Shown in pieces: positions 1 to 64,000 of a DNA stretch of 64,000 nt. Within the stretch, counting starts at the first letter, position 1; each line of letters opens with the position of its first letter. This stretch comes from Promethearchaeota archaeon (lineage in GTDB: Archaea > Asgardarchaeota > Lokiarchaeia > Sigyniarchaeales > SOKP01). The stretch covers positions 37,878 to 101,877 of the forward strand of contig JAEOTR010000053.1 in the NCBI GenBank assembly GCA_016839705.1, read 5' to 3'. The notes beneath the pieces are model-generated. The model was not told the origin of the DNA. It made no database searches and saw nothing but the letters and a program-made list of their open reading frames with translations. Both the position numbers and the translations under genes were made by a program.

Positions 1-10
1 ATATATAATA

Positions 11-85
11 AGGCTCGTGGCCTAGTATGGATAGGGCGGCAGCCTCCTAAGCTGAAGATCGGGGGTTCAATTCCCCCCGAGCCTG
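11..85 (+). tRNA. tRNA-Arg (anticodon CCT), no intron, CCA not encoded
   Basis: Acceptor stem AGGCTCG (11-17) pairs with CGAGCCT (78-84), discriminator G85; anticodon arm CAGC-CT-CCT-AA-GCTG; T arm GGGGG-TTCAATT-CCCCC. Confidence 0.95.
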
Positions 86-89
86 TTTA

Positions 90-857
90 TTACTCTTTCA
101 AAGGTTTAAAACTTTTCATCCAGGGGAAATTATCTCCCCAACTTTCAAACACATGCCCAAATCCTTCTTTTCTAAGAGCTTCCTCAGTAGTTCTTAGAAA
201 CCTCTGTTGAACTCTGTAATCAGCAGTATCTAAAATTTCCATTAGATTAGTCACAATTTCTTCCGCGGGTATAGGAAATTTGGTAAGAGGGAGCGATTTA
301 AGTTCCCATTTGAGATATTTATAGTATGGTCTTAATCTACCATGATGTATAGCAAAAATTACATTCAGGAACGCTGGTATAGAAAAAGCTGCTTCTAAAC
401 GGGCGGCTTCAATATTTCCATTGCGAATACATTTTAAAGAACGATAAAGATAATTGATATATGCATCTAATGATCCCGCTATGAATTTAGAAAGATGGTT
501 TTCAGGTATCTTTCCCTTTTCATTTATTAATTCCTGTATTTTACCGTTTTTATCAATTAAAGCTGTTAAATGAGAGAAACTATATCGATCAAAAGCTTCA
601 GCACTGCCCCAGTGAGCATAATTCTTAAATTCAGGAAAAGAAAATACAATTAGATCTACGCCGTTGTATTTTCGAAAAGGATATCTTTCTTTATACTCTG
701 AAACTACATTATCTTTTACAATAATATATGTATCGTAATCTGAATATTTAGTTTGAAAACCTTTACCTCTTGAGCCTCCTAAAAAAAATCCGATTATATT
801 TGGATCTGTTTTAGCTTCCTCATATATTTTTTCATAGACTTCTGATGGTGTATCCAT
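90..857 (-). CDS. Pol-beta superfamily nucleotidyltransferase with C-terminal helical domain
   Basis: hG[GS]...DxD motif (FLGGSRGKG...SDYD) plus a third Asp (VDLIV); helical C-terminal half as in KNTase/LinB-like proteins. Confidence 0.7.
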   Translation of the reverse strand: MDTPSEVYEKIYEEAKTDPNIIGFFLGGSRGKGFQTKYSDYDTYIIVKDNVVSEYKERYPFRKYNGVDLIVFSFPEFKNYAHWGSAEAFDRYSFSHLTALIDKNGKIQELINEKGKIPENHLSKFIAGSLDAYINYLYRSLKCIRNGNIEAARLEAAFSIPAFLNVIFAIHHGRLRPYYKYLKWELKSLPLTKFPIPAEEIVTNLMEILDTADYRVQQRFLRTTEEALRKEGFGHVFESWGDNFPWMKSFKPLKE

Positions 858-985
858 TAAATAAACATTTTCTATTTTATTTATTGTTAGTAGACTAGAA
901 TTAGAAAAGCTTTATTACCCTTTTTAAAAATAGAAAATGTATAAATAATAGTCAATCATAAACAAATAATGCTAAAAATATAGAG

Positions 986-2725
986 GTGAAAAATTTGCCA
1001 AGAAAAATATTAAGAGTAAATATGACTAATCTTGAGGCTAAATTCGAAGATTTACCGCAGGATTTTGCTGCTTTAGGTGGTCGGGGTATGACCTCAACTA
1101 TTGTTTCAAAAGAAGTACCTCCAACCTGTCATCCATTGCGAATTCATAATAAACTAGTAATCGCACCGGGAATTGTAACAGGTACTAGAGCTCCAACATC
1201 GGGTCGTCTCTCTTTAGGTGGAAAGTCTCCATTGACAGGAGGTATTAAAGAGGCTAATGCTGGAACAAGTTTTGCCCAAATGTTAGGAAGAATGCGTATT
1301 GGGGCAGTGATAATTGAAGGGAAACATGAAGGGGATGATTACTTTACTTTAAAAGTTACTAATGATAATGCTGAATTTCAAGATGCCAATAAATGGGTAG
1401 GGAAGGGCTTGTATGATACTTATAAAGCACTTTATAAAGAACATGGAGATAAAGTAGGAATTTGTGGTGTTGGGATCTCAGCAGAAGTGCTTGGAGCAAT
1501 GTCGGGAGTTTGTTTCAATGATCCCGAAGGTTTACCAAGTAGGTATGCTGGAAGAGGTGGTCTTGGTGCGGTAATGGCATCCAAAGGGTTAAAATTCATA
1601 ATAGTTGATGAGACTGGTGCTCCTGGCGTTGAAATAGCGAATAAGGAAATCTTTAGCCAAGGGATTAAAAAACTAAGTAATGCCCTCGGAGAACATCCAG
1701 TCACACAACCGAAAGGAGGACTTAATTCTTATGGTACTAGTGTCTTAGTTAATATTATAAACGAAGCTGGTGGGTTACCGCAAAGAAATTTTTCAAGTGG
1801 TCAAGATGAAAGAGCAGAACAAATATCTGGTGAGGTTAAAGCAGAAGAGATTAAGAAAAGAGGAGGTGTTCGACCTCATTTCTGTAGCCCCGGTTGTGTT
1901 ATTCAATGTTCCGAAGTATGGACAAAACCAGGAGGTAAAGATCCTGTTGGAGTTTTAGAGTATGAATCAGTATGGGCTTTAGGTGCTAATTGTGGGATTT
2001 ATGACTTAGATGTTATTGGTGAATTAAATCGAGCATGCAATGATTTAGGTTGTGATACAATCGAAGCAGGTGACACAATTGCAGTAGCCATGGAAGGAGG
2101 TCTTGCAAAATTTGGAGATGGAAAAGGAGCCTTAAAATTAATGGATGAAATTCGCAAGAAAACACCTACAGGAAGATTTTTATCTCAAGGGACTGAGATT
2201 ACAGGTAAAGTATTAGGTGTAACAAGAATTCCAACTGTTAAAGGGCAAGGATTACCCGCATATGATCCACGTGCTATTAAGGGAATCGGAGTAACTTACG
2301 CAACTACACCAATGGGAGCAGATCATACGGCAGGGTATGCAATAACTACGGAAATTATGGGTGTCGGAGGCAAAGTAGATCCAAGGGATCCTAAAAAAGC
2401 GGAGATTTCTCGTAATTTACAAATAGCTACAGCAGCAGTTGATGCTTCAGGTTATTGTTTATTTGTAGCTTTTGCGGTTTTAGATATACCAGAAGGACTA
2501 GTAGGTATTGTAGAGTCATTAAACGGTGTATTAGGAGCAAATTTGACTGTTGATGATGTCGGTGTTATTGGAAAACAAATCCTAGATATCGAATTAGACT
2601 TTAATAAAAGAGCAGGATTCACAGCAACTGATGATAGACTTCCAGAATTCTTTATGGAAGAAAAGCTTCCTCCTTTCGATGGAGTTTTTGATGTTACAGA
2701 TGACGATTTAGATAGTGTGTTTTAG
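986..2725 (+). CDS. aor: Tungsten-containing aldehyde:ferredoxin oxidoreductase (AOR family)
   Basis: LGGRG, KSPLTGGIKEANAG, AGRGGLGAVMASKGLK, CSPGCVIQC (Fe-S), EYES, GCDTIE, YDPR motifs; true start may be TTG at 995 behind an SD-like GAGGTGA. Confidence 0.92.
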   Translation: MKNLPRKILRVNMTNLEAKFEDLPQDFAALGGRGMTSTIVSKEVPPTCHPLRIHNKLVIAPGIVTGTRAPTSGRLSLGGKSPLTGGIKEANAGTSFAQMLGRMRIGAVIIEGKHEGDDYFTLKVTNDNAEFQDANKWVGKGLYDTYKALYKEHGDKVGICGVGISAEVLGAMSGVCFNDPEGLPSRYAGRGGLGAVMASKGLKFIIVDETGAPGVEIANKEIFSQGIKKLSNALGEHPVTQPKGGLNSYGTSVLVNIINEAGGLPQRNFSSGQDERAEQISGEVKAEEIKKRGGVRPHFCSPGCVIQCSEVWTKPGGKDPVGVLEYESVWALGANCGIYDLDVIGELNRACNDLGCDTIEAGDTIAVAMEGGLAKFGDGKGALKLMDEIRKKTPTGRFLSQGTEITGKVLGVTRIPTVKGQGLPAYDPRAIKGIGVTYATTPMGADHTAGYAITTEIMGVGGKVDPRDPKKAEISRNLQIATAAVDASGYCLFVAFAVLDIPEGLVGIVESLNGVLGANLTVDDVGVIGKQILDIELDFNKRAGFTATDDRLPEFFMEEKLPPFDGVFDVTDDDLDSVF

Positions 2726-2743
2726 TTTTTTAACCCAATAAAA

Positions 2744-3031
2744 ATGCCAATTCGTATAAAACTTTTCGGAGATCTAAGGAAAAAAGTTCAACCAGATATT
2801 AAAGGAAGTATGCCATTAAAATTTGACATTGAAGAAAATAGCATTGACAGAGTTTCTGATATATTGGAAAAATATAACATTGAAGAAAATGAGATTATTC
2901 ATATCTTTGTGAATGGGAGATATTCAGGGCTTACCAAAAAGGTGAAAAATGGAGATATCGTAGCTATTTTTCCAATAAATATGTCTGTTTTATATAAATG
3001 GTATTTTAACAGAGAAGAAGATGAAGAATAA
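2744..3031 (+). CDS. MoaD/ThiS-like beta-grasp protein lacking the C-terminal Gly-Gly
   Basis: IKLFGDLR...IFVNG...VKNGDIVAIFP pattern; ends INMSVLYKWYFNREEDEE. Confidence 0.75.
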   Translation: MPIRIKLFGDLRKKVQPDIKGSMPLKFDIEENSIDRVSDILEKYNIEENEIIHIFVNGRYSGLTKKVKNGDIVAIFPINMSVLYKWYFNREEDEE

Positions 3032-3266
3032 TAAAATTACTATTACCGTTAAATTTTTTGCAATGTTAAGAGATTATGGTCCAGCGAAGGAGACAATTAG
3101 TGTTCCTGTGAATAGCACTATTAAGTTGTTATTTAAAAAATATCAGATTCCTAAGGAAGCATGGAGAACAATAATACTTGTCAATGGGAGTCCGCATAAA
3201 GATCTAGAAACAATTCTTAATCATGGGGATATAATATCTATATTCCCACCAATTGGGGGAGGATAA
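3021..3266 (+). CDS. MoaD/ThiS (SAMP-like) sulfur carrier / ubiquitin-like protein
   Basis: VKFFAMLR...ILVNG...GDIISIFPPIGGG with a free C-terminal GG; downstream of aor. Confidence 0.9.
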   Translation: MKNNKITITVKFFAMLRDYGPAKETISVPVNSTIKLLFKKYQIPKEAWRTIILVNGSPHKDLETILNHGDIISIFPPIGGG

Positions 3267-3288
3267 ATCTTCTACAAACGTAAATATC

Positions 3289-3355
3289 TTTTTTTTATTT
3301 TCTTTTTTTATAATAAATAAGTTTACCAATTTTTGTGTAATTTTTTTTTTTTTTT
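3289..3355 (+). terminator. Oligo-T tracts, probable archaeal terminator of the aor-moaD operon
   Basis: Several T runs (including T15 at 3341-3355) starting about 20 nt after the stop codon. Confidence 0.45.
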
Positions 3356-3540
3356 AATAATATTATAGTTGGAATGTGGTATTCAGCAGATTCTAAGCCT
3401 AGTTTATGAAAAACTTTTTGGATTGTTGTACGTGCGGTGATTACGAACAATAGGAGTGATTTTATAGATTATTAAACGAAATATAAAATAAAGATTGTGA
3501 TACTACTTATTAAAATAAATTTAATTATTAAAAATTTAAA

Positions 3541-6500
3541 GTGATATTATATATGACTTTAGTAGAAAAGAAGCTTAGAGAATCTGAAGAAAAATACAGA
3601 ACTCTGACAGAACAATCTTTCTTGGGTATTTCGATTTTACAGGATGATATAATTCAATATGTAAATAACCAACTTGTAAATTTATTTGGATATACAGTAG
3701 AAGAGATTATGGCATGGGAAAAAGGGGGTTTTCTTAATATTATATATCCTGAGGATAGAAAATTAGTAGCTGAGCAGGCTAGAAAAAAACAAGCGGGTGA
3801 ATCAGATATTCTTAATAAATATCAATTTAGAGGGATAAAGAAAAATGGGGATATTTTATGGTTAGAAGTATTCTCAAAAAGTATTAATTATAGGGGTAGA
3901 CCCGCAGATTTTGTCACAATTCACGATATAACTGATAAAAAAATATCTGAGCAAAAAATTAAAGAATCTGAGGAAAAATACCGTTCTATCTTTGAAAACA
4001 TGACTGAAGGATTTGCTTATCATAAAGTAATTGTAGATGAAAATAACAAACCAATCGATTACAAATATTTAGAAGTCAATCCTGCTTTCGAAAGACTCAC
4101 AGGCTTAAAAGCAGAGCAAATGATTGGGAAAAAAGTGACTGAAATATTACCTGGAACTGAGAATGATCCTGCGGATTGGATTGGTAGATTTGGTAATGTA
4201 GGTCTTACGGGAGTCCCTTTAGAAGTTGAAGATTATTCAGAAGCTATAGATAAATGGTTTAAAGTTTCAGGATATTCTCCTCAAAAAGGATATTTTGCTG
4301 TAACTTTTTCAGATATTACTGAACAAAAAAAAGCAGAAATAATGATAGCAGAATCCGAGGAGAAATATCGTAATTTATTTAATAATGCTCCCTATGCAAT
4401 TGTTCTTTTCAATATTGAAGGAACCATTCTTGACTGTAATGAAGCTTCTAATTTAATAACAGGGTATTCTAAAGAGGATCTAATTGGTAAAAATTTTAGA
4501 GACATTAATTTCTATGTTGATATAAACTCTGCTAATATCGAAGTAAGGGAAGATAAAGTTAAAGATGGTGAAATCCCTAAAACTAGAGATGTTTTGCTGC
4601 ATAAAAAAGATGGAAGTCAGTTTTGGGCTAGATCAAATATTGAATTTGTCCACCTGAGAGATGAAACTTATGTTCAAGCAATTATCCAAGATGTTTCAGA
4701 ACAAAAAGAATCTCAAATAAAATTAAAAGAATCAGAATCTAAGTTTAGAACTATCTTTGAAGCGATTCCAGATTTATATTTTCTTGTGTCAAGTGACGCA
4801 ACAATACTAGAGTATAGAGGGAAAGAACAAGATTTATATCTTAGTCCGGAAGAATTTATGGGGAAAAAAGTAATAAATCTTTTACCACCTAATCTCGGTA
4901 AAAATATGGTAGAATTGATCAAAAAGACTTTAATGACACAGCAATCTCAAAGTCTAGAATATGAATTAGAAATAGATAATAAACCACATTTCTACGAAGC
5001 AAGATATTTTTATATGTCTAAAGATAAAGTCTCTATTTTTATCCGAGATATTACTGATCGTAAATATATAGAACAACAGATTTCTGATTTAGCAAAGTTT
5101 CCCTCAGAAAATCCAAATCCTGTATTAAGAGTGAATAAAGAAAAAATTATCTATATTAATAAAGCAGGTCGAGATTTGTTTGATTTAACTGAAGGCAGTA
5201 AAATTCCAAATTTCTTAGAAGTAGTTTTAGTTAGAGTATTTGATGAAAATACAACGAAAATTTTGGAAATTGAGTTTGGTGACAAAAATTATTTGTTTAA
5301 CATTACACCAATACTGCAAGAAGGATATGCTAATATATATGGAGGAGATATTACAGAAAGAAAAAAGTCAGAGATTGCTCTTAATTTAGAAAAAAAATTT
5401 GCTGATGATATATTAAATTCTTCAATGGATACTGTATTCGTCTTTAATCCAGAAAATGGGAAAGCAATTAGATGGAACAACGTATTCAAAGAAGTTAGTG
5501 GTTATAGCAACGAAGAAATTGCTTCAATAAAAGCCCCCGATTCATATTATAATGAGGATGACTTAAAACGTGCTTCAGAAGCAATTAAGAATGTTCTAGA
5601 AAAAGGAAAATTCAAAGTTGAAATATCATTTCAAACTAAAGATGGGAGAAGTATTCCTTACGAGTATAGAGGAACAACACTTAAAAATTCTTCTGGGGAT
5701 ACGCTTATTGTTTCTGTAGGGAGAGATATTTCTGAAAGGAAGATTGCAGAGGAAAAAATAAAAGATTCCGAACTGAAATTCCGAGATCTCTATGAAGAAG
5801 CTCCCATTGCTTATTTCTCAATAGGGACAGACAAATCAATTTTGAGAGTTAATAACGCCGCAGAAAGACTTCTAGGTTATACGAAAGATGAATTATTGAA
5901 AATGAAAATCTTTGATTTATATCCTGATACAGATTATGGATTAAAATTAGCTAAAGAATTATTTTCACAATTTATAGCTGGGGAATCCATTAAAGATGTA
6001 GAACTTCAAATGACACATAAGGAAGGGAATCCTATTTGGATAAGTTTATCTGTAAAACCTATCTTCGATCTAGAAGGAAATGTTATTGAATCTCGCTCAA
6101 TGGTTTTAGACATCACAGAACGTAAAAGGGCTGAGGAAGCTTTAAAATTATCAGAAAGTAATTATAGAGAGGCTTTTGATCGTGCTAATTTTTATAAAGA
6201 CCTTTTTGGTCATGATATGAATAACATTCTTCAAGTGGTTAATTCTTCCGCAGAACTCATTTCTTATCAATTAGGAGATTCTGAAAAATCAAATGACATT
6301 GCAAATATTACAGAGATAATAAAGAAACAAGTAGAGCGTGGATCAAAATTAGTATCAAACGTACGAACTCTCTCAGAACTCGAAGAGAAAAAAATTATTA
6401 CCCGTAAAGTCCAGATTAAAGAATATTTGAATTATTCAATAGAGTTTGTCAAAAAAGCATACGAAGAGAGAAATTTAAGGATTTCAGTTGAAGGAATAGA

Positions 6501-6873
6501 TGATAACTATTTTACCAAGGCGAATGAATTACTTCAAGATGTTTTTGAAAATGTATTAATTAATGGGATAAAATACAATGAAAACTCTGAGATTGACATT
6601 TCAATTAAAGCATCAAAGCAAATAGTGGATGAGAAGGATTTTATTAAAATTGAATTCATGGATAACGGCATCGGTGTTGTTGATGATAGAAAAGAGGTGA
6701 TTTTTATGAGTGGAAACAGGGAACTTAAGGGATCAAAAGGCATGGGGCTAGGTCTTTCTTTAGTAAGTAAAATACTTCAAATATTCAAGGGTAAAATTTG
6801 GGTTGAGGATAAAATCAAAGGAGATTATATTAAGGGAAGTAACTTCATTATAATATTACCAGGAGCAAAATAA
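3541..6873 (+). CDS. Multi-PAS (about 7) sensor histidine kinase, soluble
   Basis: Repeated ESEEKYR...DIT(D/E)RK PAS/PAC boundaries; H-box FGHDMNNIL; N-box NVLINGIKY; DNGIG and GMGLGL G-boxes; start probably ATG 3553. Confidence 0.93.
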   Translation: MILYMTLVEKKLRESEEKYRTLTEQSFLGISILQDDIIQYVNNQLVNLFGYTVEEIMAWEKGGFLNIIYPEDRKLVAEQARKKQAGESDILNKYQFRGIKKNGDILWLEVFSKSINYRGRPADFVTIHDITDKKISEQKIKESEEKYRSIFENMTEGFAYHKVIVDENNKPIDYKYLEVNPAFERLTGLKAEQMIGKKVTEILPGTENDPADWIGRFGNVGLTGVPLEVEDYSEAIDKWFKVSGYSPQKGYFAVTFSDITEQKKAEIMIAESEEKYRNLFNNAPYAIVLFNIEGTILDCNEASNLITGYSKEDLIGKNFRDINFYVDINSANIEVREDKVKDGEIPKTRDVLLHKKDGSQFWARSNIEFVHLRDETYVQAIIQDVSEQKESQIKLKESESKFRTIFEAIPDLYFLVSSDATILEYRGKEQDLYLSPEEFMGKKVINLLPPNLGKNMVELIKKTLMTQQSQSLEYELEIDNKPHFYEARYFYMSKDKVSIFIRDITDRKYIEQQISDLAKFPSENPNPVLRVNKEKIIYINKAGRDLFDLTEGSKIPNFLEVVLVRVFDENTTKILEIEFGDKNYLFNITPILQEGYANIYGGDITERKKSEIALNLEKKFADDILNSSMDTVFVFNPENGKAIRWNNVFKEVSGYSNEEIASIKAPDSYYNEDDLKRASEAIKNVLEKGKFKVEISFQTKDGRSIPYEYRGTTLKNSSGDTLIVSVGRDISERKIAEEKIKDSELKFRDLYEEAPIAYFSIGTDKSILRVNNAAERLLGYTKDELLKMKIFDLYPDTDYGLKLAKELFSQFIAGESIKDVELQMTHKEGNPIWISLSVKPIFDLEGNVIESRSMVLDITERKRAEEALKLSESNYREAFDRANFYKDLFGHDMNNILQVVNSSAELISYQLGDSEKSNDIANITEIIKKQVERGSKLVSNVRTLSELEEKKIITRKVQIKEYLNYSIEFVKKAYEERNLRISVEGIDDNYFTKANELLQDVFENVLINGIKYNENSEIDISIKASKQIVDEKDFIKIEFMDNGIGVVDDRKEVIFMSGNRELKGSKGMGLGLSLVSKILQIFKGKIWVEDKIKGDYIKGSNFIIILPGAK

Positions 6874-6919
6874 TTTATTGATTCTTTACTAATCAAACTT
6901 ACATCAGTTTGATTACAAA

Positions 6920-7741
6920 TTAGCGATTTTTGGTAAACCAGTCGATTGCAAAATCAACAATTTCTCGTTGTGAAATTAATCGAGCTTCCGCTATACCAAC
7001 TTTCCCTGGTATATAGTTGATTTCTGACTCAAAATCTATTCCAAGTCGTTCAAAATCATCGCTATTATGGTCTAGATCTTCATATTCTACCCATCGTCTT
7101 TTCTTTTTTATTTTCATCGAAGATCCATTTAGAATATTCTTTTTGCCTGAGAATTCACTTCGATACTCTGCAAGATGTAACGACGTATTGTTATAATGAT
7201 TAACACCTATCAATAAGATTTTTCCATCCAAATCATAAATTCGAGCAAGAGGAGAATGTTCACCCAACCCCGATGTTATTTTATGATCCTTAATAATAAA
7301 TTTTGCATATTTACCCCAAGCAGCAAAAGATAAGGAAGGATGAGCACTTCGTATAACTTTAGGCCATTTTCTAAAAGTTTCTACGACGATACCCATCTCG
7401 CGTGTAGGAGTTATTTTTGGTTGATAACCAGGCATCTCATTTTTAATAAGATCCCACCACTTTTCAGGTACAGGTGGGTTTTTCCATTTAGTTGGATCTG
7501 AATTATCAGACGAAAAAGTAGGCATTATTAATGTACCGCGTGAAGTAAGTAGTTCCATTAAAGCTTGTACTACAGACACAGGTCCGCCAACTGTCCAGCC
7601 TATTTCAGCTAAAGAACTATGCATGATAATAACTGATCCCGCTGTAATACCAAGTGTTTTAAAATCATTTTTTAATGTAGTTATCGTATTAGGGGACGCT
7701 GTCTCTTTAACAACCTCTCCTTCAGATCTCTTTATTTTCAT
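6920..7741 (-). CDS. AAC(3)/YokD-family N-acetyltransferase
   Basis: MHSSL, GTLIMPTF, RSAHP, IGVNHYNNTSLHLAE signatures. Confidence 0.88.
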   Translation of the reverse strand: MKIKRSEGEVVKETASPNTITTLKNDFKTLGITAGSVIIMHSSLAEIGWTVGGPVSVVQALMELLTSRGTLIMPTFSSDNSDPTKWKNPPVPEKWWDLIKNEMPGYQPKITPTREMGIVVETFRKWPKVIRSAHPSLSFAAWGKYAKFIIKDHKITSGLGEHSPLARIYDLDGKILLIGVNHYNNTSLHLAEYRSEFSGKKNILNGSSMKIKKKRRWVEYEDLDHNSDDFERLGIDFESEINYIPGKVGIAEARLISQREIVDFAIDWFTKNR

Positions 7742-7995
7742 TAAACAAAATAAATTTTTAGAAATTAAAAAATTTATGAATAGATAGTATTCTCTCTGAA
7801 GTTTTAATGAACTCAGAAAAAAATCGAATAAAATTAGTAAAAAAAAATATTCCTAAAACCTATTTGAAATATAATACTTTTTATTTTAAAAGTTTCAGTA
7901 GATATATTTGTTGTTAGTACATAAGTACGACAAGTTTTTAGAATTTTTTATAAAAAAAAAGAAAATAAATTAAAATTAACGATTCTTGAGGTATT

Positions 7996-8208
7996 TTATA
8001 CTATTTTCATTGCCAAGTCCATATCATCAAGAGTTAATTTTTTCCTTCCAGCGTGTCGGGTCATCTCAAGAGCTTTGTTAGTCATGCCTTTTGCTAATTT
8101 CTCTAAATAGTCAATTAAGGCATCTACCGCATCTCGAGCAACCATTTCAGCGCCATTATCTTTCATTAGCTTTCGAACTGGACTCCAAGCAAAAACTTTT
8201 TTTGCCAT
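7996..8208 (-). CDS. Archaeal histone (HMf-like fold, tailless)
   Basis: P.RKLMK..GAE.V...A...RHAGRKKL...D..LA histone-fold pattern, 70 aa. Confidence 0.92.
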   Translation of the reverse strand: MAKKVFAWSPVRKLMKDNGAEMVARDAVDALIDYLEKLAKGMTNKALEMTRHAGRKKLTLDDMDLAMKIV

Positions 8209-8216
8209 TTTTTATT

Positions 8217-8221
8217 CCTCC
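8217..8221 (-). promoter_or_regulatory. Shine-Dalgarno GGAGG of the histone gene
   Basis: Minus strand reads GTGGAGGAATAAAAAATG. Confidence 0.6.
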
Positions 8222-8511
8222 ACTTTTTATTTTTAATAATATACTAGGTTTTTTTATTTTAACAAAATACTTCTTTAAGTTATATTACTTATTTTAAATA
8301 TATAAGGATTACGGTAGATAATCGATACAATATGTTTGGGTTAATAATTTCATCCCATCGACAAAATACCGATGTCTGAGAAGAAAATCGAGAGATATAC
8401 TTCTGAGCTATTAGAACTAAGATCTTTTTTTATTATTGAAATCGAGGTCAAAATAAGAACATGCATCTTAATCCTTGACCAATTCTATCAGAAAAAGAAA
8501 ATAAAACGTTT

Positions 8512-9084
8512 TTATTTTAAATATTTGCGCATTATTAAAAGATTCTCAAATTCTTTATGGATAGTGAATCCTTCAGATTTATATAGTGATATAGGGCCAC
8601 GGTAACTATGTGCATCTGATAATTCCCCTGTCCTTGGGTATGATTCAATAATATCATAGTCTTTATCTTTATAATATGAAATTGCATATCTCAGTAATTC
8701 TCTTGCAATACCTCGCCTTCTATTTGTATGAGCAATTAAAAAACAGACAATTCCTGCAATTTTTTTCTCTTGAGAATCGGGAGAATCATTTTCATAAAGA
8801 GTTTTTGCAAAATTTTCTCTTGAGTTAATATTACACCATCCAACAGGTTTGTTTTCTGAATAGGCTAAAAAGCCATGCATTTCTCCAGAGCGAATTAATT
8901 CGGTGGAAGCCTTTCTATTTTCTTCCTTAGATTGTTTTTCCCATTCCTTATTACTCCCCTTAAAGTGATAAAAACGACAATAACATCCTGACCAATCAGG
9001 ATTATCGGCAAAACCTATTTCTTCAAAAAAGTATAGCCAATCGTCAAGTATATCTGATGATAACGGTTTAATTATAAAGGTCAT
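8512..9084 (-). CDS. GNAT-family N-acetyltransferase
   Basis: WSGCYC N-terminal motif, PVGWC, acetyl-CoA motif RRRGIA, ESYP, GF. Confidence 0.85.
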   Translation of the reverse strand: MTFIIKPLSSDILDDWLYFFEEIGFADNPDWSGCYCRFYHFKGSNKEWEKQSKEENRKASTELIRSGEMHGFLAYSENKPVGWCNINSRENFAKTLYENDSPDSQEKKIAGIVCFLIAHTNRRRGIARELLRYAISYYKDKDYDIIESYPRTGELSDAHSYRGPISLYKSEGFTIHKEFENLLIMRKYLK

Positions 9085-9215
9085 TACATTTCCACCACAT
9101 TAATTTCTTGTTTTAGAATGATAAAATAACTCAAATAATAGAATTAAATATGTAAAGCAGTATAAAAAATTTTATTTTCCATTTAGAATGTATAGGCATT
9201 TCCAGACTTATAATC

Positions 9216-9683
9216 TTAATATCTATTTTTTTTAAGACTTAAAATTATCCCTGGACAAATAAAAAAATAGAAGAGAATAACTAAGCTTACTAAAAATCCA
9301 TTTTGTACAAATTCTCCTAAACCACCGACAACTTCAGTAATAGAGTAATATCCTAAAACTCCAAGAATTAACCAAATAAAAATAGGTATTCCAATAAGAA
9401 ACAAAATAACGGCATAATATCGGGGATTTTTCCTTCTTTTTTTACTCTTATCGATGTTAAAACTTAATCTTTCCTTTACTAAAGTAGAATACATAAACGG
9501 AAAGAAAAAGAAAGTGCTCATAAGGTATAGGAAGAAGAAAAAACCTTGTCCGGCTAGTCGAGCGAAATAATCATAAATTGGCCCAAATAGATTAAAATAA
9601 CTAATTATTATCGGCACGATACTACCTAAGAAGGCTACATAAATGATAGCTACAATTAATAGTAAAAAATGTTTTTTATTCAT
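9216..9683 (-). CDS. Hypothetical 4-TM membrane protein
   Basis: Four hydrophobic segments with a basic cytoplasmic loop KSKKRRKNPR. Confidence 0.7.
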   Translation of the reverse strand: MNKKHFLLLIVAIIYVAFLGSIVPIIISYFNLFGPIYDYFARLAGQGFFFFLYLMSTFFFFPFMYSTLVKERLSFNIDKSKKRRKNPRYYAVILFLIGIPIFIWLILGVLGYYSITEVVGGLGEFVQNGFLVSLVILFYFFICPGIILSLKKNRY

Positions 9684-9906
9684 TATCTATTTGAGAAAAT
9701 TAATAATTACCTAAAATCTTTTGTATTTCACACATTTGTGAACAGAAGTAATTAGATTGAGTAATTTAAGAGGTGTAAAATTATCAATATCTAGAATTGA
9801 GTCCATTTCTAAGAAAATGTATCAGAATAAACTCCATCTCAGAAAATTTAATATTTAATCAAATCCAGAAGATAATTAATTATATAATAGATAATGATGA
9901 TTTTTC

Positions 9907-10974
9907 ATGGAAGAGAAGATTATAGCAGTTACAAGAGGAGATGGGGTAGGGCCCGAAGTTGTTGATGAAGGACTTAAAATTTTAAAATTAATAGCCAAAT
10001 TCACTAATTTTGATTTTAAGTTTAAGGATGCACCCGCAGGGGGAGAAGTATATAAAAAATATGGTAATAATCTTCCTGAACGTTCTTTTGACATAATTAA
10101 AAGTGCTGATGCACTCATATTTGGAGCTGTTGGGCTTCCAGACCTTCCTCCGGGTGTTGCCGAAACAGCTATCCTCAGAATAAGGCAAGAATTAGATTTA
10201 TATGTTAATTTAAGACCTATCAAACTCTATGAACCATTAAGAGACAGATGTCCTCTTAAGGATGAATTTATTGGTAATGGTATTGATATCACCTTCGTTC
10301 GAGAAAACACTGAAGGTTTGTATGCAAATATTGGAAATATTTCTGATGATAAAGCTGAAAATCTCATGATCTATACTAGAAAAGGATGTGAACGTATCAT
10401 CCGATATGCGTATGAATTTGCTAAAACAATGGGACATTCAAAAGTTACTTCAGTAGATAAGGCAAATATTCTAAAACCAAGTCAATTATGGCGTAAAATA
10501 TTTCACGAAATAGGCATAGAGTATCCAAATCTTCAAAAGGAAGATTTTTATATTGATGCCTTCTGTCAATGGTTAATTAGAGAACCTGATAAGTTTCAAA
10601 CTGTCGTAACGGGCAATATGTTTGGAGATATAATAAGTGATGAAGGTGCCTTTCTTATTGGAAGTTTAGGAATGGCATCGAGTGGAAATATTCATCCTGG
10701 AAAAATATCTATGTATGAACCGATACATGGCTCTGCCCCAGATATCTCAGGTAAGGGAATAGCAAATCCTATTGGAGCTATTCTTAGTGTCAAACTAATG
10801 ATGCAAGAATCATTTCAATCTCCTGCTATTGCAAAAGAAATTGAATTATCCGTTGAGGAGTCCCTTAAAGAAGGCAGGACCATTGATCTTCAAAATCCTG
10901 ATATTAAAAACCTCACAACAAAAGAGATGGGAGATTTAATAGCAGAAAAATTAAAATTAAGATTAAAAACATAA
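9907..10974 (+). CDS. leuB: 3-isopropylmalate dehydrogenase (IPMDH/IDH family)
   Basis: GDGVGPEV, NLRP, VRENTEGLY, DKANI, NMFGDIISD, EPIHGSAPDI. Confidence 0.82.
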   Translation: MEEKIIAVTRGDGVGPEVVDEGLKILKLIAKFTNFDFKFKDAPAGGEVYKKYGNNLPERSFDIIKSADALIFGAVGLPDLPPGVAETAILRIRQELDLYVNLRPIKLYEPLRDRCPLKDEFIGNGIDITFVRENTEGLYANIGNISDDKAENLMIYTRKGCERIIRYAYEFAKTMGHSKVTSVDKANILKPSQLWRKIFHEIGIEYPNLQKEDFYIDAFCQWLIREPDKFQTVVTGNMFGDIISDEGAFLIGSLGMASSGNIHPGKISMYEPIHGSAPDISGKGIANPIGAILSVKLMMQESFQSPAIAKEIELSVEESLKEGRTIDLQNPDIKNLTTKEMGDLIAEKLKLRLKT

Positions 10975-10985
10975 ATCTGAATATT

Positions 10986-12545
10986 TTAATATTTATCATC
11001 AATAACGGAGAGCATTGACTCTAACTGATCGAATATATCTAAACGAAAAGCTGTTCCGATTCTAAAGAAGAAGAGATCAATTGTTCTATTCTCAAGTTGA
11101 TCATCCACGTTCAATTCCTCTAATATTTGAGACCAACTCGTACTTTCTGTTGCTCTTATTCCAATTAATACAACTCCCTTATCTTTAGAGTTTTCAATGA
11201 TTTTAATAATAATCTCTTTCCATTGGGGGTCAACATGTTCTTTGTCTCTTGCATCAAAGATACAAAATACTCCATCAGAACTCGAGACATCGTCAGCTGC
11301 AGAATAAACATGCTGTTTTGTAATTAGACCATTTGGATATTGGTAAACTTGTTCATCCTCATAATCTCTTACTAATGTTTGATCTCCTAATTTCTTTATA
11401 TCACCAATAATTTGAAGTCCTGGACTCCACATTGTGTTATCTGCAACAAACGAAAGGGTAAAGACAATTTTTTTCTTTATAATAGAGGATATTTTTTCAT
11501 ATAATAGTTCACTGCGTCTTTCATCTTCGATTTCTTTGCTCTTCATTACGTAATGAAATGAAATCAAATTGAAAGCATCCTCTATATTCTCTCCGGTCAA
11601 TGCGCTTGTTTCGATATAAGATAACTTTATTATTTCTTTGTCAGATATTTTATTTGCTTGCTTTACTCCTTCTTGATAAAAGACTTGCCGTTCTTCACTC
11701 AAGTCTGATTTATTGCCAACTAATACAATGGGGATTTCCTCATCGGTTGTAAACTCCTTTAGTTCGCGGTACCAGTTCAATACGTTATTAAATGACTCGC
11801 GCTTTGATAGATCAAAAACAATAAATGCTGCTTGAGCCCCTGAATAATAGACTTTTCGAAAACGACGAAAAAACTTTTGAGCTCCCAAGTCATATAATGT
11901 TACACCAATTTCGTTCCCAAAAAATTCAAAGTTGTGAGTTAAAATATTAAGCCCTATAGTTGCCCTGTAATCTTCTGAAAACTTTTTTTCGACAAACCTA
12001 CGAATAATAGAAGTTTTTCCAACTTCATGATCACCCAAAATAACGAATTTAAAACGGTATTCCCCTTTAGTTGTTAAATCCATTTGATATAGTTGATTTT
12101 TCAACCGATCCACATTTTCTACCTCAAATTCGAAATTAGGGACGGATAATTGGATCAAATCGCCTTCTTCAGCTGATAAAATCTGAGCAGTTTTCTCGGC
12201 GAGAAATAATCCATAAGGGGAGAGTTTCTCAGGTGAAGCCATATGGTTTAATACTAAACTTAAGATGCGCTCTTCGTCAACTGATATAAACAATAAACGG
12301 TGATCTTCTGTATCAAAACTGGTATTCCCAAATTTTTTGAATGAAAATTCGTTTCTCATTCTCTCCAAAACAGGATTTACAATAGAAGTTAAGACAGAAA
12401 CAAGTTCGATGTCAACGTCTTTCCTCTTCTCACCTGCAATTATAAGACCTTCACTGTCTGAAACAATGACAGCTTCAACCTCCATATTAATCTCCAGAAA
12501 CTTATTAAACAATTCAGTAAAAAATTTATTTTTTCTTAAGACCAA
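10986..12545 (-). CDS. Roadblock/LC7 + Rab-like small GTPase + degenerate C-terminal G-like domain (paralog 1)
   Basis: N-terminal VEAVIVSDSEGLIIA (roadblock); G1 GDHEVGKT, G2 ATIG, G3 DLGAQ, G4 NKSD, G5 ETSAL. Confidence 0.88.
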   Translation of the reverse strand: MVLRKNKFFTELFNKFLEINMEVEAVIVSDSEGLIIAGEKRKDVDIELVSVLTSIVNPVLERMRNEFSFKKFGNTSFDTEDHRLLFISVDEERILSLVLNHMASPEKLSPYGLFLAEKTAQILSAEEGDLIQLSVPNFEFEVENVDRLKNQLYQMDLTTKGEYRFKFVILGDHEVGKTSIIRRFVEKKFSEDYRATIGLNILTHNFEFFGNEIGVTLYDLGAQKFFRRFRKVYYSGAQAAFIVFDLSKRESFNNVLNWYRELKEFTTDEEIPIVLVGNKSDLSEERQVFYQEGVKQANKISDKEIIKLSYIETSALTGENIEDAFNLISFHYVMKSKEIEDERRSELLYEKISSIIKKKIVFTLSFVADNTMWSPGLQIIGDIKKLGDQTLVRDYEDEQVYQYPNGLITKQHVYSAADDVSSSDGVFCIFDARDKEHVDPQWKEIIIKIIENSKDKGVVLIGIRATESTSWSQILEELNVDDQLENRTIDLFFFRIGTAFRLDIFDQLESMLSVIDDKY

Positions 12546-12693
12546 GTATCCTTTACCCCAATTATTTATATCTATATTATGAATTTACTTACTATTATTT
12601 GTTGTTGTTATTAAATTATAAAACATATTTAACTAGTTAATGAACTCTCAAAAAATTATTCCTATAGAAGTACAGTAAACTAAGATATTCGAG

Positions 12694-14280
12694 CTATAGA
12701 TATCTTATTGTATTTAACATAACCTTGAGCTGATCATAAATTTCCAATCTATATTCAACCCCTAATTTGAAAAACAATAAAGATATCATTTTCTCTTCTA
12801 ATAATTCATTTACGTCAAATTCTTCCATTATCAGAGACCAATCACTTTCATCAGAGACGCGAATGCCAATTAATACTACTTTATTTTCTTTCATCTCATT
12901 TATGGTTTTTATAACAACATCTCGCCATGCTGGATCGACATGATCCTTATAACGAGCATCAAAGATACAAAACACGCCGTCAGCATCAGACACTTCAAAA
13001 TTGTGATAAAGATAATTTTTTAGAGTAACCCCATTTGAAAATCTGTATAATTTCTCGTCTCTCTCATCTTTAAGTTTCTTACAATCTTCTAAACCGTTGA
13101 TCTCAGCCAAAATCTGTAGTCCAGGACTCCAAAATTCATTTTCAGAGATTATTGTTAAAGTTAAAAGAGTATCCATAGGTACACCGATTATTTTCTTTTC
13201 CTTCAAGATATTATTTAACTCGTTCACTAAATCCTGTTTGACAATCTCTTCCTCTTCCTCTTTACTTTTCGATATATAGTGATATGCAATTAAAGTAAAC
13301 GCGTCCTCAACATTTTCACCTGTTAGCGCACTCGTTTCAATATAGGATATTGCTATGTTTGGCTTATTCAGTAATTCATTTACTACTTGTACACCATCTT
13401 CATAACTAACTTCTCTCTGATCTCGTAGATCACTTTTATTTCCAATGATAATTATTGGTATTTCTCTTCCCCCAATAAAATCCTCTAATTCTTTATACCA
13501 TTCTTTTAAACTTTCAAAAGATTTTCTATTCGTGAGATCAAATACTATAAATGCTGCTTGTGCACCTAAGTAATAGGTTTGTCGAAATCTTCGGAAAAAT
13601 GTTTGAGCCCCAACATCCCACAGACTATAGACGATATTATTGCCATAAAAGTCATAAGAATGACTTAGAATATTTAATCCTATTGTTGCACGATAGTCGT
13701 GAGAAAATCTATTTTCTACAAATCGTCTAACTAGACTTGTTTTTCCTACTTCATGATCGCCTATTATTATAAATTTGAATCGATATAACCCTCCCTGATC
13801 TAATCGCAATTGATATATTTGGTTTTTTACTCTTTCATTGTAAGCGGTTTCATCTGTTTCATACTCAAAATTAGGAATATTTAGCTGAATACTATCACCT
13901 TCTTCAGCATTTAAAATTTGTACTGATTTTTCTGCGAGTAAATATGCATAAGGAGATGCTTTATCAACTGATGCTAAATTATTTAGTACAAGGCTCAAAG
14001 TTCTACTTTCATCTAAAGAAATAAATAACAGTCTATAAAATTCTGTATCAAAGCTAGCTGTTCCAAATTTTTTGAAAGCAAACTCATCACGTATCCTTTC
14101 TACGATTGGATTTATTATTGATGTTAAGACTGAGACAATTTCTATATCCACGTCACTTCTTTTTTCACCTGCTATGACTAAACCAAGCCGATCACTCACG
14201 ATCACCGCCTCTACATCGTCATTTATTAGCAAAAATTGATTAAAAAGTTCCGTGAAGAGTTTAGTTCGATTTATCAACAA
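12694..14280 (-). CDS. Roadblock/LC7 + Rab-like small GTPase + degenerate C-terminal G-like domain (paralog 2)
   Basis: VEAVIVSDRLGLVIA; GDHEVGKT, ATIG, WDVGAQ, GNKSD, ETSAL; collinear with the neighbouring paralog over its full length. Confidence 0.88.
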   Translation of the reverse strand: MLINRTKLFTELFNQFLLINDDVEAVIVSDRLGLVIAGEKRSDVDIEIVSVLTSIINPIVERIRDEFAFKKFGTASFDTEFYRLLFISLDESRTLSLVLNNLASVDKASPYAYLLAEKSVQILNAEEGDSIQLNIPNFEYETDETAYNERVKNQIYQLRLDQGGLYRFKFIIIGDHEVGKTSLVRRFVENRFSHDYRATIGLNILSHSYDFYGNNIVYSLWDVGAQTFFRRFRQTYYLGAQAAFIVFDLTNRKSFESLKEWYKELEDFIGGREIPIIIIGNKSDLRDQREVSYEDGVQVVNELLNKPNIAISYIETSALTGENVEDAFTLIAYHYISKSKEEEEEIVKQDLVNELNNILKEKKIIGVPMDTLLTLTIISENEFWSPGLQILAEINGLEDCKKLKDERDEKLYRFSNGVTLKNYLYHNFEVSDADGVFCIFDARYKDHVDPAWRDVVIKTINEMKENKVVLIGIRVSDESDWSLIMEEFDVNELLEEKMISLLFFKLGVEYRLEIYDQLKVMLNTIRYL

Positions 14281-14462
14281 GACTTATGTAACCCTTTATT
14301 TATAATATAGTTAAGATAACAATAACCGAAGTTTTATTTATTATTTATTAAATCGAAATTTTGTAAAAGCAATACTTTTAAGTTCTTAGCCTATAATTTT
14401 AATATAAAAAAACCTATTACTTGTAAAATTTAATTATTTAGGAAGTTATTAGTGGATATATT

Positions 14463-15044
14463 ATGCCTACTTGCATTGTTTGTCATTTAGAGATAGAAGA
14501 AAATCCAAACACTCTTTTCAAGTGCACTAATGAACATCCAATTCACAGGAAATGCTTAGCTGAATGGTTATTGCATTCACAAAATTGTCCATTATGTACT
14601 GAACCCTATTCGCAGAATGTTCTCAATCAGTTTGAAGATGAGCTTGAACAAAAAGAGCAAGAAAAGCAGGCTGCGATAGACGCTGAAAAAAAGAAAGAGG
14701 ATTTTAGAAAAGTTGAAGAATTAGCAAATAGAATTATTTTCTTAAAAGAAATTGAAGAAATTGAACAATTAATTGATGATAACCAATATGAGGACGCAAT
14801 AGAAAAACTCTTAGTATTATATAATGAAGGCTCTTATGATGTAAACGACCAAAAGGTGCTGTTTCTTTTAGGAAAAGCGAATTTTTTGAAAGGACGATTT
14901 GACCTTACGATAAATTTCTTATTCAAACTCGTTAAGCTTAATTTTGAGTATCCTGATGGATTCTTATACCTTGGAAAAGCCTATGAAAAGCTTGGATTGC
15001 CCGATAAAGCGAAATGGGCTTTTGATAGAGCTAAAATAGAATAG
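14463..15044 (+). CDS. RING-H2 zinc finger + coiled coil + TPR protein (putative E3 ligase)
   Basis: CIVC-x12-C-x3-H-x2-H-x2-C-x3-W-x6-CPLC; C-terminal TPR-like LGKANFLKG and YLGKAYEKLG...A. Confidence 0.85.
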   Translation: MPTCIVCHLEIEENPNTLFKCTNEHPIHRKCLAEWLLHSQNCPLCTEPYSQNVLNQFEDELEQKEQEKQAAIDAEKKKEDFRKVEELANRIIFLKEIEEIEQLIDDNQYEDAIEKLLVLYNEGSYDVNDQKVLFLLGKANFLKGRFDLTINFLFKLVKLNFEYPDGFLYLGKAYEKLGLPDKAKWAFDRAKIE

Positions 15045-15063
15045 ATATTTTATAAAAATTTAT

Positions 15064-15891
15064 TTATTTTACTTTTACTAAACTAAGATCGACTTCCACT
15101 AATTCTCCCTGTGAATGGTCTGTAGGTCCATGTCCCTTACCAATTCTTAGACCCTCTGCTTTTTGGATCGCTGCAGTTAAATAGGCTTTTGCTATATGAA
15201 CTGCTGATTTTATATCGTTTCCTTTGGCTAATTCAGCTGCGATTGCAGATGCAAAAGTACAGCCTGTACCATGAGTGTTTTTGGTTCTAATACGTGGAGC
15301 ATGATACTCTATGAAATTCCTTCCATCATATAGTAAATCAATGGCATTTTTAATATCGGGTAAATGACCACCTTTAATCACAACGTTTTGGGCACCTTGA
15401 TTATGAATTTTTAGAGCCGCTTCACGGGCATCTGTTAAATTTTCAATGTTTAAATTTGTTAATGCTTGAGCTTCATAGTGATTTGGCGTTATAACATATG
15501 CAATTGAAACGAGTTCTGAAATTAATGCTTCAATGGCATCAGGTTTCAATAAATAATCTCCACTTTTAGCAACCATTACAGGATCTATTACTAATAATTC
15601 AATATTGTATTTACGAGCTCTATCAGCTACTATTCGAATTATCTCTGTATTTGCTAGCATCCCTGTTTTCCATGCATCTGCACCAATATCTATCATTACT
15701 GAATCAATTTGCTCCCCAACAAAACCAGGATCTATTTCAAAAACACTCTGAACACCCATAGTATTTTGTGCTGTAAGTGCTGTAATTGCGCTCATTCCAT
15801 AAACCCCCCGGGCAGAAAAAGTTTTTAAATCTGCTTGAATTCCAGCTCCACCACCAGAATCAGATCCCGCAATAGTGAGTACTTTTTTCAT
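15064..15891 (-). CDS. thiD: Hydroxymethylpyrimidine/phosphomethylpyrimidine kinase
   Basis: TIAGSDSGGGAGIQAD, TAQNT, DPVM, HGTGCT; start reset to ATG 15891 because the ORF-track N-terminal extension is not ThiD-like. Confidence 0.95.
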   Translation of the reverse strand: MKKVLTIAGSDSGGGAGIQADLKTFSARGVYGMSAITALTAQNTMGVQSVFEIDPGFVGEQIDSVMIDIGADAWKTGMLANTEIIRIVADRARKYNIELLVIDPVMVAKSGDYLLKPDAIEALISELVSIAYVITPNHYEAQALTNLNIENLTDAREAALKIHNQGAQNVVIKGGHLPDIKNAIDLLYDGRNFIEYHAPRIRTKNTHGTGCTFASAIAAELAKGNDIKSAVHIAKAYLTAAIQKAEGLRIGKGHGPTDHSQGELVEVDLSLVKVK

Positions 15892-16005
15892 TTTCCTTAG
15901 TAAATTATACCTTAATTTTATAAAAAATTTCTTATACTCTTTGTGAAATGCAAGGAAAAACCCCCGTTTTATCAAAATTTAGAGTGTTATTTTGAAGTTT
16001 ACAAA

Positions 16006-16039
16006 TTTCTGAACAGATTGTTTCCGTACTGTTCAGAAA
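16006..16039. promoter_or_regulatory. Inverted repeat TTTCTGAACAG-N12-CTGTTCAGAAA, candidate operator
   Basis: Perfect 11-bp arms in the divergent thiD / beta-helix gene intergenic region. Confidence 0.55.
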
Positions 16040-16128
16040 ATAGAATTTTAAAATAGAAGGAATAATTGTATTATGAGAAAATAATTATTTGAAAATTATC
16101 TAAAAGTAAATATTTTGGAGAAACTTGT

Positions 16129-17316
16129 ATGAAATCAAATACAAAATCAAAAATGATAATTTTAATCACTTTTGGAATCCTTTTCGCTATCGTACTAATG
16201 ATTATCGTTAATCCAAGCTTTATTACAGGCAATACCAAGGTAATTACTTTTGATAAGGAAAAACTAAAAATTTCAGCTGTATCAGGAAAAATTCATATAA
16301 TCAATAATTCTGGTTGGGTTGATTTTAGAAATGCTGGAAATTGTACGGGAAGTGGCACTTATTCTGACCCCTATGTTATAGAAGATTTGGTAATAGATGG
16401 TGGCAGTTCTGGAAATTCTATTTTAATTGAAAATTCCAATGTGTATTTTAAAATCGAAAATTGTACCCTCTATAATGCGGAATGGGGATCAGATGCTGGA
16501 ATCGGATTATTGAATGTTAATAATTCCCAATTAATTGGTAATGATTGTTCATATAGTCAGGTGGGGATAGTATTAGGCGATGGTAGGGATTATGGTGGGG
16601 GTTGTGATAACAACACAATAACTGGAAATATCGTAAATAACAACCGAGGGGGGATGTATTTATTTGATAGTTATAATAATACCATCTCGGGCAACACTGC
16701 AAATAACAATACATGGAGTGGGATATATTTAGTAGGCAGTAATTCCACTGTCGTTTCGGGAAACACTATGAATGATAATAACATGTGTGGGATAAATATA
16801 GGATGGGGTTATAATAACCTTATTGTCTCGGGAAACACTATGAACGATAATAACATGCAAGGGTTATGGATGGACGAAAGTTTTAACAATACCATCTCGG
16901 GAAATATTATGAATAACAATAATTTGAGTGGGATATGCTTAATAGATAGTAATTATAACATCATCTCGGGAAACACCGCAATTTATAATAAGGAATGTGG
17001 GATAGTCCTTTTCCACGGCAATTATAACACCATTTCAGGTAACACCGCAAATTACAACCAGTGGGGGATAGTTCTTTACAATACCGGTTATAACATCGTT
17101 TCAGGAAATAATTTAATAGGAAATGATGAATGCATTGTTGAAGTAGATTGTCAAGGGAATGTAATTCAGGATAATGATTGTACACTTACGCCATCATTAA
17201 ATTACTTTCCAATTATTCTCACTATAAGTATCCCAATCGTTGCAGTTTCTGTTTTTATAATATATCAAAATCGAAAAAGATTTAGAAAACCTCAAGAAGA
17301 CTTAGAGTTCTTATGA
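16129..17316 (+). CDS. NosD/CASH-like parallel beta-helix surface protein with N-terminal signal/anchor and C-terminal TM
   Basis: GSGT..DPYVIE start motif; repeated NNTISGN...NN..GI.L units; hydrophobic N- and C-terminal segments, basic tail. Confidence 0.88.
   Translation: MKSNTKSKMIILITFGILFAIVLMIIVNPSFITGNTKVITFDKEKLKISAVSGKIHIINNSGWVDFRNAGNCTGSGTYSDPYVIEDLVIDGGSSGNSILIENSNVYFKIENCTLYNAEWGSDAGIGLLNVNNSQLIGNDCSYSQVGIVLGDGRDYGGGCDNNTITGNIVNNNRGGMYLFDSYNNTISGNTANNNTWSGIYLVGSNSTVVSGNTMNDNNMCGINIGWGYNNLIVSGNTMNDNNMQGLWMDESFNNTISGNIMNNNNLSGICLIDSNYNIISGNTAIYNKECGIVLFHGNYNTISGNTANYNQWGIVLYNTGYNIVSGNNLIGNDECIVEVDCQGNVIQDNDCTLTPSLNYFPIILTISIPIVAVSVFIIYQNRKRFRKPQEDLEFL
16600..17120 (+). repeat. 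Intragenic tandem repeats of about 66-72 bp (22-24 aa beta-helix coils)
   Basis: Recurring ATCTCGGGAAACAC-like cores near 16681, 16750, 16822, 16891, 16960, 17029, 17095. Confidence 0.8.
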
Positions 17317-17876
17317 CACCAAGAAGCAGAAAGTATAAAAGCGAAAGTCTCGCAATAAAATCTATATCCTCGAAATCAAAAAATGAAACCTTATCTGCAA
17401 TGTCAGATCCTGAAGTAAAATCAAATGATCTAAAGGATAATAAAAAAAAAGTATTGCAAGGGAAGACTCTCCAAGTCTATTGGTATATTTTAACTCATCA
17501 TAGCGCGGGAGTAAGGGAAATTCAGAACGCATTAAAAATGGTGTCTTCTGGAACGGTAGCTTATCAATTAGACAAACTATTGAAGGCAGGGATTATTTCA
17601 AAAAACAATGAAGATGGAAAATATTATGTGAAGAAAAGTGTAAAAAAAGGTGTATTAGGTTTTTATTTTCGCTTCGGTCCTCTTATGATTCCTCGATATT
17701 CTTTATATTTAGTTGTTAACATTCTGGGTGTTGTCGGATATGTATTTCTTGCATGGACTTATGGTGACATGTTTATTACCAATCCTGCGAGTCTACTCTT
17801 TCTGTTTTTTATAATTTTTTGCACTTCTGTATTTATTTATGAATCGATAAAGATTTGGCAAAGAAAACCAACTTGA
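17313..17876 (+). CDS. Winged-helix (ArsR-like) DNA-binding protein with two C-terminal TM helices
   Basis: GKTLQVYWYIL...GVREIQNALK..SSGTVAYQLDKL.KAGII.K...GKYY wHTH; two hydrophobic helices; ATGA overlap with the upstream gene. Confidence 0.82.
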   Translation: MTPRSRKYKSESLAIKSISSKSKNETLSAMSDPEVKSNDLKDNKKKVLQGKTLQVYWYILTHHSAGVREIQNALKMVSSGTVAYQLDKLLKAGIISKNNEDGKYYVKKSVKKGVLGFYFRFGPLMIPRYSLYLVVNILGVVGYVFLAWTYGDMFITNPASLLFLFFIIFCTSVFIYESIKIWQRKPT

Positions 17877-17929
17877 TTAGCATTAAAATTAGTAGTTGAT
17901 ATTTATGAAAATCGGATCGGATTTTCAAC

Positions 17930-19249
17930 CTATAAAGTAGAATTTCTTTTACTTTCTAAAGTATCTTTTAATAGTTTTATCGCACAAAATTCTCCACACA
18001 TACTACATACATCCTCATCATCTTCAGCACAGCCATTTCGGTAATGAATTTCTCTAGCGAGTTCTGGATCAATTGCTTGTTCAATCATACCTTCCCAGTT
18101 AAGATCTTTCCGTGCGAGATCCATTTTATAATCCCAATCTGAAACTCGTTTACCATAACGAGCGATATTAACAGCATGGGCGGCAATTTTAGAGGAGATA
18201 ACACCTCTTTTGACATCCTCCTTAGTAGGTAATCCTAAATGCTCAGAGGGAGTTACATAACACAAATAATCAGCCCCAGCTAAACCAGCAAGTACTCCTC
18301 CTATAGCGCCTACAATATCATCATATCCTGGGGCTATGTCAGTAACCAGCGGACCTAATACATAAAATGGTGCTTCATCGCATAAAGATTTCTGCATTTT
18401 GATATTTCGTTCAACTTCGTTTGCGGGAATATGCCCTGGTCCTTCAACCATGACTTGGACATCTGCAGTCCACGCTCGCTTCACTAATTTAGAAATTTCA
18501 AGCAATTCTTGAACCTGGGCAAAATCAGTAGAATCAAAGATACTTCCCGGTCGCATTCCGTCTCCAAGAGAAAGAGTAAAATCATATTCTTGCGCCATCT
18601 CAAGTAGATAATCATATCTTGTATTGAAAGGATTTTCCACCTCATTTTCTAAGATCCATGATGCTAAGAATGTTCCACCCCGGGATACAACTCCCATTAA
18701 TCTGGGGTGTTTGATCAGATAATTAATAATCTCTTGAGTGACTCCAACGTGAATAGTGAAGAAATCAACACCTTCCTTAGCTTGTTCTTCCACTACGTTG
18801 AACATATCATCTTCATCCATGTGAATGATTGCCCCTTTGTTCTCAAGAGCTCTTAGTGCTGTCTGATAAATAGGAACTGTACCTAATGGAACTTTAACTT
18901 CATCAAGAATCCTTTTTCTAATACTAATAATATCGGCTTCTGTAATACCCGTGCTTAAATCCATCACAGTATCGGCCCCAAATTGAACAGCGATTTTAGC
19001 TTTTTCTATTTCTTCATCGATATTACAATGAGTCTTTGAAGAGCCAACATTAGCATTAATTTTAACTAATAAACCCTTCCCAATTCCTATAGGGAAGTCC
19101 ATTTCTCGTCGATTTGATTTAGGAATAACGATTCTACCTTTCTCAATACCCCGTCTTATGAAATCTAATTCAACTTTTTCATTTTGAGAAACAATCTCCA
19201 TATCTTTAGTAGAATGCCCATTCCTAGCAGTTCTCATTAATGTAGACAA
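17930..19249 (-). CDS. thiC: Phosphomethylpyrimidine synthase
   Basis: KINANVG, GADTVMDLS, GTVPIYQ, SRGG, LGDGMRPG, EGPGH, CSMCGEFC. Confidence 0.96.
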   Translation of the reverse strand: MSTLMRTARNGHSTKDMEIVSQNEKVELDFIRRGIEKGRIVIPKSNRREMDFPIGIGKGLLVKINANVGSSKTHCNIDEEIEKAKIAVQFGADTVMDLSTGITEADIISIRKRILDEVKVPLGTVPIYQTALRALENKGAIIHMDEDDMFNVVEEQAKEGVDFFTIHVGVTQEIINYLIKHPRLMGVVSRGGTFLASWILENEVENPFNTRYDYLLEMAQEYDFTLSLGDGMRPGSIFDSTDFAQVQELLEISKLVKRAWTADVQVMVEGPGHIPANEVERNIKMQKSLCDEAPFYVLGPLVTDIAPGYDDIVGAIGGVLAGLAGADYLCYVTPSEHLGLPTKEDVKRGVISSKIAAHAVNIARYGKRVSDWDYKMDLARKDLNWEGMIEQAIDPELAREIHYRNGCAEDDEDVCSMCGEFCAIKLLKDTLESKRNSTL

Positions 19250-19440
19250 TCTGTTATACCTTTATTTCATAAATTCATTCTTATTAGGATAAAATTATCT
19301 CTATTAGAGAATAATTATGACAAAATTATATTCTTTTGTCTTCTGAATTAAAAAAGCATTCGTAAACAAAACTTAAATAGTAGAAAATGGTAGAAATTAA
19401 AAAAAATTTGTAAAAAATTTAAATCTTTATTATTCTGGAT

Positions 19441-19779
19441 TTATACCTCAGGAGCAGTCATGTTTATTATTTTATAAGCCTCTGTATAATCCATAATGAG
19501 TTCAGTTTTATACTTAAAGCCTTCGATTTCATTTGCAAGAAACATATTTTGTCGAGCAGCCCGTTCCATTGCTTCTTTCTCTTTTCCGTTACCCACTTGT
19601 CCTATACCAATCACCATGATATCTCCAGCTTCAGTTGATGTAACTCCAATACAGAGACTTTTATCTATTGAAGGTTCTGGAGGATTATCCTTGAGCCACT
19701 CAATAAATTTCTTTCCTACCTTATTACCCTGATTTGGGGGATAATAAGCTCTTGTAAAAATTAATGTTATAATAACCAC
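19441..19779 (-). CDS. Hypothetical small alpha/beta protein
   Basis: 112-aa ORF with normal composition filling the gap; no recognised motif. Confidence 0.65.
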   Translation of the reverse strand: MVIITLIFTRAYYPPNQGNKVGKKFIEWLKDNPPEPSIDKSLCIGVTSTEAGDIMVIGIGQVGNGKEKEAMERAARQNMFLANEIEGFKYKTELIMDYTEAYKIINMTAPEV

Positions 19780-19918
19780 CTTTTTTATTCTATTTTATTT
19801 ATTAAATTAGATTTCGTTGTGATTGAAAGTTGACTTTAAAACTATATAAAACTTCACCTTTTTGTTAAAAACTCTTCGAAATCAGAAGTAGGGTTGAAAG
19901 GTTTTCTAAATATATCGT

Positions 19919-21328
19919 TTATAGGTTATGCTTATTTTGAAATTCTCTAAATGTACATATTTTGTCTAAAGCTTTAGCTGCTAGTTCGACAGATTCGAAT
20001 ACAGGAATTCGCATTTTAAATAATTCTCGCTTAAAATGAACTTTATTTGCGTAATCACTAGTATCATCGACAATTTTATATGCGATACATATCAGTGGTT
20101 TTTTCATTTCTTTATAAGCTCGTTTAATTGTTTCGAGAAATATGTGATTGAAATCATATGTTTTTATAAAAATTACTGCAGAGATATTAGGATCAGAATC
20201 CAAGGTTACCAAGCTCTTAAAAAATGTTTCAGGATGTCCCATACTTCCACCAAGATCAAGAGGATTTCGAAATATTGTATTGACATCAGGTACGAATTCT
20301 TTAAATTTTGCTACTGTTTCAGGGGTTAGTTTAGGGACCTTTAAATTGTTCCTTTCAAAGGTATCAGCAGTTTCAATTGAAGCACCACCCCCACCGGTAG
20401 TAATCCCCATATTTCTGTTCATTGGCATACTACTGATATGTTGAAATGTCATTGCTAGATTAATTAATTCATTGGAATCGTTTACCATTAAAGCTCCAGT
20501 TTGCTTTGCAACGGCTTCCCATATCTTCACTGATCCGGCTAAACCACCAGTATGAGACATGATTGTTTCTCTTGTTGCCTCACCACTTCCTACTTTCCAA
20601 AGAATTACCGGTTTTCCCTTAAGTGTTAATTCATTGACTACTTTTATGAATTTTCTGCCAATTTCTTGACTTTTAATATTTTCGACATAAAGAGCAATGA
20701 TACTTGTTTCATCATCTTCTAGGAAATATTCTAAAAAATCGACAAAATTCAAATCAATTTGGTTTCCAATTGAAAGAATTTTACTTGGATTTGTGCCATA
20801 AATTGATTGTCCTTTTGCTGCTATGTAAATAGCTAAACCTCCAGATTGAAAAATTCCCCCAAAATTACCTGATTCATTACTGAGTAGACCGCGTGAAAAA
20901 GAGATTTTATTTTTTGGGACAAAGATCCCCATACAATTTGGACCAATTACTCGTATATTATATTTTTTTACAACTTCTAAAACTGCTACCTCTAAATGGT
21001 GATTCCCAACTTCAGAAAATCCTGAAGAAAAAATGGTAGCGAACGAAACACCTTTCTTACCACACTCCTCAAGAACAGTTGGAACAATTCTCGCTGGAAC
21101 GGCAATAATTACATAATCAATAGGCTCATCATCAGGAATTTCTAAAACAGACCCATGCACAGGAATTTCATCAATAACCTGCCCTTTTAAGCGAGGATTA
21201 AATATATATAATGGTTTGTCAAAACCAGTATATTTATAAACACTGAGCCAATATCTACCTGCTCGTTTTTCATTAACGCCTATAATTCCGATACCTCGAG
21301 GATTAAACAACTTTTCGAAATCAGTCAT
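19919..21328 (-). CDS. ADP-forming acyl-CoA synthetase alpha subunit (CoA-binding)
   Basis: LFNPR.I.IIG, SSGFSE, GPNCMG, QSGG, phospho-His SHTGGLAG, NPLDL. Confidence 0.9.
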   Translation of the reverse strand: MTDFEKLFNPRGIGIIGVNEKRAGRYWLSVYKYTGFDKPLYIFNPRLKGQVIDEIPVHGSVLEIPDDEPIDYVIIAVPARIVPTVLEECGKKGVSFATIFSSGFSEVGNHHLEVAVLEVVKKYNIRVIGPNCMGIFVPKNKISFSRGLLSNESGNFGGIFQSGGLAIYIAAKGQSIYGTNPSKILSIGNQIDLNFVDFLEYFLEDDETSIIALYVENIKSQEIGRKFIKVVNELTLKGKPVILWKVGSGEATRETIMSHTGGLAGSVKIWEAVAKQTGALMVNDSNELINLAMTFQHISSMPMNRNMGITTGGGGASIETADTFERNNLKVPKLTPETVAKFKEFVPDVNTIFRNPLDLGGSMGHPETFFKSLVTLDSDPNISAVIFIKTYDFNHIFLETIKRAYKEMKKPLICIAYKIVDDTSDYANKVHFKRELFKMRIPVFESVELAAKALDKICTFREFQNKHNL

Positions 21329-21473
21329 AATGAAATCAATCTAAGTCACTTCAATATTAGATAAATAAAACATCTATAGAAAAATAATTAATTATTGCAC
21401 AAGTATTTTTTTATTCATAATTACTAATAAAAATACTACATTTTGTAGAAAAAAGTAAAGAGGAAAATTTCAA

Positions 21474-22388
21474 ATGGTCAGCGAAGGTATGGAAAGAATA
21501 ATAAATTTGTTAAAACAACAAGGTGAACAAGAAACAAAAAAACGAGTTGAAGACAGTCGAAATAATATGGAACAAATGACTTCGATGGAGAAAATTCCAG
21601 AAGATGTCAAAATTGAAGAGATTACAGTCAGTGGTATCCCTTCAATATGGATAAGTACACCCGAAGTTGTAAAAGAACAAGTTATTTTATATTTACATGG
21701 AGGAGGATATGTCCTAGGTTCAATAAATACTCATAAAACACTTGGAGCTAAAATTTCACGCTCTTCTAAATCCCGGGTTTTAATGATAAATTACCGACTT
21801 GCTCCCGAAAATCCTTATCCGGCAGCTTTAGAAGATTCAGTTGCTGTCTATCAGTGGCTAATTGATGATGAAGGGATCGATCCAAAAAATATAGTAATCT
21901 CTGGAGATTCTGCTGGAGGAGGACTAACAGCGGCATCAATTCTAAAAATAAGAGACCTTGGTATCACTTTACCCGCCGGTGGAGTTTTGCTATCACCATG
22001 GACTGATTTAGATGGCACTGGTGATTCAGTTAGAACTAAAAGAAGAATAGATCCATATTTAGATGCAAGTGGGCTCTTTTTTATGGCTAACTTATATATT
22101 GGGGATGAAGACCCTAAAAATCCTTACATATCACCGTTATATGCAGATCTAAAGGGAATACCACCCCTATTAATACAAGTGGGTACTGCTGAAATAATAC
22201 TTGATGACTCTACACGATTTGCAGAAAAAGCAAAATCCGCTGGTGTGGATGTGACGCTAGACGTTTGGGAGGACATGATCCATGTTTTTCAAGCATTTGC
22301 TTTTTGGGCTCCTGAAGGTAAGCAAGCAATTGAAAAAATCGGTGAATTTATTCAAAAATTAATGAAAAAACAAGTACAAATAATCTAG
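21474..22388 (+). CDS. HSL-family (family IV) alpha/beta hydrolase / esterase
   Basis: HGGG oxyanion motif, YRLAPE, GDSAGG nucleophile, E..LDD, MIHVF. Confidence 0.93.
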   Translation: MVSEGMERIINLLKQQGEQETKKRVEDSRNNMEQMTSMEKIPEDVKIEEITVSGIPSIWISTPEVVKEQVILYLHGGGYVLGSINTHKTLGAKISRSSKSRVLMINYRLAPENPYPAALEDSVAVYQWLIDDEGIDPKNIVISGDSAGGGLTAASILKIRDLGITLPAGGVLLSPWTDLDGTGDSVRTKRRIDPYLDASGLFFMANLYIGDEDPKNPYISPLYADLKGIPPLLIQVGTAEIILDDSTRFAEKAKSAGVDVTLDVWEDMIHVFQAFAFWAPEGKQAIEKIGEFIQKLMKKQVQII

Positions 22389-22414
22389 ATTTAACCTTTT
22401 TTTTAATAATTAAC

Positions 22415-22885
22415 CTAATCAAATCCAATCTTTAATTGCTTTAGTAATTTAATTAAAGAAATTGTTAATTGATATTCCTTTAATTCGTTAAACGGGACAA
22501 ATCTGGCATCCAAGGCGTCAGTATCAGGAATAGGTGCTTGAGTTTCGTCTCCCTCTATTTGTTCTACAAAAAAATTAAGGAGAACGTAATGATATTCGAT
22601 TTTCATGTCGCTGTCATACATAATTTTGTCGATAATTCCCGCTAATTTAGTAACTTTTACTTTAAAACCCGTCTCCTCAAATCCTTCTCTCTCAGCAGCT
22701 TTTTCAACTTCTTCTCCTAAATCTAGATGTCCTCCGGGGATTGACCAATATCCGGCATCGGGATTATATTTTCTTTTTACTAAAAGCAGATGTTTATCTC
22801 GAATTAGAAGGATGCCCACACCGATGTGGGGGCGTATTGGATATTTTCTAGTATCAAAAGCAGTAAGTTTTTCCCTATCAACCAT
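22415..22885 (-). CDS. Nudix hydrolase (ADP-ribose pyrophosphatase-like)
   Basis: Nudix box GGHLDLGEEVEKAAEREGFEETG; YHYVLL. Confidence 0.9.
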   Translation of the reverse strand: MVDREKLTAFDTRKYPIRPHIGVGILLIRDKHLLLVKRKYNPDAGYWSIPGGHLDLGEEVEKAAEREGFEETGFKVKVTKLAGIIDKIMYDSDMKIEYHYVLLNFFVEQIEGDETQAPIPDTDALDARFVPFNELKEYQLTISLIKLLKQLKIGFD

Positions 22886-22962
22886 AACTTTACATTTTAC
22901 AATATACTTTAAGTAGTAATGGAATGGAGAAATTATAAAGATTAATTATTTACTGAAATAAT

Positions 22963-23454
22963 ATGGTACGCCCTTGGTATTGGCCAAAAGAAGGACAACC
23001 TCATAGAACGCAACCATTTACATGGATTATTAAAGGAAAAATGGCAGCTTCATGGTGGCCAGATCCGTCAGTATTCGAAATTTATCAAAGAGAAGGGATC
23101 AAAGTAATCATTAATTGTTCGGAATTTGATAACCAACAGGATATTCCTAAGGGTTTCAAGTATTTCCATATCAATATACCAGACTATGGTACACCTACAG
23201 AAGTTCAGTTAAAAAGGTTCTTTAAGATAACTAGCGAGGGAAGCATCAAAAAAGATCCAATTGTAGTGCATTGCGTAGCTGGTTGCGGAAGGTCTGGGTT
23301 AATGATTGTAGCTTGGGCAGCTTATAAAGGTTTTATACCTAAGGGAATAGATCCTGTAAAATGGATTCGAAAATTAAGAGCATGCTGTTTAGAAACAAAA
23401 GAACAGATGGAATTAGCTCGAAAAATCGTTAAAAAATATCAAAAATTACTATAA
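22963..23454 (+). CDS. Dual-specificity protein/lipid phosphatase (PTP superfamily)
   Basis: HCVAGCGRSG (CX5R), general-acid loop IPDYGTP, R..R...ETKEQ. Confidence 0.9.
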   Translation: MVRPWYWPKEGQPHRTQPFTWIIKGKMAASWWPDPSVFEIYQREGIKVIINCSEFDNQQDIPKGFKYFHINIPDYGTPTEVQLKRFFKITSEGSIKKDPIVVHCVAGCGRSGLMIVAWAAYKGFIPKGIDPVKWIRKLRACCLETKEQMELARKIVKKYQKLL

Positions 23455-23533
23455 TGCAAGATATTTAAGAATGTAATTTATTTTATAATTAAGAATATAA
23501 TTTTCTTTAATGTAAAATTACAATTAAAAATAG

Positions 23534-24709
23534 ATGCTTATGCAAAGATCAGACTATGTGTATATGATTGCCGATAATATAATGGTATATCAGATCTCAC
23601 TTCCCTCAGAACTTGAAGGAAATAGATTGCACGAGCATCTTAGCAAATTCGAAGAAAAATATTTAAAAATCATTGCGGGATTTGACAAAAACTTCTTAGA
23701 ACATTTCTTAATCATATCAAAAGGTAAGAATCAAGAAGATCTTGCTGAAATTCTCAAAAAAATGGAAAAAATTTCTTTTATGATTGGACCTACAGGTAAT
23801 TTAAACTATCTAAATTCCAACCAGATTCAATATATCCTCACAAAATTGGGGTCTCTAAAATTAAATGAAATTAAAGAAGCTAAAATTAGTAATATTGCTG
23901 ATGAACAAATAGAAAAAGAATTTGGAACTCCTTATAGCACTTCTTCAGCATTAGAAAATCAACTCTCGAGTGCTGCTTTTTACCTTAGCTCGATAGGATA
24001 TTCTCACCAAGATATTCAAGAAAAATTTGCTGAGGTGAAAGAAGATCCTTCAAAATTAGAAGCATTATTTACCCTACCTCCCAAGGAAATTTATAACATG
24101 CCTGATGAGGTACAACAGATGAGTCGTCCTCCAACAACAAGTCAACCACGCGTAAGCTCAAGTCAAGCTTCCACTACCATAGAAAACAGTCAAGCAACGC
24201 AGAATGCGATTGATCAGCATATCCAATCAATTCAACATGAAGTTACAGGAGAAAGAGCTAAAAAGGTTGAGGAAATTATACAAATGATTAGGGATCATGT
24301 TAAAGAAAATATGAAGGAGAATTATGAGAGAGTATTTAGACAAATACACCCAGATAGATTAGATAAAGCATTGAAGATGCTCCAAACTACCAAACGAAAA
24401 TCAAAAAGGCAGACTTTATTTTTAGAATGGTTTTTTTGTTCAACTTTATTATCTAAGATTGAACTCAAAGTAGAACACTGGCAAGTCTCTTCCCAAGCGG
24501 GTCATGGTACAACGGGAGTTTATACCGCGGGATTAAATTTTTCTCGTTATGACAATATCATCAGGGAGTTTCCTGACGCCAAATTATCTAAAGTTATTAA
24601 TATATCAAGGAGAATATTACAAAATCCAACGAAAAATGCAATTCAAAAACTTGGGCAAGATCTCATAGCAGAAACAGGTTTTGATGAGCATCTTTATTTC
24701 ACAGATTAA
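23534..24709 (+). CDS. Hypothetical protein, two helical regions joined by an S/T/Q/P-rich linker
   Basis: 391-aa ORF; no recognised family motif. Confidence 0.75.
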   Translation: MLMQRSDYVYMIADNIMVYQISLPSELEGNRLHEHLSKFEEKYLKIIAGFDKNFLEHFLIISKGKNQEDLAEILKKMEKISFMIGPTGNLNYLNSNQIQYILTKLGSLKLNEIKEAKISNIADEQIEKEFGTPYSTSSALENQLSSAAFYLSSIGYSHQDIQEKFAEVKEDPSKLEALFTLPPKEIYNMPDEVQQMSRPPTTSQPRVSSSQASTTIENSQATQNAIDQHIQSIQHEVTGERAKKVEEIIQMIRDHVKENMKENYERVFRQIHPDRLDKALKMLQTTKRKSKRQTLFLEWFFCSTLLSKIELKVEHWQVSSQAGHGTTGVYTAGLNFSRYDNIIREFPDAKLSKVINISRRILQNPTKNAIQKLGQDLIAETGFDEHLYFTD

Positions 24710-24725
24710 TCTTTCATTAAAAAAA

Positions 24726-26312
24726 TTAAACCTCTTTCTTAAATACAGTTTTTCCTCTTATTATTGTTTCAAGTATTTGGATATTTCTTATTTCATCTTT
24801 TTTCACTTCAAGAGGATTCCTATCTAAAATCACCAAATCAGCAAATTTTCCAACCGATATACTCCCTTTTATGTTTTCTTCGAATGCGGCATAGGCACCG
24901 TTAATAGTATATGTTCTTAATGCTTCTTCCATCGTTAAACATTGCTCTGGAATAAATCCATTCCGGGTGACTAAAGCATGAAGCCCTGAAATTATATCTG
25001 GATCTTCTATAGGGCTATCTGAGCTTGATGCCATTATTATTCCCGCATCAATAATAGATTTAAATGGATAGGTATATTTACATCGTTTTTTACCCAAGCG
25101 TCTTTCTAACCACGTATATTCTGAATTTATGAAAGGAGGCTGACATGCCAGAATTATATTGTATTTTTTAATATCTCTAATAACATCTTCAGTTAATAAA
25201 GACGCATGCTCAATTCGATGACGATGATTTTCTTTTGGAGATTCTTCTAATAATCTTTTGTATAAATCAACCAAAACTCTATTACCTTTATCTCCAATTG
25301 CATGAATCCCAATTTGAAATCCCATTTCATGTGCTACTTTCATTCTGTTAAACATTTCTTCTTCATCTACTACGGAAAATCCGGTCACATTTGGAGCATC
25401 AGAAAACGCTTCGTGCATTAGTGCAGTTTTCGCCCCAAAAGTACCATCAAAATATCCCTTCCAACAACGTGTTTTAAATTTACTATCTTCCTCATTACTA
25501 TCTAAGGATTGTTCTTTCAATTCCATCAGTTTTGATGGATCAACTATGGAAATTAGTGAATACCAACTTTGAAGTACTTCATTTTGAATCATCTGATAGA
25601 CCGGGATATCACGTTGAAGAGTGGTAACTCCATGAAAAGAGGTGATTCCTTTCATTGCCAGTGATTTAAATGCTTTTTCCGCAGTTTCTTGGAGGGTATC
25701 AGGATTAGGAATTAAATATTTAGAAATTGTAGAATAAATAATACCTAATGCATTTTCACTAATAACTCCAGTTAATTCTCCCTTTTCATTTTTTCTAATC
25801 TCACCACCCCGGGGAACCTTTGTTTCGGAATTAATCCCGACTAATTCTAGTGTTTTTGTGTTGGCAACCCCAATATGGCCGTCATACCTTAGGATAATAA
25901 CAGGATTCTCAGGACAAGCAACATCTAAGTCCCATCGTGTAGGTAATTTTGGAACATCAAACATTTCTTCCTTCAATTTGAATCCAAATATTAATTCTCC
26001 TTTTCCCCTTTTTTCAGCCGTTTTTTTTAAGAATTCTTGAAGTTCATCTAAACTTGTCATAGTAGAAAGATTTAGATTCATCAATATGAACATATAGGAG
26101 ATTGGATGCATATGTGAATCTATAAAGCCCGGAAGAAGAGCGCTCCGTTTTAAATCTGTTGATATATATTTCTCGCCAAGGTTTTTTTTTACTTTTTCTA
26201 AATCTCCCACAGCAATAATTTTTTCATTTTCAATTCCAACTGCTTCAACTATAGGTTGGTTTTTATCCATTGTGATAATGGTTCCATTAAAAAATAGCTT
26301 TCTTACTGACAT
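24726..26312 (-). CDS. YtcJ-like metal-dependent amidohydrolase (Amidohydro_3)
   Basis: PGFIDSHMH, DGH, HAIGD, HRIEHA, SSDSP, GK.ADLVILD. Confidence 0.92.
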   Translation of the reverse strand: MSVRKLFFNGTIITMDKNQPIVEAVGIENEKIIAVGDLEKVKKNLGEKYISTDLKRSALLPGFIDSHMHPISYMFILMNLNLSTMTSLDELQEFLKKTAEKRGKGELIFGFKLKEEMFDVPKLPTRWDLDVACPENPVIILRYDGHIGVANTKTLELVGINSETKVPRGGEIRKNEKGELTGVISENALGIIYSTISKYLIPNPDTLQETAEKAFKSLAMKGITSFHGVTTLQRDIPVYQMIQNEVLQSWYSLISIVDPSKLMELKEQSLDSNEEDSKFKTRCWKGYFDGTFGAKTALMHEAFSDAPNVTGFSVVDEEEMFNRMKVAHEMGFQIGIHAIGDKGNRVLVDLYKRLLEESPKENHRHRIEHASLLTEDVIRDIKKYNIILACQPPFINSEYTWLERRLGKKRCKYTYPFKSIIDAGIIMASSSDSPIEDPDIISGLHALVTRNGFIPEQCLTMEEALRTYTINGAYAAFEENIKGSISVGKFADLVILDRNPLEVKKDEIRNIQILETIIRGKTVFKKEV

Positions 26313-26495
26313 TTCATTATGTATTCTACAAATTTAATTGTGTTTTTATGTTTTTTTTTACTATAATGTTATCATTAAAATTCCTAAATATTTCTCATAG
26401 TTCTTGATATTTAATCTTAGGATTTAATAAATATAAGGTTTATAAGAAAAGTAGTATAAATATGAAATAGTTCTGAGGATTAAAACTTAGGAGAT

Positions 26496-28850
26496 TTGAA
26501 AATGAAACCATCAATCTTAAAGAAGTTAAATTTAATAATTGAAGAAGCTAATACATTAAAAGACAATAATAAATACCAGAAAGCGATAGATAAATTCGAA
26601 CAAGCTCTAAATTTTATTAATATAAAAGTTGATGAGCCTAGTGAAAAGAAAATTGAAGTTGAAAATATTCAAAATGCTATTAATCAGACATACTCAGTTG
26701 AGATAAACAGCATTATTCAAGAATCAATACGCTTAACAGCATTAAAAGAATATGAAAATGCGAAAAGTAATTTTAAGAAAGCTATTAGCATTGCTAAAGA
26801 AAAAATTAGTGATCAAGATCTTAGAGATGCAGAAATTGATGATATAAATGACTTACTTACCGAAATTGAAATAGAGCAATTAATCATAAAGGGAATAAAA
26901 ATAAGAGATGAAGATAAAAATTTAAATAATGCAATTAAGATATTTGAAGATGGACTGAATCTTGCAGATAAATTTCGAGATCCGGAGGAAAAAAAAGAGC
27001 ACATTTCCAAGATAAATAAAGAGATTAGTAAAATAAATGAACTTCAATTCAAACAAATATTGCAGCAAGGTACTGCATTAAAGCAATCTGGTCAATTTGG
27101 TGAGGCAATTAAGGTTTTTGAAAAAGCAAAGAGCTATATTGAAAAATCGTTCTCTCCTGATACAATGAAAACTGAAATTGTTAATCTTATTAATTTGTCA
27201 AATGATATCTATTCTAATCAGATCAAATCAATATTAGAGAAGGGGATAGATTTAATTAGTAACGGTTCAAATGAGGAAGCTATTTCAGAGTTAAGGAATG
27301 CCTTAGGTGTTGCAAATAAAATGTATGATTCTGATTTAAAAAAATTTGAAATCAGCCTTATCGCGGAAGCATTGAATCCAATATATATTGAGCAAATTAA
27401 ACCAATATTAGAAGAAGGAAAAGAAATTACTCAACGGGACAACTTCAAAGAATCAATTACAGAGATAAATAAAGCTGTAGCGATATATAATAAAGCGCTA
27501 GTAATAGCAGAATCCATGGTAAATTCAGAAAGAAGGATTCTTGAGATTAAAAAAATTGGTGATTTAATTAACCAAGCTTCTTTACCAGGGATTAGTTTGA
27601 TTAAAGATAAATCAATTCAATTAATAGGAATGCAAAAATACGAGGAAGCGATTAATGAAATATATGTAGCACTAAGCATTGCAAAACAAATGGCATATCC
27701 AGAAGAAGAAAATACTGAACTCGATGAATTAAAGAATATCATGAATAAAGTATATTCTACTCAAAATAAGGAAGTGATAAATCGTGGAAAAGAACTAGTA
27801 AGCCATAATGAATATGAAAAAGCGATAGAAGTTTTCAATGAAGCTCTGAATATGACAAATAAAATGTACCTTACTGAAGAAATGGATAACGAAGTAAATT
27901 TGATTAAAAGCTTGATCTATGATACCGAAGTAAAACAGTTAGTGGGAAAGGGTAAGTTAGATGAACAACAGAAAGAAAAAGAGAAAGAAATAGAAAAACT
28001 TCAAAAAAGATTAGAATATGCGCAAACAATTGACGATCCTCAACGTCGAGTTGAAGAAATGAATAAAATTAAAAATATGATTGATAATGTTCATTCTGAA
28101 GAAATTAAATTCTTAATTGAACAAGGTAATCAACTCGCACAAAAAGAAGCCTTTGAGGAAGCTTTTAGTTTTTACGAAAGAGCATTAAAAGTTAATGAAA
28201 TGATGGAAGAACCCGATATTAAAAATAAAGATTTAGTAAAAGACAGTTATAAAAGAGAGCTAATTAATAAAGCAAAGTTAGAAATAGATAATACCAACTA
28301 CGATAGTGCAATTGTAAATGCTAATAAAGCAGTTGAATTAGACTCAAAATTTGTAGATGCTTATTACCACATTGGCTTAGCTTATAATTATAAAAAGAAA
28401 TATGATGCCGCAATAGAAAACTTTCAAAAAGCATTAAATTACGATAAAAACCATATTGAATCCTGGAACTTAATTGGTTTAGCGTATATGGCTAAAAGTG
28501 AATTTAATAATGCGTTGAATTTCTTAAACAAAACTCTTGAGATTGACCCGAACTATTCCACTGGATGGTTTAATATAGGTAATATATATAAGCAAACTGA
28601 TGAATTTGATAAGGCAATTGAGAGTTATGATAAAGCTACGGAATTAAATCCTGATTTTGCTAAAGCATGGTTCTTTATGGGATGTGCCTATTTCGATAAG
28701 AAAAATTATCATCAAGCTCTTGAATCTCTTGAAAAAGCGATTAAATTAGATCCTAATCTTGCTCAAGATGTTAATCCTCTTATTAAAGATCTGAAGTCTA
28801 CTATTGATAAACTTAAAGAAACATTAGAGCTATCATTTCTTAATAAATAG
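26496..28850 (+). CDS. Helical repeat protein: about ten 58-aa repeats + C-terminal canonical TPRs
   Basis: C-terminal 34-aa TPRs (AYYHIGLAY, SWNLIGLAY, GWFNIGNIY, AWFFMGCAY); N-terminal periodic G..L....Y.EAI..F..AL. Confidence 0.85.
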   Translation: MKMKPSILKKLNLIIEEANTLKDNNKYQKAIDKFEQALNFINIKVDEPSEKKIEVENIQNAINQTYSVEINSIIQESIRLTALKEYENAKSNFKKAISIAKEKISDQDLRDAEIDDINDLLTEIEIEQLIIKGIKIRDEDKNLNNAIKIFEDGLNLADKFRDPEEKKEHISKINKEISKINELQFKQILQQGTALKQSGQFGEAIKVFEKAKSYIEKSFSPDTMKTEIVNLINLSNDIYSNQIKSILEKGIDLISNGSNEEAISELRNALGVANKMYDSDLKKFEISLIAEALNPIYIEQIKPILEEGKEITQRDNFKESITEINKAVAIYNKALVIAESMVNSERRILEIKKIGDLINQASLPGISLIKDKSIQLIGMQKYEEAINEIYVALSIAKQMAYPEEENTELDELKNIMNKVYSTQNKEVINRGKELVSHNEYEKAIEVFNEALNMTNKMYLTEEMDNEVNLIKSLIYDTEVKQLVGKGKLDEQQKEKEKEIEKLQKRLEYAQTIDDPQRRVEEMNKIKNMIDNVHSEEIKFLIEQGNQLAQKEAFEEAFSFYERALKVNEMMEEPDIKNKDLVKDSYKRELINKAKLEIDNTNYDSAIVNANKAVELDSKFVDAYYHIGLAYNYKKKYDAAIENFQKALNYDKNHIESWNLIGLAYMAKSEFNNALNFLNKTLEIDPNYSTGWFNIGNIYKQTDEFDKAIESYDKATELNPDFAKAWFFMGCAYFDKKNYHQALESLEKAIKLDPNLAQDVNPLIKDLKSTIDKLKETLELSFLNK

Positions 28851-28857
28851 AATAAAA

Positions 28858-30129
28858 TCATAGTAATAACATAGCTTTAAAGAATTTTGGACTTAGGGTA
28901 AGTTTTGAAAGAGTGGGAAGCATCCCAAACAATTTTTCTCCTACGTATCTATCATTAGATACTATATGTTTAGAAAGGTCGTGGTTTATATAAGCATCAT
29001 AGATGTATTTTCTACAAGTTTTATTCTCGCTTAATAATTTTGTGTATAGGTTCCACAAAGACTTTACAGAGGAACTCTCATTGTAGATTAAATATTCAAA
29101 GGCATTACCATTCTTAAAGTAGGTCATCAGAACACGATTTACTTCTTTATCATATTCTTGGAGTTCAACTCTACTAAAATTACTTCCTTTTTCGAATAAT
29201 GGCTTTAAAGTTTTAGCAGCGATATCCGCACATGCAACCCCTGGTAATAATCCTTCATAAAAGAACGCCGATACAATACCCGCAGCTTCCCCTAGAATAA
29301 GAACACGATCATTCGAGTACTTTTTTATTGGATGTTTGGATATTTCACCCACTATGGCATCTGATATATTGTAGGTTAATCCGTCTACGAACGATTGTAT
29401 AGGTTTATAATTTTTTAATATTCTCTCTAGTTTTGAAATAATTTCTTCCTTAGATTGATTTTTCTCACCCAAATACCCTGCGGAAATTCTTTCAACTCCC
29501 TTATTAAAGAAAAAGGGTCCATTTTTGCTTATTTTCGGATTTATATGAAAGGTATAATTCCATCTCAGATTCTCATTGATTTTAGTTTCATCCCCAAAAA
29601 GGTGGAGATATACTCCTATATAGGAATCAGGGACTCCAAAACCAAGTGATCGTTGTAACTCAAAGCCTCGTGATCCAGTTGCCAAAATTAATAATTTTGA
29701 GGTGTAAGATTCTCCCTTGGTGTTAATTAGTTCTAAGTGATCATTATATCGATTAATTTTTGATATTCTTTCGTTTGATTTGAAGGTCCCACCATGGGAT
29801 TCGAGCTGAGTTATTAAGTATTGAATCAGATTTTCTGTATAACTTACATTTCCTAAAGGAATTCCAAATTCTTTAGAATCAATAACGCCATTAAACTCAT
29901 CACTCATGTAATTTGAAGTAGTATGGGGATTTGGAAAAATTTTTTTATTATTCCAATCAAGCTCTTCTTTAACGAATGGTTTATTATGTTCAGGGAAAAT
30001 GTTTGTCCTTATAGGTATCTCTTTTTGATAATCTTGAGCTTCTATAAGCATTGTTTTGGCGTATTTTGAAATTTTAGATGCAAAAGTTACACCTGATACT
30101 CCAGCGCCAATAATTATAACATCATACAT
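28858..30129 (-). CDS. Geranylgeranyl reductase-like FAD-dependent oxidoreductase
   Basis: YDVIIIGAGVSG, ILATG, RVLILGEAAG..SAFFYEGL. Confidence 0.78.
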   Translation of the reverse strand: MYDVIIIGAGVSGVTFASKISKYAKTMLIEAQDYQKEIPIRTNIFPEHNKPFVKEELDWNNKKIFPNPHTTSNYMSDEFNGVIDSKEFGIPLGNVSYTENLIQYLITQLESHGGTFKSNERISKINRYNDHLELINTKGESYTSKLLILATGSRGFELQRSLGFGVPDSYIGVYLHLFGDETKINENLRWNYTFHINPKISKNGPFFFNKGVERISAGYLGEKNQSKEEIISKLERILKNYKPIQSFVDGLTYNISDAIVGEISKHPIKKYSNDRVLILGEAAGIVSAFFYEGLLPGVACADIAAKTLKPLFEKGSNFSRVELQEYDKEVNRVLMTYFKNGNAFEYLIYNESSSVKSLWNLYTKLLSENKTCRKYIYDAYINHDLSKHIVSNDRYVGEKLFGMLPTLSKLTLSPKFFKAMLLL

Positions 30130-30252
30130 GATAAATCAATATAAAATCATGAATAGAACTACATAGAATAATACTATTTTAATTTTTAATTTTTAGAATT
30201 ATAGTTTTTGTGGTTTTTAGTTGAATTTAATATCAAAAAAATCTAGCTTTTT

Positions 30253-31011
30253 TTAAATTATATTGATGATCTTTTTAGCAATTTTATCTAGATTTAATTC
30301 TGCCATTCCTAACGGCACAGTATTATCATAAAGAACGACAATTAATAATGGATCTAATTTCCAAGGAATATCAATTATTTTGGAAACTACTTTTTGTCCA
30401 TTTTCTAAACGACTATACATTTCCGGTAAGGTCAATGTCCCGACTCTATATCTAATTTCTAATTCTTTAAGAGAATTTACAAGGATCTCATTTGGGAGTG
30501 AAGTGTAAATAACATTTCCCTTTGTTGAGAGAAGAGCTGCTCCAACTATCTCATTTTCATACATTAATTCTTTAAACACATCAATAACTTTCTGAAAAAA
30601 AACTTTACTTAGATAGATCTCTTCTTCTCCTGTAATTATCGAATCGACAAATTCATCAAATTTAGGTTCTTCTATCTGCTCGTAATCTTTTACTTTGCTT
30701 ATATCTGGGAAAAAATCAAGAAATTCATCCATTATTCTTGATAGACGAGAGTTTACAAATAATAGGCTTGCACTAGAATCTGAAAGGATTGTGAAGATTA
30801 AATCTTCTTGTATTGTAAATACAAATCTTAATTCGCTCATCTCCAGAACTTCCGGAGTTTTTTTCATAATCACATTCTCGGAAAAGGAAAAAATTGCAGA
30901 AAAAAATGGTGTAATTAAGTTTACTTCGAGGTTTTCAAAATCATTTGTGAAATTTCTGCTATAGATACAAATTCCAGTTTTTTTCAGGATAAATAGCGAA
31001 TGAATTTTCAT
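30253..31011 (-). CDS. Longin-like + roadblock-like two-domain protein
   Basis: N-terminal IHSLFILKKTGICIYSRNF...LITPFFSAIFSFS (longin pattern); C-terminal IVGAALLSTKGNVIYTSL (roadblock/profilin pattern). Confidence 0.75.
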   Translation of the reverse strand: MKIHSLFILKKTGICIYSRNFTNDFENLEVNLITPFFSAIFSFSENVIMKKTPEVLEMSELRFVFTIQEDLIFTILSDSSASLLFVNSRLSRIMDEFLDFFPDISKVKDYEQIEEPKFDEFVDSIITGEEEIYLSKVFFQKVIDVFKELMYENEIVGAALLSTKGNVIYTSLPNEILVNSLKELEIRYRVGTLTLPEMYSRLENGQKVVSKIIDIPWKLDPLLIVVLYDNTVPLGMAELNLDKIAKKIINII

Positions 31012-31228
31012 TAAGATTGATACCTAAATACTCCTATAAATTAATTTAAAGGATTTTAGTCTTATAAGTATTGTCAATGATAAGATTGATTTAATTCATC
31101 GATTTTATTCTCAGTTTAGTTATTTTTAAAAATTCATTCCTATAACGTGAATTTTTATTCATAATCCAGATCTTTAAATAAAAATTCTTATTTCTTTTAA
31201 TAAAGAAGGGTACGAAAGATCGATTGAT

Positions 31229-31630
31229 ATGTCTGATAATGAATTAGAAAAGATACGACAGAGAAAAGCAGAAATGCTAATGAGAATGCAAAGTATGCCA
31301 ACCGGGATTATAACCATTAATACTGAACAAGATTTAAAAAGATTAACAGATGAGTTTAACGACAAAATTATAATTATCGATTTTTGGGCAGTATGGTGCT
31401 CACCTTGTAAAATTTTTGCTCCAATTTTCGAGAAATTACAGCAGGAATATTATAAGGACTTCATATTTGCGAAAATCAATGTAGATGAGAATCCCCTAAT
31501 TGCTCAATATTATGGAATCTCTTCAATTCCGACAACTCTCCTTTTAAAAGATGGTCAAGCCCTGCGTAAATTCGTGGGAGTCATGAATTATCCATCAATG
31601 AAACAAATTCTTGAAAAATTGAAATTTTAA
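31229..31630 (+). CDS. trxA: Thioredoxin
   Basis: DFWAVWCSPCK, KINVDE, SIPT; archaeal N-terminal helix DNELEKIRQRK. Confidence 0.92.
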   Translation: MSDNELEKIRQRKAEMLMRMQSMPTGIITINTEQDLKRLTDEFNDKIIIIDFWAVWCSPCKIFAPIFEKLQQEYYKDFIFAKINVDENPLIAQYYGISSIPTTLLLKDGQALRKFVGVMNYPSMKQILEKLKF

Positions 31631-31652
31631 ATATCCAAAGTTAGTAATATTA

Positions 31653-31874
31653 TTATCTCCACGCAAAATGATGTAAGATGGCATTATAGGGGCATGTGTC
31701 TTGACATGCTCCACATTCAATGCACTCAACTATATTTTCAGCATTTACTTTTCCCTCAAGAATTATATAAACTTCAGCAGGGCATACATTCACACATTCT
31801 TCTGAAGCTTCGCAGAGATCCAAGTCGATCTCTACCCAATTATCATTATCTTCCCATTTTTTTACGTTTGACAT
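31653..31874 (-). CDS. Dicluster ferredoxin (probably 3Fe-4S + 4Fe-4S)
   Basis: CEASEECVNVCP and CIECGACQDTCP. Confidence 0.88.
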   Translation of the reverse strand: MSNVKKWEDNDNWVEIDLDLCEASEECVNVCPAEVYIILEGKVNAENIVECIECGACQDTCPYNAILHHFAWR

Positions 31875-31964
31875 TTTACTAAATTATTGTAGGTGTTATT
31901 CAGAATTAAAAAGCAATAGAATAATTATTATAATAATATTATATTTCACTATTAAATAATAAAA

Positions 31965-33095
31965 GTGATGGAAATGGAATTAAAAACTTTATTTAGCCCT
32001 GAGAAAATAGGAAATGTGGAAATTAAGAATAGAATAGTTCGTTCTGCAACGTATACTCACGCTGCGACAGGGGATGGTCATGTTTCTGACCTATTGATTA
32101 AATATCATACTGATTTAGCTAAAGGAGGGGTTGGGCTAATCATAACAGGTATTACAACTATAGATAAAGTAGGAACAATAAGTCCTGGTCAAACCTGTTT
32201 ATATGATGATTCTTATATTGAAGGTCATAAAAGAATGGTCGATGCTGTTCATGAATATTCTGATGTAAAAATTGCTCCTCAATTGAGTCATTCTGGTCGT
32301 CAAGGTATAACTGCTATTGCTCCTTCTGCGATAATATTTAAAGAAGACGATAGAATGCCAAAAGAGCTAACGAATGAAGATTTGAAAGAAGTTATCAAAA
32401 ATTTCATAGATGCAGGTCGGCGAGCATATGAAAGTGGATATGATCTTCTAACTCTCAATGCTGCTCACGGATGGCTATTATGTAATTTTTTATCACCTTT
32501 TACAAATAAACGTTCGGATGAGTATGGTGGCAATACCCAGAATAGAATGAGGATCTTAGTGGAAATTTATAATGGAATCGTAGATGAGGTTGGTAAGAAT
32601 TTTCCTATAGTTGTTAAATTACAAACTCAAGACTTTGTTGATGATGGTTTAAAGCTAGCAGAGGGAAAAATAATTGCAAAAGAACTTGTAGATCTAGGAT
32701 TCGCTGCTATTGAACCAAGTGGGGGTTCAGCTGAAGTATCAAGATTATTTAAAATACGTTACCCGGCACCTAGAGTTCAATCTCAGGATGATGAGAATTA
32801 CTTCCTGCCAGCTGTGAAGGAATTGAAACCCATCATGAAAGATAGTAAAATAATTCTCATGGGAGGGGTAAGAAATCCAGTAACTGCTGAGAAGCTTCTT
32901 CAAGAGAACATTATAGATTTTATCGCATTGAGCAGGCCCTTAATTTGTGAACCAGATCTTCCAAATAGATGGAAAAATGACGATCTTACACCCCCGCTTT
33001 GTAATAGTTGCAATTCGTGCTTTTTTAGTACAGGAACGGGCTCAGTTACCTGCACAGTTAAAGAAAAACTAATTCAAGAAAGATTGAATAAATAG
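31965..33095 (+). CDS. NADH:flavin oxidoreductase (OYE family), paralog 1
   Basis: KNRIVRSAT, NAAHGWLL, FLSP.TNKR.DEYGG, SRPLI.EPDLP, C-terminal CxxCxxC...C. Confidence 0.9.
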   Translation: MMEMELKTLFSPEKIGNVEIKNRIVRSATYTHAATGDGHVSDLLIKYHTDLAKGGVGLIITGITTIDKVGTISPGQTCLYDDSYIEGHKRMVDAVHEYSDVKIAPQLSHSGRQGITAIAPSAIIFKEDDRMPKELTNEDLKEVIKNFIDAGRRAYESGYDLLTLNAAHGWLLCNFLSPFTNKRSDEYGGNTQNRMRILVEIYNGIVDEVGKNFPIVVKLQTQDFVDDGLKLAEGKIIAKELVDLGFAAIEPSGGSAEVSRLFKIRYPAPRVQSQDDENYFLPAVKELKPIMKDSKIILMGGVRNPVTAEKLLQENIIDFIALSRPLICEPDLPNRWKNDDLTPPLCNSCNSCFFSTGTGSVTCTVKEKLIQERLNK

Positions 33096-33202
33096 AAATC
33101 TTCTTTTTTTCACCTTATATAATAATAAATTTAATAATTTGGGCATAATTACTCTCTAAGAATAATTTACTCTTAAAAAACAATTTAAACCGTGAATGTA
33201 AA

Positions 33203-34324
33203 TTGGAGTTAAAAACTCTCTTTAGTCCTAAAAAAATAGGAAATGTTCAGATTAAAAATCGAATTGTACGTTCAGCCACCTTTATGCATATAGCAGAAAA
33301 ATATGGTTTTATTGGAGATCGATATCTTAAGGTGTATGATGAATTAGCAAAGGGAGGCACTGGATTAATTATTACAGGAGCAGTAGCCGTAGATCCCACT
33401 GGTACAGGTGGTCCCTACCAAGTTTGTTTGTATGAAGATTCTCATATGGCAGGGCATAAAAAATTAGTTGATACCGTACATGAATATGACGGAACAAAAA
33501 TCGCCTCTCAAATTCAGCATATTGGCCGTGTAGGAGTCCACCCTAAATATCAAACAATCGCTCCTTCACCAGTACCATATAAAATTACAGGAATTACACC
33601 CCGAGAATTGACAACTGAAGAAGTCAAGGAATATATTGAAAAATTTGTTAAGACAGGGATAAGAGCATATGAGTGTGGATATGATCTTGTGCAACTTCAT
33701 GGTGCGCACGGTTATTTTCTAACGAACTTCCTTTCCCCATATACAAACCTACGTAGCGATGAATATGGTGGAACTACCGAAAAAAGAACTAATATCCTAA
33801 GAGATATATATAATGGAATCAAGGATGAAGTTGGAAAACAATTTCCAGTAATTATTAAATTTCAGTCTCAAGATTTTATTCCTAATGGTATAAACGAAGA
33901 TGAAGGGATTAAAATTGCTAAGAACCTATCAAAGATTGGCTTTGATGCTGTAGAACCCAGTGGTGGTGGGGCAGAATCTATATTGTATACTAAAGGTAAT
34001 ATTACCAGTAAAGTAGTAAAAAAAGAAGAAGATGAGAATTATTTCTTGCCATTTGCAAAAAAGATCAAACCAATATTAAAAGATTGTGCTTTAATCCTTG
34101 TAGGAGGAATTCGAAATCCAGTTGTTGCTGATAAAATATTAACGGATGGTGATGCTGATTTTATATCGCTATGTAGACCATTAATTTATGAACCTGATCT
34201 TCCCAATCGCTGGAAGAGTGGGGATACTACACCCCCTAAATGTATCAGCTGCAATTCATGCTTTACCACGATGGAAAAGGGACCAGTATATTGTGTAACT
34301 AAAAAAAATTTAGAAAAAAACTAA
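33203..34324 (+). CDS. NADH:flavin oxidoreductase (OYE family), paralog 2
   Basis: HGAHGYFL, FLSPYTN.R.DEYGG, CISCNSC...C. Confidence 0.92.
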   Translation: MELKTLFSPKKIGNVQIKNRIVRSATFMHIAEKYGFIGDRYLKVYDELAKGGTGLIITGAVAVDPTGTGGPYQVCLYEDSHMAGHKKLVDTVHEYDGTKIASQIQHIGRVGVHPKYQTIAPSPVPYKITGITPRELTTEEVKEYIEKFVKTGIRAYECGYDLVQLHGAHGYFLTNFLSPYTNLRSDEYGGTTEKRTNILRDIYNGIKDEVGKQFPVIIKFQSQDFIPNGINEDEGIKIAKNLSKIGFDAVEPSGGGAESILYTKGNITSKVVKKEEDENYFLPFAKKIKPILKDCALILVGGIRNPVVADKILTDGDADFISLCRPLIYEPDLPNRWKSGDTTPPKCISCNSCFTTMEKGPVYCVTKKNLEKN

Positions 34325-35457
34325 TGACGGAATTAAAAACACTATTTACCCCGCAAAAAATTGGAAGTGTAGAAATAAAGAATCGTATTGTTAGATCGGC
34401 TACTTTTGAGCATAGAGCTGAAAAATATGGATATGTTGGTCAGAAAATACTCGATTTTTATAGTGAATTAGCACTTGGTGGAACGGGTTTAATTATCACG
34501 GGATTTACCGCAATAGATCCAAGTGGAACAGGAAGTCCATATCAACTTCGATTGGATAATGATTCTTATATCCCAGGACACAAAAAGTTAGTTTATATGG
34601 TTCATAATCAATCGGATGCTAAACTTGCTATACAGATTGTTCATTTGGGGAGACAATGTGAGCATCCAAAATATCCTCCTATCGCACCTTCTCCGATTCC
34701 AGAAAAAACAACAGGATTAACCCCTAAAGAATTAAGTGTTGAAGAAATTTACGAATTAGTTAAAAAATTTAAAGAAACATCTATTCGAGCTTATGAATGT
34801 GGGTATGATATGGTCCAACTCCATGCATCCCATGGGTATCTTCTAAGTAATTTTGTGTCACCTTATACAAATAAACGAAAGGATGAATTTGGGGGAAGCA
34901 TAAAAAATATGGCTAGAATTCTTGTAGAAATCTTCCATCAAACCAGAGATGAGCTTGGGAAAAAGTTCCCTATCACTATCAAACTCCAAACTGAGGATTC
35001 AGTACCGGGGGGACTTACATTAGAGACGAGTTCAAAAATTGCAGAGATTCTTGCTGAGACAGGTTATGAGGCGATTGAACCTAGTGGTGGGATTTATGAG
35101 AGTCAATTAACCAATAGTAATACTTATCCATGTAAAATAGTTAAATCAACTGAGGATGAAAACTATTTTTTACCTACTGCTAAAGTAATAAAACCGTTAA
35201 TAAAAAAGTCAAAATTGATTTTAGTTGGGGGCATAAAAAACCCAGTCTCAGCAGAAAAGATACTAATTAATAAACACGCAGATTTTATTTCATTGTGTCG
35301 TCCTTTGATATATGAACCTGATTTACCTAATCGCTGGAAAAGTGGTGATATTTCTCCAGCAAAATGCATAAGTTGTAATTCTTGCTTAGTGCAAATGAGA
35401 ATAGGTCCAGTATATTGTGTAACCAAACAAAACTTAGAAAAGAAGAAACAAAATTAA
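34324..35457 (+). CDS. NADH:flavin oxidoreductase (OYE family), paralog 3
   Basis: HASHGYLL, SPYTNKR.DEFGG, CISCNSC...C; TAATG coupling to paralog 2. Confidence 0.92.
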   Translation: MTELKTLFTPQKIGSVEIKNRIVRSATFEHRAEKYGYVGQKILDFYSELALGGTGLIITGFTAIDPSGTGSPYQLRLDNDSYIPGHKKLVYMVHNQSDAKLAIQIVHLGRQCEHPKYPPIAPSPIPEKTTGLTPKELSVEEIYELVKKFKETSIRAYECGYDMVQLHASHGYLLSNFVSPYTNKRKDEFGGSIKNMARILVEIFHQTRDELGKKFPITIKLQTEDSVPGGLTLETSSKIAEILAETGYEAIEPSGGIYESQLTNSNTYPCKIVKSTEDENYFLPTAKVIKPLIKKSKLILVGGIKNPVSAEKILINKHADFISLCRPLIYEPDLPNRWKSGDISPAKCISCNSCLVQMRIGPVYCVTKQNLEKKKQN

Positions 35458-35525
35458 CACATCGTTAAAAAACATTTATATACAGTTATATCCAACTTTC
35501 TAATATCAGTAATAAAATCCACGGG

Positions 35526-37391
35526 ATGAATATGAAACCAAAAGATATTATTATTAGAATAGTCACTGCTCTTGTTATAGCTATTTTTATGTTATATGGT
35601 GGTTTAGTGTTGTGTCATTTTCTAACTTATAGCATGGTAGATGTGGAGTTATTAGAACAACAAATGGTTATGTCTCTTTTAAGTCCAGGTCCAATCACAC
35701 AAGAAAATTATGATAATATGTTAGAAGTAGTTGTAGAAATATTGGATGGATGGGGATTCTATGATCCATGGGATGTTCAATTTGGAAAATATTTAAACAA
35801 GATGTTTACTGGGGATTGGCATGATTCTTATGCACTTTTAAGGGGAGAAAAAGTGTCTATACTAATTACACCAGCAATTTTCCGAATGATTGAAGTTATG
35901 ATATTACCAATTATCCTTGGGGTAACGATTGGAATTATCTTAGGAAGAATATCAAAAAGAAATAGACATAAATGGAAGGATCAGGTTATTCAAATATTTA
36001 CCATGATCGGGTTATCAGTACCAGTATTTTTTCTGGGAATTTTTTTTCAGTATAATTTCTCATATCAATCTGGTGTGTTTGATGCAATTGGATATAAAAG
36101 TTCTACCTTATTAGATCCTCCTTTCAAAACGGGTTTCATGATATTGGATTCAATTTTAGATGGAAACTGGAATTTAGCTTTTGATATTACGGGACATTAT
36201 ATTTTACCAACTAGCGTTTTGACTATAGCAATTATTGCTCTTGTGACGAGACTCACACGTTCTAGACAGCGTTTTAGCTCAACTTTTACAAATACACTAG
36301 TAATAGGTTTCAATTTTGGATTAATTTTTGCTTATACCCTTGTGATAGATATTGTATTTACTATATCGGGAATAAGTGGGTTATTTTTGCAATCATTCTT
36401 CCAACTAGATTTTTTCGTATTGTTCCCAGTAGTATTTTTATTTATATTTATTTTCGTTATAGGTATATTTATTCTAAATATTGTTATTTTAATTATTGGA
36501 ATCCCATCAGAGGAGCAAAAAATTGAAGTAAGTTCTACAAGAAATCCCTTGAACTACAAATCACCAATAATGATAATTGGACTGTTTCTAACAGGTGTTA
36601 TGATTGTTATCACATTAGTTCCCGAATGGATTTCAGGATTCTCTATGGGTGCAGCTAAAGCGCCAGCACCAGGGGCATGGGATCCGCCATCTGCAAGTCA
36701 TCTCTTAGGTCAAACTGTTTTAGGGGGTGATGTATTAGCTATTATTATATGGGGGACTCACGATGCTGTACTGTTTGGATTAGGGGCAGTGTTGATTGGA
36801 TTGATAGGAGGAGCGATATTTGGTGTTGTTGCTAGCTTACACCGATGGATATGTAAAGGAATAATGGGATTAATGATAATTTTTTATCTTCTTCCTGGTT
36901 TTCTTATATTAGTTTTAGTAATTATGGTATTTCTACTTCCTCAACCAAATTATTGGATATTAATGCTAATTTCCGGAATTCTAATGATCCCTATTTTTAC
37001 TAGAGTAATGAAAAATATAATGGTGTATAAGATTTACAAAGCAAGGAGGATTATCAGTTATATCTGCCTATACACTGTACCTACAATCTTAATTTATGAA
37101 TCCCTAGGTTTTTTTGGATTCTTTCAGAATTCAGAAAGAATTAACTTAGGAAATTATTTACTTTTAGCAAAATATCACTTCACTGCACCTCATGCTATTT
37201 TTTGGCCTGGTTTTGCTATTGTTATAATGGCACTTGGATTTCTGATTTTACATTTTGAATTTCAAGATTCTATGAGAGAGGACCCTATACTTTCGCTGAA
37301 GGAAGGAAGTTTTTTTCAAAAAATCAAAACATATTTGAGTAAGTTTAAAAGGAAAGGTGAGAAAAATATCACATTATCAGATAGTGCTTAA
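35526..37391 (+). CDS. Fused DppB/DppC-like ABC permease (divergent)
   Basis: First half: QFGKYL.KMFTGDW, GLSVPVFFLG, TGFMILDSIL.G, HYILP; second half: PPSASHLLGQT.LG.DVL.IIIWG. Confidence 0.8.
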   Translation: MNMKPKDIIIRIVTALVIAIFMLYGGLVLCHFLTYSMVDVELLEQQMVMSLLSPGPITQENYDNMLEVVVEILDGWGFYDPWDVQFGKYLNKMFTGDWHDSYALLRGEKVSILITPAIFRMIEVMILPIILGVTIGIILGRISKRNRHKWKDQVIQIFTMIGLSVPVFFLGIFFQYNFSYQSGVFDAIGYKSSTLLDPPFKTGFMILDSILDGNWNLAFDITGHYILPTSVLTIAIIALVTRLTRSRQRFSSTFTNTLVIGFNFGLIFAYTLVIDIVFTISGISGLFLQSFFQLDFFVLFPVVFLFIFIFVIGIFILNIVILIIGIPSEEQKIEVSSTRNPLNYKSPIMIIGLFLTGVMIVITLVPEWISGFSMGAAKAPAPGAWDPPSASHLLGQTVLGGDVLAIIIWGTHDAVLFGLGAVLIGLIGGAIFGVVASLHRWICKGIMGLMIIFYLLPGFLILVLVIMVFLLPQPNYWILMLISGILMIPIFTRVMKNIMVYKIYKARRIISYICLYTVPTILIYESLGFFGFFQNSERINLGNYLLLAKYHFTAPHAIFWPGFAIVIMALGFLILHFEFQDSMREDPILSLKEGSFFQKIKTYLSKFKRKGEKNITLSDSA

Positions 37392-37487
37392 TTATATGAT
37401 ATTTTCTATCTTTCTCTATTTTCTAACACAATAAATTCTTTATATAATGTCTCTTAGATTTAACTAAAAAACCATACGAAAAGAATT

Positions 37488-38399
37488 ATGAGTAAAAGTG
37501 CATATACTGACCATCTGTTTCAATTTCGCTCTGTCGAACGAAGAAGATTAATCCTATCTCTGATAATTACTATAGTTGTAATGATAGTGGAAATTATTGG
37601 TGGAATTATGACTAATAGCATTGCTTTACTTAGCGATGCAGGTCATATGTTTACCCATGCTTTCGCTATTAGCATAAGTTTATTAGCCAATTTAATTTCT
37701 AAAAAGCCACCTTGTCATCACAAAACTTTTGGGTTATATAGAGCAGAAGTTTTAGCCGCTTTTATTAATGGTTTATTTCTTGTACCCGTTGTAGGAATAA
37801 TCATTTATGAAGCAATCCTTCGATTTTTAAATCCCCAAGAAATATTTGGTTTTTATATGCTTATTGTAGCCATTATTGGATTATTTGTAAACTTAACTAG
37901 CATTTTAATACTACAGGGCAGTCAAAAGACCAGTTTAAATGTTCGAAGTGTTTTTTACCATATGATAGCTGATGCTGCTTCTTCGATCGGAATTGTGATT
38001 GTCGCCTTTATTATCATGTCTACAGGGATCGTAATACTTGACCCCCTTGTAAGTTTAGGTATATCTGTTGTAATATTATATTGGTCATGGGGAATCTTAA
38101 GAGATTCAACCCGAATACTGCTTGAGATGTCTCCGAAAGGAATGAATATAGACACAATTAGCGAAGATTTAAAAAATAATTTTCTAGAAATTATTGAGGT
38201 GGATGATGCCCATCTCTGGACGATTATTCCCGACATGCTTTTATATTCAGCCCACATTAGACTAAAAGAAGAAGAAATAAAAATTAATCATCAAGATTTA
38301 ATTTTAAGTGTAAACGAGTTTTTATCCGATAAATATAAAATCCTTGAATCTACCATACAGATCTTACCGAAGGACGTAATAAAGTCATGTAATTTCTAG
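37488..38399 (+). CDS. Cation diffusion facilitator (CDF) metal exporter
   Basis: NSIALLSDAGHMFTH, TFG.YRAEVLAAFING, HMIAD, DPL.S, HLWT. Confidence 0.93.
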   Translation: MSKSAYTDHLFQFRSVERRRLILSLIITIVVMIVEIIGGIMTNSIALLSDAGHMFTHAFAISISLLANLISKKPPCHHKTFGLYRAEVLAAFINGLFLVPVVGIIIYEAILRFLNPQEIFGFYMLIVAIIGLFVNLTSILILQGSQKTSLNVRSVFYHMIADAASSIGIVIVAFIIMSTGIVILDPLVSLGISVVILYWSWGILRDSTRILLEMSPKGMNIDTISEDLKNNFLEIIEVDDAHLWTIIPDMLLYSAHIRLKEEEIKINHQDLILSVNEFLSDKYKILESTIQILPKDVIKSCNF

Positions 38400-38490
38400 C
38401 TTTATCTATTTAAAAATATAAAAAAAACCTTTATATAATTTCAGAACCCAACTTTATTATCAAAAATAAATTTCGAATCAAAATCTAAAT

Positions 38491-38952
38491 GTGATCAAAA
38501 TGTCAGAAAATCGATCTTTAACTTTTTTTGTTGGAGCTTTAATAACAAGTGCTGTAGGTGCTATTCTACTCCTTGCTACTGATCTTGGAGGTTTCAACGG
38601 TTCTAATTATTATCTAGGAGTCTATCTATGGGGTGGAATAGGGTCATTCTCTGGAGTATATGGTATCCCAATATTATTGACGGCGTTTTTACTTCTCTAT
38701 TGTATGGCAATTTCTATATTAGTTCTTAAATTCCCCGAAAAAATTCCAGATAAAAAATATATTAAATATGGATTATACGCTGCTGCGGCTGCCTTTATTC
38801 TTACAATTATTAATGGGGCAATTTTTGCTATTGTAGCAACAGATGAGGAATGGTGGTGGTGGTTTGATGCAGGATTTTACGGGGGAGTCATTGGTGGATT
38901 GTTAACAGCAGTATTTTATTATATGGGTGAAAAGGAAGTAGTACTACCTTAA
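38491..38952 (+). CDS. Hypothetical 4-TM membrane protein
   Basis: Four hydrophobic helices; WWWWFDAGFYGG motif. Confidence 0.72.
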   Translation: MIKMSENRSLTFFVGALITSAVGAILLLATDLGGFNGSNYYLGVYLWGGIGSFSGVYGIPILLTAFLLLYCMAISILVLKFPEKIPDKKYIKYGLYAAAAAFILTIINGAIFAIVATDEEWWWWFDAGFYGGVIGGLLTAVFYYMGEKEVVLP

Positions 38953-39125
38953 AATCTTTTTTTTTATTTTATTAAACTGTACAAAAGACTTTTAAGGAAA
39001 ATAAGCTTCAATTTTTTTATCAAATTAAAACAAATTTGAAAGAAAAGCTAATTGTTAGAACTCTTTAAAAGTTTTTATACATGATTTCACTTCTTAAATT
39101 AATATTAGTTTTGGTTTGAAAATTT

Positions 39126-40037
39126 ATGAAAGATTTGAAAGGAAAAAATTGTTTTATAACAGGTGCTGCGAGTTCTAAAGGGATAGGTCGCTCTTTAGCA
39201 ATTGAGCTTGCGAGAGAAGGAATGAATATGTATATAACAGATATAGACATGGAAGGTTTAGAAAATGTGAAAAAAGAGATCGAGGAACTCGGAGTAAAGG
39301 TGTTCACTGCTAAATGTGATGTCTCCAAGTTTGAAGATTGGAAAAAATGTGAAGAAGATTTTAGATCCAGTCTAGGAGATATTGATTTACTTATAAATAA
39401 TGCGGGGATTGCTATTGGTGGAAGTATCCTAGAACTTGAGTTAGAAGATTGGGAAAAAGTACTTGGTATAAACTTGTGGAGTATTATCTATTCGTTAAAA
39501 ACCTTCGTTCCTAAAATGATGGCAAAAGGATCGGGTCACCTAGTAAATGTGGCATCGGGAGCGGGAATATTGGGATCTTCAGAGCCTCTCCCTTATGTTA
39601 CATCAAAATTCGCGATTGTAGGAATGTCTGAGGCTTTATTTGGCAACCTTCATGGTTTTGGCATAAATGTATCAATAATTCTCCCTTGGGTTATAGCTAC
39701 TAATATATGGACATCGTCTGAAGTGAGAGTACCTCAGAAACTTATGGAAGATTTTGGGGCTCAAAAGATAGAAGAAATTACCCAGAAAGCTAGAGAAGGT
39801 TTCATTGAAAATGCGGTTTCACCTGATGAAGTAGCAAAAATATATGTAAAAGAAATTAAAGAAAATAAATTATATATCTGTGATAACAAAGATTACTTCA
39901 ATATTCTTGAATTAAAAGGTAAACCAGATCAATATGAAAGGGCACTTAAATTCATGCATGCGCAAAGTGCAAAAAATACGAGGGATATGTATCATAAAGC
40001 TGGAATAAAGATTGAAGATTATAGGAAATTCTTTTGA
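39126..40037 (+). CDS. Short-chain dehydrogenase/reductase
   Basis: TGAASSKGIG, NNAG, YVTSK. Confidence 0.9.
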   Translation: MKDLKGKNCFITGAASSKGIGRSLAIELAREGMNMYITDIDMEGLENVKKEIEELGVKVFTAKCDVSKFEDWKKCEEDFRSSLGDIDLLINNAGIAIGGSILELELEDWEKVLGINLWSIIYSLKTFVPKMMAKGSGHLVNVASGAGILGSSEPLPYVTSKFAIVGMSEALFGNLHGFGINVSIILPWVIATNIWTSSEVRVPQKLMEDFGAQKIEEITQKAREGFIENAVSPDEVAKIYVKEIKENKLYICDNKDYFNILELKGKPDQYERALKFMHAQSAKNTRDMYHKAGIKIEDYRKFF

Positions 40038-40049
40038 GGTGGAAAAAAT

Positions 40050-40910
40050 ATGAAAGAATTTAAGGATAAAGTGGCGGTAATTACCGGTGCTGCAAGTGGT
40101 ATCGGTATGGAATTAGCTAGATTATGTGCTAAAGAGGGAATGAAAGTTGTCATAGCAGATATTGACAAAAAAAGATTACCTCGTGTAGAAAGAAGAATGA
40201 GACGCGAAGGAGCTACAGTATTAGGTGTTACAACAGATGCATCCCAACGAGAAGAACTTGAAAAGTTGGCTCAAATAACGCTTGATACGTACGGTGAAGT
40301 TCATTTATTAGTAAATAATGCCGCAGTGGGTAATACTAAATACACATGGAATTATACATTAAAAGATTGGGAATGGCAACTTGGAGTAGACCTCCTCAGT
40401 GTAATACATGGGATAAGGATTTTCATACCAATTATGTTAAAACAAGATAATGAATGTCATATTGTTAATGTTTCATCAATGGAAGGTTTAATGAAAGGAA
40501 GTGGCCCGGGAGGTGCAATTTATGGTTTATCAAAACATGCAATTGTTTCTCTCACTGAAACTTTAAGCATTGAATTAGAAGCGATAGAAGCGAAACTGAA
40601 AGTGTCAGTTGTCTGTCCAGGGTATGTTTCAACAAGAATACATTTCGGTGATGTCCATCGACCTGAAAAATTTCATAATGCCCCAGAAGAGCAAACTGGA
40701 GATACTAGAAATCAGGATATCTACTCAAAATTAGATTTTAATATTGAAGAGGCTTTAACACAATCTCCTACGATTACTCCCGAAAGAGCTGCGGAAATAA
40801 TACTAGACGAAATTAAACAGGACAAATTATATATTCTTACCCATAAAGATGATTTCATGAAAGGTCGAGTTAAACAAAGATTTGATGGAATTCTTGAGGC
40901 ATTTGATTAA
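40050..40910 (+). CDS. Short-chain dehydrogenase/reductase
   Basis: TGAASGIG, NNAA, YGLSK, CPG.V. Confidence 0.92.
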   Translation: MKEFKDKVAVITGAASGIGMELARLCAKEGMKVVIADIDKKRLPRVERRMRREGATVLGVTTDASQREELEKLAQITLDTYGEVHLLVNNAAVGNTKYTWNYTLKDWEWQLGVDLLSVIHGIRIFIPIMLKQDNECHIVNVSSMEGLMKGSGPGGAIYGLSKHAIVSLTETLSIELEAIEAKLKVSVVCPGYVSTRIHFGDVHRPEKFHNAPEEQTGDTRNQDIYSKLDFNIEEALTQSPTITPERAAEIILDEIKQDKLYILTHKDDFMKGRVKQRFDGILEAFD

Positions 40911-40992
40911 ATATTATAGTAAAACAAAATTTTCAATTATAAGTAAACCTAAAATAAAGCCAGAGCACCTAAAATTATTCAAATAAAAGGAA

Positions 40993-41997
40993 TCAAGGTT
41001 TTATTAAAACCTTAATTGACTCATCTGTGTTACATTGAGTTTCAAAAGCTTCTTTAGCTTTATCCAAAGGAAATTCATGAGTAATAATTTTAGATTGATC
41101 CACTTTCTTATTCTGAAGTAATTCTAAAGATTTTTGAACTGACTCAGGAGTAAAACCAAACGATCCCAATAAAGTTATTTGTTTAGTAACCACTTCCATA
41201 AAACTAAGGGGAACAATATCTTCAAATAATCCATGTATCACGATCCTCCCTGTGTTTGGACTTGCCATAATAACTGCTTGCTGAAGGACTATAGAACCTT
41301 TTTGGTCTTTCACGTATCCTACACAGTCAAATATAACATCCACTTTAGGCATACTTATGGTTGGTATTATTGGAAAAGGTACAGATTCAACTAATCTTTT
41401 TATTTTTACTAGTGGGTTATTTTTTCTGGCATTAATAACCTCATCAGCCCCTATCTGCTTTGCTGTATTTAAACGAAAATCTGATAAATCAATTGCTATA
41501 AGTTTATTTATAGGTAAATCAAGAGCTTTCAAGCATTGAATTATACCTAATCCTATTGTTCCTGTTCCAAATACAACAACATTCTCTTCTCTAGAAGGAT
41601 TACCTTTCATCAGTGCATAATAGGAATTGCTTAAGGGTTCAAGAAGTGATGCTTCTTCATATGAAACCTCTGGGGGTATTTTAATTACATTTCGAACAGG
41701 AGCATATTCTGCCATACCCCCACTATTAAATGCTACAACTCTATCTCCTTCCTTGACGTCTTTGACTTTACTCCCTATTTCTTCTACATAGCCACTAAGT
41801 TCATGACCAGGTATTCCACCTTTTGCTAATGGTCTTAAAAGAGCTACAGAAAACATATTCAGTTTATACATATGTAAATCTGACCCGCAGATGCCACAAG
41901 CCTTGACTTTGATAAGAATTTCATCGTCTTGAATTCTTGGCATCTCAACTTCTTCTATTCTAATATCTTTCACGCCATAAAAAACTGCTGCTTTCAT
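40993..41997 (-). CDS. Zn-dependent MDR dehydrogenase (threonine/sorbitol dehydrogenase-like) lacking the structural Zn loop
   Basis: GICGSDLH, GHE, EPL, G.G.IG; no CxxCxxC after GDRV. Confidence 0.88.
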   Translation of the reverse strand: MKAAVFYGVKDIRIEEVEMPRIQDDEILIKVKACGICGSDLHMYKLNMFSVALLRPLAKGGIPGHELSGYVEEIGSKVKDVKEGDRVVAFNSGGMAEYAPVRNVIKIPPEVSYEEASLLEPLSNSYYALMKGNPSREENVVVFGTGTIGLGIIQCLKALDLPINKLIAIDLSDFRLNTAKQIGADEVINARKNNPLVKIKRLVESVPFPIIPTISMPKVDVIFDCVGYVKDQKGSIVLQQAVIMASPNTGRIVIHGLFEDIVPLSFMEVVTKQITLLGSFGFTPESVQKSLELLQNKKVDQSKIITHEFPLDKAKEAFETQCNTDESIKVLIKP

Positions 41998-42142
41998 ATT
42001 TCTTACTATATTCTAAAAATTTCTCTCAATTAACTATCTAATATAAGATTCTTTTTTTCAAACCTATTTATACTTATATGTTTGATGATTCAAAATTAGA
42101 TTCAGAAAAAAGCTTTTTATTCAATAATGCTGAATTGTAACT

Positions 42143-42985
42143 ATGAAAAGTTTTAAAGATAAAGTAGCAGTTATCACTGGCGCTGCTAATGGCATTGGGC
42201 AAGGGATTGCTTATCGATGCGGTAAAGAAGGTATGAAAGTAGTTATTTCTGATATAAATGAGAAAAGTTTAGGAAGAACGGAAAGAAAATTAAAGCGAGA
42301 AGGTACTCAAGTATTATCCCTTAAAACTGATGTTTCGAAATTCAGTGATGTTGAAAAATTGGCTGAAAAAACTCTAGAAACATTTGGTAAAGTACATTTG
42401 CTATTTAATAATGCGGGTATTGCTATACCAAGACTTTCTTGGGAGTATGAGTTAAAAGATTGGGAGAAAGTAATAGGGATAAATTTATGGGGAGTAATTT
42501 ATGGGATTAAAATATTCGTCCCTATTATGTTAAAGCAAGATATTAAATGTCATATCGTTAATACCTCATCAATGGAGGGTATAATTTCTCAAGGGATAGG
42601 AGGTGCTACATATGGAGTATGTAAGCATGCACTCGTGCATCTTTCTGAACGATTAACCCTTGAATTGGAAGAGCTTGGCTCCAAAATAGATGTATCTGTT
42701 CTCTGTCCAGGTTTTGTAGGTACAAACATTTTTGCTTCTGCGATAAAAAGCTTGTCAGAATACAGAGATGATGTTAGTGGAATAGCTGATCTTGTGAGTA
42801 AGGAGCGAGTAGAATTTTTTCAACAATTCATTGAAGAATCTCCGATGATGACATCAGAAAAAGTCGCTGATATTGTGTTTCAAGCAATAAGAAATAAGGA
42901 TCTCTATATTTTCACACATAAAGAACCAATTCTTAAAAATATGGTAAAAGAGCGATTTGATGCTATTTTAAAAGCATTTGAATAA
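42143..42985 (+). CDS. Short-chain dehydrogenase/reductase
   Basis: TGAANGIG, NNAG, YGVCK, CPGFV; close paralog of 40050..40910. Confidence 0.92.
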   Translation: MKSFKDKVAVITGAANGIGQGIAYRCGKEGMKVVISDINEKSLGRTERKLKREGTQVLSLKTDVSKFSDVEKLAEKTLETFGKVHLLFNNAGIAIPRLSWEYELKDWEKVIGINLWGVIYGIKIFVPIMLKQDIKCHIVNTSSMEGIISQGIGGATYGVCKHALVHLSERLTLELEELGSKIDVSVLCPGFVGTNIFASAIKSLSEYRDDVSGIADLVSKERVEFFQQFIEESPMMTSEKVADIVFQAIRNKDLYIFTHKEPILKNMVKERFDAILKAFE

Positions 42986-43077
42986 TAAATTATGTATTTT
43001 TTTGAAAGGTAGATTTATATATTCGAATTATCTAAGCTATTATTGTCCATTAGTCATTTTTAAGAAGGAAAAATGAA

Positions 43078-43479
43078 ATGAGCCCGATTAGTTTATATTT
43101 AATTCCGATTCTTTATATTATATATATCGCAACAACCACACTAATCTTACAGAATTTAGCAAAAAGTAATGAGTGGGACGCTTCTTTTAAAAAAGCATTT
43201 ATGGTTATCTTTATATGGATAACAATCACTTACATTATAAGTATTATAATTCAAATTATTACTGAAAATTTATCTTTTGCAGAAACACAAGTTATAGTTT
43301 CATTTTCCTTTTATATCATAACTTTAAGTTTATCTTTAGGGTCGTTTTTAATATTGGGACCTTTTATTGTAAAAAAATTTTACAACAAGGAATTTAGAGA
43401 GTCATTCTCGACGATATTAAGAGTTTTATTATATGAGGCTATAGTACAATCGGTTTTCCTTCCTCTATATTTAATTTAA
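43078..43479 (+). CDS. Hypothetical membrane protein
   Basis: Three to four hydrophobic segments. Confidence 0.65.
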   Translation: MSPISLYLIPILYIIYIATTTLILQNLAKSNEWDASFKKAFMVIFIWITITYIISIIIQIITENLSFAETQVIVSFSFYIITLSLSLGSFLILGPFIVKKFYNKEFRESFSTILRVLLYEAIVQSVFLPLYLI

Positions 43480-43522
43480 TCTATCTAAATTATCATGTAG
43501 TGGATGTACGGTGATTTTCGAT

Positions 43523-44560
43523 TTAAGTTTTAATGAAATATAATCTATTATCTTTCTCAAATCGTTTTATTTTACCCTGTTCCTCTAAATAAATTAGATG
43601 ACTTAACACTTCACTAAGGGCCAACATTGTATTCATTCCATCTAAATCGTCTCCAAAGTGAATTTGTGAAATTTTATAGGGTGTCAAAGCAGTATTTTCT
43701 ATCACTTTTGTAACTTCTGCCAACCTAGTATCATGATGTTTTTTCATTTCTAAAATTCTTTTATGAGGATCATATATTATCTCTTGATGTGCGGGAAAGA
43801 TTATTTTTGGGTTCAAAGCATCTATTTTGTCAAGTGACTTCAAATAATAATCCAGAATATTAGTAAAATTAAATCTCTTTTGAATTGAAGGGCTAATCAT
43901 AGACGTGCCTATGTTTGGGGTTATTCTAGAAAGGATATGATCTCCGGCAAATAAGTACCGATTCCTCTCCTCAAACACGCAAATATGCCCTAAACTATGC
44001 CCTGGTGTCCAAATGAATTTCAATTTAGTTGAGTTAAATTTAATCTCATCATTATCTTTTAGGAGTCTGTCTGGATTGACGTATGGTATCATATTATGCA
44101 TTCTTGTTGAGAAACCAAATATGAATCTTGCTCTTTCTTCTGTTAAACCGTATTTCATTGCACGTGATAATAATTCATCAGAAGATTGCTGAATCTCATC
44201 CTCATTTTTCGGGTCAGTCATCCATTTAATTAAGCTCTGAGTAATTTCACTCATTAAAATCTGTATGTTGGGATTTTGAAGCTTTATTTCTTCCATTAAT
44301 CCGACGTGATCAGGATGTTCATGTGTGATAATAAGGTAATTAATATCTTCAATAGATAGATTTAGCTTTTGCAATTCAGAAAAGAATACTTTCTTCCATT
44401 CTGGGAAATTAAATCCCGCATCGATAAGGATATATGTATCATCAATTTTGAAAAGATACATACATACAAATTTTAACCCAACTGGAGAGGGGAAATCAAT
44501 CTGAAATCGGTATACTCCATTAATTTGACTTACTTCAGAGTTTGCTTTATATGAAAACAG
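43523..44560 (-). CDS. Metallo-beta-lactamase-fold hydrolase with C-terminal wHTH (LACTB2-like)
   Basis: THEHPDH, TPGHS.GH, GDH, PAH; frame stays open upstream of ATG 44461 to a TAG at 44567-44569, so the start is tentatively placed at CTG 44560. Confidence 0.82.
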   Translation of the reverse strand: MFSYKANSEVSQINGVYRFQIDFPSPVGLKFVCMYLFKIDDTYILIDAGFNFPEWKKVFFSELQKLNLSIEDINYLIITHEHPDHVGLMEEIKLQNPNIQILMSEITQSLIKWMTDPKNEDEIQQSSDELLSRAMKYGLTEERARFIFGFSTRMHNMIPYVNPDRLLKDNDEIKFNSTKLKFIWTPGHSLGHICVFEERNRYLFAGDHILSRITPNIGTSMISPSIQKRFNFTNILDYYLKSLDKIDALNPKIIFPAHQEIIYDPHKRILEMKKHHDTRLAEVTKVIENTALTPYKISQIHFGDDLDGMNTMLALSEVLSHLIYLEEQGKIKRFEKDNRLYFIKT

Positions 44561-44719
44561 GATGATCTAACCATTCATTTAATCTTTGAATGAAAATTTA
44601 TCAAACAATTTTTAGTTTTGCATTTAGGATTTTTTCCAATATTTTTGAAAATTATTTATAGAGAATTAAACAAATAGATGTTATAACTCAAAATAGAAAA
44701 CAAAAGAGAGGTAAAAAAT

Positions 44720-45574
44720 ATGAGTAATAATGAAGAAAAAGATTGGGAATTTAATCATCTCGAAATTGAGAAAGATGTGGAAAACCACATAACAACGATA
44801 ACCATGGATCACCCGCCACTTTCAGATCTTGATACTCGTACGAACACTATGGGACCCGCACTGGTTGAAGAACTCGCTAAAGTACAAGATCTTTTGTATT
44901 ATGATCCAGATACTCGTATTATAATATTAAAAGGATCTAAGCATTATTTTTCTGGAGGTGGTGATTTTGGAGGAGGAGAACTTCCCCCTCCTGGCACTCC
45001 TATTGACATAAGAGCTTGGGGTATAAAAAAAGGGGTTGTTAGGGGGCAACGAGTTTTTAAGCGATTTCGGGAGATACACATTCCAGTTATAGCTGCAATT
45101 GAAGGAATGGCGACAGGAGGGGGATTAGAGTTAGCAATGAGTTGTGATATCCGATATGCCAGAGAAGATGCTATGATGGGATTATTTGAAACTACTTATG
45201 GGATGATACCAGGTTGGGGAGGGACACAACTTATGGTACGTCATATAGGTGTAGGTAGGGCTATGGAGCTTATATTAAAAGGTGAAGTAATTTCTGCGCA
45301 GAAAGCTTGTGAAATAGGGTTGATAAATGGAGTTTTTAAAATAGATGAATTCGATGAAAAAGTGTATGCAGAGGCAAAAGAAATTGTTCAAAAATGTACT
45401 CCTGTAGGAATTGGGATTGCAAAGCAAATGATAAACTTTGGGAGTGATGTTCCATTTGATATCGGTTTAGAATTAGAAGCATACGGTTACGGGACTGTAG
45501 TTAATTCAAAAGATTTTCTTATCGGTCTAACCACTGGTGGTGATGGGAAAAAACCAAATTATCTAAATGAATAA
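44720..45574 (+). CDS. Enoyl-CoA hydratase/isomerase (crotonase)
   Basis: FSGGGDF, GGGLELAM.CD, FE..YGMIPGWGG. Confidence 0.92.
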   Translation: MSNNEEKDWEFNHLEIEKDVENHITTITMDHPPLSDLDTRTNTMGPALVEELAKVQDLLYYDPDTRIIILKGSKHYFSGGGDFGGGELPPPGTPIDIRAWGIKKGVVRGQRVFKRFREIHIPVIAAIEGMATGGGLELAMSCDIRYAREDAMMGLFETTYGMIPGWGGTQLMVRHIGVGRAMELILKGEVISAQKACEIGLINGVFKIDEFDEKVYAEAKEIVQKCTPVGIGIAKQMINFGSDVPFDIGLELEAYGYGTVVNSKDFLIGLTTGGDGKKPNYLNE

Positions 45575-45708
45575 TGAAAAATTAATTATTTATAAGGGTA
45601 AATTGAAAATTTTATAAGCTCTACATTTTTATCCATATGAAATATATTAGAAAATTTTTTGAATTAACATAATATATACTATATAGAATTAAAATAAAGG
45701 AAACTATA

Positions 45709-46095
45709 ATGAGAAGTATTCAAGAAAGTCTAATAACTCGTTTAAAAATACCAACACGAAAAGGTAACAAAGTACTTATAAGGCGTTGTACCAACTGTGG
45801 GAATACTAGGAATCCACCAAGAACTTATTGCAATATATGTCAAGGTACTGATTTTAAAGATCTTGTTTTCGGTCCTAAAGGTGAAATTACAACTTACTCC
45901 TCATCTTATAAAAGGAAAGCTACTGATACACAACGTTTTTTTGGTAATGTCCGGCTTTTTTCTGAAGATGGCAAAGATTCTATTGGGGTAGGGGGAATAT
46001 TTGATGTTCAGAGCATCGATGAACTTGAAATCGGGCAAAAAGTAGAATTATTGCCTGACGAAAGGTATAATATATTTAAATTAGTGGAGGATTAA
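45709..46095 (+). CDS. DUF35-type Zn-ribbon + OB-fold protein (thiolase partner)
   Basis: RCTNCG....PPR.YC..C, G.I.TYS, IGQKV; immediately upstream of the thiolase. Confidence 0.85.
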   Translation: MRSIQESLITRLKIPTRKGNKVLIRRCTNCGNTRNPPRTYCNICQGTDFKDLVFGPKGEITTYSSSYKRKATDTQRFFGNVRLFSEDGKDSIGVGGIFDVQSIDELEIGQKVELLPDERYNIFKLVED

Positions 46096-46098
46096 AAA

Positions 46099-47328
46099 AT
46101 GAGAAATGTAGCAGTAGTAGGTGCGGGGGTGTCTCCTTTTGGAAGACTCGATGCACTTTTGTATCAAGAAATTGGAAGACCTGCGGTAAATGATGCCATT
46201 GAAAATGCGGGAATTGATCGTAAATTGATCGAAAGCTGTTATTATGGCAGTTGTGGCGGAGTTGGGGTTGGTCATGAAATCATGAATGAATGTGGAATGA
46301 TTGGAATTCCAATTACTAGAGTAGTGAACGCATGTAGCTCCGGTTCGAATGCTTTCCGTTTAGCTTATATGGATATAGCTTCAGGATTGAGCGATTGTGT
46401 AATGGCTATGGGTATTGAGAAAATGAAAGATGTTACAATGGCTGTGGTCGGGGGAGGAACAAGGTATCAGATTGAAGCAAAAGCTTATGCTCACAGTTCA
46501 CCTATGGCAGGTGGAGGCGGTGGTGGGGGCGGAGGTATGGCTGCTGGTTTTGCATTGATGGGACGAGCCCATATGAAGATTTATGGGACAAAAGTAGAGG
46601 ATTTTGCAAATATTACGGTAAAGAGTAGAAGGAACGGTTCAAAAAATCCCAAAGCAGAATTTCAAAACCTCATGACCTTAGAGGAGGTTTTAGATGATGT
46701 AATGATAAATGATCCACTGACCAGATCACAATGTTGCCCTCGAACGGATGGCGCTGCTGCCGTGGTACTTATGAGTGAAGATTTTGTGAAAAAGCATCAT
46801 GTTGAATCACCTATTTGGGTTAAAGGGAGCGCTATGGGAAGTAATTTTGGAAGTGCAAATGAAAGAGCATGGTTCAAGGAAACAGGGAGTTATTACCCTC
46901 CAGGATTTCTTACCGATTATTTAGTCGCACAAAAAGTCTATGAAATGGCTAAAGTTGGACCAAAAGATTTTTATGACAGAGGTTTTGTTGAATGTCATGA
47001 CTGTTTTTCAGTTTCAGAGTACGTACATTATGAAGATTTTGGTTTCTGTAAAAAAGGTGAAGCTTCTCCCATGATAAATGACGGTGCTTTTGAAATTGAT
47101 GGTGATCTTCCTGTAAATCCTAGTGGTGGTTTACTATCGGTCGGTCACCCACTCGGAGCAACTGGAACACGACAAGTAGCGGAAATATATTGGCAAATGA
47201 CCAAACATAAGGAGGTCGCAAAACGCCAAGTTCCCGATAAACATCTTGATCTCGGTCTCCAACACACTCTTGGTTCACCTGGTCCAGGTTTTACTAATGT
47301 AATGCACATCTTTTCAAGAGATCTCTAA
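46099..47328 (+). CDS. SCP2-type thiolase family protein
   Basis: NACSSG, DGAAAVVL, ECHDCF, NPSGGLL..GHPLGATG. Confidence 0.92.
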   Translation: MRNVAVVGAGVSPFGRLDALLYQEIGRPAVNDAIENAGIDRKLIESCYYGSCGGVGVGHEIMNECGMIGIPITRVVNACSSGSNAFRLAYMDIASGLSDCVMAMGIEKMKDVTMAVVGGGTRYQIEAKAYAHSSPMAGGGGGGGGGMAAGFALMGRAHMKIYGTKVEDFANITVKSRRNGSKNPKAEFQNLMTLEEVLDDVMINDPLTRSQCCPRTDGAAAVVLMSEDFVKKHHVESPIWVKGSAMGSNFGSANERAWFKETGSYYPPGFLTDYLVAQKVYEMAKVGPKDFYDRGFVECHDCFSVSEYVHYEDFGFCKKGEASPMINDGAFEIDGDLPVNPSGGLLSVGHPLGATGTRQVAEIYWQMTKHKEVAKRQVPDKHLDLGLQHTLGSPGPGFTNVMHIFSRDL

Positions 47329-47337
47329 ATTTATATA

Positions 47338-47363
47338 TTTTTTTTATTCTTTTTTTTCTTTTT
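47338..47363 (+). terminator. Oligo-T terminator after the thiolase
   Basis: Three consecutive T runs about 10 nt after the stop codon. Confidence 0.5.
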
Positions 47364-47464
47364 ATATGCATTTTTGAGATACTCAAAATCTATAAATAAA
47401 TCCATGTTTAAATTTAGATAAACAATCAAAATTTTATTATTATAATTTAGAGGGAGTGGGTTAA

Positions 47465-48313
47465 ATGTCATATGAAGGATTTAAACTTTTGAAAATTCGC
47501 GTCGATCGGGGGGTATTATTCGCTACAATAAATAACCCACCAATGAATTTATTAAATATTGAACTATATGGAGAATTTGGTAAGTTAGCGATGGAAGTAG
47601 CTAAAGACGATAAAGTTAAAGTTATCGTTTTTGATAGTGCCGATCCTGATTATTTTATTGCCCATTATGACGTAAGTCTTCTGCTTCAATATCCAGACAA
47701 GGCACCACCAAAACCAATTGTTTTACATGGAGGTCATCAATTGCAAGAGCTATATCGCACTATGCCAAAAATATCGATTGCTAAAATTGAAGGTCGAGTA
47801 CGAGGAGGAGGAAGTGAATTCTGCCTTTCACTTGATATGCGATTTGGAGCATTAGGAAAAGCTATTTTAGGTCAAGTAGAAGCACCACTCGGTATTATTC
47901 CGGGAGGTGGCGGTACTCAAAGACTTCCACGCCTAATAGGTAGATCTCGTGCAATGGAAATTATAGTAGGTGGTATGGACTTTCCTGCAGACATTGCTGA
48001 AAAATATGGGTATATTAATCGTGCTCTTCCACCCGAAGAACTAACTCCGTTTGTAGAGGATCTTGCATATAGGATTGCATCATATCCTGCAGAGACAATC
48101 GCCATAGCAAAGAAGGCTGTATTGCTAGCTCTAGAAAAACCAGTTGTGGAAGGATTAATAGAAGAAACTCATTTATTCAATCTTACGTGTGTTTCAGCTG
48201 CTGCAAAAGAAAGGATGAGCTTGTTTCTTCAAATGGGTGGTCAGACAAGAGAAGGTGAGCTGGATATCTTTAAAGTAGTAGATGAATACAGTAAAAAAAT
48301 TGAAGAAAAATAA
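47465..48313 (+). CDS. Enoyl-CoA hydratase/isomerase family, tandem paralog 1
   Basis: NPPMNL, DPDYFIAHYD, GGGSEF, QVE..LGIIPGGGG. Confidence 0.9.
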   Translation: MSYEGFKLLKIRVDRGVLFATINNPPMNLLNIELYGEFGKLAMEVAKDDKVKVIVFDSADPDYFIAHYDVSLLLQYPDKAPPKPIVLHGGHQLQELYRTMPKISIAKIEGRVRGGGSEFCLSLDMRFGALGKAILGQVEAPLGIIPGGGGTQRLPRLIGRSRAMEIIVGGMDFPADIAEKYGYINRALPPEELTPFVEDLAYRIASYPAETIAIAKKAVLLALEKPVVEGLIEETHLFNLTCVSAAAKERMSLFLQMGGQTREGELDIFKVVDEYSKKIEEK

Positions 48314-48450
48314 TATAAATAACACAAGCAAAAGGCAAAGATATTCATTGGTAGCCAGTTTGATAAAATATCAAAACTAAAAAATATGGATTTATTTGTA
48401 ATACTACCCTAAATATACAAAATAACAAATTTTCAAATAGAGGAAAAGCT

Positions 48451-49296
48451 ATGGAATATAAAAATTATCAAGTATACAAAATTGAAGTTAAGCAGGGGGT
48501 TGCCTTTGTGACAATTGACAATCCTCCAATGAATCTGATTAATAGACCTTTTTGGGAGGATATGGAACGCTTTTTCACTGAAGTTCAGACAGATGATGAT
48601 GTAAGAGTCATTGTATTTCAAAGCTCGGATCCAAAATTCTTCATATCTCATTTCGATGTTTCCTTATTAACGGATTATCCTGATGATCCTGCTCCAGCAC
48701 CAACAGAATTAGGAGGATGGAAAAAATATTTTATGGAATTTCGGACATTGCCAAAGGTTACAATAGCAAAGATCGAAGGAATTTGCGGAGGTGGTGGAAG
48801 TGAATTTGTCTTATCTATGGATATGAGATTTGGTGCAATAAATAAGGCGGTGTTCATGCAAGGTGAGGCAGGTGTAGGAATTATTGCAGGTGGGGGTGGC
48901 ACTCACTGGTTAACACGTTTCATGGGTAGTGCACGAGCAATGGAAGTAATGCTTGGGCGATTTCCTTTTTCAGCAAAGTTGGCAGAGCGTTACGGGTGGA
49001 TTAACAGAGCAATCCCCGCGGATAAAATAGATCAGTTTGTAGAACAGTTGGCTTATAGTATTGCTTCTGTTCCAGCTGAAACTATTGCATTAGTTAAAAA
49101 AGCGATTATTATTGCAGAAGAATTACCAAGAAAGGAAGCTTTACTAGAAGAACAGCATCTTTTTGGAATTTCAGCTTCACTACCAGAATCTAAAAGAAGG
49201 ATGAAAGAATTTGTTGGGTCAGGAGATCAATCCCGAGACGCCGAATCAGGGATAGCTGATTTTGCAAAGCAAATGGATGAGTTCCTAAAAGAATAA
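48451..49296 (+). CDS. Enoyl-CoA hydratase/isomerase family, tandem paralog 2
   Basis: NPPMNL, DPKFFISHFD, GGGSEF, QGE.GVGII.GGGG. Confidence 0.9.
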   Translation: MEYKNYQVYKIEVKQGVAFVTIDNPPMNLINRPFWEDMERFFTEVQTDDDVRVIVFQSSDPKFFISHFDVSLLTDYPDDPAPAPTELGGWKKYFMEFRTLPKVTIAKIEGICGGGGSEFVLSMDMRFGAINKAVFMQGEAGVGIIAGGGGTHWLTRFMGSARAMEVMLGRFPFSAKLAERYGWINRAIPADKIDQFVEQLAYSIASVPAETIALVKKAIIIAEELPRKEALLEEQHLFGISASLPESKRRMKEFVGSGDQSRDAESGIADFAKQMDEFLKE

Positions 49297-49462
49297 GATT
49301 AAAAAAGTTTATTCTCTCATTACTACTTTTTTTATTTTAAACTCAATTACTTAATATTCAAAACTTATAGATAACTACCTAAAATGAGTTCATAACATAA
49401 TAAATTCCTTTATGAATAGTTGAAGAATTTATACTCAATATAATTTGAAAGGATGAAAAAAT

Positions 49463-50332
49463 ATGAGTTACGAAAATCTTAAAATGTTAAAAGTGAAGGT
49501 AGATCGGGGGGTTGCTTTTGTAACAATTGACAATCCACCAATGAATCTTTTGAATGTGGCAATGGGAATGGAATTTGCTATTCTTGCACAGACTGTTCTG
49601 AAAGATGATAACGTACGTGTTATGGTTTTTGATAGTGCTGATCCAGATTTCTTTATAGCACACTTTGATGTGGAAGGTCTTGTTATAATGCCAGATGAAG
49701 CTCCACCAAAAAAAGAAAGCCTTGAAGGTACCGGACATATGATTAATGAACTGTATCGTACGATGCCAAAGGTATCGATCGCAAAAGTGGAAGGCATAGT
49801 GCGTGGTGGAGGGTTTGAGATGATTCAAGGTTTTGATATGATATTCGGGGAACTCGGAAAAGCAGTATTTGCTCAACCAGAAATCGGAGTTGGGATAATA
49901 CCCGGAGGAGGGGGAACAATTAGAGTACCTCGAACGGTTGGACGAAGACGTGCAATGGAGGTTGTTCTTGGGGGTCATGATTTTCCGGCTGAGATAGCTG
50001 AGCTTTATGGGTTGATAAATCGTGCCCTTCCACCAGATAAATTAACATTCTATGTTGAAAACTTGGCATATAGAATTGCATCGCATCCTCCAGAATCAAT
50101 TGCTCTTGCAAAAAAATCCGTGTTAGCAGGAGTAGAACTACCAATTGTCGATGCACTCTTGGAAGAACAATACTTATTTGGGCAATCTGTTGCATTACCC
50201 TCCTCGAAAGCGCGAATGAATATGTTTTTAGGTGCTGAAGGACAATCTCGTGAAACAGAATCAAATACAAATACATTGCTTGATGAAGGAGAACAAAATC
50301 TATTGGGAATGCTTGAAAAAAAAGAGGAGTGA
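49463..50332 (+). CDS. Enoyl-CoA hydratase/isomerase family, tandem paralog 3
   Basis: NPPMNL, DPDFFIAHFD, GGGFE, QPEIGVGIIPGGGG. Confidence 0.9.
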   Translation: MSYENLKMLKVKVDRGVAFVTIDNPPMNLLNVAMGMEFAILAQTVLKDDNVRVMVFDSADPDFFIAHFDVEGLVIMPDEAPPKKESLEGTGHMINELYRTMPKVSIAKVEGIVRGGGFEMIQGFDMIFGELGKAVFAQPEIGVGIIPGGGGTIRVPRTVGRRRAMEVVLGGHDFPAEIAELYGLINRALPPDKLTFYVENLAYRIASHPPESIALAKKSVLAGVELPIVDALLEEQYLFGQSVALPSSKARMNMFLGAEGQSRETESNTNTLLDEGEQNLLGMLEKKEE

Positions 50333-50371
50333 GTGATTAAACCTTTATAAAAAGAAATTGTAAAAAATTCT

Positions 50372-51586
50372 TTATATAACCTTATTTTTTTTAAAATTTT
50401 GAATATCTTCTTCAGAATAATTAAAAGATTTCAAAATTTCTTCTGTATTTTGACCATGTTTAGGAGCAAAACTTCTAATTGTAGATGGGGTTCTGGATAA
50501 TTTAATTGGTGATGCAAGGTTTTGTATTTCTCCCAAAACTGGATGATCCATTTTCACAATCATCTCTCTAGCAATGATCTGCGGGTCCTCACATGCTTCC
50601 CAGAAATTTTTAACAGCTGAAACGCAGGTATCGTAATTCTCGAAAATTTCAAGCCACTCTGCTTGAGTCTTCTTTAGAAATTCAGCTTTAACTTCCCTAA
50701 TTACATTTTCATTTTCTTCTCCCTGCACATATTGCTTACCTTTCAAATCACTTCTTCCCAATCCTTCACAGAGAGCTTGCCAAAATTTTGGCTCAATTGC
50801 TCCCACTGCTATATATTTGTGATCTTTTGTTTTATAAACACCATAATACGGTGAACCACCACCTCCTCCTGAACCCCATCCTTTCCGTTCACTATGATCT
50901 CTCACGAATTTATTTGCAGCGACAATAGGTTGGAAAAAAAAGGTAGAATCTGTCATAGATATATCCACGAATTGACCCTTCCTTTCAGGATTTTGCTCTC
51001 TTTCATAAAGAGCACCAAGTATTCCTATAGCCGCAACTAAGGCCCCACCAATATCTGCGGGTGAAAGCCCTGGAACTAAAGGTGGTCTCTCTTGATCTTC
51101 TTTCCCAAAAATCTTTCTTTCTCGGGTGGCATCTAAAATCCCGCTAATTCCTATATAATTGATATCATGCCCTGCTTTCTGCTCATATGGTCCGTATTGT
51201 CCATACCCCGTCATAGAACAACAGATAATCGATGGATTAATTGATGATAACGTTTTATAATCAATTTTTAACTTTTCCATGACCTTTGGTCGAAACGTAT
51301 CCATAACAACATCTGCTTTTTTAACTAACTCATAAAATATATTCAGAGCTTTCTCATTTTTTAAGTTTAGAGTTATTGATTTTTTATTTCGCATGAGAAC
51401 CGCATTAAACGCACTATAATAATAGTCACCTTTCTGAAAAAAAGGGGGCAAATTACTCATAGGATCGCTTGGGTTTTCCACACGAACGACGTTCGCTCCG
51501 AGATCTGATAAGATCATTGTACAGTAAGGTCCTGGCAGCATGCGTGATAAATCTAAAATAGTAACATTCTCTAATGGTAATGTCAT
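50372..51586 (-). CDS. CaiB/BaiF family III CoA-transferase (or AMACR-like racemase)
   Basis: LDLSRMLPGP, DLGA.V.RVE, RNKKSITLNLK, GYGQ.GPY...AGHD, catalytic AD..G. Confidence 0.92.
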   Translation of the reverse strand: MTLPLENVTILDLSRMLPGPYCTMILSDLGANVVRVENPSDPMSNLPPFFQKGDYYYSAFNAVLMRNKKSITLNLKNEKALNIFYELVKKADVVMDTFRPKVMEKLKIDYKTLSSINPSIICCSMTGYGQYGPYEQKAGHDINYIGISGILDATRERKIFGKEDQERPPLVPGLSPADIGGALVAAIGILGALYEREQNPERKGQFVDISMTDSTFFFQPIVAANKFVRDHSERKGWGSGGGGGSPYYGVYKTKDHKYIAVGAIEPKFWQALCEGLGRSDLKGKQYVQGEENENVIREVKAEFLKKTQAEWLEIFENYDTCVSAVKNFWEACEDPQIIAREMIVKMDHPVLGEIQNLASPIKLSRTPSTIRSFAPKHGQNTEEILKSFNYSEEDIQNFKKNKVI

Positions 51587-51734
51587 AAATATTCAAAATT
51601 AATAGCTAATTTTTTAATTTACTAATTTACACTTGAATTTGGTTAAACGTACATGTAAAACTGAAACTATATATTTAAAAATAGTGAATTATTATTGTCT
51701 TAAATTTTCTCCAAAAAAAAGCTCTGTTAAAAAG

Positions 51735-53201
51735 ATGGCAAATTCGAGCAATGTATCCTCTCTTAGGGAACTCAAAAGAGGAAGGATGATCGGTTTTTCT
51801 TTGGGTACCTTTGGAGTTATGCTATTATTATTGGCAACTGAATCATATTCCTATAACTTTTATGTCTACACTATACGGATAGATTCCGTCTTAGTTTCCT
51901 TAGGTACAACAATAAATATGTTAGTTTCAGCATTTGCAGGAATAATCTTCGGAGTAGTATTGGATAATACGACACCACGTAAAATTGGGAAAAGAAGACC
52001 ATATATTCTCATAGGATTACCGATATGGCTCATTTCTGCCATATTAGTTTTTTTACCTCCCTGGTTACCCCCCCAAACGGAAGCAATGGTAAGTACTGTC
52101 ATGTATTGGCCAACTGCAATTTGGTACTGGGTAATGAACTTGTTAAAAGGTGCATTTGGCGGTTTAATGATGATTGCTTTCAGTTCAGTACTTCCCGAAA
52201 TTTCTCAAACATTAGAAAATAGGAAAAAAGCAGCAGTCTTAGCTTCAATTTTGAGGGTTATTGGTTCAATTTTCAGCATCGCTGTGCCTAATATTCTTCA
52301 AAGTCTTCTTGAAGATCCGACAAACACGGGGTATTGGACAAATAGTGGTAAGTTTATCAGGAATGCAATGCCCCCAATTTCAATTACGTTCGGGATTATC
52401 TCAGTTATTTTTATCCTTATCTCGTTTTTCTCCATTGATGAAAGCTTTCACCTGAAATCGCCACCCCCTGAAAGGCGATCGCTAAAGAGTACGTTCAAGT
52501 ACTTGTTCCTTCCAACAAAAGACAAAGAATATGTGAAAATAATGATTGCAGGAGTAACCAGTCAAGTAAGTCAATTTGCGCTTCTCTTTACGATTATCCC
52601 GTTTATCGCTTTCGTATTGGGGAGGGGATTAGCTCCAAGTGGAGTAGCAGATCTCTACATCATCTACATCATAATCAGTATATCAACTAAATTTGTATGG
52701 CTGTTGATTTGGTGGTTAGTTGGGAGGTTCTTGCTTAAAGCAAAATTATTAAAAACATATAAACTAAATGTCGTAGTAATAATTATTACCGCTATACTTG
52801 AACTCTTTTTCCTTGCTGATATGCCTTTCATCCTACGAATAATTCTCTTTATTGTATCTTTTGGCACCGTATTGGGAAGCATGTATGCCACCAGTATGTT
52901 TAGTTCACCTATTATGAATGAAATGGTAGATAGAGCTGCCGAAATGCATATAGCGAAGAGTGGGAATGAATCTATGATTAAAGACCAGGCTGTAACTCGT
53001 CTTTCAGGAGCATATATGGGCCTTTTCATGTTTTCAACTAGTATTGTCGCAGCTCTTTCTTCTTCTGTTTATGGCATTATATTTAGAGGTGAGAATTCAC
53101 GCGATCCGATTGTTCTTACACTCGGAATGGCCTCGATGGGAATCTTATATCTGATATCTTTCGTTTTTCTTTGCTGGTTTAAAGTAAAATTAAAAGAATA
53201 G
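51735..53201 (+). CDS. MFS transporter, GPH/MelB-like family, paralog 1
   Basis: About 12 TM; D.T..R.IGKRRPYILIG; PEI; start reset to ATG 51735 by comparison with the paralog. Confidence 0.85.
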   Translation: MANSSNVSSLRELKRGRMIGFSLGTFGVMLLLLATESYSYNFYVYTIRIDSVLVSLGTTINMLVSAFAGIIFGVVLDNTTPRKIGKRRPYILIGLPIWLISAILVFLPPWLPPQTEAMVSTVMYWPTAIWYWVMNLLKGAFGGLMMIAFSSVLPEISQTLENRKKAAVLASILRVIGSIFSIAVPNILQSLLEDPTNTGYWTNSGKFIRNAMPPISITFGIISVIFILISFFSIDESFHLKSPPPERRSLKSTFKYLFLPTKDKEYVKIMIAGVTSQVSQFALLFTIIPFIAFVLGRGLAPSGVADLYIIYIIISISTKFVWLLIWWLVGRFLLKAKLLKTYKLNVVVIIITAILELFFLADMPFILRIILFIVSFGTVLGSMYATSMFSSPIMNEMVDRAAEMHIAKSGNESMIKDQAVTRLSGAYMGLFMFSTSIVAALSSSVYGIIFRGENSRDPIVLTLGMASMGILYLISFVFLCWFKVKLKE

Positions 53202-53303
53202 AACTCATAAATTCTTCTTTCACTTGATTTGGATTTAAAATAAACATTTATTTTAAGCAAAAAATTATCTTCCTAATATTTTTAAGAAATATGCAAAAAC
53301 AAG

Positions 53304-54782
53304 TTGCTTAAGCTGATGGAAAATCCTGAAACAAAACCTCCCGCACTAAGAGAACTTCACGGAGCCAGATTATACGGTTATTCCATGGGATATTTTGGTA
53401 TTATGTTAATGATGATGTTAACAGGTTCATATTCATATAATTTTTATGTTTACACTGTTCGACTAGATTCAATTTTTGTCTCAATCGGGTCTACAATATA
53501 TATGGTAACAATGGCATTCTCGAGTATAATTTTTGGGGTAATATTAGACAATACAAAACCGAAAAAGTTAGGTAAAAGAAGGCCATATATTCTTATTGGG
53601 TTACCATTTTGGCTTATTGCTATGATTTTAGTCTACTTACCCCCCTGGATCCCACCTGAGAGTCTAGCAATGTCAAGTACAGTGCTATATTGGCCTACAG
53701 CAATTTGGTACTGGGGGGTGAATATAATAAGAGCTATTTTCGGAAGCTTATTAATGATTGCTTTCAGTTCAGTTCTTCCTGAGATTTCCCAAACGTTGAC
53801 AAATAGAAAAAAAGTTGCAACCCTCTCTGTAAACTTACAAATCTTCAGCTCAATTGTCAGCACAGCATTCCCAAACATTATACAGAGCCTTATTGAAGAT
53901 TCAACAAACACAGGATATTGGACTAACAGTGGTAAATTTATTATGAATATCATGCCTACTGTATCAATGATTTTTGGTATCCCTGTACTGATCTGTATTC
54001 TAATTGCTTTTTTCTCAATTGACGAGAGTTTTCACTTAACAGGTGCAGATTTTGAAAAAAGAAAGATAAAAGATACTTTTAAAAATTTGTTTATTCCAGC
54101 CAAAGATAAAGAATATATGAAATTTATGTCCGCAGGAGTAATTACTCAAATGAGTTCGTATGTTATTTCTTTTACGATTATACCTTTTATAGCTTTTGTG
54201 TTAGGACGGAATTTAAGCCCAACGCAAATCAGTAGTTTTTATATCATATATATAATTATTAGCATTTCGATGAAATTTGTTTGGTTTTTTATTTGGAAAA
54301 TGATTACGAGGAAACAAGGAAATCTCCTCAAAACCTATAAACTGAACGTGATATTTATAGCTCTCGGCGCATTTTTTGAGTTAATTTTTCTTATTAATCT
54401 GATTGTGCCTTTAAGGTTAATCTTTTTCGTCTTGTCATTTGGTACAGTAATCGGGAGTATGTATGCAACCATGCTAGTCAGTTCACCCTTATTAAACGAA
54501 ATGATTGATCGAGCTGCCGAGATGCATATAATTAATAATACACATGTCTCAATGAATAAAGATGAGGCAGTTACACGTCTTTCAGGAGCTTATAACGGTT
54601 TAATGATGTTTTCTGCTAGTATGCTTGGAGCTTTAACATCAGCAATTTTCGGTATTATTTTTCGGGGTGAAAATTCTCGAAATCCAGTGATACTTACGAT
54701 TGGTTTGATGTCCATGGGATTATTTCAGATTGTAGCTCTAGTTTTCCTTTACTTTTTCAAAGTTAAATTCAAAGAATCCTAG
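53304..54782 (+). CDS. MFS transporter, GPH/MelB-like family, paralog 2
   Basis: GKRRPYILIG, PEISQT; collinear with the upstream paralog; start may be ATG 53316. Confidence 0.85.
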   Translation: MLKLMENPETKPPALRELHGARLYGYSMGYFGIMLMMMLTGSYSYNFYVYTVRLDSIFVSIGSTIYMVTMAFSSIIFGVILDNTKPKKLGKRRPYILIGLPFWLIAMILVYLPPWIPPESLAMSSTVLYWPTAIWYWGVNIIRAIFGSLLMIAFSSVLPEISQTLTNRKKVATLSVNLQIFSSIVSTAFPNIIQSLIEDSTNTGYWTNSGKFIMNIMPTVSMIFGIPVLICILIAFFSIDESFHLTGADFEKRKIKDTFKNLFIPAKDKEYMKFMSAGVITQMSSYVISFTIIPFIAFVLGRNLSPTQISSFYIIYIIISISMKFVWFFIWKMITRKQGNLLKTYKLNVIFIALGAFFELIFLINLIVPLRLIFFVLSFGTVIGSMYATMLVSSPLLNEMIDRAAEMHIINNTHVSMNKDEAVTRLSGAYNGLMMFSASMLGALTSAIFGIIFRGENSRNPVILTIGLMSMGLFQIVALVFLYFFKVKFKES

Positions 54783-55651
54783 TTTTTTGCGCCTTCCTTA
54801 TGTTCCTCTTCTTTTGTTCTATAGTCTTTCCATTTCCCATCCCGGTTGTCAAACGCTTTCTTTAATCCCTCACCAGAATACATTTGTCTGATAAATTCCT
54901 CAGTAGTTTTTGTATAGTGAGCGAGAGAGACATAAGGTGCTCCAGCCCGAAGGGAATTTCGAATACCCATTATCTCCATGGCTTGATGGACGCTTCTCTT
55001 GTTGAGTAATTGTAAATCAGGAGGGATATTTGCTACACTTCGAGCCATCTCTAAGACTTTTTCCTCTAATTGATCCGCTGGAAATGATCGATTTGCCCAA
55101 CCCACTCTCACAGCTTCTTTTCCACTTATGGAAGCACCAGTCAACATAAATTCCATAGCAGCCCTCATACCCATTAACCAGGTAGGATATTGTAGATCGG
55201 GTGGAGAAATTGCTCGTGTCGCAGGATATCCAATCTCTGCATCATCGGCTACATATACTAAATCACAAGCAGTAGCTAATTCACTTCCTCCCGCTAAACA
55301 GTAGCCATGAACTTGAGCTATGATCGGTTTTGCCATATCCCACATTCTGAACCACCCATCTATAAGGTGACGAGGCCATGAATAACTTCTTAACCCAATT
55401 TCTGGTGAAGTAAACCATGGGCGATCTTTTCTAAGATCTGAACCAAGATCATAACCCGCTGAGAAACATTTTCCTGCGCCCCTTATGATTGTAACTCGAA
55501 CTTCTTGATTTAAGTCTGCTTTTTCAAGAGCATCAAAAACTTCTCCTCTTAATTGATTATTTAAAGCATTTCGCTTTTCTGGCCGGTTTAAAGTAATGCG
55601 GTTTATGAATTTTTCGGGTCGATCAACTATAATAAATTTATAAGTTTCCAT
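54779..55651 (-). CDS. Enoyl-CoA hydratase/isomerase family (single-Glu type)
   Basis: LNRPEKRNAL, FSAGYDL, AGGSELATACD; second Glu position reads GYPA. Confidence 0.88.
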   Translation of the reverse strand: METYKFIIVDRPEKFINRITLNRPEKRNALNNQLRGEVFDALEKADLNQEVRVTIIRGAGKCFSAGYDLGSDLRKDRPWFTSPEIGLRSYSWPRHLIDGWFRMWDMAKPIIAQVHGYCLAGGSELATACDLVYVADDAEIGYPATRAISPPDLQYPTWLMGMRAAMEFMLTGASISGKEAVRVGWANRSFPADQLEEKVLEMARSVANIPPDLQLLNKRSVHQAMEIMGIRNSLRAGAPYVSLAHYTKTTEEFIRQMYSGEGLKKAFDNRDGKWKDYRTKEEEHKEGAKN

Positions 55652-55744
55652 AATTTTATATCCTAAATATTTTTGTCTAGAAGAAAGCTAACATGAATAA
55701 AACTATTATGAGAAACTTAAAAAATAAATAATATAAAATTGAGA

Positions 55745-57409
55745 TTATTTTTTTACTTCATATCCTGCTTTTTCTCTATCGTAAGTCGTTTCCGTAACTC
55801 CATTATCTTTAAGGACTTGCTTTAGAGTTCGATGTACTTCACTTTTAGGGAGTGCATCAATGAAATCTATGAATCGGGGTACCATAAAGTAGGCCATCTT
55901 ACCCTGACAATAATCAAGCAATTCTTCTGGTGTCATAGATTCACCTGGCTTTAACACAACTGAAACCATTACCTCGTCTTCAACTACACCTGCAATTTGG
56001 ACAGCAAAAGCAGCGGATTCTAACACTTTTTCATGTTGATTTATGACGCGTTCAATAGACCAGGGTGAAATATTCTCGCTTCTGCGCCTAATGGAATCTT
56101 TTTTCCTATCTACAAAGTAAAACCAGCCATCAGAATCCATTGTGGCCAGATCCCCTGTATGAAGCCATAAATTTCCATCATTTGCTTCTCGAATTTTCTC
56201 ATTAGTGGATTCTTGATCCTTATAATAGGTAACTTTTCTCATTTCTACTTCACCTCTATTTACTAAAAATACTAATTCTCCTACTTCATTAGGTTGTAAT
56301 AAATTTCCTTCGTCATCCATAATCCCCGCTTTAGTAGCTCCTAAAGGTTTTCCCATTGAACCGACAGGAACATTTTTTTGGAAAAAAGGACCAAGAATAT
56401 AACCACCTCCGTCAACTGCACCATAAAATTCTTTAATCTCTACATTGAAACGTTTCTCAAATGGTATCACCAATTCCTTAGGACATGCCGCAGAAACAAT
56501 TAATTTTACCTTATTTTCACCATCATTGGGACGTTCTGGTTGTTTTAGCATAAACTGTGGCATGGCACCCAATAGATTAAAGGATGTAACATTATATTTT
56601 CTGCATATATCCCAATGTCGGCTCGCGCTAAACCTCTTAGAAAGAACCACAGGAGTTTCTGTGAAATATCCTGGCATAGTTGTTATTTGCAGAGCATTTC
56701 CATGGAACAACGGTAAACATGTGAACATAACGTCGTCTCCTCCCCCCAAGAATAATCTTATTAAACCAGAAGCGGTTTGTAAAGCATTTCCCGCATAAGT
56801 TTTTTTATACACGAAAGTAGTAGCCTTTGGTGGTCCTGTTGTACCGGAAGTATACATAAGGTAACTTTTTTCTTCAAAATCAATTTCAGCTTCGATATCA
56901 TCATCAGTTGATTCCATTACTTCTTGAAACGATATCATACCATCGGGAAGTTTGAAATCTGCAGGGGCTTCGTTAGTTTCTACAATTACATATTTAATTT
57001 TGGGCAATTCATCTTTAATGTCCAAATAGGCATCAATCATACTCCAGTGTATGACTAAAAGCTCTGAATCACTATGATCAATGATATATTGTAACGTTAC
57101 TCCCTTCAAAGCAGTATTAATTAACACACCATATCCTCCAAGTTTCCACGTCGCAAACAAGGTGAACAAAAATTCAGGAGAGTTAATTTCCATTAATGAA
57201 AGCCCAACTCCCGCTTTTAATCCAAATTTTGATAATCCATTTGCTAACCGATTTGAACATAAGTGCATATCACGATAAGTATACTTTTCATCAATACCTT
57301 TATCAAAGTCTCTTACATAAGTTAAGAAAACCTTGTCGCCTACAATTTCAGCTTTATTTTTCACTACATCATTAAATGTGGTAGTTTCGGTTATTTTAAA
57401 ATCAGACAA
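55745..57409 (-). CDS. AMP-forming acyl-CoA ligase (CaiC-like)
   Basis: YTSGTTGPPK, LPLFHGNA, RFSAS, YGAVD, TGD, DRKKD.IRRR.ENI. Confidence 0.92.
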   Translation of the reverse strand: MSDFKITETTTFNDVVKNKAEIVGDKVFLTYVRDFDKGIDEKYTYRDMHLCSNRLANGLSKFGLKAGVGLSLMEINSPEFLFTLFATWKLGGYGVLINTALKGVTLQYIIDHSDSELLVIHWSMIDAYLDIKDELPKIKYVIVETNEAPADFKLPDGMISFQEVMESTDDDIEAEIDFEEKSYLMYTSGTTGPPKATTFVYKKTYAGNALQTASGLIRLFLGGGDDVMFTCLPLFHGNALQITTMPGYFTETPVVLSKRFSASRHWDICRKYNVTSFNLLGAMPQFMLKQPERPNDGENKVKLIVSAACPKELVIPFEKRFNVEIKEFYGAVDGGGYILGPFFQKNVPVGSMGKPLGATKAGIMDDEGNLLQPNEVGELVFLVNRGEVEMRKVTYYKDQESTNEKIREANDGNLWLHTGDLATMDSDGWFYFVDRKKDSIRRRSENISPWSIERVINQHEKVLESAAFAVQIAGVVEDEVMVSVVLKPGESMTPEELLDYCQGKMAYFMVPRFIDFIDALPKSEVHRTLKQVLKDNGVTETTYDREKAGYEVKK

Positions 57410-57527
57410 TTTTTTACCCTTTTAATTATTTAAAATCTTCTTTTTGAGATCTAATACACTAACTTAAAGAAAGAAAAAATAAAAACGTAATTAATAAAAA
57501 TTTAGCTTTGTATTTTTTATCTAATAA

Positions 57528-58949
57528 TTAATCGTTTTTGGGATGATTGAGCACTTCACTTATATGATTATCTATAAGTTGCTGTCTAATTTGATTTAGA
57601 GTTGGGTCATTATTCCTATTTTCTAATTCATTTGGGTCATTAATAAGATCATAGAACTCTACAGGTTCTAGATTATGAGTTCTAACCACCAATTTATATC
57701 GTTCATTTCTGACCATAGTATATTGAAGCACTTGGCTAAAGACAACTTCTTTTCCTTTTTGTGCATGCTGATTTTGAGGTCCAGCTAAGACTTGAGGAAT
57801 TAGAGATCGTCCATCGCAATTTTTTAAAGGTTTTGCATTTGCTATATCAACTAAAGAAGCAGCGATATCGATTTGATCGGTAAGACCTTTACTCTGCCAT
57901 CCATTTGATACCGCCGGGGGTTTAATAATAAGTGGAATCCTTAAGGCTCCTTCATAAAATACAATTTTATGACTCATCATATGATCTCCGAGCATCTCAC
58001 CATGATCAGAAGTATATATAATCCAAGTATTATATGATAATCCTTTTTCTTCTAAAGCATCCATAATCTTCCCAACCCATTCATCAATTAAAGTAATCTT
58101 CCCATAATAGAACGTTTTCATAAGCTGATTTTGGGCTTCCGTCATCCCATCAAGTCCGCTCCAATTCAATACAAAATTAATATTACCGGGGTAAGGTTGT
58201 TTTGGTTTTTCTAAAATTCCTACGGGCATCTCTTCTGCGTTATATTTATCTCGATATTCTTGGGTTGAATCAAAAGGATCGTGAGGTCCTGGAAAACATA
58301 TTTGAAGGTAGAAAGGTTTTTCCCCATTATAATTATGTATCCATTCTACTGCTTTTTGACCTGTGTAACTGTCTAATTGGTCTTCCGAGGGGAGAGGAGA
58401 AGGAGGTAATTCCCATGGTTTAGCTTCACCGCGTGTCCATTCTACCCAATAATTTTGTAAATACTTTCGATGAGCCTTTAATAATCCTTTTTCTTTCAAA
58501 TAATCTGTATAAGGTGAATCAATTCTTATAGATGCTATTGGTCCGGTAATTTCATGAATATCCTCAAAACCCCATTCCTTTAATACATCAATCTTATCAT
58601 TGGTATGTCTCCATTCTGGATTTACCCGATGTTCATATAAATGAGTTTTCCCTATTACAGCTGTATGATACCCCGCATCTCTAATATTTCTGACATGACT
58701 TTGACTTGAACTACTAGCTTCCATATTGTTATTTATTACACCGTGGTCGCTAACATATTTTCCTGTCATTAGAGTAGCCCTAGCAGGGATACATAATGGC
58801 GAATTGGTAAAGCATTGAGTAAATACGACGCCTTCGGATGCCAGCTTATCGAGGTTTGACGTTATCACTACTGAGTCGCCCATACACCCTATTATTTCAC
58901 CCCTATGTTGATCGGGAAAGATTAAAATGATATTCGGCTTTTTAGTCAT
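57528..58949 (-). CDS. Cys-type sulfatase (choline-sulfatase-like)
   Basis: PNIILIFPDQHR, formylglycine motif C-I-P-A-R, GKTH, PHDP, SDHGEMLG. Confidence 0.92.
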   Translation of the reverse strand: MTKKPNIILIFPDQHRGEIIGCMGDSVVITSNLDKLASEGVVFTQCFTNSPLCIPARATLMTGKYVSDHGVINNNMEASSSSQSHVRNIRDAGYHTAVIGKTHLYEHRVNPEWRHTNDKIDVLKEWGFEDIHEITGPIASIRIDSPYTDYLKEKGLLKAHRKYLQNYWVEWTRGEAKPWELPPSPLPSEDQLDSYTGQKAVEWIHNYNGEKPFYLQICFPGPHDPFDSTQEYRDKYNAEEMPVGILEKPKQPYPGNINFVLNWSGLDGMTEAQNQLMKTFYYGKITLIDEWVGKIMDALEEKGLSYNTWIIYTSDHGEMLGDHMMSHKIVFYEGALRIPLIIKPPAVSNGWQSKGLTDQIDIAASLVDIANAKPLKNCDGRSLIPQVLAGPQNQHAQKGKEVVFSQVLQYTMVRNERYKLVVRTHNLEPVEFYDLINDPNELENRNNDPTLNQIRQQLIDNHISEVLNHPKND

Positions 58950-58971
58950 GATTTCTAATCTCTATAAATAA

Positions 58972-58989
58972 TACTACTCTAGAGTAGTA
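58972..58989. promoter_or_regulatory. Perfect 18-bp palindrome TACTACTCTAGAGTAGTA upstream of the sulfatase
   Basis: Exact self-complementary sequence beginning 23 nt upstream of the ATG. Confidence 0.5.
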
Positions 58990-59037
58990 ATTAGTAATAA
59001 TTAAAAATAGTAAAAAAATTCGATATGTTAATTTTCT

Positions 59038-60744
59038 TTATCTTTTTATTTCATAGCCAGCTTTCTCTCGATCATAAGTTGTTTCGACGACTCCACGTTC
59101 TTTGAGAAATCTCTTCATAATTCTATGTACCTTACTTTTAGGGAGTGCATCAACGAAATCTATAAATCGGGGTACTTGAAAATAGGCGAGTTTATCTTGA
59201 ATAACGTCAAGCAATTCCTCAGCTCTCATTGTTTGACCTGGTTGCATTACCACCGCAACCATCACTTCATCTTCAGCGTAATCTTCTCCTACTTGGTGCC
59301 CTTTAATACCATACGCAGCAGATTCCAATACCTTTTCATGCTCATTGATGACTCTTTCAATACTCCATGCGGCAATATTTTCTCCACGCCGTCGAATTGA
59401 ATCTTTCTTCCGATCAACAAAAAAGAACCAGCCATTCTCATCTTTAGTTGCTAGATCTCCTGACATGAACCATGTTGTACCATCTGGGGCTACTTGAGTG
59501 CGTGCTGCGGAAGCCTCGGGATTCTTGTAATAGAAAACTTTTCTAGTTGCTTTTTCTTCTTCTTTTACTAAGAATACTAATTCCCCAACTTCATTAGGAG
59601 CTAAAATATTCATGTCATCATCCATAATTTCAGCAATAACTCCTTCGGCTTGTTTTCCCATTGAGCCTACAGGAGCATCAGGAGATCCACCAGTACCCAA
59701 ATTAAATCCGGCACCATCAACTGCACCATAACCTTCATAAAGTTTTAGACCAAATCTCTCCTCAAAAGCTCTTACCAGTTCTTTGGGACAAGCTGCGGAA
59801 TTTACGCGCCATACTTTATGATGTTTATCATTTGGACGTTCCGGTTGCTTCATGAGATACTGTGGCATTGAACCGAGTAGATTAAAGTTAGTTACACCGT
59901 ATTTTCGAATCATGTCCCAAAATCGTGAGGCAGAAAATCTTTTAGCAAGTACAAGTGGGAATTCTGCTGCATATGCAGGCATAGTTGATAATCCAAGAGC
60001 ATTTCCATGAAATAGGGGTAAACACGTAAAGAATGTGTCACCAGGGCGTCCCATCCCATAAGCAACGAAGGCTGAACCAAGAAGAGAATATCCAATCATA
60101 CCTCTAAAAAAAGAAGTGGTTGCTTTTGGCAATCCAGTTGTTCCAGAGGTATACATTAACATAGACATATTATCGGGCTTTATCTCTATGTTTGTATCCG
60201 CATCTGAGGGTTCCATTATGCTTTGAAGTGATAAAACACCATCAGGTAATTTAAAATCAGCTAGAGCTTCGTTTATGTCTACAATAACGTGTTTAATCTT
60301 CGGGAGTTGCTCTTTAATATTTATATAGTTTTCTAGCAATGTCCAATGGATTATAAGTGTTTTACTGTCAGAATGGTCAACAATATACTGTAATCCATCA
60401 CCCTTCAATCCTGTATTAACCAGTACGACATAGTTACCTATTTTATAAGCGCCAAATAACGAAAAAAGAAACTCAGGACTATTAATTTCAACCAGAGAGA
60501 TTCCATCTCCTCGTTTTATTCCTAAATTTAATAACCCATTAGCGATTCGGTTAGATTGTAAATGCATGTCTTTATATGTGTATTTTTCATCTATACCCTT
60601 ATCAAAATCTCTAACATAAGTCATAAAAACTTTATCTCCAACTGTTTCTGCCTTATTCTTTACGAAATCAGCAAAAGTAGTGGTAGGAGTTATCTTGTTT
60701 TTTTCAATTAGAAATTTTCTAACTTCCTCAAACGATATAGCCAT
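59038..60744 (-). CDS. AMP-forming acyl-CoA ligase (CaiC-like)
   Basis: YTSGTTGLPK, LPLFHGNA, YGAVDG, SGD, DRKKDSIRRRGENI. Confidence 0.92.
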   Translation of the reverse strand: MAISFEEVRKFLIEKNKITPTTTFADFVKNKAETVGDKVFMTYVRDFDKGIDEKYTYKDMHLQSNRIANGLLNLGIKRGDGISLVEINSPEFLFSLFGAYKIGNYVVLVNTGLKGDGLQYIVDHSDSKTLIIHWTLLENYINIKEQLPKIKHVIVDINEALADFKLPDGVLSLQSIMEPSDADTNIEIKPDNMSMLMYTSGTTGLPKATTSFFRGMIGYSLLGSAFVAYGMGRPGDTFFTCLPLFHGNALGLSTMPAYAAEFPLVLAKRFSASRFWDMIRKYGVTNFNLLGSMPQYLMKQPERPNDKHHKVWRVNSAACPKELVRAFEERFGLKLYEGYGAVDGAGFNLGTGGSPDAPVGSMGKQAEGVIAEIMDDDMNILAPNEVGELVFLVKEEEKATRKVFYYKNPEASAARTQVAPDGTTWFMSGDLATKDENGWFFFVDRKKDSIRRRGENIAAWSIERVINEHEKVLESAAYGIKGHQVGEDYAEDEVMVAVVMQPGQTMRAEELLDVIQDKLAYFQVPRFIDFVDALPKSKVHRIMKRFLKERGVVETTYDREKAGYEIKR

Positions 60745-60956
60745 AATTGTTTAACCAATTTGTAATTTTAGATCGTAGAATTTTATATAGCTTAATAAAT
60801 TGTTGATTGAAATGTTTGAAACAAAAATAAATTAGTAGTTATCATATCAAAAGACATTTTACAATGAATTAATGACTACTTGGCAAAGAATATTCCAAAG
60901 TCTTAAAAGGAAAATTTGCTTCTTTTGTATTATCTTAAAAGTGAAAACCAATCAAA

Positions 60957-62993
60957 ATGCCCCAATCAGCTCCTAAAGATATAAGACATGCTGAAAATCT
61001 AAGGCGTGAAGGGAAGTTATAAGAAGCCCTTGAGGTTATCAATGATATAGAAAAGAAAGGAGACCTTATACCTCGGGATCAATTAACCTTACTTATTGTA
61101 AAAGGAAAAATATTAACTATGTATCAACGATTAGGGGAAACCGTTAGAGTTGGGAAAATGGCATATCGTTTAAGTCAGAGTTTAGGGAGAACCAAAGAAA
61201 CTATAACTTCCCTTCTTTTTAAAGCAAATTCTCTCTATCTCGGACAACATGACAAAGCCATTAAATATGTTGTCGAAGCTGAGAGTTTACTCAATTCTCT
61301 CTCTGATGTTTCACCTTCATATCTCACCAGACAGAAAAAAAATATTTTGTTCAGGAAATCATATGCTTATTTTTATAAAGGAGAATGGGATGAAGCATTA
61401 GAAGCAGGACTGGAGTGTTTAAAGTTACTAGAAAATTCTGGTAATAAATCAGATACCGCATACATCTTGTATCTGCTAGGATGCATATACTTAAGAAAAG
61501 ATGATATTGATATCGCTCTTGATTACGCTTCGAGTGGTTTAACGATGTTTGAAGAAATAGGGGATCAAGTAGGTTTAGCAACGATTCTTGAATTGCTTGG
61601 CGCAATTTCTTATAATAAGGGTGAACTTAATCAAGCAATTAAATACTGTAAAAAGATTTTATCCTCAATAATGATCAGTAGTCGAGTCAAACTCTTGAGT
61701 ATGAGTCTTCTAGGAGAGGTTTATGTAATCCGAGGTGAATTCGATAAAGCTTTAAAGTATTCAAAACAGGGAATTGTACTTGCAGAGAAAGATAATTTAT
61801 ATGATTTTTTTGTTAGATTTCAAATTAAGATTGGTAGTATATATATGTTAAAGGGAGAGTATGATCTTGCATTAGAATATCTAAAGCCTGGTTTATCACT
61901 TGCAGAAAAAATGAAAGATGTCCTTGGTATCACTAGTTCATTAGTATACCTTGTATTTTTATATCTTGAAAAAGATGATATTGAAGAAGTAAAAAAATAC
62001 CTAAAACGATTAAAGAAAATGGAAGTTCAAATGGGTGTAAAGGTAATAACTCATGCTTATCAACTTTTAAAAGCAATATTCTTGTTAAAAACGGGGGGAA
62101 GCCGCAATCGAACAGAAGCAGAAACATTGTTAAAACAAATCTCTTCGGATGAAACCAATTTAATCATAATTACAAATGCTCTGATTTATCTCTGTGAATT
62201 TTATCTAGAGGAATTAAAGCTATTTGAAGATACTGAAGCATTATCAAAAGTCAACCCACTAATAGGGCAATTATATAAAATCTCAGAGGAACAACGTTTG
62301 TATGGAACTTTAGCTGAGACAAAATTATTACAGGCAAAAGTGGCATTAATTCAAATGAATTTTGAGGAGGCGCAACGGTTATTGACTCAAGCTCAACGTG
62401 TAGCTGAGTTATACGGTATTACACGTACGGCTCAAAAGATTTCAAGCGAACATGATAATTACTTAGAAAAATTAAGTGAATGGAAAAGTCTTAAAGAAAG
62501 AGATGCTCCAGTATCAGAGCGTTTGAGATTAGCCTCAGTTGAGGGAGTAATCGAACGCTTACAAGGTAAAGGCGCAATAGAGCCTCCAGAATTGGTTGAT
62601 GAAGAACCGATCGTACTTTTAATCATGGATAAAAGTGGAGTTTCATATTTTACTTACCCATTTAAAGAAGATTGGGATTTTGAATGGCTCTTTAGCTCAT
62701 TCATGTCGGCGTTTGACACATTTAGCTCAGAAGTTTTTTCCGAATCGATTGATCGTATCAAAATCGGTGAAAACTTAATCCTTATCAACCCGATTGAAAC
62801 ATTTCTGGTATGCTACGTAATTAAAGGCCAATCATACCTTGGTTTGCAAAAGCTCAATCGATTCTCAGAAGCTGTAAGAAATAATTCTGATATTTGGGAA
62901 AGGCTGACTAAAGCGGTTCAAACAGGTGAAGAATTGGAATTGAATAATCCCACTGCTCTTGGGGATGTAATGAATGAAATTTTTTCTGTTTGA
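60957..62993 (+). pseudogene. TPR-repeat protein with C-terminal longin-like domain, interrupted by an in-frame TAA at codon 22
   Basis: ATG 60957 MPQSAPKDIRHAENLRREGKL*EALEVI... is in frame with ORF 61119..62993; TPRs; C-terminal PIVLLIMDKSG...LFSSFMSAF. Confidence 0.7.
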
Positions 62994-63056
62994 TTAATAT
63001 AGTGAGATTATAATTAGAATAAAAAAAGAGAATATTTGAAAATAGATTAAATAATT

Positions 63057-64000
63057 TTATCTTTTTATCTCATAACCAGCTTTTTCTCGGTCATAAGTCT
63101 TTTCAGTAACTCCCTGTTCTTTGAGAAATCGTTTCATTATTCTATGAACTTTTGATTTTGGCAATGCTTCTACAAAATCAATAAAGCGCGGGATTTGGAA
63201 GTATGCAAGTTTATCTTGAAGGAAATCTAATAATTCTTCAGCTTCCATCGTTTGATTCGGTTGTAATACGACAGCAACCATCACCTCATCTTCAGCATAG
63301 TCCTCTCCTACTTGATGCCCTTTAATACCGTATGCAGCAGATTCCAGTACTTTATCGTGTAGATTAATAGCTCGTTCAATAGACCATGCTGCTATATTTT
63401 CTCCACGTCGACGGATTGAATCTTTCTTTCGATCTACAAAGAAGTACCAACCATTCTCGTCTCTGGTTGCTAAATCACCAGTGAGAAACCATGATCTACC
63501 ATCAGAAGCCTTTTGGATTCGGGCTGCTGATGCTTCTGGATTCTTATAATAAGATACTTTTCGTTGGTCTTTTTCTTCTTCTTTTACTAGAAATACTAAT
63601 TCCCCTACCTCATCAGGTCCTAATATATTCAAATTATCGTCCATAATTTCTGCAACAGTACCTTCTGGTGCTTTTCCCATAGATCCTACAGGGGCATTTA
63701 GGTCACCTCCAGCTCCTAGACTGAAACCGCCTCCATCTACTGCACCGTAACCTTCAAACAGTTTTACATTGAACCGTTCTTCGAAATCCCTCACAAGTTC
63801 TTTTGGAGCAGCAGCAGAGCCAATAAATTGAACTTTATGGTCTTTATCATTTGGGCGTGGTGGTTGCTTCATGAGATACTGTGGCATTGAACCTAAAGTA
63901 TTAAAAGTTGTCACTTCATATTTTCGTACTATATCCCAGTGTCTTGAAGCGGAAAATCGCTTAGATAACACGACAGGGACTTCACCATAATACCCAGGCA
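63057..64000 (-). CDS. AMP-forming acyl-CoA ligase (CaiC-like), 5'-truncated by the window edge
   Basis: Frame open to the edge (...PGYYGEVPVVLSKRFSAS); very similar to 59038..60744. Confidence 0.92.
   Translation of the reverse strand, partial: PGYYGEVPVVLSKRFSASRHWDIVRKYEVTTFNTLGSMPQYLMKQPPRPNDKDHKVQFIGSAAAPKELVRDFEERFNVKLFEGYGAVDGGGFSLGAGGDLNAPVGSMGKAPEGTVAEIMDDNLNILGPDEVGELVFLVKEEEKDQRKVSYYKNPEASAARIQKASDGRSWFLTGDLATRDENGWYFFVDRKKDSIRRRGENIAAWSIERAINLHDKVLESAAYGIKGHQVGEDYAEDEVMVAVVLQPNQTMEAEELLDFLQDKLAYFQIPRFIDFVEALPKSKVHRIMKRFLKEQGVTEKTYDREKAGYEIKR

Follow-up and report, generated by a model that had tools for sequence, protein, structure and literature searches.

Does a tandem pair of roadblock-GTPase genes in a lokiarchaeal genome encode a Rag-like heterodimeric switch with two active and two nucleotide-free G folds, as a sequence-only reading of the locus had proposed? 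Both genes lie on the minus strand of the window (the whole stretch of 64,000 nucleotides that was analysed): gene B, the upstream paralog (12694-14280, 528 aa), and gene A, the downstream paralog (10986-12545, 519 aa), are co-oriented, colinear and 57% identical. Each encodes a roadblock domain, a Rab-like G domain, a helix and a pseudoGTPase domain in this order, and the three-part architecture read from the sequence was borne out in both genes by sequence comparison and structure prediction; as had been suspected, no description of it was found in the open papers searched. The source genome encodes two further paralogs, bringing the total to four.

Organization of the locus

The TTG starts of A and B line up with ATG starts in orthologs. 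An AT-rich spacer of 148 nt (12546-12693, minus strand) separates the genes and contains a purine-rich, Shine-Dalgarno-like motif ahead of the TTG of A. TATA-like words were found upstream of both genes and are only suggestive in such AT-rich DNA; a scan of the locus for sigma-70 promoters and terminators, using a bacterial-type model unsuited to archaea, remained at chance level. On the plus strand, the convergent isopropylmalate-dehydrogenase-like gene (9907-10974) was used as a synteny marker only, and the divergent RING-H2/TPR gene (14463-15044) is a head-to-head neighbour conserved within family f1. The latter was considered as a dedicated partner and not supported, for it is present in 13 of 14 family f2 genomes without the three-domain family and is not adjacent in f3 and f4, and thiD/thiC are conserved nearby about equally well.

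Roadblock domain

The N-terminal domain (aa 5-123 in both proteins; 13912-14268 in B and 12177-12533 in A, minus strand) belongs to the Roadblock/LC7 family according to the topology of its model, its structural match to MK-D1 Roadblock3 (9jue; Z 16.8, rmsd 2.0, 120 aa) and its Pfam and PDB profile matches; the model also matches MP1-p14 and MglB (Z 15.6 for MglB). The Pfam Robl_LC7 match of the A domain alone is weak (E 0.016), and 21 of the 33 aligned N-domains, which take in 10 two-domain roadblock-GTPases, are matched, the best at 1e-7. A single-sequence PDB search with the roadblock gave no match, whereas the profile search did. Known roadblock structures dimerise via β3 and α2 (PMC3747258), and by analogy the roadblocks of A and B would dimerise through the same elements, which correspond to residues 74-78 (β3) and 46-66 (α2) in B.

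A Rab-like G domain with an altered G3 motif

The middle domain (aa 166-338 in B, 13267-13785; aa 163-335 in A, 11541-12059; minus strand) matches Pfam Ras (PF00071) with E values of about 1e-42 to 1e-43, and its Gtr1_RagA score of 17 bits falls under the cut-off of 22. It reaches Z values of up to 24 with Rab structures (16 with the Rag type), and its best PDB sequence match is Thor-Rab (E 2e-33). The earlier description of this G domain as complete holds for G1, the G2 Thr (Thr199 in B), G4 and G5, which are intact in 154/154 family members and, together with the Rab-like fold, place it among the Asgard Rab-like GTPases. It does not hold for the G3 motif DxxG, in which Ala or Ser replaces the Gly equivalent to Ras G60 in 148/154 members (144 GA, as DxGAQ, and 4 other A/S variants; the other 6 have Gly), nor for the Ras G12 position, which is His in B and in 87% of the family. 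The Ala is residue 225 in B (G3 at aa 222-226, 13603-13617) and 222 in A (G3 at 11877-11891). The other Rab-like GTPases of the source genome that were tested kept the G3 Gly in 49/49 cases, and the G60 change is younger than the pseudoGTPase fusion, as family f4 keeps Gly.

Four residues of switch II (R231, R233, Y236 and Y237) are invariant. Position 198, just before the switch I Thr, is Ala, Thr, Ser or Pro, so that an intrinsic Arg finger of the MglA/MglB kind is missing, and the residue ahead of position 198, Arg197, is conserved; a Cys in the last six residues, as in the prenylated C-terminus of eukaryotic Rabs, occurs in 0/154 members. H-Ras G60A is held in state 1 and has strongly impaired GTPase activity (PMC4867591). 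By analogy, the middle domain probably binds Mg-GTP/GDP but would switch slowly or in a blunted manner, considering both the Ala at the G60 position and the His at the G12 position, and the G60A-type substitution makes it doubtful that two G domains are active, as had been proposed. The residue before this Ala is Gly here and may compensate, the effect of G60A being extrapolated from H-Ras.

A predicted C-terminal pseudoGTPase

The AF2 model of the C-terminal domain (aa 373-527 in B, 12700-13164; aa 362-517 in A, 10995-11462; minus strand) has a pLDDT of 92.8 and follows the element order of the G domain. Structure searches rank small GTPases first (Z 13.9, rmsd 3.3, 165 aa, with the β2-β3 hairpin included); the top 30 are mostly full-length or GDP-state Arf/Arl/Sar1 proteins (Z 11.6-14.0), the best being Arf-GDP, a likeness that comes from one predicted model and is partly owed to the extra helix. 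CENP-M, LIC and AAGAB were absent among the top structure matches listed, an absence that is uninformative. At the profile level, the domain matched Rnd1 among PDB sequences (E 9e-4), and in hhalign it was nearer to the Rab-like profile of the genome (P 83%, E 1e-5) than to the Arf/Rag-like proteins of the genome (P 7%); the receiver-domain control, with two sequences only, is weak. The predicted fold, the structure search and the profiles agree with the earlier view of a degenerate small-GTPase fold and support the prediction of a nucleotide-free pseudoGTPase. The segment matches listed earlier between the G domain and this domain could be recovered by sequence alignment for β4-α3-β5, and only on the model for β1, β6 and α5.

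The domain of B has no GKS/T, DxxG, NKxD or SAK/L and a shortened switch II; across the family, GKS/T was found in 0/154 members and the other G motif patterns in at most 3/154. A small-GTPase fold, predicted by the model and backed by sequence, with G1-G5 degraded corresponds to the class i pseudoGTPases. The dN/dS ratio is 0.07-0.14, versus 0.06-0.09 for the G domain. The domains of A and B share 43-46% identity, and that of A has a net charge of -15. In B, the linker helix (aa 339-364, 13189-13266, minus strand) is modelled as continuous with α5 of the G domain, one helix running from 324 to 364 in the full-length model; it has a conserved hydrophobic face (L351/L355/I358/L359) and superposes on the Arf N-terminal helix. 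The full-length model has a pTM of 0.54 and is of low confidence for the two switches as well as for the roadblock-G linker, which makes the arrangement of the domains tentative.

Distribution and evolution of the gene pair

The family (154 members in about 100 genomes) was found only within a single lokiarchaeal order and in part of it: a sample of 232 further genomes of the phylum gave 1 match, and the 14 family f2 genomes searched had only two-domain relatives and no three-domain proteins. NCBI labels such as Thor-, Hod- and Odinarchaeota were rejected as signs of a wide spread; several contigs so labelled match family f1 genomes. A tree of the roadblock-Rab part places the three-domain family among the two-domain roadblock-Rab proteins of Lokiarchaea, which are common and its closest relatives. 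In the two genera g1 and g14, 42 genomes carry the tandem pair with the gene order unchanged; the gap measures 85-169 nt in 36 of them and 0.56-4.8 kb in 6. The pair goes back to a single duplication before the g1/g14 split (SH-aLRT 94 for the upstream and 97 for the downstream clade). Conservation of the pair, proposed earlier as a check, is thus limited to these genera: the locus has one gene only in 14 genomes from six other genera, distant families have one copy each, and five genomes of g1 and g14 (G012, G204, G245, G292 and G229; four 96-99% complete, one 81%) have gone back to a single gene there, which leaves the pair in 42 of 47 informative genomes.

Does this retention reflect a heterodimer? 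An obligate or strongly preferred A:B heterodimer, similar to RagA/RagC and with the G domains in opposite nucleotide states, would fit the long-kept gene order and short gap, the independent tandem duplication in genus g13, and the report from MK-D1 of two Rag-like genes in one operon whose products were modelled as a heterodimer (PMC10933270). However, single occurrence of the paralogs in relatives, named earlier as part of what would refute the heterodimer, is borne out in part by the single-gene loci; the 96-99% complete genomes G012, G204 and G245 encode no second family member anywhere, and in five genomes 3.2-4.8 kb lie between the two genes, with opposite-strand genes in this interval in two of them. 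Start codons differ as well, being mostly ATG in the upstream and mostly TTG in the downstream paralog across the tandem pairs, and the G motifs are all identical in A and B, leaving the pair without built-in asymmetry.

Hardly any paralog-specific change is seen in the putative dimer interface either, A and B being no more diverged from each other (75% identity) than from single-copy orthologs (70-76%). Between the paralog clades of g1, identity is 75% for α2 and β3, 65% for the G domain and 46% for the pseudoGTPase; 11 of the 15 clade-diagnostic sites of g14 are in the pseudoGTPase and none in α2-β3, and those of g1 are evenly distributed over the domains. Part of the divergence between paralogs is plain rate, because the pseudoGTPase is also the fastest domain within paralog clades (70-79%). 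A complex prediction for the roadblock-plus-linker fragments of A and B, run without controls, gave an ipSAE of 0.20 (mark 0.32) and speaks neither for nor against such a dimer. Taken as obligate or strongly preferred with opposite nucleotide states, the heterodimer is unlikely; a facultative or preferred A:B form may nevertheless exist, and a preferred heterodimer would equally explain the retention of the pair in 42/47 genomes.

Proposed mode of action

The model that we favour, with moderate confidence, comprises roadblock dimers, both homo- and mixed, that combine a blunted GTP switch with a partner-binding pseudoGTPase module differing between paralogs. The proteins would be lokiarchaeal signalling scaffolds that arose when a roadblock-Rab fusion acquired a pseudoGTPase at its C-terminus. 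The ancestral single-copy protein was presumably a homodimer via its roadblocks, and all four paralogs of the genome probably form homo- and mixed dimers, since the interface stayed nearly the same. The middle domain may be closer to a GTP-loaded sensor than to a fast-cycling Rab. Without guanine nucleotide, the pseudoGTPase could be locked in a closed conformation resembling Arf-GDP, in which the linker helix takes the place that the N-terminal helix has in Arf; carried on a helical arm that extends from the G domain, it would then be a partner-binding module; class i pseudoGTPases work as interaction modules (PMC12490416). The pair might have been kept because the two pseudoGTPases came to bind different partners, rather than through mutual need of A and B. 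A more specific version, in which an Arf-GDP-like pseudoGTPase, a helical arm and a natural G60A Rab-like domain ride on roadblock dimers that mix combinatorially among the four paralogs and select partners, A:B being one form, is offered tentatively.

Alternatively, the pseudoGTPase could be an intramolecular regulator of nucleotide exchange or hydrolysis that docks either at the MglA site of the roadblock dimer, its two-helix face, or on the G-domain switches. Roadblock dimers bind one GTPase on this face (PMC3747258, PMC10329633), AAGAB, itself a pseudoGTPase, binds a subunit with a longin/roadblock fold (PMC12490416), the switch II residues noted above are invariant, and the pseudoGTPase was seen only fused, the two apparent stand-alone matches that were checked being contig-edge fragments. 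Nevertheless, its switch regions, which GTPases use on roadblocks, are among its least conserved parts (0.47-0.58, versus 0.75-0.84 for the core strands), the closest relatives manage without a pseudoGTPase, and the G60 change postdates the fusion, all of which makes such a regulator improbable. A sensor, in which another small ligand occupies the old nucleotide pocket and the linker helix relays the signal to the G domain, could be suspected from the most conserved non-core residues (W384, P386, Q389, D441, R443, W481 and S482), which by topology lie in the P-loop, the β4-α3 loop and the G4 loop, around that pocket. However, in the register inferred from secondary structure, a Trp at the Gly-15 and a Pro at the Ser/Thr-17 position more likely fill it, the phosphate cavity of p190RhoGAP pG1 is occluded (PMC5593906), and we consider this sensor quite improbable. 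A flavodoxin-like or other α/β sandwich not derived from a G domain is very improbable and largely refuted: the top Foldseek rows include flavodoxin domains (FprA, SsuE), identity to GTPases is 9-13%, Pfam gave no match, BLAST found no significant similarity to the own G domain and hhalign against that single sequence was weak (P 3%), but GTPases reach Z 13.9 over 165 residues with the β2-β3 hairpin against at most 10.5 for non-GTPases, Rnd/Rho (PDB) and Rab-like profiles give an independent sequence signal, and language-model features, a lead only, favour the CENP-M, Ras and Arf families (0.88).

Comparison with known systems

In the open papers searched, the structurally studied nucleotide-free pseudoGTPases are eukaryotic and no archaeal case was found; the present family, well conserved in about 100 genomes, is an archaeal candidate. 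It further provides a natural G60A-type GTPase, for which the Gly-retaining f4 relatives can serve as controls; together with the single-gene, paired and re-singled loci, these make a testable case of the change from roadblock homodimer to heterodimer, a step assumed for the Rag GTPases. Given the narrow range in which it was found within one lokiarchaeal order, the family bears on parallel evolution and not on eukaryote ancestry. If the combinatorial display were true, prokaryotes would have evolved, independently, a counterpart to the pseudoGTPase scaffolds of eukaryotes.

The Asgard RB-GTPase fusions of MK-D1 (PMC10933270) share the N-terminal roadblock and Rab-like G domain and differ by the pseudoGTPase and the Ala/Ser for G3 Gly that are found here. 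Rag-like, as the pair had been called, stands as an analogy only: Rag/Gtr proteins, LokiRagO/LokiRagM (PDB 8yl2, 9m28) included, likewise have a G and a roadblock domain per chain, a paralog pair and an expected roadblock dimer, but their order is N-terminal G and then C-terminal roadblock, the reverse of that seen here, and their G domain is of the Gtr1/RagA family rather than the Rab type (Z 24 vs 16 here); moreover, the present paralogs are 57% identical with the same motifs, have a third domain and are commonly encoded by single-copy genomes. With the class i pseudoGTPases (p190RhoGAP pG1/pG2, CENP-M, dynein LIC, AAGAB/Irc6; PMC5593906, PMC12490416), the C-terminal domain shares the fold and the degradation of all five G motifs, and p190RhoGAP likewise joins a non-canonical G domain and nucleotide-free ones in one chain (PMC10211241). 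The present family is archaeal and fused to roadblock-Rab, its nucleotide-free state is predicted, and its origin is probably independent. Arf/ArfR-GDP (HodArfR1, PDB 8oul; 10.1101/2024.02.28.582541) resembles the pseudoGTPase in the predicted closed shape, the helix on the core and the extra switch I strand; however, the helix here is an internal linker and not a free membrane anchor, the nucleotide motifs are missing, only the closed shape is common with a nucleotide-driven interswitch toggle that releases a free amphipathic helix, and the sequence signal is nearer to Rab/Rho. MglA-MglB also pairs a roadblock with a small GTPase, whereas here the two are fused, the G domain is Rab-like and Ala stands where Thor-Rab has Arg37 before the switch I Thr.

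Gene pair, distribution and history

Genes B (528 aa, 12694-14280) and A (519 aa, 10986-12545), both ORFs on the minus strand with a spacer of 148 nt between them, encode colinear proteins of 57% identity, each consisting of a roadblock, a Rab-like G domain and a predicted pseudoGTPase. Their TTG starts match the ATG starts of orthologs in the alignment and are preceded by an SD-like motif; start codons are unlike between the paralog clades, with ATG in most upstream genes (B type) and TTG in most downstream ones (A type). The window's genome carries small-GTPase domains in 69 ORFs and encodes two more paralogs, on contigs C32 and C86. Paralogs of these two types converge on genes for large LamG/Ig-domain surface proteins (L031:14-4255, L032:18-3194) in about a dozen genomes.

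In the window's family (f1), 96/101 genomes gave full-length members, as did the single f3 genome (1/1) and 4/4 f4 genomes; the 14 f2 genomes gave none, their best matches being two-domain roadblock-Rab proteins. A draw across the phylum covered 232 genomes beyond f1, with 11 candidates scored in each, and yielded a single match, from a bin with 9% contamination. Among 1.8 billion representatives searched, 49 clusters matched; each was a full-length member or an apparent fragment, and the ESM Atlas labels were GTP-binding proteins only. In the tree, the three-domain proteins are nested among two-domain roadblock-Rab proteins. One of the latter from f2, L265 (G032:C1:3693574-3694545), has Ser at the Ras G60 position and groups weakly with the three-domain clade; it lies on a long branch and is possibly an ortholog that lost the pseudoGTPase. 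Three members of 822-896 aa (L036:4597-7284, L103:3687-6155 and L103:11526-14216) have added C-terminal TPR repeats. TPR-repeat proteins are also encoded in the window at 26496-28850 and 61119-62993 (+), the former with a 590-aa N-terminal part without clear family.

The locus comprises thiC, thiD, a divergent RING/TPR gene, the family gene and often leuB. The RING-H2/TPR gene (14463-15044, +, in the window) stands head-to-head with the family gene at almost every f1 locus; some f2 genomes encode it as a fusion, preceded by an N-terminal part of 340-490 aa that has no Pfam family. In genera g1 and g14, upstream and downstream genes fall into separate clades (SH-aLRT 94 and 97, respectively), and the pair therefore derives from a single duplication event. 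Forty-two genomes retain both genes in unchanged order, with gaps of 85-169 nt in 36, 564 nt in one and 3.2-4.8 kb in five. In three g14 genomes (L079, L082, L084), the insert splitting the pair carries a Ras-domain gene of the 428-aa type together with two genes lacking annotation, all three in one orientation. The retention of the pair speaks for a Rag-like heterodimer of A and B, as proposed in the sequence-only reading; the paralogs that occur singly, at the locus and elsewhere, speak against an obligate one and leave it improbable. Fourteen genomes from six other genera have one family gene at the locus, distant members are likewise single, and the locus has returned to one gene in G012, G204 and G245 (one clade), G292 and G229, through about three independent losses; G012, G204 and G245 are 96-99% complete and each encode one family member in the whole genome. 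Between the g1 clades, identity is 75% in the putative dimer segment (alpha2 and beta3), 56% in the other roadblock helices, 65% in the G domain and 46% in the pseudoGTPase, and the dimer segments of A and B are no more diverged from each other than either is from single-copy orthologs (70-76%). Diagnostic sites in g14 lie mostly in the pseudoGTPase (11/15) and never in the dimer segment; those in g1 are more evenly spread, with two conservative changes in alpha2.

Elsewhere, a second conserved locus (g13, g14, g17) holds a 545-aa member between two conserved genes (L093:512-2719 and L093:6672-7919; 735 and 415 aa, no clear Pfam family). In f4 (L038, L039, L040, L277), the family gene lies directly 3' of mevalonate-pathway-like genes, as judged by eye from translations.

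Domain architecture

Domain 1 is a roadblock. Pfam gave a weak roadblock match on single N-domain sequences and matched 21 of 33 aligned N-domains, related two-domain proteins among them; the N-domain profile retrieved solved roadblock structures at E 4e-6, and the predicted model, of roadblock topology, superposes on MK-D1 Roadblock3 (Z 16.8, rmsd 2.0), MP1-p14 and MglB.

Domain 2 is Rab-like, with Thor-Rab and Rabs as its closest matches and RagD and LokiRagO much lower (Z 16 vs 24). G1, the G2 Thr, G4 and G5 are kept in 154/154 members. Of the three-part build read from sequence, the roadblock and, as a prediction, the C-terminal pseudoGTPase stand, but the G domain is not complete, since in 148/154 members the G3 residue equivalent to Ras G60 is Ala or Ser. 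All other Rab-like proteins tested in the window's genome (49/49) retain Gly there. The substitution sets the f1+f3 branch apart (support 96/86); f4 retains Gly, which appears again in a few long branches; the Ras G12 position is His in 87% of members. Because H-Ras G60A adopts the open state 1 and its GTPase activity is strongly impaired (PMC4867591), domain 2 may by analogy be a slow or blunted switch. Ahead of the switch I Thr, domain 2 lacks an Arg of the MglA type, and none of the 154 members has a C-terminal Cys.

Domain 3 is predicted to be a pseudoGTPase, and the earlier claim of a G fold without its motifs is supported. In the AF2 model from a 49-sequence alignment (pLDDT 92.8), the elements are ordered as in a G domain; three strands follow alpha1 and the switch II helix is missing. 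Foldseek, VIA-align and an Atlas search concur on a small-GTPase fold. The top structural match was HodArfR1-GDP (Z 13.9, rmsd 3.3, 165 residues), and full-length or GDP-state Arf-family structures filled most top rows of a second structure search. Arf-family proteins in the GDP state have their N-terminal helix folded back and a strand at switch I (10.1101/2024.02.28.582541); in the model of B, the linker helix, with a conserved hydrophobic face, would occupy the position of that N-terminal helix and continue G-domain alpha5 as a single helix (324-364). Sequence evidence, independent of the fold, came from profile matches to Rnd1 (E 9e-4), to the Rab-like profile of the genome (P 83%, E 1e-5), to the G domain of the family itself (63%) and, weakly, to Rag/Arf-like proteins (7%). 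These matches make a Rab-type origin likelier than one from Arf. No member has GKS/T in domain 3, and the remaining motif patterns occur in at most 3/154; judged by strand register, W384, S385 and P386 appear to replace the P-loop Gly-Lys-Thr. The dN/dS of domain 3 (0.07-0.14) indicates purifying selection.

Two further proteins of the genome have degenerate G domains. A 667-aa protein (G000:C29:23112-25115, -) is a further fusion with tandem G domains, one of them degraded: an N-terminal domain is followed by a degenerate G domain in which NKxD is kept and no DxxG was seen, then by a roadblock at 351-471 and, at 496-663, a Rab-like G domain. In a 658-aa protein (G000:C53:340-2316, -), whose start is Cdc48-N-like by eye, one G domain (326-454) is degenerate and the other (483-645) has a P-loop without the Lys.

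Proposed mechanism and comparison with known systems

Roadblock dimers form via beta3 and the top helix (PMC3747258). In the model that we favour, at about even odds, the roadblocks would dimerise, ancestrally as homodimers and today with mixing between paralogs allowed; the Rab-like domain would bind GTP with blunted switching, and the C-terminal domain would be a nucleotide-free partner-binding module differing between paralogs. Precedents are AAGAB, bound to a longin/roadblock-fold subunit (PMC12490416), and p190RhoGAP, with a non-hydrolysing G domain and two nucleotide-free ones (PMC10211241, PMC5593906). That the pseudoGTPase instead regulates its own chain is as improbable as the obligate heterodimer, and a ligand-sensing C-terminal domain is less probable again. 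A non-G fold, for which the strongest non-GTPase match to the domain 3 model reached Z 10.5, is highly improbable against the agreement of fold and profile evidence.

Roadblock-GTPase fusions in either order, plus one Rag-like operon pair, are known in Asgard archaea (PMC10933270). Within the incomplete literature coverage, we found no paper describing the three-part architecture or a nucleotide-free pseudoGTPase in an archaeon. A and B differ from Rags in domain order and G-domain type and so fall outside that family, but may resemble them functionally as roadblock-linked dimers.
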